DNA of 58,126 nt, from IMG/VR virus record IMGVR_UViG_3300001847_000530, positions 1 through 58,126 of that record; one strand, given 5' to 3'. The position numbers were made by a program, and so were the translations under genes. The stretch's first letter is position 1; each line of letters opens with the position of its first letter. The notes below the pieces were generated by a model that was given only the letters and a program-made list of their open reading frames with translations, was not told the origin of the DNA and did no database searches. Shown here piece by piece: positions 1 through 58,126 of this stretch. The DNA is from a virus. Its lineage: Duplodnaviria; Caudoviricetes.

Positions 1-333
1 CAAGTACTCTCGCAAGGGTATAACGGCTTTCCTCGCGGCATAAATGACGATACCTTTCGTCTTACTGTCCGCGAGGTCAAGTACAAGTACATCGTCCATG
101 CTGAGATGAATGCTATCTACAATGCTAGCTTCAATGGTGTTTCTCTTGCCGGATCGACGATGTACGTTCATGGACTGCCATGCTGCTCTGACTGTGCAAA
201 AGGTTTGATTCAGGTCGGTGTCAAGCGTATAGTAATGGGCGTGAAAGACATACCCGAAAAATGGCAAGAATCATGGCAGCTCAGCAAGTCAATGTTTGAA
301 GAGGCAGAAGTCGAGATCAAAATCTATGAGTAA
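1..333 (+). CDS. cd: dCMP deaminase (5' end outside window)
   Basis: Open frame from base 1 (QVLSQGYNGFPRG...); HAE and PCCxxC zinc-deaminase motifs. Confidence 0.9.
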   Translation, partial: QVLSQGYNGFPRGINDDTFRLTVREVKYKYIVHAEMNAIYNASFNGVSLAGSTMYVHGLPCCSDCAKGLIQVGVKRIVMGVKDIPEKWQESWQLSKSMFEEAEVEIKIYE

Positions 334-1648
334 ACTCAACATCGTCTTTGGCAAAATCGGCAAGAGCCTAAGTTTTCGTCAGGGCAAATGGGGCATGATC
401 GGTGGCGATCACGAAGCTCCAGCATTGCTTTCTATGCTTGCTCAGATGAATCCCAACATCAACTTCCATATCATCAGCAAGAGTGATTGGAAAGATCTGA
501 CACCCGCTGAAAAGCTGCAGCACAATGGCAACGGAAACATTTTTGATGTCTGGGAGAAATGGAATTCCAAGGATGGATTCGACTGCACGAAGTGGCCGTT
601 GCACGTTCTGCAGAATACGAAGATTGACTTTGGCATCATCGTTTCCGGACCTACTGGATTCTCGACTATTCCGAACGCGATGAGAACGCTAGATGATGAC
701 CGAGTTGCTAAGCCATCAATGATGAGCGAGCGATACGTCGGACCGATCACGCGCTTTCTGAACGAGTCGAAGATCAAGTATATGGAGATCGGCGAGGATC
801 CGCGCTACTATCCGATTGCTGCTCGCGATCTGTTCAACCGCCCAGAGTATATCTGTGGCACTCGTGATGTTGCTAAGCACCGCTCTGTCGAGATCATCGA
901 TGGATACTTTGGTGCAGTAAAAGAAATTAACCTGCCTGTCCGCGACTATCGAGTAAGCCATATGTTCATGGCTATGGAACCATCGGACAAGCGGCTCAAA
1001 GAACCTGGAACGCGCCAGAATCTGATGTCCATTTACTCAAACGGTCTGCGCAATCAAGGTGGAATGCAGAAGTTTCCGGCAATCAAGCAGTATGTTCTCG
1101 ATCAATTTCCAGATGCTACTATCTTTGGCGAGTGGCCCGAGGATACTCCTGGGATCAAGTCGTATCTGGACAGAATCAAGCCCACACCGATGATCGAGCT
1201 CATCGACCAGATGTACGATACTAAGTATGCTTTTATGATTCCGATTCAGGAAGGCTGGCCCACCAGCAAGTTCTTCAAGCATCTACTGTTTGGCATCATT
1301 CCTTTCTTTCATCCTCTGTGTGGCGCAGACTATTACGATGATCTGCCAGACTATCTCAGGCTCAAGTCAGCTGCTGATTTCAAAGAAAAGATCGGCTTTC
1401 TTGAAAGCAATCCAAAAGAATATCTTAAGCTTTGGAAGCAGTGTCAATCGATGCTCGCAGATGAGTACTTTGATGGCAGCTACTTCAATGACATCATTCT
1501 GAACGAGATCTCACTTCACGTTGGCAAGAATGCTATTGACTGGACAACTAAGCCAATTATTCACAAGATGAGCTGTCTTTGGCCTGCCGAACAGGATGTA
1601 GTTGTTCGCAGCACAGAAGAAAGAAATGATCTTTCTGCGTTTTTCTGA
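326..1648 (+). CDS. T4 beta-glucosyltransferase-like GT-B DNA glycosyltransferase
   Basis: Motifs GGDHE, HIISK, EDPRY, IFGEW, TSKFF and RLKSAADF..I..L align by eye with T4 BGT landmarks recalled from memory. Confidence 0.6.
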   Translation: MSKLNIVFGKIGKSLSFRQGKWGMIGGDHEAPALLSMLAQMNPNINFHIISKSDWKDLTPAEKLQHNGNGNIFDVWEKWNSKDGFDCTKWPLHVLQNTKIDFGIIVSGPTGFSTIPNAMRTLDDDRVAKPSMMSERYVGPITRFLNESKIKYMEIGEDPRYYPIAARDLFNRPEYICGTRDVAKHRSVEIIDGYFGAVKEINLPVRDYRVSHMFMAMEPSDKRLKEPGTRQNLMSIYSNGLRNQGGMQKFPAIKQYVLDQFPDATIFGEWPEDTPGIKSYLDRIKPTPMIELIDQMYDTKYAFMIPIQEGWPTSKFFKHLLFGIIPFFHPLCGADYYDDLPDYLRLKSAADFKEKIGFLESNPKEYLKLWKQCQSMLADEYFDGSYFNDIILNEISLHVGKNAIDWTTKPIIHKMSCLWPAEQDVVVRSTEERNDLSAFF

Positions 1649-1683
1649 TTTGCAAATAGCGAATCAGCGTGTAGTATTTGACT

Positions 1684-2391
1684 ATGAAAGTTTTCAAGGA
1701 AATCAAGCAGAACATAAAGTATGCTTTGCCAGAGATTCTTAAACTGCGCAATTCTGCACAGAAAAAAGAAGATGGTAGCTACGTCACCGGCGGCGATCTG
1801 TATGCAGATACAGTCATCGCCAATACTATTCGTCTGCATTATCCAAGTGCAATTATAGTTTCTGAGGAAAACAAACAAGAAGAACTCGATTACGATGCTA
1901 TCGGCTCAAACGATATCTTCGTGGTCGATCCGATTGATGGCACTGAAAACTTTACTTCTGGTTTACCCGAATGGGGTATTTCGATCAGTCATTACTCCAA
2001 AGGCAAGCATGCTGCATCTATGCTGTGGTGCCCAGAACTGAATTTGTGGCTTGACAGTAAAAAGCCAAAGACTATGCCCACGAGTCGATCACGCATCGCT
2101 GGTATTTCCTCATCGATGCGCACTGAAGATCTGATGAATGTGACTCCTGGGTATGAGTACCGTATGTTCGGCTGCTGCGTTTACAGCATGATTCAGACAG
2201 TCCGTGGATCTTTTGTCTCATTTGAGAATCCGCGCCGTGCTAATTCCTGGGACATTCTTGCTGGTCTGAACATTGCACGCATCAATGGATTGTCAGTAAA
2301 GGTCAACGGGTATGACTACACCGGTGACTATCTGCATTCATCTGTAAAGTATAGTTTCAGAATCGAACACCCTGTTCAGCATGCCAATTGA
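1684..2391 (+). CDS. Inositol-monophosphatase/CysQ family phosphatase
   Basis: K.DGS.VT..D, SEE, DPIDGT.NF and WD..AG motifs. Confidence 0.9.
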   Translation: MKVFKEIKQNIKYALPEILKLRNSAQKKEDGSYVTGGDLYADTVIANTIRLHYPSAIIVSEENKQEELDYDAIGSNDIFVVDPIDGTENFTSGLPEWGISISHYSKGKHAASMLWCPELNLWLDSKKPKTMPTSRSRIAGISSSMRTEDLMNVTPGYEYRMFGCCVYSMIQTVRGSFVSFENPRRANSWDILAGLNIARINGLSVKVNGYDYTGDYLHSSVKYSFRIEHPVQHAN

Positions 2392-3241
2392 TCTGGTAAA
2401 TCCTTCGCGTGCGCTGATTGTTGCTGAGCTGACGAACAATCACCTGGGCAACAAAGACAATCTTATGGAGATGGTCAGATTGTCTAAGCAGTCAGGTGCT
2501 GATCTGATCAAAGTTCAGAAGCGCGATGTCGATAGCTTCTACACCAAAGATCAGCTCAACTCTCCATACGAGTCTCCATTTGGCACCACGCTAGGTGACT
2601 ATCGCCGCGGCGTTGAGCTGAACGACGAGCTGCTGGATGTGCTTGAGCAGACCTGTGTGGAAAACGACATCGAGTGGTTCTGTTCAGTGCTTGATTATCC
2701 GTCATACTTGGCGATCAAGCGCTTCAATCCTCGGCTGATCAAACTTCCTTCCACGATCTCGAATCATCGGACGTATATGCGAGCTCTTGCTAAAGAATAC
2801 GCCGGCACGCTTGTCGTTTCTACTGGCTACACTGATAAGAGCTACGAGGACTACATTCTGGAAACATTTCCACAGAATCAAATTTACCTGCTGCATTGTG
2901 TATCAGCATATCCTACTCCGCCAGAGCACTGCAATGCAGCTGTGGTCCAACATTACGCTAAAAACTTGAGCAAGCACGACATCATTCCAGGTTATTCTAG
3001 CCATGATGAAGGATCACTTGCATCGCAACTTGCAGTTGCTGCTGGTGCGCGAATGCTCGAGAAGCACGTGAAATTAGACAATTCCAACTGGATTCATTTT
3101 GACAACGTGGCAGTGAATCTTCGCAAAGGAGATTTCGCAAAGTACGTTGCAGACATTCGTCACGCCGAGACTATTCTCGGTTCATCTGAAAAGCAGGTAC
3201 TGTCCTGCGAGCATCACAAATATGGCCATGACATCCGATAA
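2381..3241 (+). CDS. neuB: NeuB-family PEP-dependent ulosonate (sialic-acid-type) synthase, no C-terminal SAF domain
   Basis: AEL.NNH.G, GAD.IK.Q, STG, HCVSAYP, GYSSH and EKH motifs. Confidence 0.9.
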   Translation: MPIDLVNPSRALIVAELTNNHLGNKDNLMEMVRLSKQSGADLIKVQKRDVDSFYTKDQLNSPYESPFGTTLGDYRRGVELNDELLDVLEQTCVENDIEWFCSVLDYPSYLAIKRFNPRLIKLPSTISNHRTYMRALAKEYAGTLVVSTGYTDKSYEDYILETFPQNQIYLLHCVSAYPTPPEHCNAAVVQHYAKNLSKHDIIPGYSSHDEGSLASQLAVAAGARMLEKHVKLDNSNWIHFDNVAVNLRKGDFAKYVADIRHAETILGSSEKQVLSCEHHKYGHDIR

Positions 3242-3905
3242 TATCTGCGCTATCGTTCCGGTTCGTGCTGGATCAAAGCGCGTGCCCGACAAGAACATTC
3301 GTCCGTTTGCAAGCAAAAGTCTGCTTCAGGTGAAGCTTGAGCAGTTGCTGCAGGTATTCTTAGCTAAAGACATCGTTGTCAGCACTGACTGCGGATATTC
3401 TGCAACGCTTGCTAGCGATGTCGGCGTGACAGTATTATGGCGCCCGTCTGAAATGGCATCAGATACTGTCTCGATGAGCGATGTCTACAAGTATCTTGCA
3501 GAGTCAGTAAAGCACGAGCATATTCTGTTTACTCACGTTACTAATCCTCTGTGTGATGCTCAGGAATATCTGACAGCTATCAGCCTGTATAAGAATCTTA
3601 CCTCTGGCTATGATTCGATCACCACGATCAGCTACCTGAAAGATTTCCTCTACACGCCAGATGCTAAGCCGCTCAACTTCGACCCGCTGAACAAGCCGCG
3701 TTCGCAAGATCTGCCAAACTACTTCAAGCTTAACCATGCGATTTCTATACTGCCACGCGAGATGATGATTGCTCAGAAAAACATCGTGGGCACATCGCCA
3801 TTTTTTCTGGAAATCTCAAACGTCGCAGCAATGGATGTCGATACGTTCTTAGACTTTCAGATCGCTGAGTATGTTTACAATCAGGAACGCGCTCACTATC
3901 CTTGA
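3222..3905 (+). CDS. neuA: Acylneuraminate/ulosonate cytidylyltransferase
   Basis: IVPVRAGSKRVPDKN, VSTD, TNP, RSQDL and DVDT..DF motifs. Confidence 0.9.
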   Translation: MAMTSDNICAIVPVRAGSKRVPDKNIRPFASKSLLQVKLEQLLQVFLAKDIVVSTDCGYSATLASDVGVTVLWRPSEMASDTVSMSDVYKYLAESVKHEHILFTHVTNPLCDAQEYLTAISLYKNLTSGYDSITTISYLKDFLYTPDAKPLNFDPLNKPRSQDLPNYFKLNHAISILPREMMIAQKNIVGTSPFFLEISNVAAMDVDTFLDFQIAEYVYNQERAHYP

Positions 3906-3931
3906 TACATAATTCTGTACCTCTCTACATC

Positions 3932-5164
3932 ATGGCCAAAAAGAAAATTACTTACGCATCTATCGTACCGCTAATCGGCGGCGAAAACTTGGGAATCCAT
4001 CAGGCACTTGACGGGCAACTACCAGAGTATGTTCTGTCTTACACGCCTTTTCAGCATAACGACAAGCACTACATTTCCTATCTGCGCGATCAGAAGAAGT
4101 GGAAGGGCGACTACGTTTTCTTGGACGAGAAGCCAGACTACAAAGCTAAGCACGTGAACGCTGTCAATGCAGTATGCCCGTGTGCTGGTCTGTCCTCGCT
4201 CTCGCATCAGTCAAGTTCTGATTCCGCGATCAACAAGTGGATGTACGAATCCGCCGAGTATGTCCTGAAGAACATTAAGCCCGATGTCTTCTGGGGTGAA
4301 AATGCTCCGCGTCTTTCGACTGAAAAGGGCCGCCCTGTTGCTGACAAGCTTTATCAGATCGGCCGCGAGAATGGCTACTCTATGACGCTGTACTACACGG
4401 AATCGCGTCTGCATGGCCTGTCACAGAAGCGCCCGCGCACCTTTTACTTCCTGATGAAGGGCGACAAGGCTCCGATTCTGAACCGTTTCTTCCGCGAGCC
4501 GGAGCCGATTGAAGCAATCCTTGAGCAGCCTGCTATTCCGAACGATCCGATGGATGTTCTGATCAATGACGATGATCCGATGGATTGTGGCTTCCTGCAG
4601 TACTGCATGGCAATGGAAGGCACAAAGACTCTAAAGCAGTTCTACAAGAAGATCAATCAATCGACTGTGGTGGTTCGTTCTGCTATCGATGAGTACTCAA
4701 AGCGCAATCCTGAAGAGGTCATCAAATGGATGGTCGAGAACAAGGTTCAGGATAAGTACATTCGCCGCGCTCAGGGAATTAAGGGCAAGCTTGATCAGGG
4801 ACTGGGATACTGGGCGCATGGCAACACTGTGCTGAAGGGCGTGATTCCAGCTTTTGTCTCGATGATTCCGTTTTGTGCTATCAATGCTCAGAAAGGTCGA
4901 TTCCTGACAGTGCGTGAAGCGCTGCGCATTATGAAGATGCCAGATGACTTTGTTCTAGCTAATGAGGATCCGCTTGCTGATGTCAACCACATCTGCCAGA
5001 ATGTTCCTGTCACTACTGCTGCTGATATGGCCGCAGAGGTCAATCGAATGATTCGCGGCGAGATCGAACTAGCTAGTTCTGCCTTCATCCGTCAATCCAA
5101 CAAGAACGGCGAGATCAATTATCTCGAGGAAGCGCCTAAAGCTACTATCGAATCCTTTTTGTGA
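3932..5164 (+). CDS. C5-cytosine DNA methyltransferase-like protein
   Basis: Catalytic PC (CPCAGLS), ENAP, QKRPR and RFLTVREA motifs; motif I is atypical (PLIGG). Confidence 0.75.
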   Translation: MAKKKITYASIVPLIGGENLGIHQALDGQLPEYVLSYTPFQHNDKHYISYLRDQKKWKGDYVFLDEKPDYKAKHVNAVNAVCPCAGLSSLSHQSSSDSAINKWMYESAEYVLKNIKPDVFWGENAPRLSTEKGRPVADKLYQIGRENGYSMTLYYTESRLHGLSQKRPRTFYFLMKGDKAPILNRFFREPEPIEAILEQPAIPNDPMDVLINDDDPMDCGFLQYCMAMEGTKTLKQFYKKINQSTVVVRSAIDEYSKRNPEEVIKWMVENKVQDKYIRRAQGIKGKLDQGLGYWAHGNTVLKGVIPAFVSMIPFCAINAQKGRFLTVREALRIMKMPDDFVLANEDPLADVNHICQNVPVTTAADMAAEVNRMIRGEIELASSAFIRQSNKNGEINYLEEAPKATIESFL

Positions 5165-5200
5165 TTTACAGCAGCAACCGCTCGAATATAGTCTATTATT

Positions 5201-6238
5201 ATGTCGTTACTCAATAAGCTGAAGAAGAATTCGAAGATCGAACTGACGGATGTGCTCGACAAATCCGAGTTGTTCAATGATAAGGATCTGATCCCCACGA
5301 GCATTCCGATGCTTAATGTAGCGTTGTCGGGCTCGCTTGATGGCGGATTGAGTTCTGGCCTGACTGTGCTTGCTGGCCCGTCGAAGCACTTCAAGTCATC
5401 GTATGCGCTGATCATGGCATCTGCTTACCTGAACAAGTATCCGGAAGCAGTAATGCTGTTCTATGATTCGGAGTTCGGCTCACCGCAGCATTACTTCAAG
5501 ACGTTCGGCATCGATCCTGCTCGTGTGCTGCACACTCCGATCACTAACGTCGAGCAGCTGAAATTCGATGTCATCAATCAGCTCAGCGGAATCGAGCGTG
5601 GCGAGAAGGTCGTGGTTGTCATCGATTCGATTGGCAATCTTGCTTCTAAGAAAGAACTCGAGGATGCAATGAACGAAAAGTCAGTGGCTGATATGTCCCG
5701 CGCGAAGGCTCTGAAGGGTCTGTTTCGCATGGTCACGCCGTACCTGACAATGAAGAACATTCCGATGCTTGCTATCAACCATAGTTATAAGACTATGGAA
5801 ATGTACTCAAAGGATGTGATGTCCGGTGGTACTGGTATTTACTATTCTGCCAACGCAGTCTGGATGCTCGGTCGTCAGCAAGACAAGGACGACGATGGTC
5901 TGCAAGGCTATCACTTCGTCATCAACATCGACAAGTCGCGCTTCGTGAAGGAAAAATCCAAGATTCCGATCTCTGTTTCCTTTGCTGGCGGCGTAGAAAA
6001 GTACTCCGGTCTGCTCGAGATCGCTCTTGAGGGCGGTTTCGTTGTCAAGCCCTCGATGGGATGGTATTCGCTCAAAGGCCAGGAAAAGAAGTACCGCGAG
6101 AAGGACACATACACCGGCGAGTTCTGGGACGACCTGCTCGCCTCAGATGAGTTCAAGAACTACATCAAAGAACGCTACACTATCGGTTATCGTTCTGCGC
6201 TGATTAACTCTATAGCTGACGAGGAAGACGATGAATAA
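5201..6238 (+). CDS. uvsX: UvsX RecA-like recombinase
   Basis: Walker A AGPSKHFKS, YDSEFG, IDSIGNLAS, MSRAK. Confidence 0.95.
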   Translation: MSLLNKLKKNSKIELTDVLDKSELFNDKDLIPTSIPMLNVALSGSLDGGLSSGLTVLAGPSKHFKSSYALIMASAYLNKYPEAVMLFYDSEFGSPQHYFKTFGIDPARVLHTPITNVEQLKFDVINQLSGIERGEKVVVVIDSIGNLASKKELEDAMNEKSVADMSRAKALKGLFRMVTPYLTMKNIPMLAINHSYKTMEMYSKDVMSGGTGIYYSANAVWMLGRQQDKDDDGLQGYHFVINIDKSRFVKEKSKIPISVSFAGGVEKYSGLLEIALEGGFVVKPSMGWYSLKGQEKKYREKDTYTGEFWDDLLASDEFKNYIKERYTIGYRSALINSIADEEDDE

Positions 6239-6611
6239 GATTACTGAAAAGTCATACGCGCTGGTACCAGATGTAGAGGATAACGAGGCAATCTACACAA
6301 TCAAGATCTCGCACGAACCATGGGTTGACATCATCGTCCAATATGGTAAGATTGGTCTAAATGTTACCGATGATGGCGAGTCTGCAAAACTATCTTTCAG
6401 ATATGCTATCGTCAGTTGCCCAGAAAATCACAATAAGCAAGAACTAGAACAGAACAAAGACTTCCATACTTTCCTGGGAGATCTTTTAGCCTACATTATT
6501 CAATCAGCATTCGACAGCGGAAACTACAAAGTTGGTACGCCCGATAAATCTTCAGATCCTATAGATGTCCAATCCACTTCAGCTGACGGTCCTGCAGAAG
6601 ATCGTCCATGA
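6231..6611 (+). CDS. Hypothetical protein, gp40-like position
   Basis: Lies between uvsX and gp41 as T4 gp40 does. Confidence 0.5.
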   Translation: MNKITEKSYALVPDVEDNEAIYTIKISHEPWVDIIVQYGKIGLNVTDDGESAKLSFRYAIVSCPENHNKQELEQNKDFHTFLGDLLAYIIQSAFDSGNYKVGTPDKSSDPIDVQSTSADGPAEDRP

Positions 6612-7953
6612 CGAAAAGTATTGTCGCAAAGTTCTTCCGTTCATCAAGACGGAGTATTTCGATGAGCACCACAAGGTAATCTATCGTCTGATTCTTGACT
6701 TCATCTCGAAGTACAACAAGCTTCCGACGAAGACAGCGCTTGAGGTAGACTTTCAGAATGCCAAAGAGGTCACCGAGGAAAATTATACTCCTCTGACCAC
6801 GATCCTTGAATCGCTCAAGGACAATCCGCTAGTCGAGGAAAACTGGCTTCTTGCCAGCACAGAAAAGTGGTGCAAGGATCGCGCAATCGACATCGCGCTG
6901 ATCGATTCTATTCAGATCCGCTCAGGTGAAAAGAAAGGCATCACTCGCGAGGCTATTCCCGATATCCTGCAGAAAGCTATTGCTCTCACGTTCGATACTT
7001 CTGTGGGTCACGATTACATTGGTGACTTCGCTAAGCGATATGACTTCTATCATAAGGTAGAAGATCGTCTGCCATTTGATCTCGAGAAGTTCAATCTGAT
7101 CTCTAAAGGCGGTGTTCCACGCAAGACGCTGAACATCATTCTGGCTGGTACCGGTGTGGGTAAGTCGATGTTTATGTGCCATCAGGCAGCATCTGCTCTT
7201 TCGCTGGGCAAGAATGTTCTTTACATCACGCTTGAAATGGCGGAAGAAAGAATCGCTGAGCGCATTGATGCGAACCTGCTGAATGTTGCTATCGACCAAC
7301 TGCCGAATCTGCCAAAAGATCTGTTCGCAGAAAAGGTTCAGCGAATCGCATCCACGACTGTCGGCAAGCTGATCATCAAGGAATACCCGACTGCATCTGC
7401 TCATGCCAATCATTTCCGAGCACTGCTGAACGAGCTGAAGCTAAAGAAGGAATTCGTTCCAGATGTCATCTTCATCGATTACCTGAACATCTGCGCATCT
7501 GCTCGAATGAAGGGTCTGGGTGGTTCTGTGAACACTTATTCGCTCATCAAGGCAATTGCCGAAGAACTTCGCGGCCTTGCTGTTGAGTTCAACGTCCCGA
7601 TCTTTTCTGCTACTCAGACGACTCGTTCTGGTTATTCTAATACCGATGTCGATCTGACCGATACTTCTGAGTCGTTCGGCCTACCTGCCACTGCTGACTT
7701 TATGTTTGCTCTGATCTCCACCGAGGAACTCGAGCGCCTAAATCAGATCATGGTGAAACAACTCAAGAACCGATACAACGATCCCACCGCAAACAAGCGG
7801 TTTCTGATCGGCGTGGATCGGTCGAAGATGCGGCTGTTCGATGTGGAAGAAAAGGCACAAACACTGACCAAGGAACTCACTGTGAAAGGCGGTAACTCCT
7901 GGCAGAAAGAATCTAGCGCAGATGACATGGACTTCACAAACTTCAAAGTATAA
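6565..7953 (+). CDS. 41: gp41 DnaB-like replicative helicase
   Basis: AGTGVGKS, LEMAEE, IDYLN, SESFGLPATAD, KNRY. Confidence 0.95.
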   Translation: MSNPLQLTVLQKIVHDEKYCRKVLPFIKTEYFDEHHKVIYRLILDFISKYNKLPTKTALEVDFQNAKEVTEENYTPLTTILESLKDNPLVEENWLLASTEKWCKDRAIDIALIDSIQIRSGEKKGITREAIPDILQKAIALTFDTSVGHDYIGDFAKRYDFYHKVEDRLPFDLEKFNLISKGGVPRKTLNIILAGTGVGKSMFMCHQAASALSLGKNVLYITLEMAEERIAERIDANLLNVAIDQLPNLPKDLFAEKVQRIASTTVGKLIIKEYPTASAHANHFRALLNELKLKKEFVPDVIFIDYLNICASARMKGLGGSVNTYSLIKAIAEELRGLAVEFNVPIFSATQTTRSGYSNTDVDLTDTSESFGLPATADFMFALISTEELERLNQIMVKQLKNRYNDPTANKRFLIGVDRSKMRLFDVEEKAQTLTKELTVKGGNSWQKESSADDMDFTNFKV

Positions 7954-7958
7954 ATCTT

Positions 7959-8540
7959 ATGGGAATGTTCGATACTATCGCATGGGGTGAAAAGCTTCCT
8001 TTTTCACCGGAAATGGAAGAACTCGGTCTGAACAAAAACGACTGGAGTTTTCAGACAAAAGATCTAGACAACGGCATGGACGAATACGTCGTGCAAGAAG
8101 GCAAGATCTTTTTGATTGCTTACGAAAAGCAAGAATGGGTTGAGGGCGATAAAGATTCAAAAGATCTTTTTGCTAAAATCGGCCACATTGAACGTACTGG
8201 TAGGTATCTTAAACCAATTGATCTTACTGCTACTATTTGCATCTATGACTATCGTCATAGCGTGCAAGATAAGTGGGATTGCCGGATAGATTACGAGGCT
8301 GTATTCGTCAAGGGTGCTCTTGAATCTGTCAAATTGCTAAAGTTCGAGAAAACGGATAACGCTGACAGATTGCAATTTGAAAAGGAATGGCAAGAGCGTT
8401 ATCTTCGCGAAGCTTCTCTTTGGTACAATAAGTACATCTTTGACACCACGATCTGGCGCAAGTTTATTGGATGGTATCTGCGCAGATTTTTTATTGCATC
8501 ATCCCAATTTCTTGATAAGATTTCTTCTAAAATACCATGA
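7959..8540 (+). CDS. Hypothetical protein
   Basis: MGMFD...FQTKDL start; coupled ORF. Confidence 0.6.
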   Translation: MGMFDTIAWGEKLPFSPEMEELGLNKNDWSFQTKDLDNGMDEYVVQEGKIFLIAYEKQEWVEGDKDSKDLFAKIGHIERTGRYLKPIDLTATICIYDYRHSVQDKWDCRIDYEAVFVKGALESVKLLKFEKTDNADRLQFEKEWQERYLREASLWYNKYIFDTTIWRKFIGWYLRRFFIASSQFLDKISSKIP

Positions 8541-8872
8541 GTAACAGCAACACACAGCCAACTACACGCGATGCTAACCAGCTGAGGGTGTTTACCTCGC
8601 CGATCTATCGCCAGAAGATCAAGCGGATGGTTGAAATGACCAAGACGATCTATGGCATTCATGGCAAGATTCCGAAGGGATCGCTGCCGAAGCTGAAGGA
8701 AAACGCCACTGAACGTGAGCGCATTGCTCGTGCAGAAAAGGAAAACTATCGCCTGAATATCGATGTGCTGCATTACTTTGCCACGCCGATTGCCGGAGCA
8801 TCGTATGCGTCTAAGCAGGAAAAGGCGGCTGCTGCTGAAACCAATAACACTGATACCACTCAGACAGCATGA
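8537..8872 (+). CDS. Hypothetical protein
   Basis: ATGA-coupled ORF with phage codon usage. Confidence 0.6.
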   Translation: MSNSNTQPTTRDANQLRVFTSPIYRQKIKRMVEMTKTIYGIHGKIPKGSLPKLKENATERERIARAEKENYRLNIDVLHYFATPIAGASYASKQEKAAAAETNNTDTTQTA

Positions 8873-9228
8873 GCTACAAGCTTTTCTTGGATGATATCCG
8901 CGATCCAAAGGAATTCGCCAAGATTTATCCATTGCCTCTTGGTCCCTGGACAGTTATTCGTTCCTACATCGACTTTTGCCGAGTGATCGAATCAAAAGGC
9001 CTACCTAACTACATTAGTTTCGACCATGATCTTGCTCCTGAGCATTACACGAATCCGCCTACTCCTACAACAGAGAAGACAGGATATGATTGTGCTCTTT
9101 GGCTGTGCGATTACTGCCTGACATTCAAGCACTCGCTGCCAAAATATGGAGTACACTCGATGAATCCCGTGGGTAAGCGCAGAATAGAAGCACTGCTCGA
9201 ATCATTCAATCAGAACCACATCAAATAA
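8869..9228 (+). CDS. Cyclic-phosphate-processing receiver-like domain protein
   Basis: LFLDD.R, ISFDHDL, TGYD and HSMNPVG motifs. Confidence 0.75.
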   Translation: MSYKLFLDDIRDPKEFAKIYPLPLGPWTVIRSYIDFCRVIESKGLPNYISFDHDLAPEHYTNPPTPTTEKTGYDCALWLCDYCLTFKHSLPKYGVHSMNPVGKRRIEALLESFNQNHIK

Positions 9229-9232
9229 TCTT

Positions 9233-9457
9233 ATGATATTTTTGTTATTCTTAGCATTCTGTGCAATCTGGTCGTTCAGCGGCGTTTTCATCTGGACAGG
9301 AATGGCAGATGACGTTAAGCGCTGGTACAAGAAGCTGATTTTGCTTCTAATTTCTGGCCCATTTGTTTGGGTGTTTTGGATTCTGATGCGTATACTTATT
9401 ACTATAGACAGCTGCGCATGGATCTATACTCGCTTTGAGAAATGGATGAAGGAATAA
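9233..9457 (+). CDS. Small membrane protein
   Basis: Two hydrophobic segments. Confidence 0.55.
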   Translation: MIFLLFLAFCAIWSFSGVFIWTGMADDVKRWYKKLILLLISGPFVWVFWILMRILITIDSCAWIYTRFEKWMKE

Positions 9458-9828
9458 TGAGCTACAACATATTTTTAGACAACTTCAAGCATTTTCGCAA
9501 GCCCGTCGAATTCAATACCGAGCACCGCGATGTGTCTGGTGAAGCCTGGGTTGTTGCTCGTACCTACGAGGAGTTTTGCAACGTGATCCTGACTCGAAAG
9601 TCTTTACCCGACTACATCAGCTTTGACTACGATCTAGGAGATCGTAGTGAACGGCCTAAAACTGGCTGGCATTGTGCTCAATTCGTTTGCGATTGCTGTT
9701 TAGCTGTAGAAAGTCCGCCGCCTAAATTTGGCGTGCATTCTACAAATGAAGAGGCTAAACGTGCCATCGAAGGTATGCTACGCGGGTTTGATAATTTTAC
9801 TCGATTCGGTAAAAATAATACTCAATGA
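9457..9828 (+). CDS. Second, degenerate cyclic-phosphate-processing receiver-like paralog
   Basis: IFLDN, ISFDYDL, TGWH, HSTN. Confidence 0.7.
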   Translation: MSYNIFLDNFKHFRKPVEFNTEHRDVSGEAWVVARTYEEFCNVILTRKSLPDYISFDYDLGDRSERPKTGWHCAQFVCDCCLAVESPPPKFGVHSTNEEAKRAIEGMLRGFDNFTRFGKNNTQ

Positions 9829-10211
9829 GCGAAAGCATTTTAGACTTTGAAATCGATCAGAAGGTCGAGAAGTTTGCAGAGGCGATCAATGATACGATAA
9901 TAAAGAATTATCCACACATAGAGTTAACTATCACTGGCGATAGCGCAGAAAATACAGATCACACACTGCGCGCACAGCGCATTTATCTGAAAACCGACCA
10001 TGGCGTGGTCATCGTGATGCCGGACTTCAATAATCGGTCTGCTGCTGCGTGTGTCGTCAATGTGCGTCTGTGGCGCTGGATGTCTATGGAAGGATTCGAT
10101 GATGAGGCAATTGATCGAGAAGGAAAGCTGCTATCTAACCCATTACCCCATACTGACAGCAATGTGGAAATTCTGAGCTATTACCTCTCGCATAAAAATA
10201 GTGGATCATGA
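9825..10211 (+). CDS. Hypothetical protein
   Basis: Coupled ORF. Confidence 0.55.
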   Translation: MSESILDFEIDQKVEKFAEAINDTIIKNYPHIELTITGDSAENTDHTLRAQRIYLKTDHGVVIVMPDFNNRSAAACVVNVRLWRWMSMEGFDDEAIDREGKLLSNPLPHTDSNVEILSYYLSHKNSGS

Positions 10212-10915
10212 AGAAATTTGATTACCAGAAAGTCAAGCTGATCAGCCATAGCATTAGCTCGGATTATGACAACGTGATGGAACCAGACGAACTGGTTGCA
10301 TACTGTGCTCGTGTTAGCAATCCTGCTAATCAAAACAATCACGAGACGGCCGGCAAACTCGTGCAATATCTTGTGAAGCACAAGCATTGGTCACCGCTCG
10401 AGATGGTGTCTGCTACCGTCGAGATCGAGACCACACGAGACATTGCTCGTCAGATTCTGCGTCACCGTTCGTTTTCGTTTCAGGAGTTCTCACAGAGATA
10501 TGCTGATCCTACTGCTGCTCTTGACTTTACAACACGAGAAGCTCGGTTGCAGGATACTAAGAATCGTCAAAACAGCATTGCAACTGAGGACGAAGAGCTT
10601 GCTGACGAATGGGCGCGGATGCAGAATAAAGCAATCAATGCTGCTCGGAAAGCATACGACTGGGCGATCTCGAATGGAATTGCAAAGGAGCAGGCGCGCG
10701 CAGTTCTTCCGGAGGGTAACACGATGTCTAGAATGTATATGGCAGGAACTCTGCGCTCGTTCATTCACTACATCGATGTTCGCACTGGCAACGGAACTCA
10801 GGCTGAGCACATGGATGTTGCAAACAAGGTAGCAATATCTCTGTATCCGATCTTTCCGCTAGTTGTTGACTTCAACAGACAGTTTGGAGTTAAGAGTCAA
10901 GGACAAACTGAATAA
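10208..10915 (+). CDS. thyX: FAD-dependent thymidylate synthase
   Basis: RHRSFSFQEFSQRY ThyX motif; H.SPLE; AR.VLP. Confidence 0.95.
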   Translation: MKKFDYQKVKLISHSISSDYDNVMEPDELVAYCARVSNPANQNNHETAGKLVQYLVKHKHWSPLEMVSATVEIETTRDIARQILRHRSFSFQEFSQRYADPTAALDFTTREARLQDTKNRQNSIATEDEELADEWARMQNKAINAARKAYDWAISNGIAKEQARAVLPEGNTMSRMYMAGTLRSFIHYIDVRTGNGTQAEHMDVANKVAISLYPIFPLVVDFNRQFGVKSQGQTE

Positions 10916-10984
10916 TCTTGTTTTTGGCCAAATTCTTGTTTACATTTCATGCCAAAAGCATAAGATTGATCTTGTAAATTCGCA

Positions 10985-11344
10985 ATGAATACCAATACTA
11001 ATAATACCACTACTAATACTAACTCTACGACGGCTACGGCCGCTAAGTCGCCCAAGACTAAGCCGACCGCTCCGACGAAGCCCACACCGACGACCAATCC
11101 GAAGCGTGGTGCTAAGAAGTCCGAGGTTGTTGCTCTGCTCAAGAACTTCACGTTTCCTGCTAACCCGTTCACGGTTCGTGAGGTATACTGCTCGCTGGGC
11201 GTCTGCCACGGTCTGATTCGTTCCTACGTCAAGAAGAACGCCAAGATCGTCGGTGATGCACCCAAGGCTGCTGGTTCGACCGGCAAAGCTCGTGGCAAGG
11301 CTGCAAAGCTCTATCAGCTGCCTGCCGACAAGCTGAACTACTAA
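10985..11344 (+). CDS. Basic Thr/Lys/Pro-rich protein, possibly DNA-binding
   Basis: Low-complexity N-terminus, basic C-terminus; own TTTACA/TAAGAT promoter. Confidence 0.55.
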   Translation: MNTNTNNTTTNTNSTTATAAKSPKTKPTAPTKPTPTTNPKRGAKKSEVVALLKNFTFPANPFTVREVYCSLGVCHGLIRSYVKKNAKIVGDAPKAAGSTGKARGKAAKLYQLPADKLNY

Positions 11345-11409
11345 GTTTCTTCGTCATCGCCGACCAGCGGCGGCGATAAGATCCGCTGGTTTGTGTTATG
11401 CATAAACAC

Positions 11410-11439
11410 ACTTCCTAGTCCTCACCGACTAGGAAGTCG
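11410..11439. terminator. Stem-loop, possible terminator
   Basis: ACTTCCTAGTC...GACTAGGAAGT inverted repeat; poor U-tract. Confidence 0.45.
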
Positions 11440-11452
11440 TGCTTTAGCTGGT

Positions 11453-11520
11453 AGTCAATGACTTACGCAATTTTATTTCCTATCATTTTTTCTAGAATAG
11501 TGTAGGATATCTCCATGATG
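11453..11520 (+). promoter_or_regulatory. Early-promoter cassette (IHF-like box, CTATCA -35, TAGGAT -10, ATGATG)
   Basis: Repeated about ten times in window; near-identical to copy at 54633-54700. Confidence 0.7.
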
Positions 11521-11946
11521 AATACTGCTACTATCAACCGTAACGTTCTTACGGCCATTCGCGCCGATCTCGATGCCGCTATCGCCGCCGTTGCTGCCAA
11601 GCACGGTGTATCGATGAAAACCGGTTCTGCTCGGTTTTCGTCCGCTGCTGCGACGATGAAGGTTGAGATCGCCACGATCTCTGCTACCGGCGAGGTCATC
11701 AGCAAGACGATTGCTGCTTTGCGCGCCAACTACAAGTACCTTGGTCTGACTGAGGATCATCTGAATGCGACGTTCAGCATCGCCGGTCGTACCTACAAGC
11801 TCGCCGGCTACAACTCGCGCCGGTATGCTAAGCCGTTCGAGATCAAGTGCTTGGATAACGGCAAGATCTACGTTACCACCGAGGCGCAGATTCGCGCTGC
11901 GCTCGGAATTCCCGCCAAGATCTCGCAATTTTCCTCGCGCTTCTGA
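11515..11946 (+). CDS. Hypothetical early protein
   Basis: Follows cassette; strong codon bias. Confidence 0.7.
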   Translation: MMNTATINRNVLTAIRADLDAAIAAVAAKHGVSMKTGSARFSSAAATMKVEIATISATGEVISKTIAALRANYKYLGLTEDHLNATFSIAGRTYKLAGYNSRRYAKPFEIKCLDNGKIYVTTEAQIRAALGIPAKISQFSSRF

Positions 11947-11948
11947 GC

Positions 11949-12015
11949 TCCAACAACTTACGTAACTTTCTTTCCTATCATTTTAGCTATAACCTGTTAG
12001 GATTTATCCATGATG
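11949..12015 (+). promoter_or_regulatory. Early-promoter cassette
   Basis: CAACAACTTA..CCTATCA..TAGGAT-6 nt-ATGATG. Confidence 0.6.
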
Positions 12016-12300
12016 AAACTTAAGCAACATTCCTCCAATTGTCACGAACTCGCTCTTGCTCGCGGTGCGGTTCTCTTCTCGTACGAGACGCCCGTGGCCA
12101 TTTCATTCGATTACCCGACGAAGGTCAAGTTCACGTCTGAACAGCTCGACATCGAAGCCGAGTTCTACGGCGTCTATCGTACTGACGTAAAGTACAGCAA
12201 GGCAACGACTAAGCATATCAATGCTTGGACTGCGACTACGCGCACGCTCTCGCAGGAAGTTCTCGAGGATCTCGCCGGCCAGATTCTTCGTAACGTCTGA
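12010..12300 (+). CDS. Hypothetical early protein
   Basis: LFSYETPVA and YSK.TTKHIN motifs typical of small phage proteins. Confidence 0.7.
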   Translation: MMKLKQHSSNCHELALARGAVLFSYETPVAISFDYPTKVKFTSEQLDIEAEFYGVYRTDVKYSKATTKHINAWTATTRTLSQEVLEDLAGQILRNV

Positions 12301-12313
12301 GCATCAACAGGTT

Positions 12314-12604
12314 ATGCAACCTAAAGTAGGGTCATTTTTTGTCCATCCAGATCAGCAAGCTAGTCGATCTGACTTTTATGTGCTGGCACAGATCGTAGAC
12401 GACAGATCTAAGCAAGTTGGTTACGTCGCTCTACCGGTGTTTATTGACCGTCGATCTTGCTTTCGCAAACCCGCCAAACTCGCTTCTGAGGCCGTTTCTG
12501 GACTTCTTACTGCTGGCTTTTCAGCCTATAAGATACACAAGATCGAGGTGCGGGCAATCGTTAATAATCAAGGGGTTATACAAACCGAGAACGGTCATTG
12601 GTAA
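12314..12604 (+). CDS. Hypothetical protein
   Basis: ORF fills gap between cassettes. Confidence 0.45.
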   Translation: MQPKVGSFFVHPDQQASRSDFYVLAQIVDDRSKQVGYVALPVFIDRRSCFRKPAKLASEAVSGLLTAGFSAYKIHKIEVRAIVNNQGVIQTENGHW

Positions 12605-12670
12605 TCAACGGGTTACGTTTTTTTCTCGCCTATCATTTCTTCTAGAGCCTGTTAAGATATTCTCATGATG
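12603..12670 (+). promoter_or_regulatory. Early-promoter cassette
   Basis: AATCAACGGGTTA..CCTATCA..TAAGAT-6 nt-ATGATG. Confidence 0.7.
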
Positions 12671-12871
12671 AAACTTACCACTAAACTTCCGAACGGCAAG
12701 TTCAAGGTCAACAAAGCTGCGGTCATCGCACGACTCAAGAAGCTTCGCAAGCAGCGCAAGGAGGTCGATATCCCAGGTCTGCTTCCGGTCTCTCAGCGTG
12801 AAGTTTCCGCTGAGGCGCGCGAGATGACTCGCTACCGCGCTGACAACTTCATCAATACCTCTGAGGAATAA
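12665..12871 (+). CDS. Hypothetical basic early protein
   Basis: Follows cassette. Confidence 0.65.
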   Translation: MMKLTTKLPNGKFKVNKAAVIARLKKLRKQRKEVDIPGLLPVSQREVSAEAREMTRYRADNFINTSEE

Positions 12872-12872
12872 G

Positions 12873-13136
12873 ATGAATTCCGAGAACATCTACGACTCTG
12901 GCCATTTTAACTGGCAGCATAATGGCATCTTCGGGGTGTCATCGATCAGCCGCCTGTTCGGTCCTGTCTGGAAAGCTCCGCCGAGCGACATCGGAGTCAA
13001 ATCCGCGCGCACCGGCGCCATCAAAATTTTCCATCTTGATACCACCGCGCCTGGGTACGAGGACGGCTGGGACGGCGAGTACAAGCGCTACATTTCTACT
13101 GATGGCAGCATCAAGCTGCAGATCGACCTTCACTAA
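12873..13136 (+). CDS. Hypothetical protein
   Basis: Coupled ORF. Confidence 0.6.
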   Translation: MNSENIYDSGHFNWQHNGIFGVSSISRLFGPVWKAPPSDIGVKSARTGAIKIFHLDTTAPGYEDGWDGEYKRYISTDGSIKLQIDLH

Positions 13137-13140
13137 TACT

Positions 13141-13347
13141 ATGGACTACTCAAAAATTCCTGACACGCTCTCGCAAGAAATCCGCGATGCAGCGCTTGAT
13201 GAGAGGCGGGTCATCTTTGACGATCCGCAGCAGCTGCGGTTCATCTTTGACGATCCGCAGCAATGCTGGCACGGCCCTCGCTGGCATATCCGCGATGAGC
13301 AGCTCGCAGACATTCTGCTGAGCCGCGAGAATCCCAACTCTTTTTGA
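13141..13347 (+). CDS. Hypothetical protein with internal 10-aa duplication
   Basis: 30-nt tandem repeat at 13206-13265. Confidence 0.5.
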   Translation: MDYSKIPDTLSQEIRDAALDERRVIFDDPQQLRFIFDDPQQCWHGPRWHIRDEQLADILLSRENPNSF

Positions 13348-13353
13348 CACACC

Positions 13354-13566
13354 ATGACATCTAAACTCTATTCTATTCTGCGCTGGTGCGACCGTTACGG
13401 CGCTGTTATTCTAAGCATTCTTTGGCTTGCTCTGGCCATATTCGACTTTGTCTACGGAGTGTGGTTCGGACCACACGAGAACACAAAGAGTCACCTGATC
13501 AGCGCCGGCTATGAAGCACTGCTAGCAATGTCGTGGTTCATCATCGATGCATTCTACCGCAAGTAA
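13354..13566 (+). CDS. Small membrane protein
   Basis: Two hydrophobic helices. Confidence 0.55.
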   Translation: MTSKLYSILRWCDRYGAVILSILWLALAIFDFVYGVWFGPHENTKSHLISAGYEALLAMSWFIIDAFYRK

Positions 13567-14043
13567 GTGGACATCATAGTCGTAGGCGGAACAAAGCAGC
13601 AGCGCGCATTAGTTGAGCAGGCTGCTGCCTTTTACAGCAACTTTCTGATAGGCAGTGTGTCTGACTTGTTCATCACGATCAAGCTCAAGCGTAACCTGCT
13701 GAACAAGGAAGATGTCAAGGCGGACTGTCTGCTAGATGAAGACGAGGATGACTACAAGTCGTTTGAGATTCGCATAGACAGTCTGATGAATATGCCCGGG
13801 GTGTTGCGATCTCTTGCTCACGAGATGGTCCATGTCAGTCAGTACTACAGCGGCAAAATGAAAGACCGCGGCATCAGCGGTGTTGTCTGGAAGGGTCAGG
13901 CGATGAGTCTGACCATCGCGCATTACTACGATCTTCCTTGGGAAGTCGAGGCGTACAGCATGGAGGAGGGCCTTTACGAGCGGTTCGTCACTCGCAAGAA
14001 ACTAGGCCGTGCAAAATGGTACAGAGATAGGGACTATCTATAA
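13567..14043 (+). CDS. Zincin-like metallopeptidase
   Basis: LAHEMVH (HExxH) and PWE.EAY. Confidence 0.8.
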   Translation: MDIIVVGGTKQQRALVEQAAAFYSNFLIGSVSDLFITIKLKRNLLNKEDVKADCLLDEDEDDYKSFEIRIDSLMNMPGVLRSLAHEMVHVSQYYSGKMKDRGISGVVWKGQAMSLTIAHYYDLPWEVEAYSMEEGLYERFVTRKKLGRAKWYRDRDYL

Positions 14044-14046
14044 ATA
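14039..14046 (+). promoter_or_regulatory. T4-type late promoter
   Basis: TATAAATA 7 nt before ATG 14054. Confidence 0.7.
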
Positions 14047-14053
14047 GCCTTAA

Positions 14054-14824
14054 ATGGCTCAACAAGGATTTCAGTACGAGATTAATGCTTGCGACGTTCT
14101 AAAACCTATGGGCTTTGTCCCCAAGGAATTCAAGCCTGCGGGTGCAGGGCACAACCAACCAGATCTGATGCTCTTGCACAAGGGACAGACTGCTGGGTGT
14201 GAATTGAAAATTACTGCTGCTTCTGCTGGATCTCTTGTGCTGAAATACGATTCGCCGATCGGTGGAATGAAGATCGGTTATGGCGGCGGAAAAAACCCAT
14301 GGAGTTTTGGCAAGATCGGACCCGATGAGGATGAAAAGCAATTCATTTCCTCGCTTGCCGAGGAAGTTGGTGTCTTCAAGCGTATCGCAAAGGAATGGAC
14401 AGAAGAACCACTAAAGCGTGAAAGCAAAGATGATAAGTGGAAAGCTACTGCTGGCAAATTGTCTCCAAAGGAAAGATATGAGCGCGACAGAGATACCTTT
14501 CACGACATCATTGGTGAGATTCCTGCTACTAAAATCGAGGACTATTACATCAAGAAGCACACCTATTACGTCAACGTGGGCACGCATGGATTCTACCTAA
14601 TGGGCAGCCAAAATCCGCTTAAGCTTGAAGGCGTGCCGCGGTTTGGATCATCTGCATCCGCTACATATCGTGCGCGTGTGCAGTATAAGGGATCGGGAAA
14701 CTATCAGTTTACTTTTGAGATGCAGTTCAGAATGCGCGCAAAGTCTCCTTTCAACATCGCACCGGTGAACGGCAAATCAGTTGAGATCATTAAATCCCAA
14801 CTGAATCTATCCTGCTTTACTTGA
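14054..14824 (+). CDS. PD-(D/E)XK nuclease-like protein
   Basis: G..YE...PDL...ELK pattern. Confidence 0.55.
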   Translation: MAQQGFQYEINACDVLKPMGFVPKEFKPAGAGHNQPDLMLLHKGQTAGCELKITAASAGSLVLKYDSPIGGMKIGYGGGKNPWSFGKIGPDEDEKQFISSLAEEVGVFKRIAKEWTEEPLKRESKDDKWKATAGKLSPKERYERDRDTFHDIIGEIPATKIEDYYIKKHTYYVNVGTHGFYLMGSQNPLKLEGVPRFGSSASATYRARVQYKGSGNYQFTFEMQFRMRAKSPFNIAPVNGKSVEIIKSQLNLSCFT

Positions 14825-15428
14825 TTCCAATACCACGACGGACATCGTGGTACATTTCGTTCTTGTGCGCTGTTGTCATCTTCGATGGAGCGCCTGAATG
14901 AAATTCTTTCTTGTTGCCGGCAGCAGCGTGAGCGCGCATCTTACTAGCTGACATACCACTCGTGCCTTCAGCATCTGGGTCACGCTCGCCAGCAGAGTGA
15001 ACAGTGATTGACTTGAAGTTGTAGCTGCCATGATCGAGCTTCTTGCCGTTGTACTTGTGCAGCAAATTGTGCAGCTCTTCCTTGCGATCAGATCCTGCAA
15101 CCACATGGAGATGCTGGACGCCTTGCTTGTGCAGATCGGCTGCATGATGCAGAATTGTGGGTTTCTCCTTGCTTGCCGCCTTCACGTTCGTTCCCGGGAA
15201 TGCGCGCTTGGCATGCTTCACCCTTTGCGCAGCAGTCAGCGGATTCTTCTTGGGATCTGTCGAGTGCGACAGCACGACAGTATGCTCTGCGCCATGCTCC
15301 TTAGCAACATCATGAACTTTATTGACGAGTGCTTCGTGGCCGGACGTCACTGGATTCATACGGCCAAAAGCTAGAACGTGATGGCCGTTGCCGGCTGCTT
15401 CTTTGAAGAATGTGCTGAACGATTTCAT
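14817..15428 (-). CDS. Cytidylyltransferase-like (HIGH-fold) nucleotidyltransferase
   Basis: FGRMNP.TSGH, KNPL, VAGSDR, SAGERDPD, MSASKMR. Confidence 0.85.
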   Translation of the reverse strand: MKSFSTFFKEAAGNGHHVLAFGRMNPVTSGHEALVNKVHDVAKEHGAEHTVVLSHSTDPKKNPLTAAQRVKHAKRAFPGTNVKAASKEKPTILHHAADLHKQGVQHLHVVAGSDRKEELHNLLHKYNGKKLDHGSYNFKSITVHSAGERDPDAEGTSGMSASKMRAHAAAGNKKEFHSGAPSKMTTAHKNEMYHDVRRGIGIK

Positions 15429-16675
15429 CCGCGCGATTTGAGAAGGTTAGCGCGAGCAAACTCAGCGCGATTGACGAGCTTAGTGGGTTCTTCGTGGCCC
15501 TTGAACTTGTGATTGATGACGAATCCTTCAGGTTTTGACTTGTTGCTGCCGATGTGGTGGCTCAGGCCGCCTTCGTGCTTCTCAAGGTTGTGTACCAGAA
15601 CGTTCTTGGCCTGCTGTAGGTGATGGTGCATCGAGAGCAGATTGGCATAATGCTTTGCGTGCTTCTCGATGTGTGCGTTATGCTCGGCGCCGATTGCGCG
15701 CTTCTTTTCCTGCCCAGCAGGTGTCTTCAATCCACTTGCCTGCTTTTCGTAGTGTGAGGTAATGTGGTGCTGCAGTCCTTGAACAGAAGGCTTCTCGCCA
15801 GTACGCACAGTATGATTGATGTAGGTTGACAGATGCCCAGCCTCGCCGCGATGTTTCTCAGTCGCAGCGTACATCTTATTCTTGTGCGTATCATGGATTT
15901 CCTTAGCAGCTGCCATGTGCTTCTCGAACGAGTGCTGATCGTGCTTAGGATACTCAATCTTGCTGGTATCGTGCTCAGCAGTTTTCAGGTGAACATCGGG
16001 ATGCGACTTGAAGTTATGAGTGTCTGGATGAGCACTGACCGACATATGCTCCACACCATCTTCTTTGCTGTGCGGGTGATACTGTTGGTGAACCACCACA
16101 CCAAACTTAGAGCGTGCTACCTTCTTAGCCTCATCTCCATGAGCAGTGTAGGTAATCGTGTTAGGCGTGAACGAGACAGACTTAGCTTCCAGCAGGATCG
16201 CATTCTCGTGTAGATGCTTGCTGTCAGCGGTGTGCAGAACGTCACCCTGATAGACACCGTGCTTTGGCGCGACCTTTGGCAGATGCTTTAGCGCATGCTT
16301 CAGAGTACGAACCAGACCAGGAGCATGACCGTGATTCTTATCGATGTCATGCTCGGTGTAATTGATCTTCGGATTCTTGTTGAACGCGCTCTTTGTGGCC
16401 ACGAAAAACTTCTTTGTCTTCGGATGATGACCGAAAACAATCGATGGCGACCCGTCATACTTCATCGTCAGCGTGCTGTCATGCTTGCCTGCCTTCATAT
16501 GCTCGTGAGCGTGCATCAGTGCGGCATGAGCGTGCTCGAATCCCTCGCTGCCATGAAGCAGCGGGCGATCCTCGGCGTGATGAATGTGCTTCAGTTGCTG
16601 AGGTGACTCAGCTGCTTCCTGAAGCATATCTGTGTAGGTTTCAGCAATCGTTTTAAGGGCGGAAAGTTGCAGCAT
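15425..16675 (-). CDS. His-rich protein with ligase-like KxDG motif (DUF6267-like)
   Basis: TMKYDGSP, FVATKS, YQGD, PEGFV and KLVNR follow nucleotidyltransferase motif order. Confidence 0.65.
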   Translation of the reverse strand: MLQLSALKTIAETYTDMLQEAAESPQQLKHIHHAEDRPLLHGSEGFEHAHAALMHAHEHMKAGKHDSTLTMKYDGSPSIVFGHHPKTKKFFVATKSAFNKNPKINYTEHDIDKNHGHAPGLVRTLKHALKHLPKVAPKHGVYQGDVLHTADSKHLHENAILLEAKSVSFTPNTITYTAHGDEAKKVARSKFGVVVHQQYHPHSKEDGVEHMSVSAHPDTHNFKSHPDVHLKTAEHDTSKIEYPKHDQHSFEKHMAAAKEIHDTHKNKMYAATEKHRGEAGHLSTYINHTVRTGEKPSVQGLQHHITSHYEKQASGLKTPAGQEKKRAIGAEHNAHIEKHAKHYANLLSMHHHLQQAKNVLVHNLEKHEGGLSHHIGSNKSKPEGFVINHKFKGHEEPTKLVNRAEFARANLLKSRG

Positions 16676-16688
16676 AAATTGGTTTTTC

Positions 16689-16696
16689 TATTTATA
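16689..16696 (-). promoter_or_regulatory. T4-type late promoter
   Basis: TATAAATA on minus strand upstream of 16675. Confidence 0.7.
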
Positions 16697-16710
16697 AAAA
16701 TACGCAGAAT

Positions 16711-16738
16711 AAAAAACCCGTGATGTAAATCACGGGTT
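16711..16738 (-). terminator. Rho-independent terminator
   Basis: AACCCGTGAT/ATCACGGGTT hairpin with U-tract on minus strand. Confidence 0.75.
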
Positions 16739-16760
16739 GTTACAGAGCTTAAACTGAGTA

Positions 16761-17060
16761 TTACTTAGCGGCAGGAGGCGGAGCGATGATCTCCGATGTG
16801 CCCTTGACCATGCTGCCTACAAGGTCAAGTCCGCCACCGACGATTTTGCCGCCGCCGGAAATAACCTTACCTGCTGTATCCGAAACGACGCCCAGAGACT
16901 TGCCGATATCTGCTGCACCGTTGCCGACAACATTGCCGACGCCGCCTACAGCTGACTGGCCGATACCCTTAGCCGAATTATAGGTTGCATCAACAGTGCC
17001 GCAACCTGAGAAAGTAGCAGTAATTGCTACGAGTGAGAGAACAGTGATAGTTTTCTTCAT
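16761..17060 (-). CDS. Gly-rich lipoprotein
   Basis: Signal peptide with FSGC lipobox. Confidence 0.7.
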   Translation of the reverse strand: MKKTITVLSLVAITATFSGCGTVDATYNSAKGIGQSAVGGVGNVVGNGAADIGKSLGVVSDTAGKVISGGGKIVGGGLDLVGSMVKGTSEIIAPPPAAK

Positions 17061-17105
17061 AAGGAAAAGTATTTATGGGTCTGGTACTTCAGATTCTAAC
17101 ATCTG

Positions 17106-17113
17106 TATAAATA
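17106..17113 (+). promoter_or_regulatory. T4-type late promoter
   Basis: TATAAATA. Confidence 0.65.
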
Positions 17114-17178
17114 GAATTCTATATTGCTTTTGGATGTCAATTTCGGCATTCAAAAAATGGGTAACTCGACACATTTCA

Positions 17179-17433
17179 ATGCTCTCGTTCAAAGACTTTC
17201 TGGCAGCTAACATCACGACAGACGAAACCGGCCAACAAGACCTCACAGCAATGAAGAGGCAATGTGGTCTGGTGGATGAGGAGGAAGAAAAGGTGGATGA
17301 GCATATCGTGAAAGTGTCAGGAGGTTACCGCCTTGTCAGCAAGAAGTCTGGCAAAAACCTCGGAACATATCCGACAAAGGCAGGCGCAGAAAAACGTGAA
17401 CGTCAGGTGCAGTACTTCAAGCACAATAAATGA
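17179..17433 (+). CDS. Small late protein, possible internal head protein
   Basis: MLSFKDFL N-terminus; basic C-terminal domain. Confidence 0.6.
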   Translation: MLSFKDFLAANITTDETGQQDLTAMKRQCGLVDEEEEKVDEHIVKVSGGYRLVSKKSGKNLGTYPTKAGAEKRERQVQYFKHNK

Positions 17434-18347
17434 TGATGAAATCTTTTAGCCAATTCGTCACCGAGACTGCTGCCAAGGAGATCGTCTGCGTGTTCGGGCG
17501 ATTCAATCCTCCCACAACAGCTCACGAGAAGCTTCTCGATGAAGCAGCTAAAATCGCCGGTAAAGGTCAGTACCGCGTGTATGCATCGAAGGCAGAGGAC
17601 AAGAGCACTAACCCTGTCTGCTTTGCCGAGAAAGTAAAGTATGTCCGCAAGATGTTTCCACGCCATGCGCGTGCTGTGATGTCAGATTCAGACATCGGAA
17701 ATCACCTGCAACTCTGTTCAAAACTTCACGAGCAAGGATTCACGAAGGTCACACTGGTCGTCAGCGAGGACAAGCTGGAAGAAACATCCGCTCTGATGCG
17801 TCACTACAACGGCCGAGCGCTGACAGAAGGAAAGGCATTCAATTTCCCACATCCGATTCGCGTGGTATCTACTGGCGAATCGGATCCCGACGCCGTTGCC
17901 TCGCAGAAGCTGAATGAGTCAGCAGCTGCTAACAATCTCGAGGTATTCAGCAAAGGTCTGCCCGCCACATTTACCGAGACAAAAGAACTGTTCAATGCAG
18001 TTCGCGCAGGAATGGGCCTGAAGGAATCAAAGACATTCCGCAAGCATATTCAGCTCGAGACAGTTTCTGAGCGTCGCGAGGCATATATCAAGGGCGAAAT
18101 CTTCAATCTAGGAGACGATGTGGTGTTGACAGAATCCAACGAGGTTGGTAAAATATGTCTTCGCGGTGCAAATTATCTGCTGGTATCATTGGCTGATGGG
18201 CGCAAGGTGCGTCGCTGGCTGAACGGCGTCGAACTGGTGGAAAAGCTGACGCCTGATGTGATTGAGTTAGATTCTACGCCAATCATCGAGTGCATTTCTA
18301 CTGGTCCAGGTAAATCTATTTCTAAAATCCGCCAAGTCAAGCAATGA
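17430..18347 (+). CDS. Second cytidylyltransferase-like protein with SH3-like C-terminal extension
   Basis: FGRFNPPTTAH; RE.Y..GEIF..GD. Confidence 0.8.
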   Translation: MMMKSFSQFVTETAAKEIVCVFGRFNPPTTAHEKLLDEAAKIAGKGQYRVYASKAEDKSTNPVCFAEKVKYVRKMFPRHARAVMSDSDIGNHLQLCSKLHEQGFTKVTLVVSEDKLEETSALMRHYNGRALTEGKAFNFPHPIRVVSTGESDPDAVASQKLNESAAANNLEVFSKGLPATFTETKELFNAVRAGMGLKESKTFRKHIQLETVSERREAYIKGEIFNLGDDVVLTESNEVGKICLRGANYLLVSLADGRKVRRWLNGVELVEKLTPDVIELDSTPIIECISTGPGKSISKIRQVKQ

Positions 18348-19348
18348 AGAATCTTAAGTCAATCCGCCAAGAAACTCAGACCGAAGGCCTGAAGGATGCA
18401 TGCTGGAAGGATTATGAGGCGATTGGAACTAAGCCCGGAAAGAATGGAAAGCCGGTTCCGAACTGCGTGCCAAAAGAAGGTCATGCTGAAGATGCTCAGA
18501 CTGCACACCAAGCTGCTCATGCTGCCTTGAAGAAGGGCGACATCGACACGTACCATCAGGAAATGGACAAGAAGTTTGCTGCTCATCTAGCTGCATCAGA
18601 TGAAGCATCAAAGAAGCCAGTAAAGACATTTGAGGATACCGACGAGCAAAAGAACCTTAAGATCACGAAGCACGAGAAAGCAGCAGTTGAAGCCGAAAAG
18701 CGTGGCGACACAAATGCTCAGAAATATCATTTAGATCGCGTCAAGTCTTTGCAATCTGAATCAGTTGTCACTGAGGCAAAGAAAGTAGAAGAAGATAAGC
18801 CCCTGAAGCATCTGGTTACTGTGACCGTGACTGATCCGCATCATGGTATGTCATCAAAGCGCAAAGAGAAGATCATGAAGCGCGTGAAGGTTTCTGCCGC
18901 TAATCCAAGGGAAGCTGTCAAGAAGGCAGAGGCACACTACAAGAAGCACGGTTTCAAGGTGCATGACTCACTGCATCATTCAATCGTGAATGAGAGCTTG
19001 GATACCGACGAATTTATTGACTCCTATGACCCAACTAATTCCCACAAAGATACTGAAGGCAACGTCTCAGAAAATTCTACGGAGGGAGAAACCCAAGCGC
19101 CGGAAGACAAAGAAGCAGTCGAAAAGATCAAGCTCCTCATCCGCCTCGGAATGCTAGAGATGTCCGATCTGCCGATTGCTGCACGAGTCATTCGTCGCAT
19201 CGAGCTCGATCAGCCAGTTACTGCTACTCAGGAACGCGCAGTGCTTGCTAAGCTAATGCGTAAGTTCGTCGAGTTTGTCACGCAGGACGACTTCATTTTC
19301 CGCAAGGTTCGTCAGTCGGTGGTGTCTGCTAATAAGAACACTGAGTAA
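18344..19348 (+). CDS. Modular late protein, possible internal head protein
   Basis: CW..YE.IG.K....VPNCVPKE module; charged segments. Confidence 0.6.
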   Translation: MKNLKSIRQETQTEGLKDACWKDYEAIGTKPGKNGKPVPNCVPKEGHAEDAQTAHQAAHAALKKGDIDTYHQEMDKKFAAHLAASDEASKKPVKTFEDTDEQKNLKITKHEKAAVEAEKRGDTNAQKYHLDRVKSLQSESVVTEAKKVEEDKPLKHLVTVTVTDPHHGMSSKRKEKIMKRVKVSAANPREAVKKAEAHYKKHGFKVHDSLHHSIVNESLDTDEFIDSYDPTNSHKDTEGNVSENSTEGETQAPEDKEAVEKIKLLIRLGMLEMSDLPIAARVIRRIELDQPVTATQERAVLAKLMRKFVEFVTQDDFIFRKVRQSVVSANKNTE

Positions 19349-19353
19349 CAACA

Positions 19354-19650
19354 ATGGCTACCACAAAAGCACAAGTTGACGGTCGCCTAGACCGCATCGA
19401 ACAGAAGATCGACAAGCTCTCAGAAGCTATCATTTCTATCGCACGCGCAGAAGAAAAGCTCGTGGCGCTTGAAAACGACAAGAAGTTTCTGATGAAGCGT
19501 CTTGTTGAGATCGATCAGCGCGTAGTCAATGTCGAGAAGAAAACAGACGACAATACCTCAGCAATTTCTATCATTCAGAAAATCACATGGATTGCAGTAT
19601 CCACTGCAGTCGCGTCAGCAGTCGGAGCAATCCTTCACTTCACCAAATAA
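19354..19650 (+). CDS. Coiled-coil protein with C-terminal TM helix
   Basis: RLDRIEQKIDKL heptads and hydrophobic tail. Confidence 0.65.
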   Translation: MATTKAQVDGRLDRIEQKIDKLSEAIISIARAEEKLVALENDKKFLMKRLVEIDQRVVNVEKKTDDNTSAISIIQKITWIAVSTAVASAVGAILHFTK

Positions 19651-19672
19651 CAACCAGTAACTTATAGCTATT

Positions 19673-21106
19673 ATGTCGAACATCAAGTCAATCCTTTCAG
19701 TTGCCGAGGCCTACTTCAAGATGGTCACCGAGGCAAATCACAGCGCTGATGCTGAAGCTGCTTCCGAGCACGCAAAGAACAGCCCATCAGTGGCCACACA
19801 CCATGCTGCATCAACTGCGCACGAAAAGGCAGCTGAGCACCTGCATTCCAAGATCGACAAGATCAAGAAGACCGATCATGCGGGCAAAGAAGATGGCGCA
19901 GTCATGAGCATGGAGCGCCAGGCTAAGTCGCACCAGCAGCAGGCGCAGCGCCACCGCTTTCATGCTCATCGCATCGCAAGCACACAGAAGGAATCATTCG
20001 AGCTGACAGAGAAGCTTGATCCAAAGGCAGATGCTGGAACATGGATTCATGACTTCGTGCATTCCGATGATCCTAAGTTCGCAGGCAAGTCAGCAGAGGA
20101 ACGCAAGAATCAAGCACTCGCTGCATACTACTCTGCACGCCGCGATGCAGGTCTGAAGAACGAAGATACCGGTGAGGAAGGCGATCAAAGCAACAAGCGC
20201 CCAGAAGTTGATCTGAAGCCTGACACCGACAATCTAGCTGCTACAGATGCCGCTGATGCTCAGAAGAAGCAAGATCCACAGGACGAGATTCCAGCATGGG
20301 TCCCGGGCAACATCGAGGACAAGAAAGGATTTGCTGAAGCTGCTAAGAAGGCATGGGAGTCCGACAACAACACGTTTGACTTCAAGGGACGTACCTACAA
20401 GATCACCGAGAATGTAAAGAATGAAGAACTCGTAGGCAATCAGAAGAAGCTTGATGTGAACGGCAATGGCAAGATCGATGGCGATGACCTTGCTGCTCTG
20501 CGTGCTGGTAAGCCTGCCAACGAAGACCTCGAGAAGGAAACCGAGACGCCTGGTCAATCCGCTGAAATGCCAGAAGGTGAACCACGTGGCGATGGCGACA
20601 ACGACGAGGACGACAAGACAGATATGGGCGATGATGACAATGACGCAAAGAAAGCAGTCAAAGAATCTGCCGACAATCCTACTGACAAGCTCACACTCGA
20701 TGTTCCTGCTATGATTCGTGCTCTCGAAAAGGCACGTGAGGACTTCAAGTCAGATGCCGATGTTCATAACTTTGTGCAGAATATGCTGCATCAAAAGGAC
20801 ACCACAATCAATACAAACAAGATTGAAACTGATGCTCCTACAAAGGTGAATGAAGGTGGCCCTGGTGAAGCAGAAGCTGGTCCTGAAGTAATGGATTCAC
20901 TCACGCAGGACACCAAGGACGACCACGATGACGAGACAAAGGTCGAGGATGCTCCTTACACCAACAAGGCAGATGGATCAGAAAACGTTGTTCCTGCTGA
21001 CAAGCCTGCTGCAAAGCCATCACCGATGCCAAAGCTTGCTGCTGAGCAGACGATCCGCTCAGTTGCTGATGCGTATGCCAAAATGGTTGCAGCAGAACAA
21101 AAATAA
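19673..21106 (+). CDS. Acidic modular protein with EF-hand-like loop
   Basis: DVNGNGKIDGDD; N- and C-terminal SVA.AY.KMV repeats. Confidence 0.6.
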   Translation: MSNIKSILSVAEAYFKMVTEANHSADAEAASEHAKNSPSVATHHAASTAHEKAAEHLHSKIDKIKKTDHAGKEDGAVMSMERQAKSHQQQAQRHRFHAHRIASTQKESFELTEKLDPKADAGTWIHDFVHSDDPKFAGKSAEERKNQALAAYYSARRDAGLKNEDTGEEGDQSNKRPEVDLKPDTDNLAATDAADAQKKQDPQDEIPAWVPGNIEDKKGFAEAAKKAWESDNNTFDFKGRTYKITENVKNEELVGNQKKLDVNGNGKIDGDDLAALRAGKPANEDLEKETETPGQSAEMPEGEPRGDGDNDEDDKTDMGDDDNDAKKAVKESADNPTDKLTLDVPAMIRALEKAREDFKSDADVHNFVQNMLHQKDTTINTNKIETDAPTKVNEGGPGEAEAGPEVMDSLTQDTKDDHDDETKVEDAPYTNKADGSENVVPADKPAAKPSPMPKLAAEQTIRSVADAYAKMVAAEQK

Positions 21107-21127
21107 TTCATAATCTAAATCATCGTC

Positions 21128-21430
21128 ATGGCTATATTATTCGACAAGATCAAGCGCGCCTTGGGTTTCTATCCCAAGGCCACATACTACAAGGTTGATC
21201 AGATCACAGGCGAGCCGATCAAAGTCGAGTACTCGCCTGTTCCTACTCCTCCGCAGGATTCTGCTCCAGCAGAAGTAGAAGAGCCTGCAGTGGATAATAA
21301 GTATGATGGCATTGATCTTGCAGCTATGACGAAAGCACAACTGCGCCAATTTGCTGGTGAACGTGCTATTCCAGTAAACAACAGGATGACGAAGCAAGAG
21401 CTCATCGACACAATCAACGCAGCAATCTAA
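21128..21430 (+). CDS. Protein with C-terminal HeH/Rho-N-like domain
   Basis: LAAMTKAQLRQFA...MTKQELID. Confidence 0.6.
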   Translation: MAILFDKIKRALGFYPKATYYKVDQITGEPIKVEYSPVPTPPQDSAPAEVEEPAVDNKYDGIDLAAMTKAQLRQFAGERAIPVNNRMTKQELIDTINAAI

Positions 21431-21519
21431 TGGCTAAGAAAAACAGCGCTAAGAAATGGGTGGCGTATAAGCGCCGCCCATCAGGTAAGAACAAACATAA
21501 GGCCGGTCGGTTTATTTGA
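21430..21519 (+). CDS. 29-aa basic peptide (not in ORF track)
   Basis: TAATG coupling; MAKKNSAKKWVAYKRRPSGKNKHKAGRFI. Confidence 0.4.
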   Translation: MAKKNSAKKWVAYKRRPSGKNKHKAGRFI

Positions 21520-21552
21520 TTTGCCATACGCGGTAGCATAAATACCGGGTAT

Positions 21553-21921
21553 ATGAAGCTATTTGATGAATTGACTGAAGACAACTTTACGCTCTTTGCA
21601 GCAAAGCATTACAACAATCCGCAGTGTCTGGATGTAGCTGAGTTTGAGGATGATCTGGCACGTTTCAAATACATCAAGCGTCTGCTGCGAAAATACATTC
21701 ACACTGGCGAGATTCAGGAACGACTAGTGCTAAACCACCTGATCGTGATCTACAATGTCTTTGGAATCGCTGCTGCTAATCGTATGTCGTTCTTTCGCCT
21801 TGAAGCAGAACTCTGGCCAGCACTCAAGACATTTTTAGTTTATCTGAATTACCTCCCTGAAAGCGAAAAGGTCGAGGTACCACTAGATGATAAGATAGTC
21901 AAAGTACTCAGAAGCATTTAA
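21553..21921 (+). CDS. Conserved T4-like hypothetical protein
   Basis: Y.NP.C....EF..DL.RFKYIKRL and RL.LNH motifs. Confidence 0.7.
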   Translation: MKLFDELTEDNFTLFAAKHYNNPQCLDVAEFEDDLARFKYIKRLLRKYIHTGEIQERLVLNHLIVIYNVFGIAAANRMSFFRLEAELWPALKTFLVYLNYLPESEKVEVPLDDKIVKVLRSI

Positions 21922-21928
21922 TCTCTCA

Positions 21929-22297
21929 ATGAAAAATTTCAAGAAACTACGCGAGGACGGCAGCCCTGCTGGAGGAGCACCTGGTATGAGCACTCCCAAC
22001 GCAGACATTCCCAACACGACTGGCGACACGCCCACGATGGCTATGCCGCCTGCTGTTCCCGGAAAAGTGCAGCGCCGCTACAAGCAATTCGATGTCGACT
22101 CCGATACCTTTCGTAAGTTTCAGACAGGCCGAATGAAGTTCGAGCACTGGTCTAAGTTTCTGAATCTGCAGAACGAAAGCCACAAGGCAATCTACGACTA
22201 CGCCTACGAGAATCGCAAGCACGATCATCTCATTGTGCTGAAGAATTCTGACACTGGAGCGCTGCGAGCTATTCGCCGTCCAGCATCTACCGAATAA
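21929..22297 (+). CDS. Hypothetical protein
   Basis: ORF with phage codon usage. Confidence 0.6.
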   Translation: MKNFKKLREDGSPAGGAPGMSTPNADIPNTTGDTPTMAMPPAVPGKVQRRYKQFDVDSDTFRKFQTGRMKFEHWSKFLNLQNESHKAIYDYAYENRKHDHLIVLKNSDTGALRAIRRPASTE

Positions 22298-22406
22298 AGT
22301 CCAGTCACGCTGGAGTATAGATAGTTTGCCTCGGAAAAAAGAGGCCGGCAGGTTTTCCGGTTTACTTTTTTTCACCAATGGGTTACAGTAGTATTTCACT
22401 CTAACT

Positions 22407-23378
22407 ATGATTTTCGAAGAACAGATCTCGCGCAAGCCAGATCATTATCCCTGGACTGAAGAGTTTATCACCGCCATGCATAATGGCTTCTGGACTGACA
22501 AAGAGTTCAATTTCCAGAGTGACATTCAGGACTTCAAAACCGAACTGACTGATCAGGAACGCGAGATCATCACGCGCTGCTTGTCCGCTATCGGCCAGAT
22601 CGAGGTAGCAGTCAAGACATTCTGGGCCAAGCTGGGCGAAAACCTGCCACACCCGTCGCTCACCGATCTGGGCTATGTGATGGCTAATGTGGAGGTCATT
22701 CACAACAATGCATACGAGCGTCTGCTGCGTGTGCTTGAGATGGAGCACCTGTTCGAGGAAAACTTGAAGCTGGACATCATTCAGGGTCGCGTCGGATACC
22801 TCAGAAAGTATCTCAAGAAGCATTACAAGGATGCGCGTAAGCAGTACGTCTATAGTCTGATTCTGTTCACTCTATACGTCGAGAATGTCTCGCTGTTCAG
22901 TCAGTTCTATGTCATCAACTGGTTCAATCGCCACCGCAATGTTCTGAAAGATACAGCTCAGCAGGTCGCATACACCTCCAAGGAAGAACTGATTCACGCG
23001 CTAGTGGGTATCAAGCTCGTCAACGTGATCCGCGAGGAACATCCTGAGCTGTTCGATGAAGAACTCGTTGAGCGCATTCGCCACGAGTGCGAGGAAGCTT
23101 ACAAGGCAGAAGCTAAGATCATCGACTGGGCAGTGAATGGCTACAAGCAGGATGGCCTGAATGCTGAGTTGCTCAAGGAGTTCATCAAGAATCGACTGAA
23201 CGACTCACTGATTCAGATCGGTATCAAGCCGGTATTCGAGGTTGATCAGAAACTCCTTGAAAAGACTACCTGGTTCGATGAAGATGTGCTGGGCAATAAT
23301 GCTACCGATTTCTTCTATCGTAGGCCGGTGGAATACTCAAAGAAGGCACAATGCTTCGATTCCTCCACATTGTTTTGA
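22407..23378 (+). CDS. nrdB: Class I ribonucleotide reductase beta subunit
   Basis: FW...E, E.IH..AY, E..LFSQF, EELIH di-metal motifs. Confidence 0.95.
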   Translation: MIFEEQISRKPDHYPWTEEFITAMHNGFWTDKEFNFQSDIQDFKTELTDQEREIITRCLSAIGQIEVAVKTFWAKLGENLPHPSLTDLGYVMANVEVIHNNAYERLLRVLEMEHLFEENLKLDIIQGRVGYLRKYLKKHYKDARKQYVYSLILFTLYVENVSLFSQFYVINWFNRHRNVLKDTAQQVAYTSKEELIHALVGIKLVNVIREEHPELFDEELVERIRHECEEAYKAEAKIIDWAVNGYKQDGLNAELLKEFIKNRLNDSLIQIGIKPVFEVDQKLLEKTTWFDEDVLGNNATDFFYRRPVEYSKKAQCFDSSTLF

Positions 23379-23381
23379 TCT

Positions 23382-24104
23382 ATGCCGAACTACTTACTTA
23401 AACTAATTGGATATAAGCACAACTATGGCGGCAGAGACCGCTCATATAGATTTTCTTGGGGCGAGATTGCTTTGTGGACAAAAGACATTTCATTTAGATG
23501 GAATGGTCCGCATTATTGTTATGAATCTAAACTGATTGTCGATTTATATTTCATTGCTTTCTATATTCGCACTCCGTCATTTGGAGTAGAAGCCGCACAA
23601 AGTTCAAGAGAAGAACGCAACTATGGCTTTTATCTTTATCCCAACCTCAACAAGTTGGAATCAGTGGTGCTTCAATTCTACAACAAATCGCGGCATATTG
23701 AAATGCCTTGGACATACAAGTGGAAACGCACTGAACTACTTGATTGGGATATGAACACTGTTTGTAAAGAAGAAGCAGGAAAGCGAGATTGGGATAAATG
23801 GTGTAGTGAAAGTCGAGCTTGGGTAGCAATCAATGCCAAGACATACGACTATACATATATTCTAAAGAATGGCACTGTGCAAAATCGCAAGGCTACTTGT
23901 CATATTGAACGTAGAACTTGGAGTGTAAGATGGGCTCCTTGGCTGAAGAAAGTTAGCACTACATTGGATGTAAATTTTAACGATGAAGTAGGTGAAAGAA
24001 GTGGAACTTGGAAAGGTGGAACGATTGGCTGCTCTTATGAAATGCTGCCAAATGAAACACCTGAGCAAACACTTCGCAGAATGGAAAAAGAAAGAAAGTT
24101 TTAA
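23382..24104 (+). CDS. AT-rich hypothetical protein between nrdB and nrdA
   Basis: A/T-ending codon usage unlike flanks; Trp-rich. Confidence 0.6.
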   Translation: MPNYLLKLIGYKHNYGGRDRSYRFSWGEIALWTKDISFRWNGPHYCYESKLIVDLYFIAFYIRTPSFGVEAAQSSREERNYGFYLYPNLNKLESVVLQFYNKSRHIEMPWTYKWKRTELLDWDMNTVCKEEAGKRDWDKWCSESRAWVAINAKTYDYTYILKNGTVQNRKATCHIERRTWSVRWAPWLKKVSTTLDVNFNDEVGERSGTWKGGTIGCSYEMLPNETPEQTLRRMEKERKF

Positions 24105-24118
24105 TCTTGGATTCAAAT

Positions 24119-25768
24119 ATGAACGACCGTTACTATTGGCTAAACGAGGATTCTCGTCTCTTCTTGGAGCGCGGATACCTTCAACCTAATCAGACACCAG
24201 AGCAACGTGTCCGCCAGATCGCAGATGCAGCAGAAGCTATTCTGCGCATCGATGGCTTTGCAAACAAGTTTGAGGATTACATGGCCAAAGGCTGGTACTC
24301 GCTGTCCAGCCCGATCTGGGCCAACTTTGGCATTCAGCGTGGCCTGCCGATCTCGTGCTTTGGCTCATATGTCTGTGACAAGCTTGAGTGCATTCTTGAG
24401 AAGACAGCAGAGGCTGGAATGATGACGAAGATGGGCGGCGGAACATCTGCGTATTTCGGTGCTCTGCGTGCTCGCGGATCGGAAATATCCACTGGCGGCA
24501 AATCATCTGGTCCGGTACACTTCATGGAAATGTATGAGACTGTGACGAATGTGGTCTCGCAGTCCAATGTCCGCCGTGGTTCTTTTGCGGCATATCTGCC
24601 AATCGAGCATCCTGACATTCTCGAATTCCTGCAGATTCGCAGTGAGGGGCATCCGATTCAGAACCTTTCTATTGGTGTGACTGTTACTGACGAATGGATG
24701 AAGTCGATGATCGGTGGAGATGAGAACAAGCGCAAGATCTGGGGCAAGGTCATTCAGAAGCGCTTTGAGTCTGGCTATCCGTATGTCGTGTTCAGCGATA
24801 ACGTGAACAACAATGCTCCGCAGGTTTACAAAGACAAGAACAAGAAGATCTACGCATCGAATCTGTGCTCTGAGATCGCTCTGTCTGCCAACGAGGATGA
24901 GTCATTCGTCTGCAATCTGAGCTCGATGAATCTGCTGCATTATGAGCAATGGAAGGATACCGATGCTCCAGAGGTGCTGACATACTTCCTAGATGCAGTG
25001 ATGACAGAGTTCATTCGCAAAGTAGCAGACCTGCCGTTTATGCAGGCGCCATACAAGTTCGCAGTACAGCAGCGTGCTCTCGGAATTGGTGTGCTGGGAT
25101 GGCATTCGTTCCTGCAGTCCAAGATGATTCCATTCGAGTCATTTGAGGCAAAGATGCTGAACGTGCAAATTCACAAGTTATTGCGCGATAAGACTCAGGC
25201 TGCATCACGCAAGATGGCAATTGAGTATGGCGAGCCTGAGTTGCTTAGAGGCTACGGTCTGCGCAACGTGACCACACTTGCTATTGCTCCGACAACATCC
25301 TCAAGCTTCATTCTAGGACAGGTATCACCGAGCATCGAGCCTCTCAACAGCAATTACTTCGTGAAGGACCTTTCGAAGGGCAAGTTTACCTACAAGAATC
25401 CTTACCTCGAGGCAGTACTTGAAACACACGGCAAGAACGACAAGGCGACATGGCAGACAATCCTGCTGAAGGGTGGATCTGTGCAGCATCTGGAATTTCT
25501 GTCTGCTAACGAGAAGGAGGTATTTAAGACATTCGGTGAGATCAGCCAGAAGGAAATCGTCATTCAGGCATCTGCTCGTCAGAAGTTCATCGATCAGTCT
25601 CAGTCAATCAATCTGATGGTACATCCCAAGACATCGCCAAAGGATGTCAATCAGCTGCTGATCTTCGCCTGGGAACAAGGCGTGAAGAGTCTTTACTACC
25701 AACGTGGCACTAACCCAGCACAAGAGCTAGGACGTAACCTGCTTCAGTGCGTATCCTGCGAGGCCTAA
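24119..25768 (+). CDS. nrdA: Class I ribonucleotide reductase alpha subunit (no ATP cone)
   Basis: SCF, SNLCSEI, APTTSSS, KSLYY, C-terminal CxxC. Confidence 0.95.
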   Translation: MNDRYYWLNEDSRLFLERGYLQPNQTPEQRVRQIADAAEAILRIDGFANKFEDYMAKGWYSLSSPIWANFGIQRGLPISCFGSYVCDKLECILEKTAEAGMMTKMGGGTSAYFGALRARGSEISTGGKSSGPVHFMEMYETVTNVVSQSNVRRGSFAAYLPIEHPDILEFLQIRSEGHPIQNLSIGVTVTDEWMKSMIGGDENKRKIWGKVIQKRFESGYPYVVFSDNVNNNAPQVYKDKNKKIYASNLCSEIALSANEDESFVCNLSSMNLLHYEQWKDTDAPEVLTYFLDAVMTEFIRKVADLPFMQAPYKFAVQQRALGIGVLGWHSFLQSKMIPFESFEAKMLNVQIHKLLRDKTQAASRKMAIEYGEPELLRGYGLRNVTTLAIAPTTSSSFILGQVSPSIEPLNSNYFVKDLSKGKFTYKNPYLEAVLETHGKNDKATWQTILLKGGSVQHLEFLSANEKEVFKTFGEISQKEIVIQASARQKFIDQSQSINLMVHPKTSPKDVNQLLIFAWEQGVKSLYYQRGTNPAQELGRNLLQCVSCEA

Positions 25769-25770
25769 CA

Positions 25771-25965
25771 ATGAAGGTTGACAAAGAATGCCCATGCTGC
25801 GGCGCTCAATACTCGATTCGCTTCGAGCAGATCATCGCTGATCTGGATCCTGAGATCGACAACGAGACAATTTACGATGACGATAGCGAGCAAGAAATGT
25901 ATCCAGAGTTCTGCCCGTTCTGCGGATCACACGAGTCGGACGACGGAGAGATAGACGAAGACTAA
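25771..25965 (+). CDS. Small acidic zinc-ribbon protein
   Basis: CPCC...CPFCG. Confidence 0.65.
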   Translation: MKVDKECPCCGAQYSIRFEQIIADLDPEIDNETIYDDDSEQEMYPEFCPFCGSHESDDGEIDED

Positions 25966-25993
25966 CTGTTACGTATAGATACCACATATCCAT

Positions 25994-26410
25994 ATGTGGT
26001 ATTTTGAGAACGAAGTCTTTGATCCCAAACCAGAAGAACTGGACCCGAAGGTAAACATCGGGTTCGTGTATCTGATCACTAACCTAGTCAATGGAAAGAA
26101 GTACATTGGCAAGAAGCTGTTCTTCTCATCTAAGAGCAAGCAAGTAAACGGCAAGAAGAAAAAGACTAAGGTTGAGTCTGACTGGCGCAAGTACTACGGA
26201 TCGAACGCTGCTATTCAGCAGGATGTCAAGGATCTGGGAACAGCTAACTTTCGCCGTGAGATACTGTATATGTGCAAGTCTAAGTCAGAATGCAATTATC
26301 TAGAGGCATATGAGCAGTTCACGCGCCAGGCTATTCTGGACAAGACTTACTACAACGATTGGCTGACTGTCAAGGTAACTAGAAAACATCTGGGCGCACT
26401 CCAATTTTGA
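25994..26410 (+). CDS. GIY-YIG endonuclease
   Basis: GFVYLITNLVNGKKYIGKK, YYGS. Confidence 0.85.
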   Translation: MWYFENEVFDPKPEELDPKVNIGFVYLITNLVNGKKYIGKKLFFSSKSKQVNGKKKKTKVESDWRKYYGSNAAIQQDVKDLGTANFRREILYMCKSKSECNYLEAYEQFTRQAILDKTYYNDWLTVKVTRKHLGALQF

Positions 26411-26469
26411 TGTTTACTTTGAGCTCGGTATGGCATAGGATGTATGCCATAAATCGACATTCTTAAACT

Positions 26470-27333
26470 ATGGCTATTATCGTAGACTACTCCGGCGTTG
26501 CTATCGCTAACCTTTTTGCAATGAAGATGAACAAGATCGATGAGAATCTAGTTCGTCATATGATTCTAAACTCTCTGCGGATGTATAACGTCAAGTACCG
26601 CAAGGAGTATGGCCAGATGATTTTAGCTTGCGATGGCGGCAATACGTGGCGCAAGGAAATCTATCCGCAGTACAAAGCGCAGCGCAAGAAAAACCGTGAG
26701 GAATCATCGATTGACTGGAAAGAATTCTTCCGAGTGCTCGGTATGGTCCGCGATGAGATCCGCGAGTATGTTCCGTTCAAGGTCGTGCATCTACAGGGTG
26801 TGGAGGCTGATGATGTGATTGCCACGCTAGTTGAACAGACTCAAGGTTTCGGCAAGCACGAACCGGTGATGATCGTTTCTGCTGACAAGGACTTCATTCA
26901 GCTGCAGCGTTACAGCAATGTCAAGCAGTTCAGCCCGATGACGAAAGCGCTTGTCAAAGATCCGAATCCGATGCGCTATTTGCAGGAGCACGTGCTGCGC
27001 GGTGATTCAGGCGATGGCGTTCCTAACGTTCTGTCGGGCGATGATGTCTTTGTTTCTGGCGGCCGCCAGACTCCGCTGCGTGCTAAGCTGATCGACGAGT
27101 GGGTTACGAACTGGAATCAGCTCGATAAAGTGATGACTGGCGAGCAATACCGCAATTTTCAGCGCAATCAACATTTGATCGATCTTTCTGCAATTCCAGC
27201 ATCCAAGAAAGCTGAGATCATAAATACCTACGCCAACGTGAAGACAGGCAACAACACTCTGAACTATCTTATATCCAGGCGGTGCACTCAGCTTATTGAA
27301 TGTGCCTCCGAATTCAATTCCTCTACACTATGA
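26470..27333 (+). CDS. rnh: T4 RNase H-like 5'-3' exonuclease
   Basis: YK.QR, EADD, SADKDF.QL, GDSGDGVPN. Confidence 0.92.
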   Translation: MAIIVDYSGVAIANLFAMKMNKIDENLVRHMILNSLRMYNVKYRKEYGQMILACDGGNTWRKEIYPQYKAQRKKNREESSIDWKEFFRVLGMVRDEIREYVPFKVVHLQGVEADDVIATLVEQTQGFGKHEPVMIVSADKDFIQLQRYSNVKQFSPMTKALVKDPNPMRYLQEHVLRGDSGDGVPNVLSGDDVFVSGGRQTPLRAKLIDEWVTNWNQLDKVMTGEQYRNFQRNQHLIDLSAIPASKKAEIINTYANVKTGNNTLNYLISRRCTQLIECASEFNSSTL

Positions 27334-27764
27334 GATTCACTAAAATCCACGAGATTCTAGAAAAAGCGCAACAGGCACCCGATGACAAAGAACGTGCTAA
27401 GATTTTGGCGGCAAATAACTGTCTGGGTCTACGCGACGTTCTTCGTGCGGCATATGACGACACCATCGTCTTTACTTTGCCTGAAGGAATTCCTCCGTAT
27501 ACTTCCAACGTTTCACAGGAAGGTATCTCGCCCACAAATCTGATTCGCAATACCACGCAGTTCACATACTTCGTGAAGCGCGGTGAAGGCGACAAGATTC
27601 CGCAGTTCAAGCGCGAGTCGGTATTTGTGCGCCTGCTGGAAGGAATCGATCCAAAGGATGCAGAGGTCTTGTGCGCAGTAAAAGAAAAGCGCCTACAGGC
27701 ACAGTACTCAAAGGTCACGAAAGAACTTGTGCAGAAGATCTGGCCGAAGCTCATTCTCAAATGA
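27330..27764 (+). CDS. Conserved T4-like hypothetical protein
   Basis: LPEG.PPY and KRE..F..LLEG motifs; usual position after rnh. Confidence 0.65.
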   Translation: MRFTKIHEILEKAQQAPDDKERAKILAANNCLGLRDVLRAAYDDTIVFTLPEGIPPYTSNVSQEGISPTNLIRNTTQFTYFVKRGEGDKIPQFKRESVFVRLLEGIDPKDAEVLCAVKEKRLQAQYSKVTKELVQKIWPKLILK

Positions 27765-27816
27765 TGGCACGATAACGTGCTCGTTACATCATGGCATTAG
27801 CAATAAACCCAACGCT

Positions 27817-28002
27817 ATGATTACAAACCAACTGGAAAGACTCAAGCAAGACTGCATCGAACTAGATTATTTCATTCAGCGACTCCAGAAAGAAGGAAGC
27901 GACAAAAGAGTAAAAGCAATCCGACGCAAGCAAGAATATCTGCAAGAGTATATCCAGCAAATGACAATGACAGCGCAGCATCCACAGGCATTAGAAATCT
28001 AA
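27817..28002 (+). CDS. Small coiled-coil protein
   Basis: ORF. Confidence 0.5.
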   Translation: MITNQLERLKQDCIELDYFIQRLQKEGSDKRVKAIRRKQEYLQEYIQQMTMTAQHPQALEI

Positions 28003-28042
28003 CCTGTACTTAAGTCTGCTTCTTGATTGAATAGTTTTTGCA

Positions 28043-28606
28043 ATGAATATCTTTATACTTGACGAGTCTCCCGTGCTTGCCGCGCAGTATCAGTGCGACA
28101 AGCACGTTGTCAAGATGATCGTCGAATCAGCTCAAATGCTTTCCACTGCTCATCGTATTCTTGATGGCAAGATGAAAGTCATCGAGCGCATCAGCCCGCG
28201 TTCCGGCAAGCCACGCAAGCTCAAAGTGTATCAGCTTGACCAGCACGATACCGATCTGTACGGCGTGACTCATCCTGGGCATCCATCGACTATCTGGACG
28301 ATGGCGACTAATTCTAATTACCTCTGGCATTACCACCACTTCATCGCGCTGTGCGACGAGTACACTCATCGCTACGGCAAGAAGCACAAGACCGATACTA
28401 AGCTTCGCGGCATTCTTTACAACTGCCCGCGGAACATTCCGTCCGGTCCGCTGACTAAGTTCGCGCTTGCTATGCAGTCGCAGCCGCAGTGTATAAATCA
28501 CGATGATCCGATTGGATCATACCGTGCATTCTATCAGACTAAACAAGGCCGCTTCAAGATGAAGTGGACGAACCGCGAGAAGCCCGCATGGTTTGTCTGT
28601 TCATAA
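28043..28606 (+). CDS. Pyrimidine-dimer glycosylase/DenV-like family protein
   Basis: MNIF.LD..P..AA....DKHVVKMI.ESAQMLSTAH, HP...W. Confidence 0.75.
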   Translation: MNIFILDESPVLAAQYQCDKHVVKMIVESAQMLSTAHRILDGKMKVIERISPRSGKPRKLKVYQLDQHDTDLYGVTHPGHPSTIWTMATNSNYLWHYHHFIALCDEYTHRYGKKHKTDTKLRGILYNCPRNIPSGPLTKFALAMQSQPQCINHDDPIGSYRAFYQTKQGRFKMKWTNREKPAWFVCS

Positions 28607-28610
28607 TTCT

Positions 28611-28862
28611 ATGCCTAATTACGATTTTAACTGCGATTCCTGTGGGCATGAGTTCACAGAGAACGTGCCAATTGACAAGCGCGACGATCCTCGCCCGTGC
28701 CCGCAGTGTGGAAAGAACAAGACTAAACGAGCAGTATCGGCTGTAAAGGTCTCGTACTCTGGATTCATTGATCCGCTCAAGAGAGCAGGCAGTGGATGGA
28801 ATGACGTTCTGAAGAAAGTCAAGCGTGGTTCTGGGCGCACTAATACTATTCGTACTCGCTAA
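28611..28862 (+). CDS. FmdB-type zinc-ribbon protein
   Basis: MP.YDF.C..CGH.F...CP.CG. Confidence 0.8.
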   Translation: MPNYDFNCDSCGHEFTENVPIDKRDDPRPCPQCGKNKTKRAVSAVKVSYSGFIDPLKRAGSGWNDVLKKVKRGSGRTNTIRTR

Positions 28863-28864
28863 TA

Positions 28865-29599
28865 ATGGCTAAATCTAAAAAGCAAAAAGCTAAGCAACCA
28901 CAGGCGCCTCAGTCGATTGTACCCAAGTACGACACGTTGAAGGTGATTGAGCCGCTGACTGCATCACAGAAGAAAGTCTTTGCTGCATTCAAGAAGAACA
29001 ATCACCTGTGCCTTTCTGGATGTGCTGGTACCGGCAAGACGTTCTTGGCGATGTACCTTGCTCTAGAGGAAATTTTGAAGGGCGAATCGAAGACTGAGAA
29101 GATCATCATTGTTCGCTCGATTGTTCCCACACGCGACATTGGATTTCTTCCGGGCGACAGAGCAGAAAAGGAATCGACCTATCTGTATCCGTACATTGCA
29201 ATCTGCGCAGAGCTGTTTGGCGATTCTCAGGCATGGAACAAGCTTGTAGCTTCTAAGAAGATCGAGTTTCTGACCACATCGTTCGTCCGCGGCATCACGC
29301 TGCACGATGCAGTGGTCATTATCGATGAGATGCAGAATCTGACATTCCATGAGCTTGATTCGATCATCACTCGTCTGGGTGAGAACTGCCGACTGGTGAT
29401 GTGTGGCGACTACTATCAGACTGACTTTGAGAAATCAAAAGACAAAAGCGGGATTCTAGAATTTATGGAGATCATCGACCAGATGAAGTACTTCTATTCG
29501 ATTGAGTTCGGATGGCAAGACATCGTTCGTTCTGGTTTGGTGCGCGACTACATAATGACAAAGGAAATCGTTCAGAAGGAAAAGACTAAGAAGCAATGA
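28865..29599 (+). CDS. phoH: PhoH-family ATPase
   Basis: GCAGTGKT, GFLPG, RGIT, DEMQN, TRLG, GD..Q.D. Confidence 0.92.
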   Translation: MAKSKKQKAKQPQAPQSIVPKYDTLKVIEPLTASQKKVFAAFKKNNHLCLSGCAGTGKTFLAMYLALEEILKGESKTEKIIIVRSIVPTRDIGFLPGDRAEKESTYLYPYIAICAELFGDSQAWNKLVASKKIEFLTTSFVRGITLHDAVVIIDEMQNLTFHELDSIITRLGENCRLVMCGDYYQTDFEKSKDKSGILEFMEIIDQMKYFYSIEFGWQDIVRSGLVRDYIMTKEIVQKEKTKKQ

Positions 29600-29787
29600 A
29601 GCCATTCAAAGGTAATTGGTCCAAGCACGGCCAGTCTGACAAAGAAGCAGATGCTTTTGAGCGCAATGCTCGAAAGAACAAGAAACGTGGTCGCCCTCAG
29701 GAAGAAGATCCGTATAAGGACCATCATCGAATCCGACCTGAAGACTTTGATCTAGATGATGACGAAATTCCGACACAATCCGATTGA
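29596..29787 (+). CDS. Small charged protein
   Basis: Coupled ORF. Confidence 0.5.
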   Translation: MKPFKGNWSKHGQSDKEADAFERNARKNKKRGRPQEEDPYKDHHRIRPEDFDLDDDEIPTQSD

Positions 29788-30442
29788 TCTGGGCTACGAT
29801 ACTCTGCTCTGCGAGAACCAGAGCACTGGTCGTACCTATGTCACTCCACAGGGCAATCGTTATCCATCGATTACCTCTGTGCTGGGTATTCTGTCAAAGG
29901 ATCATATTCGCGCATGGCGGCACCGAGTGGGCGAGGAAGAAGCAAATCGAGTCTCGCGTGTAGCTGCTGGACGCGGCACCTCGGTACATTCGCTTGTAGA
30001 AGACTATCTAGACAACAAAGAACTTGATCTAGAAAAAGCAATGCCGAACGCATCTGCTGCATTCCGCGCGATTCAGCCGATACTCGATGAGCGTCTGAAT
30101 GATATCTGCATTCAGGAGGCACCACTTTACTCAGATCATCTTAAAGTGGCTGGACGCTGCGACATTGTAGCTAAGTTCGATGGCGTGCTTTCTGTGGTCG
30201 ACATCAAGACCTCGAGCAGAGTAAAGACAGCAGAAGACATTCCCAATTACTTTATGCAGGAAGCTGCTTATGCCATTATGTTCGAGGAGCGTACTGGCAT
30301 TCCGATTACTAACGTGGTGACAATCATGGCAGTCGATTTTGCTCCCGCAATTGTCTTCAAAGAACACCGAGACAATTGGACTAAAAGTTTGCTAGAAACA
30401 ATCGCAGAACACCGTCGTCAAAAACTGTTTGGACTTTCTTGA
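29756..30442 (+). CDS. PD-(D/E)XK (RecB/Cas4-like) exonuclease
   Basis: YPSITSVL, RGT.VH, AGRCD, DIKT, Q.AAY. Confidence 0.85.
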   Translation: MMTKFRHNPIDLGYDTLLCENQSTGRTYVTPQGNRYPSITSVLGILSKDHIRAWRHRVGEEEANRVSRVAAGRGTSVHSLVEDYLDNKELDLEKAMPNASAAFRAIQPILDERLNDICIQEAPLYSDHLKVAGRCDIVAKFDGVLSVVDIKTSSRVKTAEDIPNYFMQEAAYAIMFEERTGIPITNVVTIMAVDFAPAIVFKEHRDNWTKSLLETIAEHRRQKLFGLS

Positions 30443-30454
30443 TACATATACTTA

Positions 30455-31075
30455 ATGAATACCACTAAAATTATGGCTAATCCACTGGTTGAAATGTTGA
30501 GCGGAGAAAAGAAACCTCAGAACGCCTTTACCGAAAAGTCCCTTGCTCATCTACACGAGTACTATCTCGTGGGCCATGTCGAGGAGCCCAGCAAGTATAC
30601 CGAGTGGTTCAATCAGATTCGCCATGCCACGCCGAACGATCTGATCAAGATCTACATCAATTCGTACGGCGGCGACCTGTGGACAGCTATTCAGTTCATT
30701 CGCGTGATTCGCGAGACTAAAGCACCGGTTGTAGTTTCTGTCGAGGGTGCGTGTATGAGTGCAGCAACGATCATCTTTCTGATGGCTGACAGCCATGAAA
30801 TCTCGCCACACTCCATGTTTATGTTCCACAATTATTCTGGCGGAACAATTGGTAAAGGTGGCGAGATGATCGATCAGATCAAGCACGAGCGCAAATGGTC
30901 GCAAAAGCTGCTGATGGAAATCTATGAGAATTTTCTAACAGCTGACGAGATTCAGGCAATCCTAAATAACAGGGACATCTGGATGACAGCAGAAGAAGTC
31001 GTTGCACGATTGAACAAGAAGGCGAAGTCACTGAAGAAAACGGTCAAAGCTAAGAGCAAAAAGACAGAAGAATAA
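30455..31075 (+). CDS. clpP: ClpP-family protease
   Basis: INSYGG, CMSAAT (Ser), FMFH (His), RDIWMTAEE (Asp). Confidence 0.85.
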   Translation: MNTTKIMANPLVEMLSGEKKPQNAFTEKSLAHLHEYYLVGHVEEPSKYTEWFNQIRHATPNDLIKIYINSYGGDLWTAIQFIRVIRETKAPVVVSVEGACMSAATIIFLMADSHEISPHSMFMFHNYSGGTIGKGGEMIDQIKHERKWSQKLLMEIYENFLTADEIQAILNNRDIWMTAEEVVARLNKKAKSLKKTVKAKSKKTEE

Positions 31076-31088
31076 GACGCCCGTTGGC

Positions 31089-31156
31089 TATCAACGGGTT
31101 ATGTAAATTCTAGTAGTTTACATTTCATGGAGATTATGTAGTATGTCTCCATGATG
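31089..31156 (+). promoter_or_regulatory. Early-promoter cassette
   Basis: TATCAACGGGTTA..TTTACA..TAGTAT-6 nt-ATGATG. Confidence 0.7.
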
Positions 31157-31282
31157 AAGAAAGTTAAAATCAAGATTCGCTCCGTGTTTACTTCAGGCGT
31201 CAACCTCGGCGGTGCAGTTCACCGTACTCGTAAGGGTAAAGGCTCGTACTCACGCAAGAATCGCTACGGGCGTGATTGGTAA
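31151..31282 (+). CDS. ArfA-like ribosome-rescue peptide, 43 aa (not in ORF track)
   Basis: MMKKVKIKIRSVFTSGVNLGGAVHRTRKGKGSYSRKNRYGRDW contains the ArfA hallmark KGKGSYxRK. Confidence 0.65.
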   Translation: MMKKVKIKIRSVFTSGVNLGGAVHRTRKGKGSYSRKNRYGRDW

Positions 31283-31348
31283 TCAACGGGTTACGCAATT
31301 TTCTTTCCTATCATTTTCTCTACTGCCTGTTAAGATTTCTATATGATG
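31281..31348 (+). promoter_or_regulatory. Early-promoter cassette
   Basis: AATCAACGGGTTA..CCTATCA..TAAGAT-6 nt-ATGATG. Confidence 0.7.
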
Positions 31349-31660
31349 AAACGTGGTTCTACCTCCTATATCTTCACCGCTGATCCGCTCTGCTGCGATT
31401 CCATGCAACAGATCAACCTCGTCAAGAGCACGCTGAAGAAGATCAATGCTCTTGCCGTTCCTAGCCACACGCGCAGCGGCGCCTATGGCAAGAAATACTG
31501 GCGCATCAAGCTGCATGGCCGCCTCGGCAAGAACAATCCTGCCGCTGCTAAGTATCGCGGCCGTAGTTGGCGGACTATTGCTTTGGCCGATGCTCAGCGC
31601 ATCGATGTCTACATCTATCCTGAGTTCCGTGTTCTCAAGACGCCCACGCCTAACTTCTAA
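31343..31660 (+). CDS. Hypothetical early protein
   Basis: GRLGKNNP...A.RIDVYIY. Confidence 0.65.
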   Translation: MMKRGSTSYIFTADPLCCDSMQQINLVKSTLKKINALAVPSHTRSGAYGKKYWRIKLHGRLGKNNPAAAKYRGRSWRTIALADAQRIDVYIYPEFRVLKTPTPNF

Positions 31661-31667
31661 TCAATTT

Positions 31668-31883
31668 ATGACTACTCCTTCTCAACAAGAAACGTTCGAT
31701 GAGATTGTCCGCTTTGCTGACTATCAAACTAAGTATAATCTTATGGTCGCGCAAATTGCTCAGGACATCAAAGAGTTTGCAGCTGAGCATCACGATGCAG
31801 ACTTTCAGCCTGACCCCGAGGATCTGGTGAATACCTACATGGAAGGTCTGGCAGCGGATGTCCTTGCCAAGTTGTCCGAATAA
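31668..31883 (+). CDS. Hypothetical acidic protein
   Basis: ORF. Confidence 0.55.
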   Translation: MTTPSQQETFDEIVRFADYQTKYNLMVAQIAQDIKEFAAEHHDADFQPDPEDLVNTYMEGLAADVLAKLSE

Positions 31884-31898
31884 GTGCAGAATTCTGTT

Positions 31899-32126
31899 AT
31901 GTATACCGAATCTGAAGCTACTCGTAGGCTGATTGCAGCTGGCATTCTGCCTAATCCCAACTTTGTGCCGCGTGAGACTACAGTCAATCGTTTCGGCGTG
32001 ATGATCTGGGACCACAAGACTGCAGGTCACTGTCAGGTTCTGAATGGTGACAGCTGGCGTACTGCGCGTAAGTATAACGTGCCGCGCCGTGGTTTCGCAT
32101 CTGTCGTCAAGTCCATCGTGGGCTGA
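31899..32126 (+). CDS. Hypothetical protein
   Basis: ORF. Confidence 0.5.
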   Translation: MYTESEATRRLIAAGILPNPNFVPRETTVNRFGVMIWDHKTAGHCQVLNGDSWRTARKYNVPRRGFASVVKSIVG

Positions 32127-32127
32127 G

Positions 32128-32781
32128 ATGATTCCGGTAGATCCGCATCATCGCACGACTCTCGTACTAAACAAGAACTACCAATCGCTAGGCAAGTTCT
32201 TTACTGCGAGAGCAGCTATTCGTCACATGATGAATGGCCGAGTCAAAGGTCTGGACGCATCTGGCAATTGTGTCTCATGGACTGGCGCAGATGTCGAGAA
32301 CATCAACGGTGAAGCTAGTTCTCTAAGTTGGGCTGATGTGACGGTGGATCTTTATCCCGATCAGCCTTGCTTACGCTCTGCGCCCAATACGCTGACTGGT
32401 CAGGAAACACAGTGGCCAGTACCCACGTTGGTAGTCTGCACGCATCACTTTGGCTATCACGGCGCAGGCAGTCGCAGTCTTTCGCTGCGTTCAATCTACA
32501 GCATCTGCAAGGGCGTGTGCCAATACTGCCTGCAGAAGATCCCGTTTTCCGAAGCAACCAAGGATCACATTTATCCAAAGTCGCTGGGCGGAACGAATGA
32601 TGACTTCAACGTCATTATGGCGTGCCGCTCGTGTAATGCTGCTAAGAACAATCTTTACCCGTATCTGAACGCAGATGGTCATCAGGTGAAACCGATTTCG
32701 CGGATGCGCGTGGGCACAGGGTTTGTGCCTGACAATTTGACGACCCGTGAGGAGTGGAAACCCTTTCTTTTTCTGCAATAA
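32128..32781 (+). CDS. HNH endonuclease (McrA-like)
   Basis: CQYC..T.DHI.PKS.GG...N...AC..CN..K. Confidence 0.85.
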   Translation: MIPVDPHHRTTLVLNKNYQSLGKFFTARAAIRHMMNGRVKGLDASGNCVSWTGADVENINGEASSLSWADVTVDLYPDQPCLRSAPNTLTGQETQWPVPTLVVCTHHFGYHGAGSRSLSLRSIYSICKGVCQYCLQKIPFSEATKDHIYPKSLGGTNDDFNVIMACRSCNAAKNNLYPYLNADGHQVKPISRMRVGTGFVPDNLTTREEWKPFLFLQ

Positions 32782-32801
32782 TGCCTTTACTTTTGGCATA
32801 C

Positions 32802-32809
32802 TATAAATA
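32802..32809 (+). promoter_or_regulatory. T4-type late promoter
   Basis: TATAAATA. Confidence 0.65.
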
Positions 32810-32819
32810 GAATCTCTTT

Positions 32820-32976
32820 TCAATTCGACCGCCAGACTTCGGCTACAAGGAGTCCAAACGACCGACACAGGGGGTCCAATCCGCGCAACAGTGCGAGAGG
32901 GGCCGAGAGCAATTTGTTCTTTTTAGAATTGAGCGGCCCCGGACGCTCGCGATCAAATAATCCGCCGGGTTTTTTT
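32820..32976 (+). ncRNA. Candidate structured RNA or leader
   Basis: GC-rich, with nested GCGAG/CTCGC and GGGGCCG/CGGCCCC stems; between late promoter and U-tract. Confidence 0.4.
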
Positions 32977-33324
32977 ATGAAAACTAAACTTAAACAATCA
33001 ATCATCTATACTTCAGTATTTGCACTCGGAATGCTTTCCGCAGCATTGATCAGTAATGTCTCTGCTCAAAAGGAATCGGATAATTTCATTGACGATGAGG
33101 AATCGGATAATGTCATTGACGATGAAATCACTAAAAATACTTTAGATAAAAATAGCGCAGAAAGTCTTCTGTCGATTATTCAGACAGAAGGAATGCACGA
33201 TGCATTCACGCACTATTCTACCTATCGAGATATTGGTGATCAGAACTTTCACAAGCTTCGCTTGCGCTATGTCGCTGCATCTGATGATCTAATGCAGTAC
33301 ATTGCTGAAGCAGAAAACAAGTAA
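32977..33324 (+). CDS. Exported or membrane-anchored hypothetical protein
   Basis: Signal-like N-terminus; 27-nt tandem repeat at 33071-33124. Confidence 0.55.
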   Translation: MKTKLKQSIIYTSVFALGMLSAALISNVSAQKESDNFIDDEESDNVIDDEITKNTLDKNSAESLLSIIQTEGMHDAFTHYSTYRDIGDQNFHKLRLRYVAASDDLMQYIAEAENK

Positions 33325-33329
33325 AATTT

Positions 33330-33414
33330 GCCGTAGTGGCTCAGCGGCAACAGCACTGGTTTTGTAAACCAGCGGGGTAACCCTACATCGGTTCGAGTCC
33401 GATCTACGGCTCCA
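33330..33414 (+). tRNA. tRNA-Thr(UGU) with long variable arm
   Basis: GCCGTAG/CTACGGC acceptor, CTGGT-TTTGTAA-ACCAG anticodon arm, TTCGA, CCA. Confidence 0.8.
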
Positions 33415-33419
33415 CTTAA

Positions 33420-33508
33420 GGAAGGGTGGCAGAGCGGTTTAACGTGCTTGTCTTGAAAACAAGAGTGGCTAATCCCCACCGTGAGTTCGAATCTCACCCC
33501 TTCCGCCA
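33420..33508 (+). tRNA. tRNA-Ser(UGA)
   Basis: CTTGT-CTTGAAA-ACAAG, long V-arm, G73, CCA. Confidence 0.92.
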
Positions 33509-33573
33509 TTTACTAACCTAATCATTGGCTCCAATGTGCGTTTGGGCACTGAAATGCCAGTGGAAATTTTTTA

Positions 33574-33649
33574 GGGCCATTAGCTCATTTGGCAGAGCGC
33601 CTGATTTGCATTCAGGAGGTGAACGGTTCGACCCCGTTATGGTCCACCA
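33574..33649 (+). tRNA. tRNA-Ala(UGC)
   Basis: G3:U70, CCTGA-TTTGCAT-TCAGG, CCA. Confidence 0.92.
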
Positions 33650-33653
33650 ATTT

Positions 33654-33728
33654 GCACGGGAAGTCAAACGGTCAGACACCAGTTTGCAAAACTGCTATTA
33701 GCGAGTTCAACTCTCGCACCGTGCTCCA
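33654..33728 (+). tRNA. tRNA-Cys(GCA)
   Basis: CAGT-TTGCAAA-ACTG, U73, CCA; one acceptor mismatch. Confidence 0.8.
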
Positions 33729-33733
33729 TTTTC

Positions 33734-33809
33734 GCGGTAGTAGCTCAATTGGCAGAGCGCCATCCTTCCAAGCTGGATGTTGCAGGTTCGAGCCCTGTCT
33801 GCCGCACCA
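33734..33809 (+). tRNA. tRNA-Gly(UCC)
   Basis: CTTCCAA loop, TTCGA, CCA. Confidence 0.9.
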
Positions 33810-33815
33810 ACTTTC

Positions 33816-33971
33816 TGGTCGAAAGACTGGAAATGGTGGAGGGTGTGAATCCTTCACTCCCCTAGAGAGAAACAGTCAATCTCTTTAAATCGACTGCCGA
33901 ACCGAAGCGCGTGCCTTCGGTGTATGTCACGGGCGCAGACGAACAGTGAGGCTTGCATATCCTCGGCGCCA
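33816..33971 (+). ncRNA. Unclassified structured RNA ending in GCCA
   Basis: GGTCGA/TCGACT, GACTG/CAGTC, CCGAAG/CTTCGG and GAGG/CCTC stems. Confidence 0.5.
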
Positions 33972-34016
33972 CTAATTTTGAACCTGAAAAAGTTGTAGCG
34001 CATAAATACTTGTACT

Positions 34017-34526
34017 ATGTCATTTTCTAACGAACAGGTTTTTTGCGTCAATAGCACCTATGCGCGTCATCTCATTAAGAAGCGCTTAATAGTTCAGAAG
34101 CTAATTCCATACGAGTGTTGCGAATGTAAGAATAGCGGTGAATGGAATACTAAGCCATTAGTTCTTCAGTTAGATCATAGCAATGGAATTAACAACGATA
34201 ATCGTTTAGAAAATCTTAGATTTATTTGCCCAAACTGCCATTCTCAGACTGAAACGTATGCTGGAAAAAATAGCGCTGGTGTTAGACATCGCAAGATAAA
34301 ACCTAATTTTAGAGCAGAAAAAAGAAAAAGAGATAAAGATTTACTAGAAAAGATAAAAGCAGATCCATCGATTAGATTTGGCGAATGGGGATGGAAAACA
34401 CGATTTGCTGAAAAGCTTAGCATTTCGCCCCAGAAAGTCGAAAAATGGATTGCTAGAGTAGATCACGATTTTTACATCACGGTAGCTCAATTTGGTAGAG
34501 CTGCGGCCTCCAAATCCGCAGGTTAA
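34017..34526 (+). CDS. HNH homing-type endonuclease inserted in tRNA array
   Basis: C..C, LQLDH.NG...DNRLENLRFICPNCH; AT-rich; stop lies inside tRNA-Trp. Confidence 0.85.
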   Translation: MSFSNEQVFCVNSTYARHLIKKRLIVQKLIPYECCECKNSGEWNTKPLVLQLDHSNGINNDNRLENLRFICPNCHSQTETYAGKNSAGVRHRKIKPNFRAEKRKRDKDLLEKIKADPSIRFGEWGWKTRFAEKLSISPQKVEKWIARVDHDFYITVAQFGRAAASKSAG

Positions 34527-34552
34527 AGGTTCAAGTCCTTTCCGTGATGCCA
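34476..34552 (+). tRNA. tRNA-Trp(CCA)
   Basis: ATCACGG/CCGTGAT, CTCCAAA loop, G73, CCA. Confidence 0.88.
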
Positions 34553-34560
34553 CTTTATGT

Positions 34561-34687
34561 AGGGATGCTGGTACCAGAAGGCGAGATGCTGCGCGCGCGA
34601 GGCAGTCAAAGCCGATGGTTTGAAGTTGTGCCTAGTGAGTGGCGTACCACTCTAGAGTTGCAGGTTAGAGTCCTGCCGTCCCTGCCA
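34561..34687 (+). ncRNA. 127-nt tRNA mimic with acceptor and T arms but no canonical D or anticodon arm
   Basis: AGGGATG/CGTCCCT-GCCA; GCAGG-TTAGAGT-CCTGC; two long internal hairpins. Confidence 0.65.
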
Positions 34688-34692
34688 AATTT

Positions 34693-34767
34693 GCCGCCAT
34701 CGTCTAACGGTTAGGACAAATCCCTTTCACGGATGCAATCGGGGTTCAATTCCCCGTGGTGGTACCA
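34693..34767 (+). tRNA. tRNA-Glu(UUC)
   Basis: CTTTCAC loop, CCA. Confidence 0.88.
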
Positions 34768-34785
34768 CTATACATATTTTGTCAA

Positions 34786-34863
34786 CGGCGCGTAGCACAG
34801 TCTGGCTAGTGCGCTACATTTGGGATGTAGAAGTCGCAGGTTCAAATCCTGCCGCGCCGACCA
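34786..34863 (+). tRNA. tRNA-Pro(UGG)
   Basis: C1:G72, CTACA-TTTGGGA-TGTAG, CCA. Confidence 0.92.
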
Positions 34864-34864
34864 T

Positions 34865-34939
34865 TGACTCATGGTGTAATGGTCAGCACAGCTGACTTTG
34901 ACTCAGCTAGTTGGGGTTCGAGTCCCTGTGAGTCAGCCA
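34865..34939 (+). tRNA. tRNA-Gln(UUG)
   Basis: U1:A72, GCTGA-CTTTGAC-TCAGC, CCA. Confidence 0.92.
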
Positions 34940-34942
34940 CCC

Positions 34943-35019
34943 GTCCTCGTAGCTCAACCGGATAGAGCACCGGTTTTCTAAACCGGTGGTTGTGGGTTCG
35001 ATCCCCGCCGAGGGCGCCA
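34943..35019 (+). tRNA. tRNA-Arg(UCU)
   Basis: CCGGT-TTTCTAA-ACCGG, CCA. Confidence 0.92.
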
Positions 35020-35028
35020 TTATACTTT

Positions 35029-35229
35029 ATGAAAAAGTTACTTATATTGTCAGCGATTGTATTGCTTTTAGGCGGATGTATTTCTATCTGCGAAGATCAT
35101 CCTGCAGTTAGAATATACCGTTCTTATCAGCCGCAGTATATTCATCACGAAGTTGTTCCGATCCGCACTCCTCAGTACATCGGATATCGTGATCGGTTTG
35201 GTACGCTACATCTGTGGCCGGCACAGTAA
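35029..35229 (+). CDS. Small lipoprotein
   Basis: LGGC lipobox. Confidence 0.6.
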   Translation: MKKLLILSAIVLLLGGCISICEDHPAVRIYRSYQPQYIHHEVVPIRTPQYIGYRDRFGTLHLWPAQ

Positions 35230-35231
35230 TC

Positions 35232-35312
35232 GCCCTAGTGTTGAAATGGCAGACAAGACAGTCTTAGAAGCTGTTGCCTCATGGCGTGCAGGTTCAAGTC
35301 CTGCCTAGGGCA
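35232..35312 (+). tRNA. tRNA-Leu(UAG), no encoded CCA
   Basis: GCCCTAG/CTAGGGC, CTTAGAA loop, V-arm. Confidence 0.88.
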
Positions 35313-35313
35313 C

Positions 35314-35745
35314 TTATTTTTTTGCTCGGAAGATTTCTATTACTTCTCCGATGATGTTCTGTTGAGTAACATACTCGATGTCTGCAGCAAGATTGTTGTC
35401 TCCTTTTGCCACATAACCTTCTTTATATTTCCGCACCAATCGATGCGTCACTGCTACTGCTACGTTATTGCTTTTATATGCTACAATTTTTCCTAGAAGA
35501 TCATTCTCAGAGAATGTTTTAGGCATAACGATCAAGTAATCGTCAGTTTTGATAATGGGTAACATAGATCCATAACCAATACAATGAAACACTAATCCTT
35601 TTACTTTAAATGATTCTGTGCAAGCCAGTAGTTCAATCTGTGCTGGATTGCAATATACTATTGGCGGATTTATTGGTCGATAATTGCTGACGCAGCTGCT
35701 TAATGGAAAAATTATTAACAGCAAAAGCAGCATTAATCTTTTCAT
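35314..35745 (-). CDS. S26 signal-peptidase-like lipoprotein (Ser-His type)
   Basis: LSSC lipobox; GSMLP, VTHRLV, KGDNN..D. Confidence 0.8.
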   Translation of the reverse strand: MKRLMLLLLLIIFPLSSCVSNYRPINPPIVYCNPAQIELLACTESFKVKGLVFHCIGYGSMLPIIKTDDYLIVMPKTFSENDLLGKIVAYKSNNVAVAVTHRLVRKYKEGYVAKGDNNLAADIEYVTQQNIIGEVIEIFRAKK

Positions 35746-35764
35746 TTATCTAGCTATTTATTTT

Positions 35765-36136
35765 GGGCGCGTTCTGGATTCTACTTAAATGTGGCCTTCT
35801 GGGAAGCAAGCATGGATACTACGATCCATTCAACATCGTGGAAAAACACAAACGGCATTTCTAATATGCTCAAGAGCCTCTTCGCTGTCAATCAGCAGGA
35901 AGCTCAACTCGCAGCCTAAGCAGCTGTGAATGAAGTCGACGCGATACTCGCTGATGTCGACTTCATCATCTAGCGAGTCTGCTTGTTCGGTTGGTGACGT
36001 TGCGAACAAGCAGTACTCAATGTCACGTACTTCATCGTTCTGCGCAGAGTTCGATGTCGCATTACCTGCGATAAGCTTGTAGAAACTTAGCGGAAAATAC
36101 TTAAGCACAGGGGTTCGACTCCCCTCGCGTCCACCA
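35765..36136 (+). ncRNA. ssrA: tmRNA; tag ORF 35854-35919 GISNMLKSLFAVNQQEAQLAA
   Basis: GGGCGCG/CGCGTCC-ACCA with G3:U70, GGATTC, T-arm GGTTCGACTCC, tag ending LAA. Confidence 0.92.
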
Positions 36137-36215
36137 ATTTCTTCTCGGTGACAGTATCCGAGAGAACAACCGAAGCCCTCACACGGCAGAAGTTCCTAAC
36201 AAGAAAGACAACACA

Positions 36216-36404
36216 ATGTACGCATCCATCACGGTTGCATACCTTGCGATTGCCGGTCTGTTGAAACTCGCACACGAGGACTACAGCAAACTGGCCAAGC
36301 GCTCGCCAGAGCGTGGAAGCAGTAAGGTAAAGCGTGTTATGTCCAAAGTTGGATCCGAGGCTAAGAAAGCTTGGATCTCAATGGGGCAATACCCGCTTCA
36401 GTAA
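36216..36404 (+). CDS. Small hypothetical protein
   Basis: Hydrophobic N-terminus; followed by terminator-like hairpin. Confidence 0.45.
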   Translation: MYASITVAYLAIAGLLKLAHEDYSKLAKRSPERGSSKVKRVMSKVGSEAKKAWISMGQYPLQ

Positions 36405-36412
36405 GCAAACAC

Positions 36413-36450
36413 AACTCTGCCATGCTTGTGGTGGCAGAGTTCCTTTTGTT
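36413..36450 (+). terminator. Rho-independent terminator
   Basis: AACTCTGCCA/TGGCAGAGTT stem then CCTTTT. Confidence 0.6.
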
Positions 36451-36519
36451 CTAAATTTTTCCATTTTCCTGTTTACACGGACCCGCCGCCGTGTATTGTT
36501 CTATATGTTCTTTTGATAA

Positions 36520-36775
36520 CAACATTTTTGTGACGGAATAAACCATTCTAATGGGGTTAACGTATGCACCACGTGAAGAACGTGGTGCAGTTTCCGAATC
36601 GATTAGTAAGTAAGGTACTATGCTGAGGCTTAGGTTGGCCAACCGAAGCTACCAGAGGTATGGCTCGTAAGCTTGAATATAGAATGACAAGCGAGTCATT
36701 ACGGTGCGGCGGCATCAATTGTCTGAATAACAGAAACTCGAAGCTGGAATGGAGGTAATCATTAATCCTCCCAAT
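36520..36775 (+). ncRNA. Candidate structured RNA A
   Basis: After TTTACA/TATTGT promoter and boxA-like TGTTCTTT; TGCACCACGT/ACGTGGTGCA stem; terminal GGAGG/CCTCC-CA. Confidence 0.45.
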
Positions 36776-36788
36776 TTATTTTCATCAT

Positions 36789-36855
36789 ACTCGACTAGGC
36801 GAGTCTAAACAGAAGTATAGGCCTAGTGCGGCGGTACAGAAATGTGCCGCGACTT
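36789..36855 (+). ncRNA. Pistol-ribozyme-like RNA
   Basis: P1 ACTCG/CGAGT; loop ACTAGG pairs with CCTAGT; TAAACAG; P2 AAGT/ACTT; GCG; P3 with GAAA loop. Confidence 0.75.
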
Positions 36856-37006
36856 GCCACGCCTTGGTTCCGCTGTGCACCGGATTAAATTCTGATTAAA
36901 ATCCAGTTACCAAGAAAAATAAGTACGAGACAAAGGCTGCGGTTTCAATAGCAGAAACGCCGCATATAAATCTCGTTGCTCAAGCTATGAGTTAGCGTGG
37001 CACCCA
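36855..37006 (+). ncRNA. Candidate structured RNA B
   Basis: TGCCACGC/GCGTGGCA closing stem; CTTGG/CCAAG, ACGAGA/TCTCGT and TGCGG/CCGCA arms. Confidence 0.55.
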
Positions 37007-37028
37007 ATTTTGTTCTTTACATTAGAAT

Positions 37029-37252
37029 TTCTTGGTGTGGCCTTTAACCAGCAAATGCGCTGTTAGCGGTCGTATTCATCGAAGTCAGCAACATCAGAAT
37101 AGCAGGACAGCTATGATGCCAAGTGGCTAATTACGACGGATGGTATGCGAAACCCGGATGTTAAGACCCGCTGTTAACTAAAATGGTCTCATCCAGTGAC
37201 AGTAATGTCTAGCAGAGCCCAGGACAACATCGATGAGCAGCCACATCAAGAA
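37029..37252 (+). ncRNA. Candidate structured RNA C
   Basis: 13-bp closing stem TTCTTGGTGTGGC/GCCACATCAAGAA; preceded by boxA-like TGTTCTTTAC. Confidence 0.55.
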
Positions 37253-37253
37253 T

Positions 37254-37437
37254 GTAGACGACACGTGGAAATACACCTCATCAGCATGAAGATGGGGAAG
37301 CTTCCTCTCGGTCTGAACCTCGCGCGGTAGAAAGATTCCGCGGCGTTTGCTAGCAAATGATGCGTACTATCGACAAATGATGGCGAGTACCCGCAATACG
37401 AGGCTCTGGAAGTTCGCAAAGACCGTTCCACATCTAC
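37254..37437 (+). ncRNA. Candidate structured RNA D
   Basis: Nested GTAGA/TCTAC, GTGGAA/TTCCAC, CGGTCT/AGACCG and CCTCG/CGAGG stems. Confidence 0.55.
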
Positions 37438-37459
37438 CTGATCTATAGATACAAACGTT

Positions 37460-38968
37460 ATGACAAAACAAACCAACAAACAAACCGCACGCAGATTGCT
37501 CTCTAGCATTCTGCTTTCTGTGTTTACAGCTACTGCTCTAGCATTACCTAGCACAGATCCTACTAACCTGCAAACCTCGGCCGGCGTGACCGTTCTGCAA
37601 GCAACGAATGCGCTGACGATCACTGCACCAAACCGTGCTGTCCTGAACTGGACAAACTTCGGATCCGGAACGGACACGATTTCGCGAAGTGACTTGCTGA
37701 CATATCAGCTGCCTGATGCAAAGTCATCAGTACTAAATATCGTCACTGGTTCTGCACAATCGATGATCGATGGATATATTTCCTCAAATGGAAAAGTTTA
37801 TATCATCAATCCTAACGGCATTGTCATCGGAGCAAATTCGCGCTTTGATGTGGCCTCGCTAGCACTATCTGCTAGCGATAATCCAGTAGCTGCTCAGCTG
37901 CAATACCTGCGTGATGGTACTGTTCCATCCGAGGTTGGAATTCGGAGCGCATTTGGCTCGCTGACAGTCAATAGCTCAGCAATGATTCTAAGCCCAAACA
38001 TCACGCTTCTTGCCAAGAATGTATATGTCGGTGCTGCGATGTTCGGTGGTGCAACCACAATCAATGCTGACGGAGATGTCCAGCTTGGTGTGCAAGGCGG
38101 CTCGACGGTCTTCGGAGGTCTGACAATCACCAATGCCAGCGGAAATACAGTGCTGAGCATGGCAGGATCGACAGTCAATTCAACTGGTCCAATCGTTGCA
38201 ACCAGTGATCGTGGTAATGTTCTCAGTCAGGCAGGATCGCGCCTTGTGACTAAGAATCTAACTGTTACCTCGAATTACGGTGCTGTCAATCTTGGTGCTG
38301 ACGGTGCTCTGATTACAACCGCAACCGCTCCAACAGTCACGATTGCTCTTGATGGTCTGACACCTAATCCATCAGTTGGTGGATCTTCGACTGGCGCATT
38401 TGCTGTGACATCACCCGCATCTTTCAAGGTTGATGGAGTTACTGGTGTCAGCAATTCGCCATTCAGCTTTACGTCTGGCGGAGATCTTACACTGGGTGCT
38501 GTTCACCTTGATGTGACCAGTGCAACGACGTTTGCAGGAAAGACAGTCACAGATACCACAAACGGAATCTTCGTTTACGGCCCAGTGCTGTTTTCTGCTA
38601 CTGGTGGAGATATTTCAATCACCAAAGGCAATCATAGCTTTGGTCCTGTCAGCGTATTTGCCAACGGAAATGCGACAGTTTATGAAGCTGCTGCTCTCAA
38701 TTTGAATACTGTCAATGTCAAGAATCTTGTGCTGAAAACAGGAGAATACTTTTTTCAGACACCGACAACAGCAAGTCTCTTAGCCAATTCTTTCAATTTG
38801 ACTGCCTCAGGTGCCGTTTCATTGTTTACTGGAAACATCGCCTCGGGTCTTACGATCAGTGCCGGTTCATCAAGTGTAGATCTGAGCAGACTCAGTATTG
38901 CCACGAATTTGAACGGCATCGCACCAACAGTGACAACGACCGGTGCTGTTGGACAACCTAATCCTTAA
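37460..38968 (+). CDS. Secreted filamentous-haemagglutinin (TPS) N-terminal-domain beta-helix protein
   Basis: Signal peptide; A.LNW..F, VLN.V.G...S.IDG, NG.VYIINPNGI. Confidence 0.85.
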   Translation: MTKQTNKQTARRLLSSILLSVFTATALALPSTDPTNLQTSAGVTVLQATNALTITAPNRAVLNWTNFGSGTDTISRSDLLTYQLPDAKSSVLNIVTGSAQSMIDGYISSNGKVYIINPNGIVIGANSRFDVASLALSASDNPVAAQLQYLRDGTVPSEVGIRSAFGSLTVNSSAMILSPNITLLAKNVYVGAAMFGGATTINADGDVQLGVQGGSTVFGGLTITNASGNTVLSMAGSTVNSTGPIVATSDRGNVLSQAGSRLVTKNLTVTSNYGAVNLGADGALITTATAPTVTIALDGLTPNPSVGGSSTGAFAVTSPASFKVDGVTGVSNSPFSFTSGGDLTLGAVHLDVTSATTFAGKTVTDTTNGIFVYGPVLFSATGGDISITKGNHSFGPVSVFANGNATVYEAAALNLNTVNVKNLVLKTGEYFFQTPTTASLLANSFNLTASGAVSLFTGNIASGLTISAGSSSVDLSRLSIATNLNGIAPTVTTTGAVGQPNP

Positions 38969-38981
38969 TAAATAGTTAAGT

Positions 38982-39644
38982 ATGAAAAAGCTAATCGCAT
39001 TGTTTGCTGCGCTATCTTCGATTGCAGCAGCTCAAGTCACAACCGAACTGACAGCAGGTTACCGCTCGAAGGATTTTTCTTTCGGTAAGGTAGCATCTAC
39101 TGTCAGCGCTTATACCACTACTGCTGATATTCGCATCAATAGTTTTCGCCTGGGTACAAGCGTGCAGGATCAACTGACACTCAAGAGCTCAAAGTTGTAT
39201 CAGCTCGATTTGATCGGCGGATACAAGTTTTTCTCATCTCTTGCTGATGTCGAGTTTGGAACGAGGTATGTCACTAAGGGCATCTTTGCCAAGTACGATA
39301 TGAAGAATCACTGGCGCCCATTCGTGGAAGTCAGCAAAGGTATCTTCAGTGTCCGCAGTCAGATGGATCTTGAGGCTAAGACATCGAACATCGAGGGCGC
39401 GCTGAAACGTGCTCTTCCGCTCGGTGCTGGTTTCAAGTTCACGCCATCTGTTTATGTCGGATATACCGATGCGAATGACGCACTGCCACACACCATCAAG
39501 GAAATCAAGTACACCAACGTGTACTACGGTGGTTCTGGCGATGTCTCATGGAAGTGGGCTACAGCTGGTCTGTACACGATCCATACCAAGATCGACAAGA
39601 AATACACCAACGGCTATCGTGCTGGTGTTGCTCTGAAGTTTTGA
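38982..39644 (+). CDS. Small outer-membrane beta-barrel protein
   Basis: Signal peptide, amphipathic strands, C-terminal YRAGVALKF. Confidence 0.7.
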   Translation: MKKLIALFAALSSIAAAQVTTELTAGYRSKDFSFGKVASTVSAYTTTADIRINSFRLGTSVQDQLTLKSSKLYQLDLIGGYKFFSSLADVEFGTRYVTKGIFAKYDMKNHWRPFVEVSKGIFSVRSQMDLEAKTSNIEGALKRALPLGAGFKFTPSVYVGYTDANDALPHTIKEIKYTNVYYGGSGDVSWKWATAGLYTIHTKIDKKYTNGYRAGVALKF

Positions 39645-39688
39645 ATTTCCGCTGATCAATTCCGATCAGCAAAACAAAGGAAAAACGT

Positions 39689-39916
39689 ATGAAGAAATAT
39701 ATCGCTATTGCTGTAGCAACTGCCTCGCTGGCAATTGCTGCTGAAAAAGGTGAAAAGAAAAACGGTCCAGTCCTAACCGATGAGCAGAAAGCAATCATCG
39801 CGAAGTATGACACGAACAAGGATGGAAAACTCGACAAAGAAGAACGAGCAAAGATGACGCCGGAAGATGCAGCTAAACTGCCGCCTCCGCCTGATCGTAA
39901 GAAAAAGAAAGACTGA
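39689..39916 (+). CDS. Secreted single EF-hand protein
   Basis: Signal peptide; DTNKDGKLDKEE loop. Confidence 0.8.
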   Translation: MKKYIAIAVATASLAIAAEKGEKKNGPVLTDEQKAIIAKYDTNKDGKLDKEERAKMTPEDAAKLPPPPDRKKKKD

Positions 39917-39937
39917 TTTCTTCATAATTAACTAATC

Positions 39938-39970
39938 AAGTGGCTGCATCAAAAGTGCAGCCACTTTTTT
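39938..39970 (+). terminator. Rho-independent terminator
   Basis: AAGTGGCTGCA/TGCAGCCACTT stem plus T-tract. Confidence 0.85.
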
Positions 39971-40002
39971 GTTTACAGACGCAGCAGTTTGGTGTAGGAT
40001 AG

Positions 40003-40539
40003 ATGAGTATGTCACCAAAATACATTTTCGTAGATCTTGACGAGACGCTGATCAGCACAACATTCGTGGGCCGTACACGACCAGATACCGGTGGAATGGC
40101 TATTAGCTACATTCAGCTGATCGGCAATGAAACTGAAGAAGTTGACTATTACCGCGTGCGTCTGCGCGAAGGCGCTCGTATGCTGCTGAATGAACTGCGC
40201 GCAGTTGCTCCTGAGCACGTGCGTCTGCTAACTGCAGCTCAGCGTGACTACGCAGAGGCGATCAATACTCTGTACCAGTTCGGTTTTAGCACGGATGACA
40301 TTCACTCTCGCGAGGATATGCGGGCAGGAAACCTGACTGCTCGAGATTTTCCTGCTGGCGATGTCTATCTGATCGATAACCTGCCGCGGCACGAGAACCG
40401 CGTTAAGATCGATTATCTGCGCGCTATCACCGACGGTGACATAAACTACATCAAGGTAGCTGAGTACGTCGGCCATATCGAGAACGACTTCGCATTCGGT
40501 GACATCCAAGGTATTCTGGACGCGATCAATCGTAAGTGA
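40003..40539 (+). CDS. HAD-family (FCP1/NIF-like) phosphatase
   Basis: DLDETL, TAA...YA, LIDN. Confidence 0.75.
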   Translation: MSMSPKYIFVDLDETLISTTFVGRTRPDTGGMAISYIQLIGNETEEVDYYRVRLREGARMLLNELRAVAPEHVRLLTAAQRDYAEAINTLYQFGFSTDDIHSREDMRAGNLTARDFPAGDVYLIDNLPRHENRVKIDYLRAITDGDINYIKVAEYVGHIENDFAFGDIQGILDAINRK

Positions 40540-40660
40540 TTGATAGTCAACAACTTAGATAGTTTTGTAACCCGTTGATAGTCAGTCAGATAAAGGCCAT
40601 CAAAAACCTATACAAATTGCCAGAAATAGTGTAGAATATCTGACAGTTAACCAATACTTA

Positions 40661-41185
40661 ATGATGAAGATCAATGCTACCGCTCAAAAGGTGTTCACCG
40701 CCCTTACTGCTCAGTTTCCGAATCAAACGGAATTCAAGCGCTCTGCAATCCATGCGATTGCGATTCAGCTCGGTTACGGCACCAAGAACTACAAGGATCT
40801 GATCACCGATGAGTTCAAGATCCGCAAGGGTCTCTACAACTACGCCACTCTGATCGATCCGACTGCTGCTAAGTCGGTGTCATCGATGAACCTCGCGAAG
40901 TCGACTGACAGCAAAAAGCCTGCTAAGGCTGCAAAGAAGCTGAAGTCTGACCGTACATGGAAAGGCAAGAAAATCATTGATGCTGACGGAGATTTCCTTG
41001 CGGTGGAATCAACCGACGAAAAGATCAAGCGCAATGATGAGCCGTCCATGCCTACTGGTTGGCGTACCTCCCAATCTGTAATTGATTCTGATGGTTATGT
41101 CCGAGTCTATACGGATGGCAAGCTTGTTTCTAAGTATCGCCATTCTGAGGCTGGCAAGAATAACAGCAACAATACTAATGCCTAA
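40661..41185 (+). CDS. Hypothetical early protein
   Basis: Follows IHF-like boxes and TAGAAT -10; ATGATG start. Confidence 0.6.
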   Translation: MMKINATAQKVFTALTAQFPNQTEFKRSAIHAIAIQLGYGTKNYKDLITDEFKIRKGLYNYATLIDPTAAKSVSSMNLAKSTDSKKPAKAAKKLKSDRTWKGKKIIDADGDFLAVESTDEKIKRNDEPSMPTGWRTSQSVIDSDGYVRVYTDGKLVSKYRHSEAGKNNSNNTNA

Positions 41186-42281
41186 TAAACTACCAACTCT
41201 GTACTCGCGCACCTCTGCCGGAGGTGTGCAAGAGTGGACTATCGAGATCAGCGGTGACAAGTACCGCACCACGTACGGTCTGGTAGATGGCAAAAAGCAG
41301 ACGACAGAATGGATGATCTGCCAGCCAACAAACGTGGGCCGTTCTAACGAACGTGACGGAAATGCTCAGGCGATCTTCGAAGCTACTGCAGTCTGGAAGA
41401 AGCGTACAGAGCGTGGTTACTATCCGGACATCGAGGACATTGACAAGCCGCCGTTTATCGAGCCAATGCTTGCTCAGAAGTACGAGGATCGCAAGGACGA
41501 GATTGTCTTTCCAGTCTACAGCCAGCCCAAGCTGGATGGCATTCGCTGCATCACCACGCGCCTCGGTATGTTCAGCCGCAACGGCAAGAAGATCGTCTCA
41601 GCTCCGCACATCCACACCGAGCTGAAGGCGTTCTTTGAGCAGCATCCGGATGCGATTCTCGATGGCGAGTTATACTGCGACAAGTTAGCTAATGACTTCA
41701 ACAAGATCTGCTCGCTCGTCAAGAAGACTAAGCCGACCGCTGCTGATCTTGGAGAATCTGCTTCGAAGATCGAGTACCACATCTACGATCTGATCGACAC
41801 CTCGCAGACATTTACTGAACGCTACAACTGGGTAATAGCTCACGTTCCGACATCTGCCAAGACCAAGGTGCGTCTCGTCAGTACTGCTTTGATTCGTCTG
41901 CCAAATGATCTGGATGAGTACTACGCAGCTTATTTGGCTGCCGGCTACGAAGGTCAGATGGTGCGAATCGATGAATGCTACGAGCAGAAACGCTCAAAGT
42001 ATCTGTTGAAGCGCAAGGAGTTTCAGGATGCAGAGTACAAGATTCTGAGCATCCATGAAGGCGAGGGCAATCGTTCTGGCATGGCGGGCTATGCTATTCT
42101 AGAAAACCGCGATGGCACGACGTTCAAGTCGAACATCAAAGGTACTCACGAGTATCTCAAAGAATTGCTCGAGGACAAGGATATCCTTGCAAATCAGATG
42201 GCTACCGTGCAGTATTTCAATCTGACGCCAGATGGCGTTCCGCGCTTTCCATACGTCATTGCAATCCGTAACTATGAATAA
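41178..42281 (+). CDS. ATP-dependent DNA ligase
   Basis: PMLA, QPKLDGIR, LDGELY, YEG.M, K.K, PRFP. Confidence 0.92.
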   Translation: MPNKLPTLYSRTSAGGVQEWTIEISGDKYRTTYGLVDGKKQTTEWMICQPTNVGRSNERDGNAQAIFEATAVWKKRTERGYYPDIEDIDKPPFIEPMLAQKYEDRKDEIVFPVYSQPKLDGIRCITTRLGMFSRNGKKIVSAPHIHTELKAFFEQHPDAILDGELYCDKLANDFNKICSLVKKTKPTAADLGESASKIEYHIYDLIDTSQTFTERYNWVIAHVPTSAKTKVRLVSTALIRLPNDLDEYYAAYLAAGYEGQMVRIDECYEQKRSKYLLKRKEFQDAEYKILSIHEGEGNRSGMAGYAILENRDGTTFKSNIKGTHEYLKELLEDKDILANQMATVQYFNLTPDGVPRFPYVIAIRNYE

Positions 42282-42459
42282 GCCACTTCGTGAGCCATAT
42301 ATGGAAGATATAAACGCAGCTACGGTAGCTGCGATGAATAAGCTGATTGAGCTTAACATCATTGACGGCGAGGATCGTGCTCAGGATATTCTTTTCGATC
42401 AAATTTCAGCAGTTCTAGAGAAACATTTTAACTATCCAGATTACAGCAACTACAATTAG
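42274..42459 (+). CDS. Hypothetical protein
   Basis: ORF. Confidence 0.5.
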   Translation: MNKPLREPYMEDINAATVAAMNKLIELNIIDGEDRAQDILFDQISAVLEKHFNYPDYSNYN

Positions 42460-42461
42460 CA

Positions 42462-42659
42462 ATGAGCAATGAGAGTGGAAACAATAACGGTAAAGGATCT
42501 AAGCCCAGACCTTTCTCGGTGGATCGAAAGACTTTTGAGGAGAATTGGGACAGAATTTTTTCGTCAAACCGGAGGTCTGACCCATTTGACGAGAACGACA
42601 CAGACACACAGAATCAGACACCTAAGAAAAGGAAGAAAAATGGCTACAAACAATGGTAA
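42462..42659 (+). CDS. Hypothetical protein
   Basis: GKGSKPRP..V....F.ENWDRIF motif common in T4-like phages. Confidence 0.55.
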   Translation: MSNESGNNNGKGSKPRPFSVDRKTFEENWDRIFSSNRRSDPFDENDTDTQNQTPKKRKKNGYKQW

Positions 42660-42879
42660 TAAGAACGCCTACGAGATTCGTCTCGAGGTACTCCAAGCAG
42701 CAATCAGTATCGCTGAGAGCGCATACTATCAGCAGCTCGACAAGCGTCGCTTTGACGCTGAGCAGAGCAAGAGCGCTTACGAGCTCCCAGAGGATACTCG
42801 TGTGCGTGATGCACTGCGCATCGCCAAGAAGCTCTACGCCTTCGTGGAAGGCCCTGAGGACGTTCAGTCAGCAGAATAA
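42640..42879 (+). CDS. Hypothetical protein
   Basis: NAYEIRLEVL...AKKLY.FV. Confidence 0.6.
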   Translation: MATNNGNKNAYEIRLEVLQAAISIAESAYYQQLDKRRFDAEQSKSAYELPEDTRVRDALRIAKKLYAFVEGPEDVQSAE

Positions 42880-42892
42880 GCGTTAGTTTATG

Positions 42893-42998
42893 TAACCCGT
42901 TGGCTGTCAGCGGCCTAGAAAATCGTTGATAGTCAACGGGTTATAAACTTTTGTTTCCTTTCATTTTTTGAGCAACCATGTAGTATGTTCTCATGATG
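42893..42998 (+). promoter_or_regulatory. Early-promoter cassette with inverted IHF-like boxes
   Basis: TAACCCGTTG...AGTCAACGGGTTA..CCTTTCA..TAGTAT-6 nt-ATGATG. Confidence 0.7.
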
Positions 42999-43292
42999 GT
43001 GATCGTGATGAATGTTACTGCTGTAAAAAAGATCAATGACTGGAAGATTGCGAGGTTTGTGACACCCACCGCTTTTACTTCAGCTGGCCAGCCGATTCAA
43101 GGCGGCAAGACGATTGTCAACTTTTACTCGAGTCTCGATGAGATCGAGATTTATAGTACCGATGAGAACGGCGACATCATTGATCCTGCGAAGTTCGTGC
43201 CAGTTCATGATACTAGCGCGTGGAACTCTCTAGTAGAATCATATGAGCAGCATGCTGCGGCTGGCACCTTTCAGCGTTACATTCTCGCCTAA
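42993..43292 (+). CDS. Hypothetical early protein
   Basis: Follows cassette. Confidence 0.55.
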   Translation: MMVIVMNVTAVKKINDWKIARFVTPTAFTSAGQPIQGGKTIVNFYSSLDEIEIYSTDENGDIIDPAKFVPVHDTSAWNSLVESYEQHAAAGTFQRYILA

Positions 43293-43295
43293 TTT

Positions 43296-43589
43296 ATGAC
43301 GTATCCAGACGAAGTGACTAACTTACGCGCTCGCGTTCACGAATTGCTAGTGGAGCGCGCCGATCTCCAGCGTGAAAACGCCGCATTGGAAGCTCAAATT
43401 GAGCAAGATGCTAATGAAGATTGGCGAGCTTGGTGCGAAAAGTTTGAGCGTGAGAATGCAGCATTGCGAGACGCTCTGATTGAGTGCAAAGATACTTTGG
43501 TAGAATACGTCCACGGAGATATTGAAAATCCGGCGCGAATGAACTCTGCTTTAAACATTGCTCGTGCTGCACTTCAAAAAACACGCTAA
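43296..43589 (+). CDS. Coiled-coil protein
   Basis: Repeated RENAAL. Confidence 0.55.
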   Translation: MTYPDEVTNLRARVHELLVERADLQRENAALEAQIEQDANEDWRAWCEKFERENAALRDALIECKDTLVEYVHGDIENPARMNSALNIARAALQKTR

Positions 43590-43598
43590 AGAAACATT

Positions 43599-44135
43599 AT
43601 GAATCCAGAACTTGAATCTAAACTTTGTCAAAAGTACCCTACCATATTCCGTGACAGAATAAAGTCACCGCAGGAATCCTGCATGGCATTCGGTATCGAA
43701 TGCGGCGATGGCTGGTACACTGCAATCGACACGCTGTGCGAGTGTCTGTCATCTCTGTATTCTACATGGATATCCACGGGCGATGACTCGTTTGAGTTGG
43801 ATGCGCCTATAGTGGTTGCAGATCAAATCCAGGAAAAGCATGCCGGACTTCGCTTTTACTATCACATCGAGCTGACTGAAAATGCTCGTGCTATTTACGA
43901 AAAGTACAAAGACAATCCAGAATTCATGAAGAAGTACACGGAGGCTTCTCTTGGCTATACGCGCTACATCGCCGGCGCAATAGCCATGGCTAAAACCATA
44001 TGCTCGCGTACTTGCGAGGATACTGGACGTGAAGGTGTTCTTCACGTCAGCGAAGGTGGTTGGTGCCGCATATTAAATACTAAATTCGCGCAAACTGAAC
44101 AGCATTACATAAACCAAGGATATAAACCACTATGA
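43599..44135 (+). CDS. Conserved phage hypothetical protein
   Basis: GIECGDGW, Q.QEK..GLRFY, TCE..G motifs. Confidence 0.65.
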   Translation: MNPELESKLCQKYPTIFRDRIKSPQESCMAFGIECGDGWYTAIDTLCECLSSLYSTWISTGDDSFELDAPIVVADQIQEKHAGLRFYYHIELTENARAIYEKYKDNPEFMKKYTEASLGYTRYIAGAIAMAKTICSRTCEDTGREGVLHVSEGGWCRILNTKFAQTEQHYINQGYKPL

Positions 44136-44356
44136 GCAAGTACAGTAAAGTAACACTGACAATCGATGATGAAGTAGCAGACCAGCTGGTCTGCAGTAGA
44201 CTTGACGTCTCGATTAATTACTTGCGAGAGGACATCAAGAAACTGATCAAGAAGAAAAAGCTCGCTCCCTACGAAAAGGAAGACCTTGCAGACTGTCAGA
44301 AGGATCTGGCAGCTCTTGAGCAGGCGTTTGACTATTACGGCGGAAACTTGAAGTGA
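44132..44356 (+). CDS. Hypothetical protein
   Basis: Coupled ORF. Confidence 0.55.
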   Translation: MSKYSKVTLTIDDEVADQLVCSRLDVSINYLREDIKKLIKKKKLAPYEKEDLADCQKDLAALEQAFDYYGGNLK

Positions 44357-45051
44357 CTAAGATCTGCTTCATTTCTGATACGCACGGCGCGCACCTCGGT
44401 CTGCAGTTGCCAGACGCAGACATTCTGGTACACTGCGGCGACTTCAGCAGCCATGGCACCTACATGGATGCGCTGAGATTCGTCAATTGGTTTGGCGCAC
44501 AGCCGCACAAGCACAAGATCTTCATTGCGGGCAACCATGATCTGTACTTTGAGCAAGGCAATCCATCGGACATAACAGTGTTTCTGCAGCAGCTTCCGCC
44601 GAATGTTCATTACTTGCAGGACAGCGGAATTGAGCTGGAAGGCATTACTTTTTGGGGCTCGCCGGTACAGCCTCGCTTTTTTAACTGGGCATTCAATCGT
44701 GACAGAGGAGCAGACATCAAGAAGCACTGGGATCTGATTCCGCATAAGACAGATGTTCTGATCACGCACGGACCTGCGTATGCTCGATGCGATGAAGCTC
44801 CAAGAGCTGGTCGATTCGGCGATGTAAGCTGGCTCGAGCGAACTGGCTGCAAAGATCTGCTTGACGCCATCAAGCAAGTCAAGCCGAAGATTCACGCATT
44901 CGGGCATATTCACTACGCTTACGGCTACACCTTTTCCGAGAACGTCCACCATTTCAATGCATCGATCTGTACTGAGGGTTACGTTCCAAACAACAAGCCA
45001 TTTCTGGTTGATCTAAATGGTTGCAGTGTGGAGAAGATTGACATATTATAG
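44353..45051 (+). CDS. Calcineurin-like metallophosphoesterase
   Basis: SDTH, GD, GNHD, THGP, GHIH. Confidence 0.9.
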   Translation: MTKICFISDTHGAHLGLQLPDADILVHCGDFSSHGTYMDALRFVNWFGAQPHKHKIFIAGNHDLYFEQGNPSDITVFLQQLPPNVHYLQDSGIELEGITFWGSPVQPRFFNWAFNRDRGADIKKHWDLIPHKTDVLITHGPAYARCDEAPRAGRFGDVSWLERTGCKDLLDAIKQVKPKIHAFGHIHYAYGYTFSENVHHFNASICTEGYVPNNKPFLVDLNGCSVEKIDIL

Positions 45052-45058
45052 CTGCTAA

Positions 45059-45364
45059 ATGAGCTTACCCAAGTTTAAGTTACGTAAGAAATACTTTACT
45101 GATGTTATCATCACAGAGCCAATAACTATTACGTGGCCGGATGGAAAACAGACTAACGTCACGGTCCGCGGCACCATAGATCATCCGAAATTTACCGAGC
45201 TTCGCGAAAAGCTTGGTGCAAACGGATTGATAGAAATCGAGCGAGGATGGTGGAATGGCGACAGAGTGCTGAAGCCGTTTTATCTCAACAAGCACAAGTT
45301 TTCTGTGGGTGACAAATTTCTCAGCGCGATTGCTATGGCGGTGATGTTCGAGACAACAAAATGA
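45059..45364 (+). CDS. Hypothetical protein
   Basis: WWNGDRV motif. Confidence 0.55.
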   Translation: MSLPKFKLRKKYFTDVIITEPITITWPDGKQTNVTVRGTIDHPKFTELREKLGANGLIEIERGWWNGDRVLKPFYLNKHKFSVGDKFLSAIAMAVMFETTK

Positions 45365-45549
45365 AAGTATCATCTGTTAGACTCGCTATTGTCTTTCTAT
45401 ACTGCCTCGCTGTTCTGTACGGCGTCGGGTATGTAGTATTCTACAAAGGCGCCAGCGCTTGGTGGTTTTTAGCGGCAGGCTGTGTCCTGCCTCGCGGCGA
45501 TTTTATCCTGCGGTTGGCGCAGGAGGAGCCGGAGGAGCCGGAGGAGTAG
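45361..45549 (+). CDS. Small membrane protein
   Basis: Hydrophobic; SAWWF. Confidence 0.5.
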   Translation: MKVSSVRLAIVFLYCLAVLYGVGYVVFYKGASAWWFLAAGCVLPRGDFILRLAQEEPEEPEE

Positions 45550-46507
45550 AATCTTCTTTCTTCTTGGCAAACGGCGAGATGCTGCCTCCGCCTTTCTTGT
45601 GGCTCATGACTGCCATGACGACCACAAATAGTCCCATTACTGCGCCGACGACCCAGAACGGAATCGTGGCAGCTACATAAGAAAGGCCAAGCATTACTAA
45701 GCCGCCGATGATGAACACCGGACTCTTCAGCAGGAATCCTAGTACCATTAGTACTATGCCCACGCCCAGAAGTGCTTTGACGATCATACCGACCATCTCC
45801 TGCTTCTGTTTTTCCTTGGCGATCTCAACAGCATCATCAGCTTCCTTCTTCATCTTTGCGCGGAATGCTTCCTGTTCTTCCTGAAGTTTCTTGAGTGACT
45901 CAGCTTGCTCAGAACGAATCTTTGACTTTTCTTCTTCTTTCTGCTTGACAAGTTTATCAGCTTCTGCGTAACGCTTTGCGTCTTCCTCGGATTGTTTTAG
46001 CAGCACGCTATACTTTTTGCGAATGTCATCCTCAGCCTTCTGGCGATCTGCAGTGATGTCTGCCTCGATTTCCTTTTTCTTTCCTTCCGGTACTGGCATT
46101 AGTATTACAGCTGCTTCCTTTGACTTCAGGTTTGCAATCAGCACGCGCTTATCAAGTCCAGTAATTTCCTCGGTGGCAAATGTGATCCCGTAGTTGATAG
46201 CAGAAATCTTGTCAAAGTTATCATTGTCGATCTTTTCGCGTTTTGCATACGCATCTGCTAATTCCTGCCGAAACTTCTCGTAACGGATTTCCATTGCTTT
46301 GCGCGCCTCAGCCTCGCGCCGTGCAATTTCTGTCATTCTATCCACAGCATTGGAAGTTGCTTGAGCACCCGCAACTGTTCCACTGGTATCGCCGCCTTTA
46401 TTTTTATCTAGACGGTCGCCTAACGATGCTATCTTTCCGCCAATACCAGTAAGCAACTGGCAACCGGTCATAAGCATTAAGCAGAATAGTATGAATATCC
46501 ATCTCAT
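45503..46507 (-). CDS. Lipoprotein with long coiled coil and three C-terminal TM helices
   Basis: MTGC lipobox, charged heptads, hydrophobic C-terminus. Confidence 0.7.
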   Translation of the reverse strand: MRWIFILFCLMLMTGCQLLTGIGGKIASLGDRLDKNKGGDTSGTVAGAQATSNAVDRMTEIARREAEARKAMEIRYEKFRQELADAYAKREKIDNDNFDKISAINYGITFATEEITGLDKRVLIANLKSKEAAVILMPVPEGKKKEIEADITADRQKAEDDIRKKYSVLLKQSEEDAKRYAEADKLVKQKEEEKSKIRSEQAESLKKLQEEQEAFRAKMKKEADDAVEIAKEKQKQEMVGMIVKALLGVGIVLMVLGFLLKSPVFIIGGLVMLGLSYVAATIPFWVVGAVMGLFVVVMAVMSHKKGGGSISPFAKKKEDSTPPAPPAPPAPTAG

Positions 46508-46513
46508 CCTGGA

Positions 46514-46525
46514 TATTTATAAATA
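46514..46525. promoter_or_regulatory. Overlapping divergent late promoters
   Basis: Palindrome TATTTATAAATA between divergent genes. Confidence 0.75.
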
Positions 46526-46555
46526 GACTTGAATTCAACTCAATCACAACTACTT

Positions 46556-46813
46556 ATGGTTACACCTATCATCAAACTTCTGGGCACAGAAGCCTCGGTT
46601 AATGCTTCTGGAAGCACATTCAACGGCGCGCACTTGGTGCGAATTTATAACTCAAATGCGACAGATGTGCTGATTACTGTTACAGACACTGATACCAGCA
46701 CTGTCACCGGTACATTTACGCTGAAAACATACGAGACAGCATTCGTTCGCAAAAATGCGGCTGAAAGCATTTCAGCCGCTACTGCCTGCAAGATGGTCGC
46801 TATTGCGTTTTAA
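46556..46813 (+). CDS. Hypothetical late protein
   Basis: Beta-rich small ORF. Confidence 0.55.
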   Translation: MVTPIIKLLGTEASVNASGSTFNGAHLVRIYNSNATDVLITVTDTDTSTVTGTFTLKTYETAFVRKNAAESISAATACKMVAIAF

Positions 46814-46834
46814 TTACTAAACACTTTTTATAAT

Positions 46835-47425
46835 ATGAGCGCAGACAAAAACTTCGAATCACACGTTGCAGAAACTGGATCAAATATCCAGGGACGCATT
46901 ATTCCAGACAGCAATATCAATGCTCTGGACTATTCAGACATTCTTAAGTTTTCAAACTGCAAAGACATTGTGGTTGATGGCTGTACTGTTACTGGCGGCC
47001 AAGAAGATTGCATCGATGCAGTACGCGGATCAAACTACACGATCAAAAACTGCACACTGCTTCCTTACGTCAATGGCATCACTCTGAAAGGATCAATCGA
47101 TGGCATTCGCATTCAGAATGTCGTGTTTGCGAATCACGGAAAAGAATGCGACATTGACATTGGACAGTTTGACAATTACTGGTGGATCGGTCGTGCTTCA
47201 ACACGAAACATTCGCATCGATGGAGTAAATGCTACTGATGGAAAGCCAGTGATTGTTCGTCTGTGGGATTCAGATACTCCTACCGTCACGAATTCAAACG
47301 TCAAGATCATTCGCATTCCAAAGATTATCTGGTGGCCTTACTTTGTGTTTCGCGCCGGTCAGACGCGCGGATTCAAGAACGTAGCTACTCCAGTTGCCGA
47401 CAGCTCTTTTATCAAGACCAAATAA
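46835..47425 (+). CDS. Short right-handed beta-helix (pectin-lyase-like) protein
   Basis: EDCID..RGSNYTI.NC, GITLKG and I..V.F repeats. Confidence 0.65.
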   Translation: MSADKNFESHVAETGSNIQGRIIPDSNINALDYSDILKFSNCKDIVVDGCTVTGGQEDCIDAVRGSNYTIKNCTLLPYVNGITLKGSIDGIRIQNVVFANHGKECDIDIGQFDNYWWIGRASTRNIRIDGVNATDGKPVIVRLWDSDTPTVTNSNVKIIRIPKIIWWPYFVFRAGQTRGFKNVATPVADSSFIKTK

Positions 47426-47426
47426 T

Positions 47427-47897
47427 ATGAAATCATTAATCGTATACTCGTCATTGCTTCTAGCGCTTGCAACTTCTGGTTGGGCGCAGAGCGCTAATAC
47501 TGCCGCAGGTGCTGCCATCGGCGCCGTTGCTGGTGCTGCAATCGGAGCACATAATAAAGCTCCTGTTGCTAGCGCAATAACCGGTGCTATTGTTGGAGGT
47601 CTGATCGGCAATGCAGTTGACCAGAATTCTGCTCCGCCTCCGCCACCACCTCCTCCTCCGCCACCTCCTCCACCGCCGCCCGTACCAGCTACTCCTTCGG
47701 CAGACATCATCGTTCGTGAGGTACCCGTGGTTGTGGTTGAAACGCCCATCATAATTGATGAACGTATCTGGGTCGGAAATGATTTGTGGATCTATTCATA
47801 CCACGGATTCCGTGATCGCGCAGGCCGTATTCGCTACGAAAGCCGCGTGCCGTTTCATCGCGTATTTGTTCGCGGTGGATATCGATATCGCCGATAA
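47427..47897 (+). CDS. Exported glycine-zipper protein with poly-Pro tract
   Basis: GAAIGAVAGAAIG, GAIVGGLIG, long Pro run. Confidence 0.75.
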   Translation: MKSLIVYSSLLLALATSGWAQSANTAAGAAIGAVAGAAIGAHNKAPVASAITGAIVGGLIGNAVDQNSAPPPPPPPPPPPPPPPPVPATPSADIIVREVPVVVVETPIIIDERIWVGNDLWIYSYHGFRDRAGRIRYESRVPFHRVFVRGGYRYRR

Positions 47898-47902
47898 GAT
47901 TT

Positions 47903-48145
47903 ATGTCTCAGCCGCAAAAATATAAGCTTAAGCGCTTGTACGATGCGATAATTCCGCTACTGCAAAATTTGAAAAAGAGCTCAGAAACAACACCCGATGA
48001 GCAGCGCGCACAGCGTCTGGCAATCGATTCGCTGGGCGATAGAATCTGGGTTACCACAGATCTTTATCTTTTCATAGCATTCTCAGGAGTCTTTGGATTT
48101 GGCCTTGGACTTCTGATTGGAATCATAGCTGCATATGGCCGATAA
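47903..48145 (+). CDS. Small membrane protein sharing a segment with the next gene
   Basis: KLKRLYDAIIPLLQNLKK. Confidence 0.5.
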   Translation: MSQPQKYKLKRLYDAIIPLLQNLKKSSETTPDEQRAQRLAIDSLGDRIWVTTDLYLFIAFSGVFGFGLGLLIGIIAAYGR

Positions 48146-48392
48146 CAAAGACATCTTCGATTTTGGTTTTACCGCTGTCGATGAAGACGAGCTCGATATC
48201 TCGAAGCAGGCAGAAGAAGCACGCACGATTGCGGGGCAGCACGAGGACAAGCTGAATCGCTTGTATGAGGCAATTCTGCCGTTGCTGCACAATCTCAAGA
48301 AGAACCCAGAGAAGGACTACATCAAATGGCCCAACCGCGTGAAGAAGGTTGAGGAATTTGAGAAGATGATTGCTGGCATCGTGAATGGATAA
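48135..48392 (+). CDS. Conserved T4-like hypothetical protein
   Basis: FDFGFTAVDEDEL...NPEKDYI.WPNR. Confidence 0.65.
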   Translation: MADNKDIFDFGFTAVDEDELDISKQAEEARTIAGQHEDKLNRLYEAILPLLHNLKKNPEKDYIKWPNRVKKVEEFEKMIAGIVNG

Positions 48393-48676
48393 TGAACGCA
48401 GAAGCCTTCAAGTCGCTGATGGATTTGGGCTTCTCGGTAGCCGCTGTAGCTATCGGCGGAGTATTCATTGTTATCTTGCTGAAGTACATTCTGGCGGGAG
48501 TCGTCTCGGATGTGAAGTCAATTTCAGGACTGGCGGGAATGCTGAACAACCGTGTCCGCACAATGAACAACGATTTGGTCAGAATCGATGCTCTGATTTC
48601 AGCAAAATTTGGATTGCGTGTAGATCTTGAACGCCTTGCTCGTACTGACGGCAAGACTGATGCTCGAAAGGACTGA
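48392..48676 (+). CDS. TM plus coiled-coil protein (paralog 1)
   Basis: NRVRTMNNDLVRID. Confidence 0.65.
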   Translation: MNAEAFKSLMDLGFSVAAVAIGGVFIVILLKYILAGVVSDVKSISGLAGMLNNRVRTMNNDLVRIDALISAKFGLRVDLERLARTDGKTDARKD

Positions 48677-48678
48677 GG

Positions 48679-49005
48679 ATGACAGACGAGATCAGCACGT
48701 TCAAGATGATGGTAAACCAGTACGGGTTGCCGATCATGGCAGCTGGCGGCATGGGATACTTCATTTATTTTGTCTGGAAATTCGTCACGGAGAACATCAA
48801 CACTGAGTTGTCCAACGCGAAGAAAACGATGATTGAGCTGATCGACAGGATTAGAATGCTTGATAATGATTTGATCAGGTTAGAGCAAAAAATCAATACG
48901 GCTATTGAAGTCCAACGAGTCAAAGATGAAAAACCAAAAACAGCATCCGTCATCGAACAGTCTGATACTAATAGTAGTGTTCCTCCTCCTGCTATTTTGT
49001 CTTAG
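48679..49005 (+). CDS. TM plus coiled-coil protein (paralog 2)
   Basis: DRIRMLDNDLIRLE. Confidence 0.65.
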   Translation: MTDEISTFKMMVNQYGLPIMAAGGMGYFIYFVWKFVTENINTELSNAKKTMIELIDRIRMLDNDLIRLEQKINTAIEVQRVKDEKPKTASVIEQSDTNSSVPPPAILS

Positions 49006-49447
49006 CGTGCTTCCACAGTGTGCTTTGCGCGGCTCGGATATGACATACAGTTTCAAGTCGCCTGCGTTCAACGGAATCGGATACTCTGCACACGAGATCA
49101 CTATCGAGAATATCTCGCGTACTCGTAAGCAAAACATCCAGGATGTTGCAAAGGCTGAGGCGGAAAACCTGAAGCTTGCATCTCAGAATACTCCTCTGAA
49201 CAACTTCATCGTCAATCTGCAGGCGCGCATTTACTCGCAGCTGGCCTCGCAAGTCACAGATCAGATTTTCAATGGCAGCGCGACGTTTGGTGCGATCAAT
49301 CTGCAGGGCGGTGCTACAGTAACTTGGGTGCGCTCGGGTGACATTGTGACTCTTTACATCGTCGATCCTGCCACGGGAAATATGACTTCAATTCAGGTAC
49401 CAGTCGGAAGTCTGGCACCTGCTACAACGACTCCGCCTACCGGCTGA
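48926..49447 (+). CDS. csgF: CsgF-like curli assembly protein
   Basis: Signal then MTY.FKSP.F.G; F..NLQ.RI.SQL; directly upstream of CsgG. Confidence 0.75.
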   Translation: MKNQKQHPSSNSLILIVVFLLLLFCLSVLPQCALRGSDMTYSFKSPAFNGIGYSAHEITIENISRTRKQNIQDVAKAEAENLKLASQNTPLNNFIVNLQARIYSQLASQVTDQIFNGSATFGAINLQGGATVTWVRSGDIVTLYIVDPATGNMTSIQVPVGSLAPATTTPPTG

Positions 49448-49450
49448 TCG

Positions 49451-50275
49451 ATGAAGAAACTGCTAACAGCCACACTACTGCTATCTTTACTTTTTAGCGG
49501 CTGTGCTTCAGTTTCGCGCAGTCCACGCATTCTTGAAATGCCGCGACTGCAGGAAAGCCCGCTACAAAAGCAGCTGTTCGCGCTGCCTGCAATCGATGGC
49601 TCAAAGATCACGATTGCTGTCTATAACTTCGCAGACAAGACTGGACAGCGCAAGACTGTAGATACCTACGCATCGTTTTCATCAGCAGTTACTCAAGGCG
49701 CAGACAGCTGGCTGATCGATGCGCTGCGCCTGGCTGGAAACAATCATTGGTTTCAGGTGCTCGAGCGTTCCTCGCTGGACAATCTTGTCAAGGAACGACA
49801 GCTCATCGCGCAGACTCGCGAGTCGTTTCAAGGCAAGGATGCAGAAAAGCTTTCACCGCTGCTGTTCGCGGGCATCATCGCAGAAGGCGGAATCATCGGA
49901 TACGACACTAACGTCTTTACTGGTGGCGCGGGCGCAAGCTTGCTGGGTATTTCGAGCTCGACACAGTACCGCAAAGATGTAGTCACTGTTTCCCTGCGCT
50001 TCATTTCAGTACAGACAGGCGAGGTGATGCTCTCAACAGCAGTGACAAAGACAATTACCTCGGTTGCTCTTTCAGGCAACCTATTCAAATTTTATGAGCA
50101 TGGAGTGACACCAGCAGAATCAGAACTAGGGTTCACAGCAAACGAGCCGAATACAATCGCGGTACGTTCTGCTATCGACCAAGCAGTGATTGAAATCATC
50201 AATCAAGGCGCTAAGACTGGCCTCTGGAAATTCGCAGTGACAGGTAAACCACAACCAACCAACCAAAGCAAATGA
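49451..50275 (+). CDS. csgG: CsgG curli secretion channel lipoprotein
   Basis: FSGC lipobox, VY.F.DKTGQ.K, FSSAVTQG, WF..LER, EGGIIGYD.N, NEP. Confidence 0.92.
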   Translation: MKKLLTATLLLSLLFSGCASVSRSPRILEMPRLQESPLQKQLFALPAIDGSKITIAVYNFADKTGQRKTVDTYASFSSAVTQGADSWLIDALRLAGNNHWFQVLERSSLDNLVKERQLIAQTRESFQGKDAEKLSPLLFAGIIAEGGIIGYDTNVFTGGAGASLLGISSSTQYRKDVVTVSLRFISVQTGEVMLSTAVTKTITSVALSGNLFKFYEHGVTPAESELGFTANEPNTIAVRSAIDQAVIEIINQGAKTGLWKFAVTGKPQPTNQSK

Positions 50276-51078
50276 AAAATAAAGTCGTAGCGCTATTCAC
50301 CCTGCTTTTGCTCCTCACTGCGACAACTCGAGGACAGAATCAGATCTACGTGAATCAGATCACCACGAGTGGCACAACCACTCTCGTTCAGGTAGGAAGC
50401 CTGAACAAAATCGGCTCCTCGCAGACACCAAGCGACATCACGGGAGACAACATCGTCTTTGAAATGCGTCAGATCGGTGACAGCAATACGACTGACTTCT
50501 CGATTGCTAGCGCGAACAACCTGAAGTTCATCTCGGCATATACTGGCAACAGCAACACGCAGAAGTACTACTTCAGCGGTGCTAGCAACAATATGAACTT
50601 CTCGGTGGCAGGCAACAGCAACTCGTTCTTGCTGAACAAGGATACCACAGTAGATCATACCTCGAATACTGACAGCTCGAAAGCCACACTTCAGAACTCA
50701 GACCTGAAGTTTACTGTCACGGGTAATTCCAATACCTTCAAGTTCGCAATCGACTCAGGTAAATACAACTACCTCGATTACAACATCACGGGCAACTCAA
50801 ATACCATCAAGTCCACACAGATCGGCAATACCTCTGGATCTGCTGCTAAGGACGGGCATGAGCAGACAGTCAACATCACTGGATCTTCCAATGATCTGAC
50901 AATCTATCAGGCAGGTATCGAAAAGCAGCTGTTTAACTACACGCTGACAGGATCAACGAACACCGTGAAGATCGTGCAGACACAGGCAGGTTATGCTCCA
51001 GTAATGACTACAACTGGAACAAATGGCCCTGCGGGAACAGCACAGACCACAAATTCGATTACTCCTCCAACACAGTAA
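50272..51078 (+). CDS. Secreted curlin-like beta-repeat protein
   Basis: Signal; repeated Q.G..N and TG.SN motifs; N/S/T/G-rich. Confidence 0.65.
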   Translation: MKNKVVALFTLLLLLTATTRGQNQIYVNQITTSGTTTLVQVGSLNKIGSSQTPSDITGDNIVFEMRQIGDSNTTDFSIASANNLKFISAYTGNSNTQKYYFSGASNNMNFSVAGNSNSFLLNKDTTVDHTSNTDSSKATLQNSDLKFTVTGNSNTFKFAIDSGKYNYLDYNITGNSNTIKSTQIGNTSGSAAKDGHEQTVNITGSSNDLTIYQAGIEKQLFNYTLTGSTNTVKIVQTQAGYAPVMTTTGTNGPAGTAQTTNSITPPTQ

Positions 51079-51087
51079 GATTTAGTA

Positions 51088-52230
51088 ATGAATAGTAAAG
51101 CCGCTATTGCGATCATAGCCATGGCGGCTTTTTTGTCTGCGCACGGAGCGGTGGGTAAGATGGATACTGTCACTGGCCCAACTCAGATCGCGCGCGGCAA
51201 GGAGAAGATCGAAGGCAAGAAAGATACAGATGTCGAGATGAATGACTCTGTCGAGACGCTGAAAGCGCGTGTCGGTATTACCTTTGAGGACAACACGAAG
51301 ATGCAGGTGACAGAATTCTCAAAGCTCAAGATCGATGAATTCGTGTACGATCCCAAGTCAGGTAAAGGTAGTCTTTCTATCAAAGCAGCATTTGGCACAG
51401 TTCGGTATGCATCAGGAGCAATCGCAAAGAATAGCCGCGAGAACGTCAAGGTGCAGACACCGACAGCAAAGGTATCAGTACGCGGCACAGACTTCTCGAT
51501 GACTGTCTCGGAGGATGGCAAAAGCTTGATCGTGCTACTGCCATCGATTCCAAAAGCATCAGGTTTGCCACCGGTTGTCGGTGAGATTACTGTCTCAAAT
51601 CTGGGCGGTTCTGTGCTCATGAATCAGGCATATCAGGCCACATTTGTATCCTCGCAGAACACAGCACCCACACCACCCGTGGTACTCGACTTTCAGGACG
51701 AATCTAAGATCAATAATATGCTGATCGTGGAAACACCGCGTCAGGTTACTCAGGCAGTCAAAGAACAAAAGAAAGAAAAGCAACAAACACAAAGCACCGA
51801 TGATGAAGACAATAAGCCCAAAAAGAAAGACACAAAGACTGCAATTACTCAATCTGATACGCCGCCGGCTACTGCAACAGTGGCTGCACAACAAGCAACA
51901 ACGACTGACAATACTCAGCCAGTGACCACAGATCTGAACATCAATGCTATTCAGCCGCAGGTGCTACAGAATGTAGCAACCGTAATTGAAAAGGCTCAGC
52001 CGCCAGCTCCTCCACCAAATTTGGTTGTTGGTACTGCTGTAGTCAATACTGGGTGGGCATCTGATGGCACGAATGCCACACTGCTGATAGACAATAATGG
52101 CAATGTGGTGCAGTATTCGACAAAGGCGAACGCCAATCTCTTGATAGATATTACGACAGATGAAGGCACTAAATCATACCCGCTGAATTTCGGTGATAAA
52201 CTAAAGGTGAACATCACGCAAAAGAAATAA
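51088..52230 (+). CDS. Exported FecR-domain protein
   Basis: F.D.T...V.E.S.L.ID, V.TPTA..SVRGTDF. Confidence 0.85.
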   Translation: MNSKAAIAIIAMAAFLSAHGAVGKMDTVTGPTQIARGKEKIEGKKDTDVEMNDSVETLKARVGITFEDNTKMQVTEFSKLKIDEFVYDPKSGKGSLSIKAAFGTVRYASGAIAKNSRENVKVQTPTAKVSVRGTDFSMTVSEDGKSLIVLLPSIPKASGLPPVVGEITVSNLGGSVLMNQAYQATFVSSQNTAPTPPVVLDFQDESKINNMLIVETPRQVTQAVKEQKKEKQQTQSTDDEDNKPKKKDTKTAITQSDTPPATATVAAQQATTTDNTQPVTTDLNINAIQPQVLQNVATVIEKAQPPAPPPNLVVGTAVVNTGWASDGTNATLLIDNNGNVVQYSTKANANLLIDITTDEGTKSYPLNFGDKLKVNITQKK

Positions 52231-54287
52231 TGAAGAAGCATCAAATCAAGATCATCGGTATCGGACTAATCATGCTGGCAGTAGCTGTTGCGCTGCGTAT
52301 CTGGGATCCATATCCGATCGAGGTGCTGCGTCTCAAAGGATTAGACTTTTATCAGCGTCAGCAACAGAAAGAAGTATCCAAGAACATTGCTGTCATTGAG
52401 ATCGATGAGGCTGCTCTCGAAAAGAATGGTCAGTGGCCCTGGCGCCGTGATGTGCTGGGTGCTGCTGTCAGCAAGGCGATGGACGCTGGTGCAAGTGCAG
52501 TGGTGCTACCTATCATCTTTGCAGAGCCTGATCGTCTGGGCGGTGATAAGGAATTCATTCAGGTGATCGAGAAGGTACCCGTAATCATTGCTCAATCTGC
52601 TGCTCAGAAAGGCAAAGGCGAGCCAGTGCCGCGCGGGTTAGCAACAATTGGCGGAAAGGCAGAAGACTGGCTGTTCGATTATCCAGCGGCAATAGGACCA
52701 ACTAGTGACATTGGTAAATCGGCTGCAGGCGTGGGCATGCTGCTGACTGCTCCTGAGCTTGATGGGGTGGTGCGTCGTTTACCGCTGATCGTGCAAGTCA
52801 AAGGCGAGAAGTATCCCACATTGCCTCTGGAGGTGCTACGCGTCTTTGGTGGAGAGGCATCCAATCAGGCCAAGGCGAATGAGGGAGGCATCGTTGCTGT
52901 GCGCGTTGCTGGAATTCCGCCGATCAGGACAGATGCAAATGCTCGCGTCTGGCTGAATATGAAGTACACCTTTGAGAGCATCTCTTACACAAAGAATGAT
53001 TGGAGTGCTGTCAAAGGAAAGATCGCAGTCATCGCGCCAACAGCAGAAGGTCTGGCCAATACTGTAGCGACACCTCTGGGTACCACATATGGATACGAGG
53101 TCAATCTGCAAGCACTGCAGATGCTGATCGATGATGCGCGTCTGGAACGCCCAGCGGAAGCTGATCTGTACGAGCTTGCAGCTGGTGTGCTGCTGTGTCT
53201 GATTGCAATCGTGACAATCTGTTACCTGAACTACATCGCTGCGGGTATCCTGTTCGTGATTATGCTAGTCGCACCAGTTCAAACTGGATTTTACCTGTTC
53301 GCGAAGCATCAATCACTCTACGATTTTACCTGGGTGTGCGGCGCGCTGATCGGATCCTGGGGTGCAGCATTGTTCTGGCGGTTCGTGATGGAATTCAAAC
53401 TGAAGCAGCAGATCAAGAAGCAATTTGGTACATACCTTTCGCCTGCCATGGTTGAAAAACTGCAACAGAATCCTGACCTACTCAAACTTGGCGGCGATGA
53501 AAGAGAACTTTCCATTATGTTCACAGATGTTCGTGGCTTCACCGCCATATCAGAACACTATGGTAAGAATGTTCAAGGGCTGACGCAGATCATGAATCGC
53601 TACATGACTGCAATGACTCAGGCGATTCTTGACAACAATGGAACGCTTGACAAATATATCGGTGATGCTCAGATGGCATTTTGGAATGCTCCACTTGATG
53701 ACAAAGAACATGCCAAGAACGCTGTGAAGACCGCGATGAAAATGTTGAAGGACTTGGATGCATTCAATGCCGAAATAACCAAAGAAGGCGTACCAGCATT
53801 TGGTATGGGGCTTGGCATCAACACAGCAACGGTTGTTGTTGGTAATATGGGCAGCACACAAAGATTTGACTATACCTGTCTTGGAGACGGAGTAAATCTG
53901 GCATCAAGACTTGAAGGTCAAAGCAAGCCATATGGCGTAAGAATTGTCCTTGGTCAAGACACAGCAAGATATGTGCAACGCGATTATCAACTGTTTGAAT
54001 TGGACAAGATTGCTGTCAAAGGAAAGAAAGAAGGAGTAAGAATATTCACTGCGCTTGAAAATGAACTTGGTGTCGCAAAAGCACACGTCTTGGTATCTCA
54101 CCAAATGTTCCTGAATGGTTACAGAGAAAAAAATTGGGATAACGCCATTTATCACGCAAAGGAACTTATGAAATACAACAAGGAACTAAAAAAGTATTAC
54201 GAGATGATGATCGAGCGCATCGAGTACCTCCGTGACAATGACCCAGGCGAAAAGTGGGATGGCGTCTACAGAGCGACCAGCAAGTAA
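52230..54287 (+). CDS. CHASE2-domain class III adenylate cyclase
   Basis: IDE..L...GQWPW.R, DGVVRR; TM helices; FTDVRGFT, KYIGDA, GD.VNLASRLE. Confidence 0.92.
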   Translation: MKKHQIKIIGIGLIMLAVAVALRIWDPYPIEVLRLKGLDFYQRQQQKEVSKNIAVIEIDEAALEKNGQWPWRRDVLGAAVSKAMDAGASAVVLPIIFAEPDRLGGDKEFIQVIEKVPVIIAQSAAQKGKGEPVPRGLATIGGKAEDWLFDYPAAIGPTSDIGKSAAGVGMLLTAPELDGVVRRLPLIVQVKGEKYPTLPLEVLRVFGGEASNQAKANEGGIVAVRVAGIPPIRTDANARVWLNMKYTFESISYTKNDWSAVKGKIAVIAPTAEGLANTVATPLGTTYGYEVNLQALQMLIDDARLERPAEADLYELAAGVLLCLIAIVTICYLNYIAAGILFVIMLVAPVQTGFYLFAKHQSLYDFTWVCGALIGSWGAALFWRFVMEFKLKQQIKKQFGTYLSPAMVEKLQQNPDLLKLGGDERELSIMFTDVRGFTAISEHYGKNVQGLTQIMNRYMTAMTQAILDNNGTLDKYIGDAQMAFWNAPLDDKEHAKNAVKTAMKMLKDLDAFNAEITKEGVPAFGMGLGINTATVVVGNMGSTQRFDYTCLGDGVNLASRLEGQSKPYGVRIVLGQDTARYVQRDYQLFELDKIAVKGKKEGVRIFTALENELGVAKAHVLVSHQMFLNGYREKNWDNAIYHAKELMKYNKELKKYYEMMIERIEYLRDNDPGEKWDGVYRATSK

Positions 54288-54291
54288 TAGC

Positions 54292-54359
54292 TATCAACGA
54301 CTTACGTAACTTTCTGTCCTTTCATTTTTTCTTGAATGTGGTAGTGTATTGCTATGATG
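54292..54359 (+). promoter_or_regulatory. Early-promoter cassette
   Basis: TATCAACGACTTA..CCTTTCA..TAGTGT-6 nt-ATGATG. Confidence 0.7.
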
Positions 54360-54608
54360 AATCGCAATACTTCCACTACCCTCACCGCCGAACAGATCGC
54401 TCTGAACGAGTACATTGCTCAGGAGAACGCCGCGTTTGCTGAGCGGATGAAGGCCGAAGGTGCCACGTGGTGGTCCACCTACGCTCTGACCGCCGTCGAT
54501 CTGGCGGAGTACGGTGTCTTCAACATCGAGCAGTTCAAGGCGCACCGCGAGGAAAACGAGCGCCTCTGCGCCGCGAAGGAAGAGCGCAAGAACAGCTACG
54601 GCTGGTAA
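54354..54608 (+). CDS. Hypothetical early protein
   Basis: Follows cassette. Confidence 0.65.
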   Translation: MMNRNTSTTLTAEQIALNEYIAQENAAFAERMKAEGATWWSTYALTAVDLAEYGVFNIEQFKAHREENERLCAAKEERKNSYGW

Positions 54609-54632
54609 TCTTTCGCCACGACGCCCGTTGGC

Positions 54633-54700
54633 TATCAATGACTTAGAAAATTTTGTTTCCTATCATTTTAGCTAGAATAGTGTAGGATATCTCCATGATG
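54633..54700 (+). promoter_or_regulatory. Early-promoter cassette
   Basis: TATCAATGACTTA..CCTATCA..TAGGAT-6 nt-ATGATG. Confidence 0.7.
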
Positions 54701-54970
54701 AAAACGATTAAGCACAACGGTATCCGCTACGACATCGCCAGCAATAACGGCGTCGAGGTTCTGCTCAAGCGCAAGACGCGCACCGGCTGGCGCCAGATCA
54801 CGCTTCAATACCGTGACATTCCGAAGCGTCTGCATCGCGCTCTGAAGGCTAGCAAGACGCACACCGACTACCACATGGTCCGAAACGTGATGAACGGCGC
54901 TCTGGTCCGCGAGGCGGTTGACACACCGTACGGTTGCTCGGTGGGCGATGAGGCCTACTGGTGCAACTGA
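54695..54970 (+). CDS. Hypothetical early protein
   Basis: VRN.MNG..V.E..DTP..CSV..E.YW. Confidence 0.65.
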   Translation: MMKTIKHNGIRYDIASNNGVEVLLKRKTRTGWRQITLQYRDIPKRLHRALKASKTHTDYHMVRNVMNGALVREAVDTPYGCSVGDEAYWCN

Positions 54971-55077
54971 TTGTTGCTCAACGGGTTAGAAAAACCTAGC
55001 GCGCCCGTTGCTAGTCAACGAGTTACAAACGTTAAATAGCTTTACTTTCTGCTAAACTAGTGTAGGATATATCCATA

Positions 55078-55503
55078 ATGAAACTGATTCTTGCGCTGCT
55101 CGCTCTGACCGCCACCGCAAAAGCTGCTTCACCGCAACTGATTGACGCGCTGGTCGCTGTCGAATCGCACGGCAATGCTGCTGCTGTCGGCGACTCTGGC
55201 AAAGCTCTCGGTATCCTGCAGATTCATGCCACAATGGTTGCCGATGCGAATCGCATTGCTGGTACGCACTTTACGCATCGCGAGATGCTTGATCCCACCA
55301 AGGCGCGAGCTGTTGCGTCTATCGTGCTTGACCATTACTCGCGTCAGATCCTACGCACGACTGGACGGAATGCGTCTAACCGCGAGCTAGCGTTCATCTG
55401 GAACGGTGGTGCTAGTGCGTGGCGCCGTGCTGATGCGCCGATGAATGATGCAAAGCAGCGCAACCTCGAGGCGTACTGGAACAAGGTTTCTAAGTCGCTG
55501 TAA
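55078..55503 (+). CDS. Exported lysozyme-fold (SLT-like) muralytic protein
   Basis: Signal; VES.G, GD.G.A.GILQI, WNGG. Confidence 0.8.
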   Translation: MKLILALLALTATAKAASPQLIDALVAVESHGNAAAVGDSGKALGILQIHATMVADANRIAGTHFTHREMLDPTKARAVASIVLDHYSRQILRTTGRNASNRELAFIWNGGASAWRRADAPMNDAKQRNLEAYWNKVSKSL

Positions 55504-55535
55504 CTATCGCTCTGAATAAATACTTTCGTTCTGTG

Positions 55536-55649
55536 AAATGAGCCTACTTCTAGTAAGTAGATCAAGATATCGCACTTCGGCCCTAGACATAATCTGTTGG
55601 CCTAAATAGCATAAAGCATACTTCAACTCAGATTGAGGTAGGCTCATTT
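55536..55649 (+). ncRNA. Candidate structured intergenic RNA
   Basis: 12-bp AAATGAGCCTAC/GTAGGCTCATTT closing stem after AATAAATA. Confidence 0.4.
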
Positions 55650-55702
55650 TACCGAACTTTCTGATTTACATTCCTCCGCCTTTATGGCAGGATGACTACA
55701 TT

Positions 55703-56893
55703 ATGACTCGCGCAAAGAAGCAATCTAGCGGCTATAAAGTCCGCGTTACTGATGGTCGTTATACTGGTGAAGAACCGGTGTGGGATGGATGGGAAAAGTG
55801 GCCTGTGGAGAAGTTCGATAAGGAACGTTCTCGCGCATTCAACTTCTACAACTACTATCTAGATGCCGGTCAGTCTAAGCATGCTGTCCTTGAATGGATG
55901 GAAAAGAATGGCTACAGCAAGATTGACATTGCAGCAGTAAAGGCTGCTCCTGATTATCTCCCAGGTCCTACTACGGGTACGTTATGCATTTCTATGCTGC
56001 GCGGAATGCCTGCAAAGCACCCTGAGCTCGACTATCGCTCTGACGCCGACTTTGCTGCTGAACGAATCGCAGAGACGATCAGGACGGGCCGCACATTGAA
56101 TCCGAACCAAGGAGAAGCGGTTGAGCAGTTCATGAAGACTGATCCGGTTTCGCCGATGATTTTGCTTGCTGCAAAGACGCAGCGTACTGTGATTCTAGAT
56201 TTAGATGTTCTGCTTGACGAATGGATCAAGACTAGAGATAAGAAAGTGCGGCGTATCGATCTGTACGAGACAATGAAAGGACACGCTCTATCCGCGTTAG
56301 CTGCGCCCACAGTTGAACGCTGGCTGACTAACCTTCTGAACGGATTTGTGGCTGCGCGTGACAAGACCGATCCAGATTATGTTGAGGGCTACAGCTATCT
56401 TTCTGCATCTGAGCTGCGTGATCGAATCGATGCGCTTGAGGATATGCTCAAGGATCTGAATCGTTACGCTCTGGCAGCTAAGGCGACTCGTGCTCCTCGC
56501 AAGAAGCGTGTCAAGTCTGCCGACAAGCAAATTACCAAGCTGCAGTTCCGCAAGGAGGATGCTGACTACAAAATTGCATCGATCAATCCGACTCGAATCG
56601 TGGGTGCGTACCGACTGCTTGCATTCAATACCAAGAAGCGGGTGCTGCTTGACTTCTATGCTCAGAACGCTGAGGGTTTTGCTATCAAGGGTACATCGCT
56701 GAAGAACGTGGATGAACTCACGTCTCGTTGCACACGTCTGCGCAAGCCGCAGGAGTTCTTAGAGATCGTGCTGAACAATACGTCCAAGCAGATCGAAAAG
56801 GCCTGGGGCAATCTAACTACCAAGGAAAACAAGCCCAAACCCCGCATCAACAGCGATGTAGTTCTGCTGCGAGTCTTCGAACGAAAAGATTGA
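55703..56893 (+). CDS. Conserved T4-like hypothetical protein
   Basis: SI.P..I.GA..L..FNTK.R, KG.S, LRKP; usual position upstream of gp33. Confidence 0.65.
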   Translation: MTRAKKQSSGYKVRVTDGRYTGEEPVWDGWEKWPVEKFDKERSRAFNFYNYYLDAGQSKHAVLEWMEKNGYSKIDIAAVKAAPDYLPGPTTGTLCISMLRGMPAKHPELDYRSDADFAAERIAETIRTGRTLNPNQGEAVEQFMKTDPVSPMILLAAKTQRTVILDLDVLLDEWIKTRDKKVRRIDLYETMKGHALSALAAPTVERWLTNLLNGFVAARDKTDPDYVEGYSYLSASELRDRIDALEDMLKDLNRYALAAKATRAPRKKRVKSADKQITKLQFRKEDADYKIASINPTRIVGAYRLLAFNTKKRVLLDFYAQNAEGFAIKGTSLKNVDELTSRCTRLRKPQEFLEIVLNNTSKQIEKAWGNLTTKENKPKPRINSDVVLLRVFERKD

Positions 56894-56960
56894 AATAGCT
56901 AATAGCTTTCTCCTTTACAAGATTTCTTGCAGACTGTATTATATTACTACTGATATCTTA

Positions 56961-57194
56961 ATGACACTAGACAACATCTTAACTAAAGCTAAATTGACTG
57001 AAATGGTTGAACAGCTCGTGCATCTTGAAAAGATGAGCTACATCGATGCTGTGCTGCATATCTGCTCTGAACGCGGCATTGATCCAGCTGACATCGGTAA
57101 GCTGATCTCACCTCCGATCAAAGCTAAGATTGAGGCCGAGGGCATGGCTGCCAATCTTCTTCCCAAGTCAAACTCGCTTGATTCTTTCCTATGA
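56961..57194 (+). CDS. 33: gp33 late-transcription coactivator
   Basis: SYIDAV...C....ID....KLIS..IK.KIE.E; synteny with gp59 and gp32. Confidence 0.85.
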   Translation: MTLDNILTKAKLTEMVEQLVHLEKMSYIDAVLHICSERGIDPADIGKLISPPIKAKIEAEGMAANLLPKSNSLDSFL

Positions 57195-57376
57195 GCACTG
57201 ATACTACTACACCACCACAAAATGTCGTGGCAGATAAAGACGGCAATCTTAAAGTCAAGATGCCCAAAATTCGCCGCGGCCGCCACCCTGAAGTCACCGC
57301 TGGCGCGTTCGGCAATGGACGTACTCATAACGGAATCAAGTACCGCACGAGCAGTCTGATTCGTCGCTTTCGGTAA
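57191..57376 (+). CDS. Small basic protein
   Basis: Coupled between gp33 and gp59. Confidence 0.5.
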   Translation: MSTDTTTPPQNVVADKDGNLKVKMPKIRRGRHPEVTAGAFGNGRTHNGIKYRTSSLIRRFR

Positions 57377-57993
57377 TGCTTAAACCATGGGAAGCGTATC
57401 AGATCTATACTGCGCTAAAACTGCACTTTGAGACTGATACATATGATGCGCTGAGGTACAACTTCAAGACCTCAGCGTCTCAGGCATCGTTCCTTAAAAG
57501 AAAAGATCGGTTCTACTTTGCGAAGTTGGCAAAGAAGTATCCGGATCGTCAAACTTTGATTGACTATCTGGTCGCTTGTTTCACCTCTGGTAGCAAGACC
57601 TGGGCAGGCAATCTCATCGACAAAGAAGCTGAGGATCAGTACGCAGAGTGGTTGCGGAAACGTGACACGTTCTCATACTACTTCGGTGACCAAGTCGATT
57701 ATCTGCTGAACTACTGTCAGGAGAAGAAGATCGTATTCGATGACCTGTTCAAGGCCAAAGGATCTGATCATCCGCTCATAGTTCAGCTATATTCTCAACA
57801 GTACATTTCATTAGAGACGCTTGTGACCTTTGATGAGATGCTAGAATTCATGAAGAACCAGTCTGTGACTGAGACTATCTTCTGGCCAGAATTCTTTCAA
57901 CTGGTGAGCAAATACCGGCCCTTCTGGCGTCAGCAGGTCAACATTAAAAAGTGCAGGCAAACTGTGCTTTCTAGGTTTACAAGCAACGTCTGA
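57376..57993 (+). CDS. 59: gp59 helicase loader
   Basis: Y..Y.ALKLHF....YD, F.KRKDRFYF.KL, ISLET. Confidence 0.88.
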   Translation: MLKPWEAYQIYTALKLHFETDTYDALRYNFKTSASQASFLKRKDRFYFAKLAKKYPDRQTLIDYLVACFTSGSKTWAGNLIDKEAEDQYAEWLRKRDTFSYYFGDQVDYLLNYCQEKKIVFDDLFKAKGSDHPLIVQLYSQQYISLETLVTFDEMLEFMKNQSVTETIFWPEFFQLVSKYRPFWRQQVNIKKCRQTVLSRFTSNV

Positions 57994-58048
57994 TGTGTCA
58001 GGATATACTCCGTAACATACACTAAAATACTACAACTACACTACTAAT

Positions 58049-58126
58049 ATGTCATTCGCAGATCTAAAGAAGAATCGCACCGCGGGCATCAGCAATCTGA
58101 TCTCGCAGGCGCAAAAGGCAGCAGGC
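58049..58126 (+). CDS. 32: gp32 ssDNA-binding protein (N-terminus only)
   Basis: MSFADLKK start after gp59; G-poor leader. Confidence 0.75.
   Translation, partial: MSFADLKKNRTAGISNLISQAQKAAG

Follow-up and report, generated by a model that had tools for sequence, protein, structure and literature searches.

GOLLD and ROOL are large conserved RNA structures that lie near phage tRNA genes, and in cyanophages manA RNAs often adjoin tRNAs. At the end of the tRNA cluster of phage T4 the record annotation lists rnaC and rnaD (species 1 and 2), which are stable RNAs of unknown function. The HDV-like theta ribozymes adjoin phage tRNAs and are proposed to process neighbouring RNAs (PMC10879173, in part), and pistol ribozymes are reported near phage genes (PMC6154101, in part). 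The manA motif occurs in T4-like cyanophages and marine bacteria (PMC2864571 and PMC9964418, each in part), and manA RNAs have been described as riboswitch candidates located in potential 5′ UTRs (PMC2864571, in part).

The window analysed here, a stretch of 58,126 nucleotides from a freshwater T4-like phage, contains beside its tRNA genes an untranslated stretch of about 950 bases (36472–37437). We interpret it, with a probability of roughly two in three, as an operon for stable RNAs that is transcribed from its own promoter, is not translated and lies at the distal end of the tRNA/tmRNA cluster; its precursor would be cut into separate folded RNAs. The preliminary description had seen an operon of back-to-back unclassified structured RNAs with its own promoter, or else parts of one GOLLD/ROOL-like RNA. 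That interpretation stands in part: the operon is supported by the covariation of its modules and by the preserved promoter hexamers, and three modules (C, D1 and D2) appear to be new, whereas the first domain is not unclassified and the single GOLLD/ROOL-like RNA is not upheld.

The left boundary is a terminator-like hairpin with a T-rich tail (36413–36441, + strand) that ends the upstream unit, consisting of the tmRNA and a 62-aa ORF whose region has no homologues in the related loci. At the right boundary TATAGATA (37444–37451, + strand) lies 8 nt 5′ of the ATG of the next gene; it is similar to an ATAAATA-N7-8-ATG signal that recurs in the phage, which we take to be T4-late-promoter-like, and relatives have ATAAATA at the same place. 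The neighbouring gene (37460–38968, + strand) encodes a secreted TPS-domain protein of 502 aa (Pfam PF05860, E-value 2.8e-13) that is 47 % identical to the product of the gene following D1 and D2 (together D) in locus L002. The longest + strand ORF within 36472–37437 is 44 aa (37196–37330), and the longer − strand ORFs are 63 and 53 aa, with another of 143 aa antisense to the next gene; none is conserved. The sole peptide-like stretch common to the relatives lies on hairpin P8 of D1, where substitutions preserve pairs and alter amino acids. The earlier observation of self-closing, untranslated RNA domains with no credible ORF is borne out.

The sigma-70-like promoter proposed previously, TTTACA-N16-TATTGT (36472–36499, + strand), matches at 9 of 12 positions. 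A promoter scan by itself is not above chance (3 sites against 2.6 expected), and support for the assignment comes from conservation, the hexamers being kept around a variable spacer in five of the six compared loci; they read TTTACA/TATGAT in L002 and L003 and ATGTAC/TATGAT in L041 and L043, and the sixth aligned locus, L008, lacks them. A private promoter picked out by eye at 36864–36891 (TTGGTT-N16-TAAATT) is not conserved in relatives and was rejected. Directly after the promoter is the first copy of a linker motif, TGTTCTTT (36506–36513, + strand), which in relatives lies about 15 nt downstream of the −10 hexamer; the second copy, AATTTTGTTCTTT (37006–37018, + strand), occupies the site of a tRNA-Met(CAT) gene in most relatives. 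Across the whole window TGTTCTTT occurs 10 times on the two strands against 2.76 expected. In 10 loci totalling about 178 kb, TTNGTTCTTT has 19 copies on the + strand and 3 on the − strand, although these copies are not independent because the loci are related. Both boxA-like motifs noted earlier (36506 and 37011) are present and the name is a fair one for a recurrent, strand-biased linker; judged from sequence, TGTTCTTT is a real linker of this kind before modules, and its boxA role is putative. Reading GTTCTTT by eye as a MotA box fails on spacing.

Four self-closing domains had been recognized in this region, and they are real, with compensatory changes in the manA-like module, C, D1 and the D2 core. 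The manA-like module comprises 66 pairs, with 95.2 % of cells paired and 22 pair changes on both sides; the corresponding figures are 32 pairs, 90.3 % and 18 for C, 53 pairs, 94.6 % and 18 for D1, and 19 pairs, 91.9 % and 6 for the D2 core. The covariation score was matched by none of 500 shuffles for any of the four, and slid registers gave 20–54 % pairing. These shuffle controls overstate significance, because the 6–11 distinct related sequences, some of them near-identical, all belong to a single narrow clade of freshwater T4-like phages. The manA-like and C structures under test were derived from the very alignments used for testing. Predicted folding is stronger than in shuffled sequences for 36785–37020 (z=−3.31) and 36500–36860 (z=−3.19); since 36857–37459 folds no better than shuffled sequence (z=−0.41 on the + strand and −1.31 on the − strand), we rely on covariation. 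With their G–U pairs, which make up 10 of 11 at D1 columns 49/233 and at D2 columns 57/184, for instance, the D1 and D2 structures fit the + strand only.

The first module (36520–36785, + strand) scores 32.5 bits against the Rfam manA model RF01745, whose cut-off is 55.2, and its structure is supported by covariation among six sequences. Scores in four loci are 32.5, 24.9 (L041), 23.7 and 18.1 bits, all below the cut-off, which none of five records reaches. Its helices H1–H10 span 36533–36771 and include the long-range helix H4 (36592–36603 with 36736–36749). The two ends align to the model, through a 5′ block GUGAC-GGAAUAAAC-hairpin-UAACGU and the 3′ hairpin GGAGGUAAUCAUUAAUCCUCC, and the module also shares with manA its occurrence in a T4-like phage and its 5′-terminal place in a transcription unit (PMC2864571 and PMC9964418, each in part). 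The module differs from RF01745 in carrying a 109-nt insertion and in replacing the central helix by a covarying local hairpin and a different multi-helix domain; the local hairpin (36565–36589) contradicts that helix, with 7 of its 10 pairs changed on both sides. The RF01745 pseudoknot is not reproduced in the manA-like RNA, its columns being flagged as non-canonical. The first domain is, on this alignment evidence, a divergent relative of the manA motif, not an unclassified RNA. The earlier failure to match the domains to RNase P, SRP, 6S, introns or riboswitches has to be revised for this one, which is a sub-threshold manA match, and it stands for C, D1 and D2, which have no Rfam match.

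What had been called a pistol-like element is a pistol self-cleaving ribozyme (36789–36856, + strand), scoring 52.1 bits over model positions 1–68 of RF02679 against a cut-off of 34.5. It is present in eight related loci, with scores of 36.9–54.5 bits in the relatives. The P1 loop CUAGGC pairs with GCCUAG in a 6-bp pseudoknot and P3 is 8 bp long; in the distant phage record G005 the pseudoknot is CUAUGC with GCAUAG, a double-sided change. If RF02679 columns are mapped onto env25 numbering as we propose, the aligned equivalents of purine-32, G40 and G42, the catalytic roles of which are treated in passages of PMC6154101, are G, G and G. From linker columns 63–64 of the model and the G53–U54 site given there, cleavage is predicted between G36851 and A36852. 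The ribozyme departs from the consensus in several respects. The scissile step is G–A in place of G–U, here and likewise in all eight related loci and G005, the A39 equivalent is U, and P2 is weak, with three pairs and a mismatch; the G–A step and the weak P2 count against the operon reading. In the crystal structure, according to part of PMC6795133, the +1 U pairs with U29, and by analogy the +1 A of the variant could pair with the U29-equivalent U.

The predicted cut falls 3 nt 5′ of the closing helix of module C (36855–37002, + strand), which directly follows the pistol element in all eight aligned loci; a distant phage shows a similar layout, with a self-closing domain of some 165 nt immediately after its pistol element. 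C has an 8-bp closing helix (36855–36862 with 36995–37002) and three arms. Its conserved single strands include ATAAA at about 36966–36970, within TATAAAT (36965–36971), a candidate late promoter. C was also read by eye as tRNA-like, and this was rejected, as the 3′ tail is R-CC-N rather than CCA and the loops are not T-loop-like.

Module D1 (37029–37252, + strand; 250.8 bits with its model R1) is closed by the 13-bp helix P1 (37029–37041 with 37240–37252), which covaries: cognate duplexes average −17.9 kcal/mol against −9.9 for non-cognate ones. Inside it are hairpin P2, the long-range helix P3 (37075–37082 with 37230–37237), an arm P4–P6, an arm P7a/b and hairpin P8 with a GUAA loop. Two pseudoknot candidates are weak, 37069–37074 with 37132–37137 showing a single double-sided pair change and 37064–37068 with 37169–37173 showing one-sided changes only and five unpaired cells. 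Module D2 (37253–37425, + strand) consists of core helices around variable hairpins, with core pairs at 37299–37305 with 37408–37414 and 37315–37322 with 37399–37406. Readings of D1 by eye as RNase P, SRP or a CsrB-like RNA were rejected, the motifs concerned covarying in other pairings or being unconserved in L010.

Related loci were found through the ligase gene 4 kb downstream; the TPS protein as query found none. They show a modular arrangement: L002, L005, L010, L041, L043 and L054 have tRNA-Met between C and D, and the window and L044 do not. The promoter of L044 runs straight into the pistol element, with no manA-like module; in L008 the manA-like module precedes a tRNA and the tmRNA, and D2 stands alone. 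Additional modules, E and F, are present in relatives. C, D1 and D2 have no Rfam match at E≤10 in 36100–37600, the same segment has no blastn match among 50,697 cultured-phage records, and a motif-pattern search of 185,579 species genomes gave no match that proved true. The proposal of several new non-coding RNA classes is supported to this extent for C, D1 and D2, and the Rfam search withdraws it for the first two elements, which are of known kinds, the pistol element above its cut-off and the manA-like RNA below. The model R1 gave no credible match in Phage C48C1, Acidovorax phage ACP17, three IMG/VR records and 22 further loci, where its best scores were 12.5 and 10.7 bits. Phage C48C1 and Acidovorax phage ACP17, whose UvsX proteins are the closest among cultured phages at only 61–63 % identity, have no pistol element either. 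Three stretches from the pattern scan of genome contigs were rejected for want of an nhmmer match to the D profile, as were two of 16 metagenome stretches (L042 and L055), which were also unrelated in alignment; all counts given here leave out these five.

RNA-library contigs of at least 99 % identity contain D in four of four runs and the tmRNA in four of four, all from one study; they are assembled contigs, from which transcript ends, strand and cleavage cannot be read, and DNA may be present in an RNA library. One contig (X10) corresponds to 36896–37405 and crosses the C–D junction. The stretch 36484–36895 has no contig except that of a relative, at depth 2.5, a gap that is not readable as absence. 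Depths cannot rank genes, whether that of the X8 contig (37141–37324; 3513.7) against the TPS contig (103.5) or that of the X10 contig (193.1) against about 3. Adapter letters at both ends of the X10 contig suggest that fragments ended at 36896 and 37405, positions not readable as RNA ends.

Under the reading we favour, one transcript would carry in order the manA-like RNA, the pistol ribozyme, C, tRNA-Met (in relatives; lost here), D1 and D2, with the U-rich GUUCUUU linker marking the start of each module. Self-cleavage of the pistol element at G36851/A36852 would make C begin 3 nt upstream of its closing helix, and in the relatives tRNA-processing enzymes would cut at tRNA-Met and so part C from D, releasing discrete RNAs. 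We entertain more tentatively a stronger version, in which pistol and C form a self-processing cassette making an exact C 5′ end and D1–D2 represent a new trans-acting, pseudoknotted RNA class of about 400 nt; during infection such an RNA might, for example, serve as a decoy or sponge for proteins, or form an RNA-only assembly like ROOL and GOLLD, rather than being an mRNA leader.

An unlikely alternative is that the whole stretch, or at least D1–D2, is a cis-regulatory leader (riboswitch- or attenuator-like) of the TPS and OMP-like genes, with the manA-like RNA as a 5′ sensor. The potential 5′-UTR location of manA riboswitch candidates (PMC2864571, in part) accords with it, and D or D2 is always just upstream of such genes: a TPS homologue begins 28–55 nt after D in 8 of 10 other loci examined, in L010 an OMP-like gene (220-aa protein) follows within 33 nt, and the lone D2 of L008 is 190 nt upstream of an OMP-like gene. 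Contigs running from D2 into the TPS gene occur in three of four RNA runs, and the three helix options of D2 exclude one another, as would suit an expression platform. However, real covariation is seen in one of these options alone, support for GGUCU/AGACC being weak and that for UGAAC/GUUCR nil. Moreover, most relatives have a tRNA gene inserted between C and D, the pistol element would sever the manA-like sensor from everything downstream, the modules recombine independently, and the ATAAATA-type signal between D2 and the TPS gene suggests that this gene has its own late-promoter-like signal.

More improbable still is a reading of the modules as passengers of the tRNA cluster, selfish or decaying, in which mobile RNA cassettes or remnants would do nothing for the phage. 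Modules and tRNA-Met are mosaically present among close relatives and the distribution is narrow, since two D1 patterns hit only seven other viral contigs and the D2 pattern adds only that of L008. Against this, D1 is 88–91 % identical where the flanking ligase protein is 69–75 % identical, compensatory changes preserve the pairs, and D appears in RNA libraries. Least credible is that the roughly 900 nt form one very large GOLLD/ROOL-type RNA, as had been suggested. The location beside tRNA genes in a phage, the total size and the many conserved helices speak for it; against it, relatives hold tRNA-Met between C and D and recombine the modules, which occur apart in L008 and L044, while each module is self-closing, Rfam gives no GOLLD or ROOL match at E≤10 in 36100–37600, and the sole inter-module pairing from RNAalifold (long-range GGUC/GACC, D1 to the end of D2) fails in L010 and competes with a covarying local pairing.

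As a probable stable-RNA operon, the locus can be set beside several known systems. Like the boxA of rRNA operons, the linker, which we take to resemble bacterial boxA sequences, has a U-rich GUUCUUU core near the promoter, recurs between structured RNAs and is biased to the + strand, although boxA occurs once or twice per operon and the linker precedes nearly every module. GOLLD and ROOL differ in that this locus is modular, interrupted by a tRNA in relatives and without an Rfam match to them. The theta ribozymes, as described in part of PMC10879173, share the setting of a small self-cleaving ribozyme amid phage tRNA genes, but they are of another class and tRNA-adjacent, whereas the pistol element here precedes a structured RNA that is not a tRNA, lying inside a stable-RNA operon directly 5′ of a closed domain. 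The family is narrow and its functions are candidates only, which limits the impact of these findings. The natural roles of pistol and manA RNAs are still open, and at this locus the two share a conserved transcription unit in which their neighbour is defined. With a cut predicted 3 nt before the C closing helix, 5′ end maturation of a non-coding RNA becomes a testable role for a pistol ribozyme. With T4 rnaC and rnaD the locus shares the position of small stable RNAs at the distal end of a T4-type phage tRNA cluster; the T4 RNAs differ in being 119–139 nt long and in a cluster without an annotated ribozyme, and nhmmer searches of T4 68000–76000 with the four module profiles gave no match at E≤10 and no similarity to rnaC or rnaD. 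With C, D1 and D2, uncultured freshwater T4-like phages contribute three structured RNA candidates that have good support, and these extend the old unexplained observation in T4 of stable RNAs at the end of the tRNA cluster.

The segment at 36472–37437 on the plus strand is a conserved, modular stable-RNA operon in which a pistol ribozyme and a manA-like variant are joined by three structured RNA modules so far undescribed, C, D1 and D2 (the last two together being D); its function is inferred. The several new ncRNA classes of the preliminary description are thus reduced to these three modules, the ribozyme being known and the first domain a manA-like variant. The 58,126-base IMG/VR record has a CheckV completeness estimate of 33 % and encodes a UvsX-like recombinase, ribonucleotide reductase, PhoH, an ATP-dependent ligase and similar genes; because of this gene content and the nearest UvsX matches among 50,697 cultured-phage records (Phage C48C1, 63 %; Acidovorax phage ACP17, 61 %), it is, judged from its sequence, a fragment of a T4-like phage. 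Upstream lie an array of ten to eleven tRNA genes (33330–35313; Rfam and ARAGORN), a phage tmRNA that is kept in relatives (35765–36136; 84.5 bits, tag ending in AQLAA), a 62-aa ORF and a terminator-like hairpin (36413–36441). One tRNA (33654–33725) is found by Rfam (42.7 bits) and is absent from the ARAGORN list, its anticodon loop reading GCA (Cys) by eye, and ARAGORN reports four-base anticodons (cctg, ataa) in tRNA-like genes of two related arrays (L002, 1343–1419; L041, 460–536 and 624–713). Elsewhere in this phage genome a 685-aa ORF (52230–54287) combines a CHASE2 sensor domain with an adenylate/guanylate cyclase domain.

Relatives were collected via the ligase gene 4 kb downstream, which gave 28 viral loci, and the non-coding stretch is common to seven of these contigs. 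Two search patterns made from invariant D1 positions recovered the same seven, together with 16 metagenome and 3 genome stretches; duplicates were removed, and then five unrelated pattern matches were left out (L056–L058, L042 and L055), none of which was matched by nhmmer and the last two of which were also unalignable. There remain 11 distinct D1 sequences in a single clade, the window included, ten with full-length D and one a contig-end copy (L044). Gene order does not vary: the tRNA array comes first, followed by the tmRNA, any optional modules, pistol, C, tRNA-Met(CAT), D and the gene for a secreted TPS-domain protein, with the tRNA-Met(CAT) missing in the window and L044.

That this stretch has no credible ORF is borne out, since the longest on the plus strand is 44 aa and none of at least 30 aa is conserved in position in eight homologous regions; the sole shared peptide-like stretch sits on a hairpin, where substitutions preserve base pairs and alter amino acids. 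The proposed promoter, TTTACA-N16-TATTGT (36472–36499), was sought by a consensus scan that by itself does no better than chance (three sites against 2.6 expected), but the hexamers are conserved around a variable spacer in five of six aligned loci, with TATGAT as the −10 in relatives, and are absent from the sixth (L008). Both boxA-like motifs reported near 36506 and 37011 are present, as TGTTCTTT. Across ten loci (about 178 kb in total) TTNGTTCTTT occurs 19 times on the plus and three times on the minus strand, copies that are not independent as the loci are related, and it follows the promoter −10 hexamer, the tmRNA and C and stands ahead of other modules. This linker resembles bacterial boxA, with antitermination as a putative role. 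The GTTCTTT linker also occupies the loop of a hairpin rich in GC that precedes the first array tRNA by about 400 nt (window 32913–32922; L002, 680; L054, reverse, 628).

At a relaxed Rfam threshold the only meaningful match besides pistol is manA, at 36506–36781 (32.5 bits against a cut-off of 55.2; E-value 3e-6 in a 1.5-kb search), while nothing credible is found on 36857–37459. The statement that the domains match neither RNase P, SRP, 6S, introns nor riboswitches therefore stands for the latter region and is not quite right for the first domain (36520–36785), which matches manA below the cut-off; pistol is the only Rfam family whose cut-off is exceeded. manA, from T4-like cyanophages and marine bacteria, is described as a candidate riboswitch (PMC2864571; PMC9964418). 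The alignment is good at both ends (the block GUGAC-GGAAUAAAC-hairpin-UAACGU and a terminal hairpin with loop UAAUCAUUAAU), and requires a 109-nt insertion and breaks the model pseudoknot. Because a covarying local hairpin (36565–36589) contradicts the central helix of the manA model, the domain is a manA-like variant and not a member. Its structure in six sequences has 66 pairs, with 95.2 % of cells paired and 22 pairs changed on both sides, as counted on the alignment used for prediction; the covariation score was reached by none of 500 shuffles, and slid registers gave 29–46 % pairing.

The pistol-like element (36789–36856) is a pistol ribozyme according to Rfam (52.1 bits, cut-off 34.5), with a P1 hairpin, 6-bp pseudoknot, 8-bp P3 and purines at the three catalytic positions, a mismatch in P2, and G-A, not G-U, as the scissile dinucleotide. 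Residue roles and the G53-U54 cleavage site follow PMC6154101; in the crystal structure the +1 U pairs with U29 (PMC6795133), and by analogy an A at +1 could pair with that same U. The G-A form is common to all eight aligned relatives and recurs, in one of five records searched, in a 60.5-bit pistol of a more distant T4-like phage (L061, record G005). That copy (minus strand, about 1330–1570) is not part of any tRNA cluster, precedes a 260-aa ORF and is followed immediately by a self-closing multi-branch domain of about 165 nt (single-sequence fold, z=−1.95). As the predicted cut in the window (36851/36852) falls 3 nt ahead of the closing helix of C, the ribozyme probably makes the 5′ end of C. 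A limited search of the literature on manA in cyanophages and pistol in phages found no pistol ribozyme described as preceding a structured RNA within a tRNA cluster, which does not imply absence from print.

The self-closing domains are upheld by compensatory changes in the manA-like module, C, D1 and D2, in sequences that are few and mutually related and against shuffles that ignore relatedness. C (36855–37002; eight sequences) has an invariant 8-bp closing helix (36855–36862 with 36995–37002) and three arms; 18 of its 32 pairs changed on both sides and 90.3 % of cells are paired, on the same alignment from which the structure was predicted. D1 (37029–37252; 11 sequences) has 10 helices and 53 pairs (94.6 % of cells paired; both sides changed in 18 pairs), its covariation being equalled in none of 500 shuffles and slid registers giving 24–45 %. 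Its closing helix P1 was tested separately because MAFFT misaligned it: when its 5′ and 3′ ends come from one sequence they make 8–13-bp duplexes averaging −17.9 kcal/mol, against −9.9 kcal/mol for ends of different sequences, with five different distal sequences. D2 (37253–37425; 11 sequences, one of them the D2-only copy of L008) has 19 core pairs (91.9 % paired, six changed on both sides), and an alternative helix shows no covariation in that alignment. Frequent G–U pairs show, at the level of sequence, that the plus strand is the folded one.

Transcript data came from four metatranscriptome runs of one study, as assembled contigs that give neither strand, ends nor reliable depth ranking, and 41–53 % of sampled words were present. 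The tmRNA and D were each covered in all four runs by contigs of at least 99 % identity, from an RNA library that may also hold DNA; one contig (36896–37405) crosses the C–D junction, and in three runs contigs connect D2 with the TPS gene (37460–38968; PF05860, E-value 2.8e-13). A TPS homologue follows D after 28–55 nt in eight of the ten other loci, an OMP-like gene replaces it in L010, and L004 has nothing but a short ORF there. The window OMP-like gene (38982–39644) encodes a conserved 220-aa protein ending in LKF, without a Pfam or PHROG family, that is 44 % identical to its L008 homologue, itself 39 % identical to the L010 protein. Between D2 and the TPS ATG the window has TATAGATA (37444–37451) where relatives have ATAAATA, and ATAAATA followed 7–8 nt later by an ORF-opening ATG marks four other window genes (14040, 21538, 34002 and 38968). 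This signal, which looks like a T4-type late promoter placed almost against the start codon, suggests that the TPS gene carries a start signal of its own and makes a leader role for D less likely.

Modules of the operon also occur in separate combinations: in L008 the manA-like module precedes a tRNA and the tmRNA, and D2 stands on its own 190 nt before the OMP-like gene, while in L044 promoter and linker run straight into pistol. In relatives two extra conserved non-coding modules, E and F, separate the manA-like RNA from pistol, both missing from the window (L002, 4749–4908; L043, 4717–4870; L005, 4894–5063; L008, 4848–4987; L041, 5591–5756; L043, 4519–4693), with no Rfam match at E≤0.05 in L041 or L043. 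This mosaic, the tRNA inside the stretch in relatives and the lack of any such Rfam match argue against the suggestion that the domains are parts of one large GOLLD/ROOL-like RNA. The modular operon invites comparison with rnaC and rnaD of T4, two stable RNAs of unknown function that are also found at the end of a tRNA cluster, although no sequence similarity links them to the modules described here.

Follow-up and report, generated by a model that had tools for sequence, protein, structure and literature searches.

The DNA analysed here is an IMG/VR virus contig of 58,126 nucleotides that is estimated to be 33% complete; the whole stretch is referred to below as the window. Its DnaB-like helicase is 60–63% identical to those of T4-like Synechococcus phages (Kyanoviridae), and other genes, among them those for ribonucleotide reductase, an ATP-dependent DNA ligase and a ClpP-like protease, are in keeping with a large lytic phage. 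DNA runs containing the stretch are labelled aquatic or freshwater metagenomes. The contig also encodes a 685-aa sensor cyclase (52230–54287), with a CHASE2 sensor domain and an adenylate/guanylate cyclase domain (PHROG 35576, E = 2e-204).

Organization of the non-coding RNA cluster

A pistol ribozyme sits in a 4-kb non-coding RNA cluster in which all of the elements are on the + strand. It is followed by a structured RNA designated RNA B. The cluster contains the following features.

33330–35313, + strand: array of 10 tRNA genes (ARAGORN; Rfam tRNA matches)
35765–36136, + strand: phage tmRNA (Rfam RF00023, 84.5 bits; ARAGORN tag peptide ending in QLAA; RNA-library contigs)
36413–36451, + strand: terminator-like hairpin (36413–36441) with a T-rich tail, predicted by consensus scan to end the upstream unit
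36472–36499, + strand: sigma-70-type promoter-like site, TTTACA, 16-nt spacer, TATTGT (consensus scan)
36506–36781, + strand: manA-like structured RNA of 276 nt, ending 7 nt before the pistol (RF01745, 32.5 bits, below the cut-off)
36780–36788, + strand: 9-nt leader UUUCAUCAU, directly before P1 of the pistol; columns 3–9 are invariant in all six distinct sequences
36789–36856, + strand: pistol self-cleaving ribozyme (Rfam RF02679, 52.1 bits; core conservation and P3 covariation in relatives)
36852–37006, + strand: RNA B, a four-helix RNA of cloverleaf topology (model R1, 74.9 bits; covariation; no Rfam family)
37003–37018, + strand: 3' tail of the cassette, CC and a U-rich stretch ending in GUUCUUU, kept in all variants regardless of what follows
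37046–37424, + strand: RNA C, conserved and non-coding, located after tRNA-Met in relatives; no Rfam match

The tmRNA gene comes directly after the tRNA array and is conserved in relatives. The tRNA array of one relative, L002, includes a tRNA with a four-base anticodon (cctg) at 1343–1419, as predicted by ARAGORN. The consensus scan found 2 terminator-like sites where 1.4 were expected, a weak signal alone, and low-depth RNA contigs of X7 and X16 that stop before or at 36450 give a weak hint for a terminator. Promoter-like sites taken alone were no better than chance (4 found, 3.7 expected). In L002, L003 and L005, TTTACA and the first three bases (TAT) of the second hexamer occur unchanged at the same place.

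The RNA at 36506–36781 resembles the manA motif (RF01745; Weinberg et al. 2010, PMC2864571), which is known from T4-like cyanophages, to which this phage is closest. The alignment reaches both ends of the model and includes the GUGAC-GAAUAAAC segment as well as the GGAGGUAAUCAUUAAUCCUCC hairpin on the 3' side. The RNA differs from the motif in its score (32.5 bits versus a gathering score of 55.2; E = 3e-6 in a 1.5-kb search), in a 109-nt insertion and in preceding RNA genes rather than a protein gene. As the score lies below the gathering cut-off, we call this RNA manA-like only. Counterparts that are 76–78% identical, also preceding RNA genes, are found in L002 (4480–4746), L003 (2111–2431; 28.6 bits) and L008 (4996–5258), and RNAalifold analysis of four sequences gave 67 pairs, 20 of them with compensatory changes. 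The order in L008 is manA-like RNA, tRNA-Met within 2 nt, and then tmRNA.

RNA C is more conserved than anything else nearby. Its segment 37051–37241 is 88–91% identical in L002, L003, L005 and L020 and 70% identical in L010, and RNAalifold yielded 40 pairs, 11 with compensatory changes. Evidence from RNA consisted of assembled contigs of four metatranscriptome runs from one study over 35700–37500, with coverage that excludes 36451–36895. Contigs of the four runs cover RNA C from about 37052 to 37422, where word depth was the highest in the stretch. Past RNA C lies a 502-aa ORF (37460–38968) with a Pfam TPS secretion domain (PF05860, E = 2.8e-13), which is unusual for a phage. This ORF had no PHROG match, and a pattern search of IMG/VR contigs returned no relatives of it.

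A full-length pistol ribozyme at 36789–36856

Rfam cmscan of the whole window identified 36789–36856 (+ strand) as a match to Pistol (RF02679) over model positions 1–68 of 68. The score was 52.1 bits, against a gathering score of 34.5 bits, with E = 1.2e-6 for the whole window and 3.1e-8 for the same alignment in a 1.5-kb search. All of the conserved core positions are aligned, and this segment is an above-threshold, full-length member of the pistol family. A genome-wide search with RF02679 found this single pistol in the 58,126-base record, and 14 control genomes contained no match (0/14). No ORF of at least 40 aa overlaps the pistol on either strand.

An earlier note on this DNA, drawn from the sequence alone, had described a pistol-like element at 36789–36855 and had suggested a search with the Rfam pistol model. 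That search gave a significant score above the gathering cut-off, so the label was correct and even understated. The start of the element stands, while its 3' end lies one base further, at 36856. P1, the 6-bp pseudoknot, the linker, P2, the GCG and P3 were all present where the note had placed them, both in the sequence and in the model alignment.

36789–36793 with 36800–36804, + strand: P1, 5 bp
36794–36799 (loop, ACUAGG) with 36822–36827 (CCUAGU), + strand: pseudoknot, 6 bp with perfect complementarity
36805–36811, + strand: linker CUAAACA, with UAAA at 36806–36809
36812–36815 (5' strand, GAAG) and 36853–36856 (3' strand, CUUG), + strand: P2
UAGG segment ending in G36820 and G36821, + strand
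36828–36830, + strand: GCG triplet
36831–36838 with 36843–36850, + strand: P3, 8 bp closed by a GAAA loop

The pseudoknot pairing is perfect even though the RF02679 model does not score it. Read directly against the family consensus, it carries a two-sided change, from U to A in the loop and from A to U in the partner strand. One conserved linker position deviates, with C replacing the consensus A at 36805. P2 consists of three Watson–Crick pairs (36813–36815 with 36853–36855) and a G36812/G36856 mismatch.

Catalytic core, junction and predicted cleavage site

In published accounts, the pistol class is defined by three stems together with a 6-bp pseudoknot and ten nucleotides of high conservation (PMC4604425, PMC6154101, PMC7027511). 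The same accounts describe position 32 as a purine, G33 as the residue that binds the catalytic Mg2+ and as the partner of C41, G40 as the general base, and G42 as another conserved residue. In the window, G36820 is the equivalent of purine 32, G36821 of G33, and G36828-C36829-G36830 of G40-C41-G42, with the residue roles taken from PMC6154101 and PMC7027511. The G36821–C36829 pair is included in the structure of the Rfam model.

Cleavage of pistols is placed by PMC4604425 inside the 2-nt P3–P2 junction, the length of which is described there as strictly conserved, whereas its GU identity is modestly conserved and varies in nature. By the model alignment, the junction in the window is also 2 nt, G36851-A36852, but it is GA rather than the consensus GU. 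This sequence falls within the natural variation reported in PMC4604425. The GA junction and the reduction of P2 to three Watson–Crick pairs plus a G/G mismatch are the departures of the structure from the consensus. Full-text literature searches yielded no published cleavage rate for a GA-junction pistol.

The earlier note had left the junction as either G or GA. In the 1-nt version U36816 would pair with A36852. Position 36816 changes from U to A in relatives without compensation, and this one-sided change suggests that the base is unpaired. The 1-nt junction was therefore rejected and the 2-nt GA junction retained.

Between G36851 and A36852, + strand: predicted scissile bond, by homology with cleavage at the 2-nt P3–P2 junction of pistols (PMC4604425)

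A cut at this bond would be expected to give the upstream product a 2',3'-cyclic phosphate end and RNA B a 5'-OH.

Conservation of the ribozyme in related phages

The DNA ligase gene was used as a handle to collect 28 IMG/VR loci, 16 of which were scanned with Rfam. A pistol above the cut-off was present in five of these 16 loci (L002, L003, L005, L006 and L020), positioned 700–850 nt after the tmRNA, where the locus reaches that far, and 165–190 nt before tRNA-Met. The scan found tmRNA and no pistol in L008 and L010. Sequence patterns provided further copies. The exact pattern for the 5' half of the pistol occurred in five IMG/VR contigs. The pattern for the closing stem of RNA B gave 73 IMG/VR matches, of which six were true RNA B copies, and the pattern for its 3' half gave 24 matches in metagenome contigs, of which 11 were true copies. 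The remaining matches (67/73 and 13/24) were chance occurrences in GC-rich coding DNA and were discarded on inspection. The combined set comprises six distinct pistol–RNA B sequences and one copy cut by a contig end.

The same 5'-half pattern was found in no contig (0) of a bacterial and archaeal genome collection, which thus gave no prophage or host lead, and blastn of 36400–37500 against GenBank phages gave no match. Five cultured cyanophage relatives (S-CREM1, S-H38, S-SRM01, S-SCSM2R and S-SCSM1) lacked a pistol (0/5). For S-CREM1, the published annotation (PMC9964418) lists manA, wcaG, glnA and abiF RNAs and no ribozyme.

The ribozyme is nearly invariant among the six distinct sequences. 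Outside P3, only two of 48 positions vary (36810, C/U; 36816, U/A), whereas the manA-like RNA beside the pistol is merely 76–78% identical across the same genomes. P3 occurs in three forms, all of them paired: 8 bp with a GAAA loop in the window, 7 bp in the L005 type, and 9 bp with an extra hairpin in the L002 type. Its third pair changes from G-C to A-U among the six sequences. The strands of the pseudoknot and of P2 are invariant in relatives, and hence neither helix has covariation support within this clade. The leader UUUCAUCAU is kept as well, although the DNA farther upstream differs. The L002-type pistols score only 36.9–38 bits because the Rfam alignment stops at 4969, within the extended P3; alignment with the window places the true 3' end at 4993, and these copies are complete.

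We take this pattern of conservation, as read from the aligned sequences, as evidence for selection on the ribozyme. The pistol might instead be an inactive or barely active relic, with its GA junction and 3-bp P2, that persists only through recent spread of the cassette. Both the junction and the P2 G/G mismatch are off consensus and all copies are closely related, which speaks for this reading. However, every catalytic-core position is kept, P3 has been remodelled three times and is still paired, and the other positions are nearly fixed beside a manA-like RNA that has diverged. Moreover, junction identity varies in nature according to PMC4604425, and a second pistol of the same phage group, described below, scores 60.5 bits and has a GA junction too. 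We regard decay of the ribozyme as quite unlikely.

RNA B is a conserved structured RNA

RNA B is about 150 nt long and consists of an 8-bp closing helix (36855–36862 with 36995–37002) and three arms. A covariance model, R1, was built from four relatives with the window excluded. R1 found the RNA B of the window at full length, 36852–37006, with 74.9 bits and E = 1e-16. In an alignment of six sequences 97.9% of the cells were paired, and 18 of 40 pairs had compensatory changes; these values are to be read with the caveats that the alignment was fitted to the model and that the sequences are related. None of 500 shuffles matched the observed values (0/500), and sliding the partner strand dropped pairing to 24–45%. 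The single-sequence fold had z = -2.87. The closing helix is invariant, and the other six helices vary. From these results we conclude that RNA B is a real structured RNA. The closing stem that the earlier note had mentioned for RNA B is thus borne out as real and conserved by the R1 match and the covariation analysis.

No Rfam family matched RNA B at E ≤ 1. R1 searches of 23 more distant loci returned nothing convincing. Neither the more distant ligase-linked loci L007–L029 nor L127 gave a match, apart from one in L025 with E = 0.15 that was treated as noise. Two assignments were considered and rejected. The cloverleaf topology and an N-C-C after the closing helix are tRNA-like, but ARAGORN and the Rfam tRNA and tmRNA models made no call, and the P4 loop is not T-loop-like. 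The GAAUAAAC segment that RNA B has in common with the manA-like RNA raised the idea of a second manA-like domain, which had no model support.

One RNA-library contig spans 36896–37405 and bridges the 3' half of RNA B into RNA C, so the 3' end of RNA B may be part of a longer molecule. No contig began at 36852, which lies within the stretch 36451–36895 without contigs. The contig ends found at 36896, 36916 and 36997 were rejected as RNA ends; they carry adapter sequence and are fragment ends.

The pistol and RNA B form a constant unit

All RNA B copies, the six distinct sequences as well as the one cut by a contig end, are preceded by a pistol with an identical junction. Two of the three sequence searches were keyed on RNA B alone, yet the pistol precedes every copy. 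The neighbours of the pair differ. Upstream, the manA-like RNA is directly adjacent in the window, the manA-like RNA and an additional stem-closed RNA of about 160 nt are found in L002 and L003, and unrelated sequence is found in L005. Downstream, the cassette is followed by tRNA-Met in L002–L005, by other sequence in L107 and L120, and directly by RNA C in the window. The manA-like RNA of L008 leads straight to tRNA-Met in a 140-kb record that contains neither pistol nor RNA B. The varied neighbours, together with a manA-like RNA that occurs without the cassette, indicate that the pistol travels with RNA B rather than with the upstream RNA. As the flanks differ and the pair is constant, the conserved unit extends from about 36780 to 37018 and comprises the 9-nt leader, the pistol, RNA B, and the CC with its U-rich tail, the leader and the tail being single-stranded. 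All RNA B cassettes belong to one narrow clade with an almost identical core, so some of the constancy of the fusion may be due to recent shared ancestry and not to selection.

The RNA of about 160 nt lies at approximately 4750–4900 in L002, between the manA-like RNA and the pistol, with equivalents in L003 and L005; the window lacks it. Its closing stem is formed by ACCCUCUC and GAGAGGGU in L002 and by a different complementary pair in L005.

The register between ribozyme and RNA B is tight. The predicted cut lies 3 nt (ACU) before the closing helix of RNA B. U36855 and G36856 are common to the 3' strand of P2 and the closing helix, and G36856, which is mismatched in P2, pairs with C37001 in RNA B.

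This arrangement bears on whether the pistol mainly serves the upstream RNA, as a 3'-end maker and cap that would give the manA-like RNA (in relatives, RNA X) a structured ribozyme tail and a 2',3'-cyclic phosphate, or acts as generic punctuation between multiple RNAs. By the topology of pistols the whole ribozyme would stay on the upstream piece after cleavage, and in the window it begins 7 nt past the manA-like match. The tRNA that directly follows the manA-like RNA in L008 would give that RNA a processed 3' end, and processing of polycistronic transcripts is among the roles suggested for bacterial ribozymes in PMC6765202. On the other hand, the upstream partner varies between genomes (manA-like RNA, RNA X, or unrelated sequence in L005), whereas RNA B is the downstream partner in 6/6 distinct sequences with an identical junction. 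The 3' strand of P2 also overlaps the closing helix of RNA B, and overlaps nothing upstream. An upstream or punctuation role consequently appears unlikely.

Alternatively, the ribozyme could cut within the 5' leader of the mRNA for the downstream 502-aa ORF and so control this gene through mRNA stability or translation. One RNA-library contig runs from 37056 into this ORF, and the non-coding stretch may thus share a transcript with it. However, 600 nt lie between the predicted cut and the start of the ORF, and in relatives tRNA-Met separates the cassette from what follows. Furthermore, the ORF has no IMG/VR relatives while the pistol–RNA B cassette is conserved, indicating that the two are not linked across genomes. 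We consider control of the ORF highly improbable.

A second pistol cassette with the same register

A related phage record of 165 kb contains a different pistol elsewhere, with a score of 60.5 bits, in which the pseudoknot, P2 and P3 all differ from those of the window.

L127 1336–1569, - strand: second pistol and RNA D, also in L135, L136, L138 and L141

The 5' half of this pistol occurs in seven IMG/VR stretches; L137 and L140 match in the 5' half alone and continue differently. In five distinct contigs the pistol is followed by RNA D, which is conserved, about 165 nt long and closed by a helix of 6 bp (GGGCGC/GCGCCC). The junction is again GA, and the closing helix of RNA D begins with the last 2 nt of the P2 3' strand. 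Support for the RNA D fold is weak (covariation in 3/29 pairs; single-sequence z = -0.58). The second cassette is thus a hint, not proof, that this register is a design feature.

A proposed role for the pistol in RNA B maturation

The earlier note had read the locus as a ribozyme that matures the downstream RNA. Comparison of the sequences favours that reading, through the constant fusion, the varied neighbours and the second pistol in the same register. Taking the locus as a whole, the best explanation is probably that the pistol acts within the primary transcript and cuts free the 5' end of RNA B.

According to this model, the transcript would most likely start near 36472–36499 and run through the manA-like RNA, the pistol and RNA B and onward. 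With P1, the pseudoknot, P3 and the short P2 in place, G36828 (the G40 equivalent) would activate the 2'-OH of G36851, and Mg2+ bound at G36821 (the G33 equivalent) would assist the leaving group. The chain would then break between G36851 and A36852. The upstream RNA would retain the entire ribozyme and gain the 2',3'-cyclic phosphate end, and RNA B would be released with a 5'-OH and only three nucleotides (ACU) ahead of the 8-bp helix that closes it. After about 140 nt more had been transcribed, the other strand of that helix would be available, and the helix should then strip the weak 3-bp P2 or stack on it, freeing the product. Displacement of P2 or stacking on it would favour product release, and P2 may itself be extended by stacking on the RNA B closing helix. 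If RNA B is released as proposed, the ribozyme would be a built-in, protein-independent 5'-end maker for this RNA, and the 5'-OH end might bring a benefit. Elsewhere in the cluster, boundaries are marked by tRNAs, the substrates of RNase P and RNase Z. In this phage cluster of tRNAs, tmRNA, manA-like RNA, RNA B and RNA C, the two kinds of boundary, ribozyme and tRNA, appear to be interchangeable.

A broader and more speculative possibility is that the pistols of large aquatic phages are the ribozyme part of a portable RNA gene of the 'ribozyme plus cargo' type. In such a gene the last helix of the ribozyme would be short and have two bases in common with the cargo helix, folding of the cargo would make the cut irreversible, and the outcome would be a stable 5'-OH RNA made without RNase P or any other protein. 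Two unrelated cassettes of this phage lineage, with RNA B and RNA D, have the GA junction and the register in common, and the arrangement could therefore be a design rule of general validity and represent what pistols do in nature. The manA-like RNA could be a ligand-sensing gate for the production of these RNAs. We offer this idea tentatively.

Comparison with known systems

The element in the window has the P1, 6-bp pseudoknot, AAA linker, purine-32/G33 and G40-C41-G42 of the pistol class as described by Harris et al. (2015; RF02679; PMC4604425). It also has the variable P3 and the 2-nt P3–P2 junction, and like many pistols it resides in a phage genome. It differs in having GA instead of GU and in a short P2 that runs straight into the closing helix of the downstream RNA. 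The host also differs: instead of Firmicutes or their phages, it is a Kyanoviridae-like myovirus from freshwater.

The earlier note had compared the arrangement with theta ribozymes, which process tRNAs. Theta ribozymes are described in PMC10879173 as HDV-like and lie beside phage tRNAs. The analogy of role holds: in both cases a small self-cleaving ribozyme is found among clustered non-coding RNAs of a phage, positioned so that cleavage would set one end of an adjacent stable RNA. Membership of the class does not, since theta ribozymes are HDV-like (PMC10879173) and their cargo is a tRNA, as opposed to the unassigned RNA B. An Rfam search of 36100–37600 at E ≤ 1 gave no match to the HDV family, which is characterized by a double-pseudoknot fold.

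A further parallel is provided by phage T4. Its stable RNAs C and D are small RNAs of unassigned function within the tRNA region of a T4-like phage. By this description they resemble RNA B as small RNAs in a tRNA-cluster setting. The T4 RNAs are not known to be processed by a ribozyme.

Outside the Weinberg 2015 discovery paper and supplements, full-text literature searches turned up no paper in which a pistol heads a non-coding RNA of a phage. The chemistry of pistols is well understood, but PMC6765202 describes what self-cleaving ribozymes do in bacteria and phages as undefined. The locus makes pistol function testable: in a transcript of about 230 nt, cleavage at the predicted site would be expected to liberate a conserved, structured RNA whose 5' end is defined. 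It also adds a natural variant with a GA junction and a short P2 to the pistol class, and a freshwater cyanophage-like lineage to the known pistol hosts.
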